From the sequence record OR846282.1: DNA of 1,152 nt, one strand, 5' to 3'. The translations under genes were made by a program, and so were the position numbers. Below the pieces are notes generated by a model. That model did not search any database. It worked only from the letters and a program-made list of their open reading frames with translations, and was not told the DNA's origin. Below are positions 1 to 1,152 of this stretch, in pieces. Positions within the stretch are counted from its first letter, which is position 1. Every line of letters begins with the position of its first letter. Source of the DNA: a phage.

Positions 1-63
1 CTATTACATAATACTCATTACCGTGTCCCTTAAACTTAATTACTCTGAAGTCTGTAGCTTTCT

Positions 64-258
64 TTACCATAAGCCCTGCTCCTCACCTTCGTTCAGATAG
101 TACTGCTCTGCAATTAAGTCTTCTACCTGCTGGCGAGCACGCTTCGCCGTCTCTGGGGCGTGCTCTGCCAGCTCAAGTAACTTCGCCTCCATACCTGCGA
201 AGTCTTCTTGGAAGTACATTTCAATTACTTCTTCTACTGCTGCGTTGAAAGTTGCCAT
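64..258 (-). CDS. small, strongly acidic hypothetical protein (64 aa), function unknown
   Basis: ATG at 258..256 preceded on the minus strand by GAGGA (268..272) with a 9-nt spacer; TAA stop at 64..66. Same strand as the exonuclease and overlaps its 3' end by 25 nt (234..258). Composition counted from the translation: 15 Asp/Glu versus 4 Lys/Arg, no Cys. No recognisable catalytic motif. Confidence 0.55.
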   Translation of the reverse strand: MATFNAAVEEVIEMYFQEDFAGMEAKLLELAEHAPETAKRARQQVEDLIAEQYYLNEGEEQGLW

Positions 259-1152
259 GCTTTGTATTCCTCATTGTAAGCATGGAGGGACTCGCACCAT
301 TTCTGGAGGTCGCCCTCCAGTAGGGAGTGTATGTATTTGAAAGCTGAGTCGTCGGGGCTGCGTCTAAGAAAGAGGCATTCCATCTCAGCTAGGAAATTCT
401 GGTTAATCTCTGCATAGGCAGCAACTACTTTATTAGCTGCTTCCTTCTCGTTAGTGCAATCCTTGAGGAACTCATAAGCCCCAGCAGGACCAATGTTCTT
501 CCCCCTGTACTTGGTAAGGCCAGCGACGTTATCCGCACCGTCACCCATCAGGCACTGCGCATAGAAGAACGCTAGGCCGTGGCCCACTATCTTACCTCTG
601 GACTTATCGTAATCAATCCAGCCGTAAGCATCGTCTATAGTATCAACCGTGCCTAGCTCAGGGTTCCACTTAGGACCTCGGCACAGGTTCATATCCTTGT
701 CGAAGCTGCTTACTAAGCCACGTTCTCCAAAGACTCTACTGTCAGCAATAATAAGGTCGTCAGCTTCCTGCTGATAGTCGAATACAATCTCTATACCTTG
801 AGCAGAGTATTCATGAGGATTGGCTATGAGATGCGCTTTGAGAGGCGCTTTGAGTGGTATCTCCGTCCGCGTAGCCCGCTGACCTTGGTAGGGCTTAACG
901 GACGGCAGTAGGAAGCGCCCACACTTGAAGTTATCAGATGGAGGACTATAAGCCCGTACAGTCTTAGAGTTAACATAGAACTTATCCTCGAGGACTAATT
1001 GATAGAAGCGCCGGATAGCTGTATCCAAGCGCTTCACTGTACTGGCTGCCTTGTAGACATGCTGGTCACTATCTAGTAGCAGTACAGTATCTGAGGGAGC
1101 AGGTGGCGCTAACTGAGCGCCAAGCTCGTTTAGGTTAATGCCACCAACGTTC
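234..1152 (-). CDS. 5'-3' exonuclease / flap endonuclease (FEN / Pol I 5'-exo family, phage type); 5'-partial, N-terminus runs off the window
   Basis: ORF-track 267-aa product (234..1037) carries the acidic active-site motifs of FEN-type nucleases: EADD at 756..767 (cf. E. coli Pol I 5'-exo EADDVIGTLA), DKD at 693..701 (cf. GDKDMAQL) and GDGADNVAGL with GDGADN at 528..545 (cf. GDSSDNIPGV), plus a YQGQR element resembling YKxxR. My hand translation of the same frame upstream of 1037 has no stop to the window edge (…NVGGITLNELGAQLAPPAPSDTVLLLDSDQHVYKAAST-VKRLD…) and contains LLLDSD at 1065..1082, matching the N-terminal LILVDGSS-type motif. No ATG/GTG/TTG lies in that frame between 1038 and 1151, and the GTG at 1037 has no convincing Shine-Dalgarno. 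Stop codon TAG at 234..236. Confidence 0.85.
   Translation of the reverse strand, partial: NVGGINLNELGAQLAPPAPSDTVLLLDSDQHVYKAASTVKRLDTAIRRFYQLVLEDKFYVNSKTVRAYSPPSDNFKCGRFLLPSVKPYQGQRATRTEIPLKAPLKAHLIANPHEYSAQGIEIVFDYQQEADDLIIADSRVFGERGLVSSFDKDMNLCRGPKWNPELGTVDTIDDAYGWIDYDKSRGKIVGHGLAFFYAQCLMGDGADNVAGLTKYRGKNIGPAGAYEFLKDCTNEKEAANKVVAAYAEINQNFLAEMECLFLRRSPDDSAFKYIHSLLEGDLQKWCESLHAYNEEYKAWQLSTQQ
268..272 (-). promoter_or_regulatory. putative Shine-Dalgarno (GAGGA) for the 64-aa ORF, embedded in the 3' end of the exonuclease gene
   Basis: Minus-strand sequence reads TGAGGAATACAAAGCATG; the purine-rich GAGGA sits 9 nt upstream of the ATG at 258..256. Confidence 0.4.

Follow-up and report, generated by a model that had tools for sequence, protein, structure and literature searches.

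What does a phage gain from a very small, strongly acidic protein whose gene abuts that of its exonuclease, and could this protein be directed against an enzyme of the host? The question is raised by a stretch of 1,152 nt (hereafter, the window), for which the original prediction proposed an anti-host protein of the DNA-mimic type. All genes of the window are located on the minus strand, and its features are the following.

234..1152, minus strand: gene for a T7-gp6-type 5'-3' exonuclease (match to phrog_107 'exonuclease', E 1.2e-56)
64..258, minus strand: the 64-aa acidic ORF, defined by the ORF list, its translation, a PHROG match, homologues, dN/dS and AlphaFold2 (AF2) models
267..272, minus strand: Shine-Dalgarno sequence of the 64-aa ORF, GAGGAA, 8 nt upstream of its ATG and within the exonuclease coding sequence
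234..258, minus strand: overlap of 25 nt with dual coding, in which the exonuclease gene has its last 8 codons and stop and the 64-aa ORF its first 8 codons
67..123, minus strand: residues 46–64 of the 64-aa protein (EDLIAEQYYLNEGEEQGLW), its most conserved segment, with invariant columns and, at residues 46–57, a pN of 0.08
79..87, minus strand: Shine-Dalgarno sequence of the downstream gene, GGTGAGGAG, inside codons Gly58-Glu59-Glu60 of the 64-aa ORF (tail alignment of 13 loci)
64..70, minus strand: ATGGTAA junction, where the 64-aa ORF, ending with TGG (Trp64) and TAA, overlaps the start codon (ATG) of the gene that follows
1..70, minus strand: first 23 codons of a 61-aa ORF (MVKKATDFRVIKFKGHGNEYYVI...), which is complete in L002 (7083..7268)

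The exonuclease is 306 aa long in a near-identical phage (full ORF at 5999..6919 of L002) and is annotated as such in phages P64441 and PAS7; its gene is complete in the window except for 2 nt at the beginning of the ATG. The position of the acidic ORF immediately downstream of this gene, as originally described, was confirmed: it overlaps the phrog_107 exonuclease ORF by 25 nt, in the -1 reading frame relative to the latter, and its ATG is preceded by AATGAGGAATACAAAGC, which is conserved in every E. coli-clade locus. At the opposite end, the Leu-Trp codons (TTATGG) hold the ATG of the downstream gene, and a 7-nt overlap of the ATGGTAA type was also found in P64441, PAS7, NTUH-K2044-K1-1 and L011–L015. 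This 3' overlap is a translational coupling to the next gene, and the overlaps with both neighbours represent a common translational-coupling layout for autographivirus operons. Fusion of the exonuclease to the acidic protein by -1 frameshifting was considered but is not supported, as a TGA closes the frame of the acidic ORF five codons ahead of its ATG; no X XXY YYZ slippery site was seen when the 25-nt overlap was read by eye. A search of Rfam (E ≤ 1) left positions 64–258 without a match, and consensus sites for a promoter or terminator were likewise absent from them.

Four unannotated phage assemblies from wastewater share 99.6–99.7% identity with the window, and Escherichia phage vB_EcoP_P64441 (Autoscriptoviridae, Slopekvirinae) shares 80%. 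The phage is a coliphage of the Slopekvirinae (phiKMV/KP34-like) type, and its local gene order is phosphoesterase, 261-aa protein, 128-aa acidic protein, exonuclease, 64-aa protein, 61-aa ORF, endonuclease VII, DUF3310 protein, small ORFs and phage RNA polymerase.

The translation of the acidic ORF (MATFNAAVEEVIEMYFQEDFAGMEAKLLELAEHAPETAKRARQQVEDLIAEQYYLNEGEEQGLW) contains 13 Glu and 2 Asp against 2 Lys and 2 Arg residues (and one His) within 64 aa, with a charge of −11.4 at pH 7, a pI of 4.12 and a mass of 7.4 kDa; the 15 acidic versus 4 basic residues and the net charge of about −11 had been predicted correctly. Codon comparison of nine loci revealed a pS of 0.76 (saturated) and a pN of 0.28 in the non-overlapping centre of the gene, while at codons 46–57 pN was 0.08 with synonymous sites saturated. 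In the overlap with the exonuclease gene pS fell to 0.12, versus ∼0.76 in the centre, as expected for 25 nt under dual coding, and over the last 8 codons it was reduced to 0.55. The gene is under purifying selection, and the pattern is consistent with selection acting at the protein level. Given its own Shine-Dalgarno sequence, the coupled overlaps, the 77 homologues in the protein database (every one on contigs of ≤45.5 kb) and a pN far below pS, the ORF is a genuine gene.

That the ORF is non-functional as a protein, i.e., a by-product or a translational-coupling spacer located where the exonuclease gene meets the next one, is hardly credible. Both of its ends do overlap the neighbours and carry their signals, and the ORF is unannotated in some records, such as that of NTUH-K2044-K1-1, where the gene is nevertheless present. 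However, the non-overlapping part is under strong purifying selection (pN of 0.08–0.30 versus saturated pS), the ORF has a Shine-Dalgarno sequence of its own, and length, helix pattern and hydrophobic core are kept across clades that are ∼30% identical. Furthermore, the gene persists in L009 and L010, where the downstream overlap is missing.

Selection is not evenly distributed along the protein. The conservation peak at EDLIAEQYYLNEGEEQGLW, which comprises the C-terminal half of predicted helix 3 and the acidic tail ending with Leu-Trp, holds within the E. coli-phage clade, and a hypervariable stretch at residues 31–45 occurs in three or four allelic types. Part of the acidic tail doubles as a nucleic-acid signal, containing the Shine-Dalgarno sequence and ATG of the downstream gene. 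Nevertheless, L63 is invariant in the clade, although any codon ending with A or G would keep the overlapping start codon, and the distant family member P0027 ends with ...DDAADWEF without overlapping the next gene. Therefore, it is likely that an acidic, aromatic-terminated tail is itself under some selection at the protein level.

The C-terminus of the protein (...NEGEEQGLW) resembles those of T7 gp2.5 (...EADEDGDF) and gp4 (...SNDTDF; both read from the T7 genome) in being acidic and aromatic-terminated, as is also the C-terminal tail of E. coli SSB. The protein could, in principle, be a decoy, its acidic Leu-Trp tail imitating SSB-type tails and engaging their pockets on polymerases or repair enzymes, and both the invariance of L63 and the overlap-free tail of P0027 would agree with such a role. 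We consider it quite improbable, however. The tail motif is not family-wide but specific to one clade: LIMElight ends with ...DDIMSIQP, P0026 and P0075 with ...NAETD, and some Klebsiella members with ...GEIEL. Moreover, the motif overlaps the ribosome-binding site and start of the next gene, the Glu codons coinciding with its Shine-Dalgarno sequence and the Trp codon with its ATG, and the resemblance is short and of low complexity. Unlike gp2.5, gp4 and SSB, the protein has no OB fold or helicase domain. An SSB-type identity was rejected on the all-helical prediction without an OB fold and on the absence of an SSB match in Pfam and PDB.

The original prediction did not recognise the sequence as belonging to a known family. 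This holds with respect to characterised families: nothing above noise was obtained from Pfam and NCBIfam, and Pfam, NCBIfam, PDB profile and fold searches uncovered no confident homologue among structural or other characterised proteins. The original prediction, which such a homologue would have refuted, withstands this check. However, the protein is catalogued, as phrog_6923 ('unknown function', PHROGs v4), which it matches with an E-value of 1.4e-7 (residues 11–55 on profile positions 12–56 of 64). The orthologue from Klebsiella phage NTUH-K2044-K1-1 and the P0027 protein matched the same profile with E-values of 2.6e-38 and 4e-5, respectively, and hhalign linked the profile of the window clade to the NTUH-K2044-K1-1 orthologue with 94% probability. 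The sequence is a new clade member of phrog_6923. Searches of the literature, including those for phrog_6923, KP34 and Drulisvirus, retrieved no characterisation of the family, and at present its product is a well-defined, uncharacterised hypothetical protein.

Members of the phrog_6923 type are present in at least 260 records of phiKMV-type podophages (Slopekvirinae, Limelightvirus). Tblastn searches retrieved the Klebsiella type from 257 phage records and the Limelight type from Pantoea, Erwinia and Cronobacter phages. An exhaustive HMM search against 1.84 billion cluster representatives resulted in matches to only 4 clusters and disclosed no distant cellular relatives; the family is therefore narrow and restricted to phages. 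No copies were found in the 5,426 E. coli genomes or in the plasmids searched, and scans of the IMG/VR and JGI metagenomes added just 2 further loci. Matches in BFVD were to family members from LIMElight, KMI6 and phiKDA1, accompanied by weak candidate matches in other phages, several of them phiKMV-type podophages.

Family members are 63–67 aa long, and the window protein shares the three-helix pattern with those of Klebsiella phages, to which the E. coli-phage clade is ∼30% identical. In alignment A3 (n=35), Glu24 is found in 100% of members, and positions 11, 12, 14–16, 23, 27, 30, 45, 48, 49 and 55 are hydrophobic in at least 90% of them. The E. coli-phage clade has its own conserved tail, EGEE(Q/L)xLW, which the Klebsiella members lack.

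Synteny with the exonuclease gene is strict. In every case inspected (P64441, PAS7, NTUH-K2044-K1-1, phiKpS2, LIMElight and seven metagenomic contigs) the gene lies directly 3' of the exonuclease gene, an adjacency that spans phages of E. coli, Klebsiella, Pantoea and Erwinia as well as metagenomic relatives; with one exception only, its start overlaps the exonuclease 3' end by 8–41 nt. The gene usually precedes that for endonuclease VII, in phiKMV-type genomes of roughly 43 kb, and KP34 gene 33 is its positional equivalent, being located between KP34p32 (exonuclease) and KP34p34 (endonuclease VII). In PAS7 it comes after the genes for helicase, polymerase and exonuclease, at a distance of ∼15 kb from the beginning of the deposited record. 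It is thus a syntenic near-core gene of the DNA-metabolism operon rather than a variable early gene.

Such a constant location could indicate that the protein serves the phage's own enzymes, as an accessory or regulatory subunit for the exonuclease, endonuclease VII or the replisome, for example by tempering a basic nuclease or by bridging proteins. The gene always adjoins that of the exonuclease and is translationally coupled to it, and the ancestral gene order adds a coupling to the gene for endonuclease VII, a strongly basic protein (net charge of +11 to +13, with a C-terminal tail of +7). Its near-core status across phages of different host genera fits a phage-encoded partner, and its sequence type tracks the phage lineage rather than the host, since in phages AV102 and PSK2, which infect E. 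coli, it is the Klebsiella one. Several observations point the other way, and we regard this role as possible but slightly less likely than the explanation preferred below. phiKMV, in which the exonuclease gene is directly followed by that for endonuclease VII, lacks the acidic protein, although its exonuclease is the same and its endonuclease VII has a similarly basic tail. The variable region of the latter does not co-vary with the two allele types of endonuclease VII: relative to the window phage, L013 is 95% identical in endonuclease VII and 67% in the acidic protein, the respective values for L015 being 60% and 73%. Genes have repeatedly been inserted between the two, and what follows the acidic gene may be endonuclease VII, the 61-aa ORF, an HNH_3 endonuclease, an HNH-endonuclease VII fusion or a 76-aa ORF. 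As for the exonuclease, the acidic protein diverges much faster than this enzyme (67% versus 88–92% identity), which is itself acidic, with a net charge of −11.

In order to gain insight into the fold, the protein was modelled in two AlphaFold2 runs, based on alignments of 24 and 35 sequences. The models contain three helices, at approximately residues 4/6–16, 20–33 and 35–60, and no strand. Mean pLDDT was 76.3 in one run and 74.8 with the more diverse 35-sequence alignment, i.e., it did not improve, and the lowest values (45–60) were those of residues 51–64. With about twice the length of helix 1 or 2, helix 3 would project from the bundle by its C-terminal half, a candidate surface for dimerisation or partner binding. 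The most conserved segment being also the least confidently folded one is as expected if it became ordered only upon binding or oligomerisation. A profile search of all PDB sequences resulted in coiled-coil noise only (E ≥ 0.18), and in the fold searches no solved structure, including solved DNA mimics, resembled the model. The two checks proposed for a DNA-mimic fold, a profile search and structure prediction, thus returned the all-helical prediction but no sequence or fold relation to gp5.9, Ocr or the solved mimics.

T7 gp5.9, a DNA mimic that inhibits RecBCD and MukBEF and attaches to the RecB arm so that RecBCD no longer binds DNA, has 52 aa versus 64 aa in the window protein; both have a pI of ∼4, and the window protein is predicted to be helical and non-catalytic like gp5.9. 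Gene 5.9 resides in the DNA-metabolism (class II) region of an autographivirus and, like the gene studied here, adjoins and overlaps a gene 6-type exonuclease gene. However, 5.9 is directly upstream of the exonuclease gene (gene 6) and not downstream of it, and gp5.9 forms a parallel coiled-coil dimer with an N-terminal strand (PMC9836394), in contrast to the three-helix unit predicted for the window protein. A gp5.9-like identity by sequence was rejected, since the hhalign probability was 1.4% and the gp5.9 PDB chain was not recovered at E ≤ 10. The small proteins λ Gam and P22 Abc2/Arf, which act on RecBCD, have their genes next to that of an exonuclease or recombinase of the same phage; the window protein is likewise encoded beside an exonuclease. 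Gam shares with gp5.9 small size, acidity and helicity and is dimeric, and Arf is a small acidic protein suggested to be a DNA mimic (PMC9836394). With its 98–138 aa, Gam differs in fold from the prediction obtained here, and neither the PDB sequence profile search nor the fold searches uncovered similarity to Gam, Abc2 or Arf. Unlike λ and P22, the window phage is a lytic podovirus in which no recombinase of the Red or Erf type was identified. T7 Ocr (gp0.3), the inhibitor of type I restriction and BREX, is highly acidic and helical with an acidic C-terminal tail, as is the window protein, but it has 117 aa and is the product of the first early gene, made before restriction can act, whereas the 64-aa protein is encoded in a middle operon. 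The best BLASTP E-value between the two was 1.4, indicating no homology, and an Ocr-like identity was rejected for this reason, for the lack of an Ocr-like fold and for the middle-operon rather than first or early position.

The small size, the strong negative charge (pI < 5), the helicity and the neighbourhood of a phage nuclease gene all fit the class of DNA mimics. However, net charge is −9 to −13 in the window clade and P0027 and only −4 to −8 in the Klebsiella and Limelight (Pantoea) clades, both of which carry a KTHRR basic patch; the window clade is about twice as negatively charged as the Klebsiella members of phrog_6923 (−4 to −7). The extreme negative charge is a property of one clade, that of the E. 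coli phages, which counts against DNA mimicry. Throughout the family, about 5–8 acidic positions only are conserved, and the five that are acidic in at least 85% of members (13, 24, 46, 51 and 56) are spread over more than one helical face. Among the early and middle proteins of PAS7, 6 of the 39 have a pI of ≤4.4; therefore, acidity alone does not single the protein out, and further small acidic ORFs are located in its neighbourhood. The double use of part of the acidic tail for the signals of the downstream gene also weighs against the idea. Homologues of Ocr or gp5.9 were neither detectable nor annotated in the complete genome of PAS7, so that an anti-RecBCD role is not visibly filled in this relative. 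Overall, the results neither support nor refute a DNA-mimic or anti-host function, and the inhibitor idea stands as a reasonable but unsupported hypothesis.

Among the small class II proteins of T7 that are non-essential and have a known function (gp1.2, gp2, gp4.5, gp5.5, gp5.7 and gp5.9), most inhibit host proteins. The explanation that we tentatively prefer, as a possible rather than a probable one, is that the 64-aa protein is a stoichiometric inhibitor of a host DNA-end enzyme, with RecBCD as the first candidate. Made from the middle (DNA-metabolism) operon and coupled to the exonuclease upstream and to the next gene downstream, it would act as a stoichiometric binding protein devoid of catalytic activity. 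Its acidic helical surface, together with the conserved C-terminal helix and tail (EDLIAEQYYLNEGEEQGLW), might occupy the basic DNA-binding surface of a host enzyme that processes DNA ends, of which RecBCD would be the most plausible. With RecBCD blocked, the linear genome of the phage, as well as the intermediates of its replication and recombination, would be protected during the action of the phage exonuclease and endonuclease VII. Binding to a partner, the host origin of this partner and its identity as RecBCD are steps that we infer only. In a bolder version, which we hold to be unlikely, the protein would be the first representative of a new family of inhibitors of RecBCD or another host DNA-end enzyme, without structural relation to the existing ones, in which a three-helix acidic body with a Trp-terminated acidic tail might plug a pocket normally used by DNA or SSB-type tails; such a family would be present in Slopekvirinae/KP34-like phages and in some related lineages of the phiKMV type, but not in phiKMV.

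Inhibition need not involve DNA mimicry. The protein might instead inhibit or redirect another host factor by plain protein-protein binding, for instance a nucleoid protein, MukBEF, a protease, a defence component or a factor associated with RNA polymerase. It is small and fast-evolving, with a conserved exposed cluster of hydrophobic and aromatic residues (Y53, Y54, L55, L63 and W64) in an acidic segment, and its hypervariable residues 31–45 with 3–4 allelic types can be counted in favour of such an activity. So can the precedent of gp5.9, for which MukBEF has been reported as a second target (PMC7617805). On the other hand, nothing indicates a specific host target, and the gene is located outside the early host-takeover region; we consider this possibility unlikely. 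In phages of the phiKMV type the inhibitor of host RNA polymerase, Gp25.1, is encoded by a separate gene directly upstream of the phage RNA polymerase gene (PMC7552054). Because the inhibitor gene sits at that other location, a Gp2-like role in the inhibition of host RNA polymerase was rejected as unlikely for the 64-aa protein.

Podophages of the KP34-like and Slopekvirinae groups rank among the therapeutic phages most often isolated for Klebsiella and E. coli, yet we know of no counterpart of gp5.9, Gam or Ocr identified in them. Being near-core, small, acidic and made together with the exonuclease, the 64-aa protein is a sensible first candidate for a role against DNA-end enzymes. Should it block RecBCD or another such enzyme, it would present a new fold among phage inhibitors, and a new family of RecBCD inhibitors would provide the missing counterpart to gp5.9 and Gam in these therapeutic podophages. 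From a block of this kind one could also predict which sensors of abortive infection, for example retrons that guard RecBCD, these phages trigger. If the protein partners a phage nuclease instead, it would show how phiKMV-type phages control their exonuclease and endonuclease VII.

With regard to the neighbouring genes, PDB sequence searches with the products encoded upstream (the 261-aa protein, phrog_862; the 128-aa protein, phrog_6607; and the exonuclease) were uninformative, and no Pfam, NCBIfam or PHROG assignment was found for the 61-aa ORF. The latter is inserted between the acidic gene and that for endonuclease VII in the window phage and is also present in L013 and P64441.

The acidic ORF (64 aa, phrog_6923) contains a hypervariable segment, residues 31-45 (window 121-168, minus strand), which spans the end of predicted helix 2 and the start of predicted helix 3 and is bordered on both sides by near-invariant segments. 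Three to four discrete sequence types occur at these residues, namely AEHAPETAKRARQQV, YKQDPALYKQAQVQL, YKVNRSLYKQVQVQL and ADLGYPELAAKARAEI, and the type present was not found to track with the endonuclease VII allele.

The slot directly 3' of the acidic ORF (window 1-70, minus strand) is an insertion hot spot, as seen in five metagenomic loci (L011-L015) and in phage phiKpS2 (L019). The following genes were found to occupy it:

Endonuclease VII, directly after the acidic ORF: PAS7, L012, L015, Klebsiella phage NTUH-K2044-K1-1 and Pantoea phage LIMElight
ORF of 61 aa: window, L013 and P64441
HNH_3 endonuclease: L014
HNH_3-Endonuclease_7 fusion of 328 aa: L011
ORF of 76 aa: phiKpS2

The ATGGT(A/G)A junction, at which the end of the acidic ORF overlaps the start codon of the next gene, is retained in four cases (the window phage, L011, L013 and L014), and in each of them the inserted gene starts with Met-Val. 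In P64441, GTG replaces ATG at this junction.

In several Klebsiella phages a 58-aa member of the same family is annotated in RefSeq/GenBank as 'beta-galactosidase', a name that is evidently spurious and has been propagated:

phiKpS2 (NC_047857), 1525-1701: family member labelled 'beta-galactosidase'
VLC4, KP1-1, PWKp7, VAC25 and KpIITR008: family members with the same label

Four GenBank records (OR848265, OR846985, OR850875 and OR844702) are 99.6-99.7% identical to the whole window, and the names among such near-identical records include 'Listeria phage LM 4-14-1', 'Listeria phage LM 4-11-1' and 'Salmonella phage S.Kent 1-2-1'. The Listeria- and Salmonella-named records are also 99.6-99.7% identical to 'Escherichia phage ECO104 4-5-2'. 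Inspection of OR844702 showed an UNVERIFIED_ORG flag and wastewater as the source. The host labels of these records are doubtful, above all that of the Gram-positive Listeria.

Further small, strongly acidic ORFs are located in the early/middle region of PAS7 (L018):

1621-1749, small acidic ORF
2781-2948, small acidic ORF
10590-10778, small acidic ORF
14082-14465, small acidic ORF
16406-16576, small acidic ORF

Their net charges range from -7 to -12 and their pI values from 4.1 to 4.4, and none of those tested received a Pfam assignment. They are equally valid anti-host candidates beside the phrog_6923 protein.

Additional features concern the remainder of the operon and the polymerase gene:

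Near-identical phage L002, 4788-5573: 261-aa protein (phrog_862), conserved, two genes upstream of the exonuclease
P64441 (PQ847473, L001), 2531-3112: annotated pentapeptide-repeat protein, same operon, upstream of the exonuclease
PAS7, 7368-9729, and P64441, 1-1982: DNA polymerase annotated as two CDS

The exonuclease itself (window 234-1152, minus strand) matches phrog_107 strongly. Searches against Pfam-A (E <= 1) and PDB sequences (E <= 0.01) returned nothing, and the enzyme thus represents a divergent lineage within the gp6/FEN-like exonucleases. Pfam and PDB searches yielded no relative for the phrog_862 protein, which has at its C-terminus an extended low-complexity tail rich in Pro and Ala (...PAPAAPQAPAAPAAPVAPPVAPVPPVMPAAPAI). 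Qnr and MfpA are pentapeptide-repeat proteins that act as DNA mimics, and by analogy the pentapeptide-repeat protein of P64441 is a further DNA-mimic candidate. Finally, the two polymerase CDS overlap by 8 nt in both annotated relatives, PAS7 and P64441, which suggests that the gene is split or frameshifted in these phages.

What the first reader, a model, noticed from the sequence alone, without database searches (positions are those of the whole stretch)
1035..1152. Exonuclease gene is 5'-truncated by the window; the ORF-track GTG start at 1037 would delete a conserved active-site segment
The frame is open from 1151 down into the called ORF. The extra 38 codons include LLLDSD (1065..1082), which in FEN/Pol I 5'-exo enzymes contributes a metal-binding Asp roughly 100 residues before the EADD motif; here the spacing is about 102 residues, matching Pol I (D13 to E113). 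A 267-aa call starting at 1037 would therefore be an N-terminally truncated, probably inactive enzyme. The real start codon must lie at or beyond position 1152.
Basis: partly seen in the sequence, partly recalled or inferred. Interest (0 to 1): 0.4.

Follow-up and report, generated by a model that had tools for sequence, protein, structure and literature searches.

The report
Phage exonuclease gene clipped at start

Summary
Confirmed and ordinary. On the minus strand the frame is open from 1151 to the stop at 236..234, giving 305 codons. The GTG at 1037 is codon 39. LLLDSD lies at 1082..1065 and EADD at 767..756, and the first Asp is 102 residues before the Glu.

Three public phage records that are 99.7% identical continue upstream as ...GAGTAATGAAC. 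Window base 1152 is the G of that ATG, which overlaps the TAA stop of the upstream gene. The real protein is therefore 306 aa, and the window lacks only the "AT" of the start codon.

The two Asp of LLLDSD are invariant in 63 homologues and in 134 of 134 distant cluster representatives that cover the site. A profile-profile alignment to the E. coli Pol I 5'-nuclease domain (probability 95.7%, E 1e-8) gives these pairings:
- D27 with D13
- E129/D131/D132 with E113/D115/D116
- D151/D153 with D138/D140
- D204/D207 with D185/D188

The AlphaFold model (pLDDT 93) best matches T5 flap endonuclease, ExoIX and T4 RNase H. Related phages already annotate this gene as "exonuclease" of 306 to 308 aa, so nothing here is new.

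Side notes: the window copy carries four unique nonsynonymous changes, one of them at a Thr that is otherwise almost invariant. The family also has an invariant Gln where canonical FENs have a Lys.

The parts
234..1152 (-). Phage 5'-3' exonuclease / flap-endonuclease-family gene. It comprises the last base of the ATG (1152), 305 sense codons (1151..237) and the TAG stop (236..234). The full product is 306 aa.
   Evidence: Translation. PHROG 107 'exonuclease' E 1.2e-56. Near-identical genomes give a 306-aa ORF. 88 homologues of 301-323 aa. AF2 model pLDDT 93 with T5 Fen, ExoIX and T4 RNase H as best PDB fold matches.
1152..1152 (-). Third base (G) of the true ATG start codon. The A and T lie just outside the window, and the ATG overlaps the upstream gene's TAA stop (TAATG).
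   Evidence: L001 2999-3001 = ATG, and window 1152 = L001 3001. The junction is identical in L005 and L006.
1035..1037 (-). GTG coding for internal Val39 (Val40 of the full protein). It is the artefactual start of the mechanical ORF call.
   Evidence: One search gives the ORF call. The upstream context caaggcagccagtacaGTG has no good Shine-Dalgarno sequence. All homologues extend about 26-31 residues N-terminal of the invariant Asp.
1065..1082 (-). LLLDSD: the end of strand beta1 carrying the N-terminal active-site Asp (D27, 1073..1071; equivalent to Pol I D13, T5 D26 and FenA D9), plus a second family-invariant Asp (D29, 1067..1065).
   Evidence: Invariant in 63/63 and 134/134. hhalign places D27 on Pol I D13. 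Predicted strand 23-27 followed by helix 29-38.
756..767 (-). EADD motif (E129, D131, D132), aligned to Pol I E113, D115, D116 and T5 E128, D130.
   Evidence: Invariant. Aligned.
693..701 (-). DKD motif (D151, D153), aligned to Pol I D138, D140 and T5 D153, D155.
   Evidence: Invariant. Aligned.
528..545 (-). GDGADN, the H3TH-region motif (D204, D207), aligned to Pol I D185, D188 and T5 D201, D204.
   Evidence: Invariant G203, D204, A206, D207. Aligned.
64..258 (-). Downstream 64-aa gene of unknown function. Its ATG at 258 overlaps the last 25 bases of the exonuclease gene.
   Evidence: phrog_6923 E 1.4e-7. Called as a gene on OR850875 and OR846985.
1..70 (-). Start of the next small gene (61 aa in relatives). 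Its ATG at 70..68 overlaps the stop of the 64-aa gene, and it runs off the low end of the window.
   Evidence: (L001 4083..4268).

Best explanation
The window holds, on its minus strand, an essentially complete gene for the 5'-3' exonuclease (FEN / Pol I 5'-nuclease fold) of a T7-like podovirus of the order Autographivirales; the closest classified relative is in Slopekvirinae. This is the functional counterpart of T7 gene 6.

The true start is an ATG whose last base is window position 1152, translationally coupled to the upstream gene through a TAATG overlap. The product is 306 aa. The GTG at 1037 is an internal valine codon. It appears as a 'start' only because the window cuts off the first two bases of the real start codon.

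The 38 codons upstream of the GTG encode strand beta1 and most of helix alpha1 of the PIN-like core. They include the invariant Asp (D27 in window numbering, D28 in the full protein) that, in characterised homologues, holds waters of catalytic metal M1.

Shown here: the coordinates, the start codon in near-identical genomes, conservation, fold, and residue-level correspondence with Pol I. Inferred: that the protein is a metal-dependent 5'-3' exonuclease/flap endonuclease acting in phage DNA replication, recombination and host DNA breakdown as T7 gp6 does, and that a 267-aa form would be inactive.
For: - Frame and motif coordinates.
- Start codon and TAATG junction in three 99.6-99.7% identical genomes. 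A 306-aa gene call on those contigs.
- An 80% relative, PQ847473 (Autoscriptoviridae, Slopekvirinae), annotates a 308-aa 'exonuclease' with a GGAG Shine-Dalgarno sequence 8 nt before its ATG.
- 88 homologues of 301-323 aa, one named 'exonuclease [Escherichia phage vB_EcoP_PAS7]'.
- PHROG 107 exonuclease, E 1.2e-56.
- Invariant D27, D29, E129, D131, D132, D151, D153, D204, D207.
- The family is large: 4690 cluster representatives at E<=1e-3.
- hhalign against the Pol I family, 95.7%, E 9.8e-9, D27 on D13.
- PF02739 and PF01367 sub-threshold hits in 31 and 24 of 63 homologues.
- AF2 pLDDT 93, pTM 0.87.
- Foldseek against PDB: T5 Fen 5hml/5hnk E 3.5e-8, ExoIX, T4 RNase H, Rad2, XPG, FEN1.
- Foldseek against BFVD: phage exonucleases, E down to 1e-21.
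- FenA D9A and D9N are nearly dead: PMC5934675.
- Third-position bias of substitutions in the N-terminal segment.
Against: - The window's own source contig was not found. A 29-mer carrying its unique variant is absent from the viral, metagenome and genome collections. The two bases beyond 1152 are therefore inferred from 99.7%-identical relatives, not read.
- Pfam-A gives no hit for the window protein even at E<=1, and a plain sequence search of the PDB finds nothing. Family assignment rests on profile-profile and fold comparison.
- The Shine-Dalgarno sequence before the ATG in the near-identical genomes is weak (aggaagtagggtacgagtaATG), so initiation probably depends on coupling.
- The family departs from canonical FENs at two active-site positions. 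An invariant Gln stands in place of the Tyr-Lys lysine, and there is no conserved second carboxylate.
- No enzymology exists for this clade.
Confidence: 0.93

Rival explanations
1. The GTG at 1037 is the real start, and the phage makes a 267-aa protein. The open frame upstream of it would then be non-coding or accidental.
For: It is the first canonical start codon inside the window. An open run of 38 codons has a chance probability of about 0.16.
Against: The upstream 38 codons contain three invariant residues and the conserved beta1/alpha1 elements. All full-length homologues start 26-31 residues before the Asp. Substitutions relative to an 80% relative are biased to third codon positions. 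There is no usable Shine-Dalgarno sequence before the GTG. An ATG sits at the frame's first start position in near-identical genomes.
Confidence: 0.02
2. Translation starts inside the window at a non-canonical codon upstream of or within the LLLDSD segment, either ATT at 1139 or CTG at 1082.
For: Both are in frame, and table 11 permits them as rare starts.
Against: A canonical ATG lies four codons upstream of the ATT in all three near-identical genomes and is coupled to the preceding stop. Homologues begin with Met at the corresponding position. A CTG start would remove part of strand beta1.
Confidence: 0.02
3. The window's own genome differs from the public relatives just beyond 1152. The gene could be fused to the upstream gene, start further upstream, or be a damaged allele, given its four unique amino-acid changes.
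For: The exact source was not found. The window has four private nonsynonymous changes, three of them at conserved positions.
Against: Identity to three independent records is 99.6-99.7% across the whole window, up to its last base, which matches the G of the ATG. In those records no ATG/GTG/TTG lies between the in-frame TAG 43 codons upstream and the ATG.
Confidence: 0.03

Closest known systems
Exonuclease of Slopekvirinae/Autographivirales coliphages (e.g. Escherichia phage vB_EcoP_P64441 XXQ42856.1, 308 aa; vB_EcoP_PAS7 exonuclease, 306 aa; PHROG 107)
   Same: 76-80% identity over the full length, the same length, the same N-terminal segment with LLLDxD, and the same place in the DNA-metabolism module upstream of endonuclease VII and the phage RNA polymerase.
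   Different: The window copy has four private substitutions (I3V, I70S, T71P, I140R in full-length numbering). P64441 has an HNH endonuclease gene directly upstream, which the window's lineage lacks.
Bacteriophage T7 gene 6 exonuclease
   Same: About 300 aa. It has the N-terminal hhhhDGD strand ('ILVMDGD' against 'VLLLDSD'), the Y-x-x-x-R, E-x-DD and DKD motifs, and the same role in a T7-like genome.
   Different: The sequence relation is only remote (hhalign probability 51%, E 1.6e-4, N-terminal half only). T7 gp6 keeps the Lys of Y-K-x-x-R and an Asp after strand beta2 ('FTD'), and it passes the Pfam PF02739 threshold (36.5 against 34.3 bits). The window protein gets no Pfam hit.
Bacteriophage T5 D15 flap endonuclease (PDB 5HML, 5HNK, 1EXN)
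   Same: Best solved-structure match (Foldseek E 3.5e-8, probability 1.0, TM 0.52-0.60). EADD, DxD and GDxxDN align with T5 E128/D130, D153/D155 and D201/D204.
   Different: 13-15% identity. T5 K83 corresponds to an invariant Gln here. T5 D68 has no conserved counterpart in the family. The C-terminal helices differ, as shown by the high global rmsd.
5'-nuclease domain of E. coli DNA polymerase I (PF02739 + PF01367), with M. smegmatis FenA and E. coli ExoIX
   Same: The profile-profile alignment spans 248 columns. D27 aligns with D13, E129/D131/D132 with E113/D115/D116, D151/D153 with D138/D140, and D204/D207 with D185/D188. Spacing from the Asp to the Glu is 102 residues against 100. FenA mutagenesis shows that the N-terminal Asp is essential.
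   Different: This is a stand-alone phage protein, not a polymerase domain. Identity is about 22%. The beta2 region and the second carboxylate do not align reliably.

Membership tests
FEN / bacterial-phage 5'-3' exonuclease family (PIN-like core + H3TH; Pfam PF02739 + PF01367) | PIN-like alpha/beta core followed by a helix-3-turn-helix DNA-binding module | tested here: met
   AF2 model pLDDT 93, pTM 0.87. The top 20 PDB fold matches (E<=1e-3) are all FEN-family enzymes: T5 Fen, ExoIX, plastid exonuclease 1, T4 RNase H and Rad2.
FEN / bacterial-phage 5'-3' exonuclease family (PIN-like core + H3TH; Pfam PF02739 + PF01367) | N-terminal Asp at the C-terminal end of strand beta1 (Pol I D13, T5 D26, FenA D9) | tested here: met
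   D27 (1073..1071) aligns with Pol I D13. PF02739 start positions agree. The residue is invariant in 63/63 and 134/134.
FEN / bacterial-phage 5'-3' exonuclease family (PIN-like core + H3TH; Pfam PF02739 + PF01367) | Second carboxylate after strand beta2 (Pol I D63, T5 D68, FenA D60) | tested here: inconclusive
   hhalign puts window D73 on T5 D68, but that column is Asp in only 20/63 homologues and 17/149 representatives. The Pol I alignment is unreliable in this region. The family instead conserves a Thr right after beta2. FenA D60A keeps 5% and 44% activity, so the loss may be tolerated.
FEN / bacterial-phage 5'-3' exonuclease family (PIN-like core + H3TH; Pfam PF02739 + PF01367) | E-x-D-D, D-x-D and G-D-x-x-D-N carboxylate motifs (metal sites M1-M3) | tested here: met
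   E129, D131, D132, D151, D153, D204 and D207 are invariant and align with the Pol I and T5 ligands.
FEN / bacterial-phage 5'-3' exonuclease family (PIN-like core + H3TH; Pfam PF02739 + PF01367) | Tyr-Lys-x-x-Arg of the arch base (T5 Y82, K83; FenA Y75, K76, R79) | tested here: not met
   Tyr88 and Arg92 are invariant, but the Lys position is Gln in 63/63 homologues and 137/138 representatives. FenA K76A keeps 18-35% activity, so this is a variation rather than an exclusion.
FEN / bacterial-phage 5'-3' exonuclease family (PIN-like core + H3TH; Pfam PF02739 + PF01367) | Score above Pfam's gathering threshold for PF02739 or PF01367 | tested here: not met
   No Pfam hit for the window protein at E<=1. 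31/63 homologues hit PF02739 below threshold, the best at 24.7 bits against a cut-off of 34.3.
FEN / bacterial-phage 5'-3' exonuclease family (PIN-like core + H3TH; Pfam PF02739 + PF01367) | Divalent-metal-dependent 5'-3' exonuclease / flap endonuclease activity | not testable with these tools
   Needs enzymology.
T7-like phage exonuclease (PHROG 107; T7 gp6 counterpart) | Significant match to the phage exonuclease family profile over most of its length | tested here: met
   phrog_107, E 1.2e-56, residues 12-296.
T7-like phage exonuclease (PHROG 107; T7 gp6 counterpart) | Direct sequence relation to T7 gp6 itself | tested here: inconclusive
   hhalign probability 51%, E 1.6e-4, 137 columns, N-terminal half only.
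T7-like phage exonuclease (PHROG 107; T7 gp6 counterpart) | Location in the DNA-metabolism module of an Autographivirales genome that encodes a single-subunit RNA polymerase | tested here: met
   The near-identical contigs and PQ847473 carry endonuclease VII, a DUF3310/HNH gene and the RNA polymerase (PF00940) within 3 kb downstream.

The most novel reading that the evidence does not exclude
This exonuclease clade could be a mechanistically distinct branch of the FEN family. It has 4690 cluster representatives, an invariant Gln in place of the Tyr-Lys lysine, a near-invariant Thr after strand beta2 instead of a conserved second carboxylate, and an extra invariant Asp two residues after the N-terminal Asp. 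On this reading the M1 metal site is built differently, for example with D29 substituting for the missing carboxylate, and the balance between exonuclease and flap endonuclease activity is altered. Separately, the window's private T->P, I->S and I->R changes at conserved sites could mark a naturally attenuated allele.
Probability: 0.12. Interest if true: 0.3.

Novelty: already known. Interest (0 to 1): 0.07.

Why it matters
The main value is annotation hygiene. When a window or contig end cuts a start codon, a mechanical ORF caller falls back to the next in-frame ATG/GTG/TTG. Here that would yield a 267-aa protein lacking strand beta1 and an essential active-site Asp. The case also shows that Pfam-A misses this large clade of phage FEN-type exonucleases, so they tend to be left as 'hypothetical protein' in metagenomes. 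Biologically the gene is the expected T7-gene-6-type exonuclease of an Autographivirales phage, and nothing about it is surprising.

Tried and rejected
- A Pfam-A scan of the window protein gave no hit at E<=1.
- A single-sequence phmmer search against PDB sequences gave nothing. An HMM profile of the family against PDB sequences gave only a marginal match to 9l56 (E 1.4) and a spurious coiled-coil hit.
- NCBIfam gave only far-sub-threshold hits to 5'-3' exonuclease and Pol I.
- hhalign of the family profile against single sequences of Pol I and T5 D15 aligned the EADD, DKD and GDxxDN region but not the N-terminus. The N-terminal correspondence appeared only once a 30-sequence Pol I family alignment was used as the target.
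- I searched for the window's exact source with a 29-mer spanning its private Ser-Pro variant. There were no matches in viral, metagenome or genome contigs.
- I considered and rejected the GTG at 1037 and the ATT and CTG codons as starts, and a fusion with or overlap by the upstream gene. That gene ends at the TAA of TAATG.

Full report
**1. The observation**

Read on the minus strand from position 1151, the frame is open for 305 codons and ends at the TAG at 236..234. The mechanical ORF list gives only 234..1037, starting at a GTG, as 267 aa.

| Motif | Window coordinates | Residues |
|---|---|---|
| LLLDSD | 1082..1065 | 24-29 |
| EADD | 767..756 | 129-132 |
| DKD | 701..693 | 151-153 |
| GDGADN | 545..528 | 203-208 |

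D27 lies 102 residues before E129. There is no in-frame ATG, GTG or TTG between 1151 and 1037, only ATT at 1139 and CTG at 1082.

**2. Where the gene really starts**

A megablast of the window against GenBank phage records found four records matching all 1152 bases at 99.6-99.7% identity. These are OR844702, OR848265, OR850875 and OR846985, all unannotated 'UNVERIFIED_ORG' wastewater isolates. It also found one annotated relative at 80% identity, PQ847473, Escherichia phage vB_EcoP_P64441 (Autographivirales, Autoscriptoviridae, Slopekvirinae).

In OR844702, OR850875 and OR846985 the sequence across the window edge is ...aggaagtagggtacgagtaATGAACATTGGTGG. The window starts at the G of that ATG. 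The ATG is the first ATG/GTG/TTG after an in-frame TAG 43 codons upstream, and it gives a 306-aa ORF. The upstream 128-aa ORF ends with a TAA whose last A is the A of the ATG (TAATG), the usual arrangement for translational coupling.

Gene calls stored in the public collection for OR850875 and OR846985 also give a 306-aa product that begins where the 128-aa gene ends. PQ847473 annotates a 308-aa 'exonuclease' with GGAG 8 nt before its ATG. So the window lacks just the 'AT' of the start codon and contains 305 of the 306 codons.

The GTG at 1037 has no convincing Shine-Dalgarno sequence.

**3. The 38 extra codons are coding and conserved**

A search of 5.8 billion proteins returned 88 homologues of 301-323 aa. 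The close ones are 306 aa, and one is named exonuclease of phage vB_EcoP_PAS7. In a 63-sequence alignment, L24, D27 and D29 are invariant, and all members carry 26-31 residues before the invariant Asp.

An exhaustive HMM search of 1.84 billion cluster representatives found 4690 relatives at E<=1e-3. Of the 149 best new representatives (one of the 150 listed was already in the alignment), 134 cover the site, and all 134 have both Asp. Against the 80% relative, differences in the N-terminal segment fall mainly on third codon positions (11 of 20), as they do across the whole gene (119 of 173).

**4. What the protein is**

PHROG 107 ('exonuclease') matches at E 1.2e-56. Pfam-A does not hit the window protein. 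However, 31 of 63 homologues hit PF02739 and 24 hit PF01367 below threshold.

The AlphaFold2 model is confident (pLDDT 93, pTM 0.87). It has a strand at residues 23-27 followed by a helix at 29-38. Its best solved-structure matches are listed below.

- T5 D15 flap endonuclease (5HML, 5HNK; E 3.5e-8)
- plastid exonuclease 1
- E. coli ExoIX
- T4 RNase H
- then Rad2, XPG, GEN1, FEN1 and Xrn1

Among predicted viral structures, the best matches that carry a name are podovirus exonucleases.

**5. Is the LLLDSD Asp the active-site Asp?**

Single-sequence targets aligned only the central motifs. I then built a 30-sequence alignment of Pol I 5'-nuclease domains and ran profile-profile alignment against it. 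The result had probability 95.7%, E 9.8e-9, over 248 columns, with the following correspondences:

| Window protein | E. coli Pol I |
|---|---|
| D27 | D13 |
| E129 / D131 / D132 | E113 / D115 / D116 |
| D151 / D153 | D138 / D140 |
| D204 / D207 | D185 / D188 |

Pfam gives independent support. PF02739 aligns homologue P0035 residues 24-155 to profile positions 2-134, and Pol I residues 9-170 to positions 2-164. This places P0035 D28 and Pol I D13 on the same profile position. T7 gp6 'ILVMDGD' aligns with 'VLLLDSD', though weakly (probability 51%).

In M. smegmatis FenA the equivalent Asp9 binds two waters of metal M1. D9A retains 0.2% of flap endonuclease and 3% of exonuclease activity, and D9N retains <=0.1% and 0.2% (PMC5934675). 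A protein starting at the GTG would lose this residue together with strand beta1 and most of helix alpha1.

**6. Comparison and novelty**

This is the T7-gene-6-type exonuclease of an Autographivirales phage. It sits in the DNA-metabolism module upstream of endonuclease VII and the phage RNA polymerase, and related genomes already annotate it as such. It is a member of the FEN / 5'-3' exonuclease superfamily by fold and by seven of the eight canonical carboxylates.

The clade departs from canonical members in three ways:

- The Lys of the Tyr-Lys-x-x-Arg motif is an invariant Gln.
- The second carboxylate (T5 D68) is not conserved, and a near-invariant Thr follows strand beta2 instead.
- Sequence models in Pfam do not reach it.

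These are family-level variations, not features of this finding.

**7. Things noticed along the way**

The window differs from the three public near-identical records I aligned at four positions (1148, 946, 944, 736). All four are nonsynonymous and lie in this gene. Three of them put unusual residues at conserved sites. One is Pro in place of a Thr found in 62/62 and 136/137 homologues. The exact variant was not found in any collection searched.

**8. Verdict**

The feature is an ordinary edge-of-window artefact on a known kind of gene, so interest is low.

Noticed in passing
window 1148, 946, 944, 736 (minus-strand codons 2, 69, 70, 139 of the exonuclease): The window differs at four bases from the three public near-identical phage records that were aligned to it. 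All four changes are nonsynonymous (I->V, I->S, T->P, I->R) and none is synonymous. The T->P change hits a Thr present in 62/62 aligned homologues and 136/137 distant representatives. Ser and Arg at the other two sites are also unique. This could be a damaged or attenuated allele, or sequencing or assembly errors. A 29-mer carrying the Ser-Pro variant was not found in any collection.
   Followed up: partly
window 887..885 (Gln89 codon) and 944..933 (residues 70-73): The whole clade has an invariant Gln where T5 Fen K83, FenA K76 and the Pol I Lys sit in the Tyr-Lys-x-x-Arg motif. It also lacks a conserved counterpart of the second metal-site carboxylate (T5 D68), while a second Asp (D29) two residues after the N-terminal Asp is invariant. 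The M1 site may be built differently in this clade.
   Followed up: partly
L001 (OR844702), L005 (OR850875), L006 (OR846985), and OR848265: Essentially the same phage sequence (99.6-99.7% over the window) is deposited as an Escherichia phage, a Salmonella phage and two Listeria phages, all 'UNVERIFIED_ORG' and unannotated, from wastewater. The Listeria host labels for a coliphage-like Autographivirales genome look doubtful.
   Followed up: no
window 234..258 and 64..70; L001 2997..3001: Gene junctions are tightly overlapped. The exonuclease start is a TAATG junction, the exonuclease 3' end and the 64-aa gene overlap by 25 nt, and the 64-aa gene and the next 61-aa gene overlap in ATGGTAA. This is consistent with translational coupling along the module.
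   Followed up: no
BFVD entries A0A5B9NC75 (Klebsiella phage KMI6, 193 aa), A0A0H4U2C4 (Yersinia phage ISAO8, 195 aa), A0A6S6YJE4 (Vibrio phage SrVc9, 184 aa): Several annotated phage 'exonuclease' proteins of only 180-195 aa match just part of the model at 33-46% identity.
   Followed up: no
L002 (PQ847473) 2472..2993 versus L001 2613..2999: The 80% relative has an HNH endonuclease gene inserted directly upstream of, and overlapping, the exonuclease start. The window's lineage has the 128-aa unknown gene abutting the exonuclease instead.
   Followed up: no
window 237..1151 (-): Pfam-A and NCBIfam fail to name this protein (no Pfam hit at E<=1), despite a clear FEN fold and a family of thousands of cluster representatives.
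   Followed up: yes

Follow-up and report, generated by a model that had tools for sequence, protein, structure and literature searches.

Gene Organization at the Locus

The stretch of DNA analysed here (the window; 1,152 nt of sequence record OR846282.1) derives from an Escherichia coli phage of the Slopekvirinae (Autographivirales, KP34/phiKMV-like). It is 99.6–99.7% identical to the GenBank records OR844702, OR848265, OR850875 and OR846985, 80% identical to vB_EcoP_P64441 and 73% identical to vB_EcoP_PAS7. The four near-identical records come from one project and are labelled “Listeria phage”, “Salmonella phage” and “Escherichia phage”, with at least OR844702 bearing an UNVERIFIED_ORG flag. 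The hosts assigned in the OR84/OR85 records are probably not to be relied on; cross-contamination is one conceivable cause.

Both genes of interest are encoded on the minus strand (Table 1). The exonuclease CDS is 5′-partial, with about one to three codons lying beyond the window edge and a 305-amino acid fragment inside it. Its 3′ end overlaps a 64-codon ORF by 25 nt in the −1 frame, and the same layout is found in every relative examined. The Glu codon GAG within the Shine–Dalgarno (SD) sequence of this small ORF does not vary among the relatives. Two relatives (L060 and L064) carry a 9-nt insertion in the overlap, homologous to positions ~240–245, which lengthens both proteins by three residues (…LTTDSTQQ / MAINNRFN…) and gives an overlap of 34 nt. 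In another (L004; IMGVR_UViG_3300010266_000002), the site homologous to 258–256 reads ACG instead of ATG, a change that also gives a W to R replacement in the exonuclease. This genome would therefore be without a canonical small-ORF start; gene loss, initiation at a non-canonical codon and a sequencing error are all conceivable.

Table 1. Coordinates of the genes and RNA features discussed in the text.
Feature	Position	Strand	Details
Exonuclease CDS (5′-3′ exonuclease / FEN-like, phrog_107)	234..1151	minus	stop TAG 236-234
64-codon ORF (phrog_6923, hypothetical)	64..258	minus	ATG 258-256
Shine–Dalgarno sequence GAGGA of the 64-codon ORF	268..272	minus	9 nt before AUG
8-bp hairpin CCAUGCUU-N15-AAGCAUGG	255..285	minus	stems 255-262/278-285; SD in loop
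CCCUCCA, alternative 7-nt partner of the hairpin 5′ arm (319-313)	283..289	minus	relatives with the “CESLHA” module only
Hairpin	303..320	minus	mRNA 5′-CUGGAGG(320-314) GCGA(313-310) CCUCCAG(309-303)-3′

The Hairpin and Its Chance Expectation

The inverted repeat that a first-pass annotation had reported in the exonuclease coding region is real. On the plus strand, CTGGAGG at 303–309 and CCTCCAG at 314–320 are complementary at seven of seven positions, separated by tcgc at 310–313. The repeat does encode LEGDLQ, as stated there, these being residues L278, E279, G280, D281, L282 and Q283 of the exonuclease fragment, and the spacing of about 45 nt to the small ORF is likewise correct, with 44–45 nt separating the hairpin from the ATG on the minus strand. 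The annotation was also right in proposing a stable mRNA hairpin, but it gave the plus-strand sequence; since both genes lie on the minus strand, the mRNA reads CUGGAGG-GCGA-CCUCCAG. The loop is of the GNRA type, a form imposed by the Gly-Asp codons (GGN GAY) and therefore no independent evidence.

A 26-mer containing the hairpin folds at −13.3 kcal/mol; the hairpin accounts for 90% of the ensemble and has five G-C pairs among its 7 bp. The RNA folding that had been recommended as a check places the hairpin in both the minimum free energy (MFE) and the centroid folds of a 201-nt context. The palindrome also folds on the plus strand, at −11.4 kcal/mol.

Hairpins of this kind are common. Of dinucleotide shuffles of the window, 34% contain one or more perfect 7-bp hairpins (loop 3–8), 6% having a stem with GC ≥5 and 8% a 4-nt loop. 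When the codons of the exonuclease gene are shuffled synonymously, a 7-bp hairpin appears in 18% of the shuffles and a GC-rich stem in 6.5%. A near-identical 43-kb genome contains 28 such hairpins against an expectation of 17.9 ± 4.8, and about 8 of these match the 303–320 hairpin in stability. As an observation on a single sequence, the hairpin is not beyond chance, and any significance therefore rests on comparative data.

Other repeats are found in the same gene. A second perfect GC-rich 7-bp repeat (TGGCGCT aactg AGCGCCA, 1104–1122) lies near its 5′ end and served as an internal control; it keeps all of its pairs in only 3 of 17 relatives and is therefore most likely due to chance. A 7-bp repeat at 342–390 (AGCUGAG/CUCAGCU, 35-nt loop) brackets a variable “MECLFLRRSPDD” segment, is present in the MFE fold of the window and retains at least six of its seven pairs in 14 of 17 relatives, with no covariation seen. 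Beyond the window, the genome of OR844702 (L070) holds three diverged repeat copies (5648–5784, 39102–39238 and 40935–41074; 66–78% identity, ~130–190 nt), candidates for small RNAs or regulatory repeats of the early region.

Conservation of the Stem among Relatives

The comparison set consists of 17 further distinct exonuclease-gene DNAs that are 71–86% identical to the window at the nucleotide level. These were taken from GenBank (P64441 and PAS7), from IMG/VR (L004–L006) and from contigs that carry the genes for 12 of the 31 clade proteins. Anchor scans of IMG/VR gave no relatives beyond L004–L006, a looser pattern adding one unrelated chance match, and the single close relative gained from a metagenome scan was a duplicate of L004.

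All seven pairs are present in 13 of the 17 relatives and at least six in 15, with a stem sequence identical to that of the window in 12. The departures are few. In L065 a CTG to TTG change retains a U.G pair, and in L059 a CAG to CAA change breaks the terminal pair. An Asp to Glu replacement in L067 breaks the top pair and leaves six, L006 (LDGKLQ) is left with 5 bp, and PAS7 (LDDELQ) has three of seven pairs broken and a fold of only −1.5 kcal/mol. The losses in PAS7, L006 and L067 thus arise through amino-acid replacements and are uncompensated. As for the loop, 10 sequences have GCGA and 6 have GAGA, with GAAA in L006 and ACGA in PAS7. Seven other perfect repeats of at least 7 bp in the exonuclease gene, examined as controls, are fully kept in only 0–8 of the 17 relatives.

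The pairing is thus mostly kept (94.4% of cells paired), but the compensatory changes for which the first-pass annotation had advised looking are absent: none of the seven pairs shows a double change among the relatives, and the covariation score of the hairpin equals that of shuffles. The data therefore give sequence conservation and not a proven structure. The opposite pattern, synonymous changes that break the stem, had been named as the one that would speak against the element. Of the 15 relatives that keep LEGDLQ, just two have any synonymous change in the stem, with one pair broken in L059 and a U.G pair retained in L065. One-sided stem changes that are wobble-compatible number three in the mRNA sense and two in the antisense, giving no strand asymmetry. 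RNAalifold retains the hairpin and finds no larger conserved structure around it, with one double change in 31 pairs and the remainder invariant or wobble.

The amino-acid conservation has a ready explanation. Of the 31 clade proteins, 24 have LEGDLQ(KW) unchanged between flanking residues that vary. An AlphaFold model (pLDDT 88.5) has L278-E279 as a turn after helix 270–275 and G280-Q283 at the beginning of the last helix (280–303), an arrangement of turn plus N-cap. With the peptide at a helix start and unchanged in most clade proteins, protein constraint can explain its conservation. The homologous turn is variable in other Autographivirales clades (TTPS, LPDY, TVPE, LRPA and others). What protein constraint cannot explain is the conservation of synonymous positions.

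Conservation at Synonymous Sites

Synonymous entropy falls over the two arms of the stem. The flanking Leu codon 5′ of the stem has 1.32 bits, with four codons in use, and the values then drop to 0.61 bits at the first stem Leu (CTG) and 0 bits at the stem Glu. The loop Gly rises to 0.98 bits, followed by the stem Asp (0 bits), the second stem Leu (CTC; 0.31 bits) and the stem Gln (0.31 bits), and the 3′ flanking Cys and Glu return to 0.98 and 1.0 bits. The gene mean is 0.95 bit per codon. Together the five stem codons sum to 1.23 bits, and none of the 137 comparable windows of the exonuclease gene has a lower value. The single synonymous site of the loop, Gly GGC/GGA in a ratio of 10 to 7, has about the variability of the gene average. 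The synonymous positions of the stem are thus held constant while the synonymous site of the loop and the flanking codons drift.

An amino-acid-matched permutation of columns gave p = 0.0006 for the stem codons, and an amino-acid-wise rank combination, computed by hand and more conservative than the permutation, gave ~0.04; both values are approximate because they derive from only ~18 sequences that are related and recombining. When the 25 Leu columns are ordered by variability, both stem Leu codons (CTG and CTC) fall within the lowest three, in a gene whose Leu codon usage is nearly flat. The conserved CTC accounts for 15% of Leu codons, and GAC, at 40%, is the less used of the two Asp codons. 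Across the whole gene, the relatives have ~60% of their synonymous codons in common with the window. Random synonymous recoding of LEGDLQ yields seven Watson–Crick pairs with P = 0.006. Judged from these comparisons, purifying selection seems to act on the nucleotides of the stem beyond the requirement of the protein in this E. coli Slopekvirinae clade.

Near-invariant synonymous sites occur elsewhere in the gene. The codons for EINQNFLA (~388–410, minus strand; GARATTAAYCAGAAYTTCYTAGC) show them in all relatives and form the window of second-lowest synonymous entropy, with no promoter-like match there.

Deeper Clades and Recombination

The main KP34-like (Drulisvirus) group has a perfect 7-bp hairpin of unrelated sequence (CCCAGUC-UACGU-GACUGGG) over P-S-L-R-D-W, within about 7 nt of the homologous position and just before or over the conserved Trp (loci L011–L045). 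Its stem is constant in 30 of 34 sequences, with variation at the third position of the loop (CUA/CUG), in a set too closely related for a test of constraint. In a KP34-like subgroup of four members the hairpin is reduced to ~5 bp through synonymous changes. Stable local folds occur at the homologous position in the Melnykvirinae and, marginally, in smaasur, and no hairpin was found there in phiKMV-like, Vibrio, Acinetobacter and Pectobacterium phages, PA28 or phiKDA1. Evidence that a hairpin is conserved here across deeper clades is suggestive at best.

The 3′ end of the exonuclease gene is a mosaic (200–420 and the corresponding region of the relatives). The upstream modules EMECLFL and EAECLWL are joined to the downstream modules CESLHA and AEALHQ in all four combinations, a pattern pointing to repeated crossovers within ~100 nt around the hairpin. 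This agrees with a conserved block acting as a crossover site, which is regarded as following from its conservation and not as causing it.

Initiation of the Small ORF

A distance of 30 nt separates the end of the hairpin from the SD sequence of the 64-codon ORF, placing the hairpin outside the footprint of the initiating ribosome. Two further pairings could in principle link it to the start site. Its 5′ arm can pair with the CCCUCCA segment at 283–289, a pairing missing from relatives with the AEALHQ module. The 8-bp hairpin at 255–285 is predicted to sequester the AUG of the small ORF and is present in the MFE and centroid folds of the window. Its pairs are all kept in only 6 of 17 relatives, it is confined to genomes with the CESLHA module and destroyed with the AEALHQ module, and it is probably not a conserved element. 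The 303–320 hairpin itself overlaps neither the SD sequence nor the start codon, as an occluding hairpin would, and the pairings downstream of it are unconserved. The proposal of the first-pass annotation that the hairpin modulates coupled translation is thus unsupported, given its distance from the SD sequence and AUG, and the coupling model was rejected because both the 283–289 pairing and the 255–285 hairpin vanish in AEALHQ-module relatives.

The 5′ arm also contains an SD-like GGAGG located 13 nt before an AUG at 300–298, which is out of frame with the exonuclease and in the frame of the 64-codon ORF. The [A/G]UG at this site is dictated by the Lys-Trp codons. A mini-ORF or N-terminal extension starting here was rejected, the −1-frame stops of the relatives lying at differing places.

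Comparison with Known Classes of Element

A scan of the window against Rfam 15 at a permissive E-value gave a sole match, a chance SOX2OT hit (E = 3.7, 209–263). The hairpin is GC-rich and similar in size to intrinsic terminators, including class I terminators of the T7 T-phi type. It differs from these in lying within a coding region and in having no U run, the 3′ flank being AAAUGGUG on the mRNA and UAGGGAGU on the other strand. A sigma-70 promoter and terminator scan made no call at the site. With an mRNA 3′ flank of AAAUGG, no U-tract and no scan call, a terminator was rejected.

RNase III sites are irregular duplexes of roughly 20–30 bp in intergenic RNA, and in T7 a promoter and an RNase III site follow the exonuclease gene. 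The position of the hairpin is reminiscent of T7 RNase III sites such as R6.5 downstream of gene 6, which likewise lies at or after the end of an Autographivirales exonuclease gene. The phage hairpin, in contrast, is a perfect 7-bp stem inside codons, against the ~20 bp needed, and neither context folds nor RNAalifold add conserved pairs to it; an RNase III site was accordingly discarded. No RNase III sites are known in the middle-gene transcripts of phiKMV/KP34-like phages. A −1 frameshift stimulator was also rejected. There is no X XXY YYZ heptamer 5–9 nt upstream, the sequence CAC (C/T)CC CTA abuts the stem, and stops at varying places interrupt the −1 frame of many relatives. Nor is the element a repeated motif, promoter-family member or operator, the 18-mer being unique in the genome and in no repeat family; the 7-mer half-sites of the palindrome occur in four copies each, which is the chance level. 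The stem shares its short length and GNRA-type loop (GCGA, GAGA and GAAA in these phages) with the boxB elements of lambda and P22, but there is no N-like antiterminator or nut context, the stem is unrelated, and the GNRA loop is dictated by codons.

The hairpin also resembles REP-type and other protective hairpins, intragenic or intercistronic, that block 3′ to 5′ exonucleases in bacterial and phage mRNAs. These are likewise short, GC-rich stem-loops without a U-tract, located near cistron boundaries in polycistronic messages, with conserved sequence and little covariation, and a stable stem-loop, as the stabilizer or processing-barrier class would call for, is present in the predicted folds. 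The phage hairpin differs from the REP-type class in being single-copy and inside codons with a 7-bp stem, and the likeness in function is putative. Among the marks of an evolutionarily supported structure, excess synonymous conservation was observed and compensatory changes were not. The ONT-cappable-seq papers found concern Pseudomonas phages only and do not mention the hairpin site.

Interpretation

The tentatively favoured interpretation, held at somewhat less than an even chance, is that the hairpin is a selected mRNA stem-loop that may act as a decay or processing barrier at the cistron boundary. The 18-nt element, in the DNA equally a palindrome, would fold into a stem-loop that is small and stable within the polycistronic mRNA of the middle genes. 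It would be a local, cis-acting RNA structure located where the exonuclease message gives way to that of the small ORF and endonuclease VII. Its most plausible role would be a barrier to 3′ to 5′ exonucleolytic decay or a processing landmark that determines how stable the mRNA segment upstream is relative to the one downstream, and a switch for translational coupling would be less plausible. Of the functions raised by the first-pass annotation, a processing or stability element seems the most compatible with the conservation pattern. In its favour are the 13 of 17 full stems at 71–86% identity, the first rank among 137 windows with p = 0.0006, stem Leu codons of low variability beside a variable loop and flanks, and control repeats that decay. 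The recoding probability of 0.006, the invariance in 24 of 31 clade proteins of a turn that is variable in other clades and the dominance of the hairpin in the local ensemble point the same way. Against it stand the complete lack of compensatory changes, the uncompensated pair losses of PAS7, L006 and L067, a short stem with no U-tract and no Rfam match at a distance from the SD sequence, and deeper clades without a consistent hairpin at the position. Because PAS7 lacks the hairpin, the element would be dispensable or replaceable. The more specific proposal, that a cis-acting RNA element, either a decay or processing barrier or a site for an RNA-binding protein of phage or host, sets the ratio of exonuclease to small ORF, endonuclease VII and RNA polymerase, is unlikely as it stands.

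Between a selected, clade-specific stem-loop and a coincidence of coding, the balance is roughly even. The palindrome may quite possibly be a by-product of the conserved LLEGDLQKW peptide with no function as an RNA or DNA structure, the low synonymous diversity then reflecting hitch-hiking, local fluctuation or a preference for certain codons or codon pairs. Coincidence was already allowed for by the first-pass annotation and is still viable given the lack of covariation, although synonymous changes in the stem are rare (2/15). Perfect 7-bp hairpins are common (18–34% of shuffles; 28 in the 43-kb genome), the conserved peptide is placed by AlphaFold2 at a confidently modelled helix start, and the amino-acid changes of PAS7, L006 and L067 lose pairs without compensation. 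Other blocks of the gene are conserved at the nucleotide level, with the EINQNFLA codons ranked second, and the hairpin has no evident mechanism and no Rfam or terminator match. What a coincidence accounts for less readily is the first rank of the stem codons in synonymous conservation (matched p = 0.0006) and the choice of CTC and GAC, neither of which is a preferred codon. The footprint of conservation, moreover, consists of the two arms and skips the third position of the loop and both flanks, and control hairpins in the same gene decay.

An element acting at the level of DNA is improbable. The 18-bp palindrome would here be a candidate site to which a dimeric protein binds, or a conserved linker where homologous recombination reassorts the two halves of the exonuclease 3′ region, in keeping with its perfect symmetry on both strands, the plus-strand fold of −11.4 kcal/mol and one-sided changes that show no strand asymmetry (three wobble-compatible in mRNA, two in antisense). 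The four module combinations also imply repeated crossovers in ~100 nt spanning the hairpin, but recombination is to be expected wherever a block is conserved, as a result of the conservation and not its cause. The palindrome is unique, with half-sites at chance frequency and no repeat family, and no candidate binding protein was identified. Regulation of the translation of the 64-codon ORF, whether through the hairpin, its SD-like GGAGG and anti-SD-like CCUCC arms or a mini-ORF, is very improbable. The GGAGG does lie 13 nt before AUG 300–298 in the frame of the small ORF, and in the window the 5′ arm can pair with 283–289, adjoining the AUG-sequestering hairpin. The distance of 30 nt to the SD sequence, the loss of the alternative pairings in the AEALHQ module, the lack of a conserved mini-ORF or extension and an AUG forced by Lys-Trp codons all argue against it. 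A terminator, RNase III site or frameshift stimulator, to which a stable GC-rich hairpin near a gene boundary of a T7-like phage might suggest a resemblance, is effectively refuted by an anatomy of no U-tract, a 7-bp stem, no slippery heptamer and no Rfam match.

Implications for Phage Biology

If the hairpin is a coincidence, it is one of ~20–30 chance hairpins in the genome, and the stakes are modest either way. Should a cis-acting element be confirmed, the KP34-like analogue would make the hairpin position-conserved in Slopekvirinae middle-gene mRNAs. Real constraint on the stem would constitute a compact case of a phage coding sequence that carries a second message at the RNA level, and would offer a handle on the tuning of expression within the long middle-gene transcripts of phiKMV/KP34-like phages. 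It would also be a caution against recoding the exonuclease gene freely with synonymous codons when therapeutic phages are engineered.
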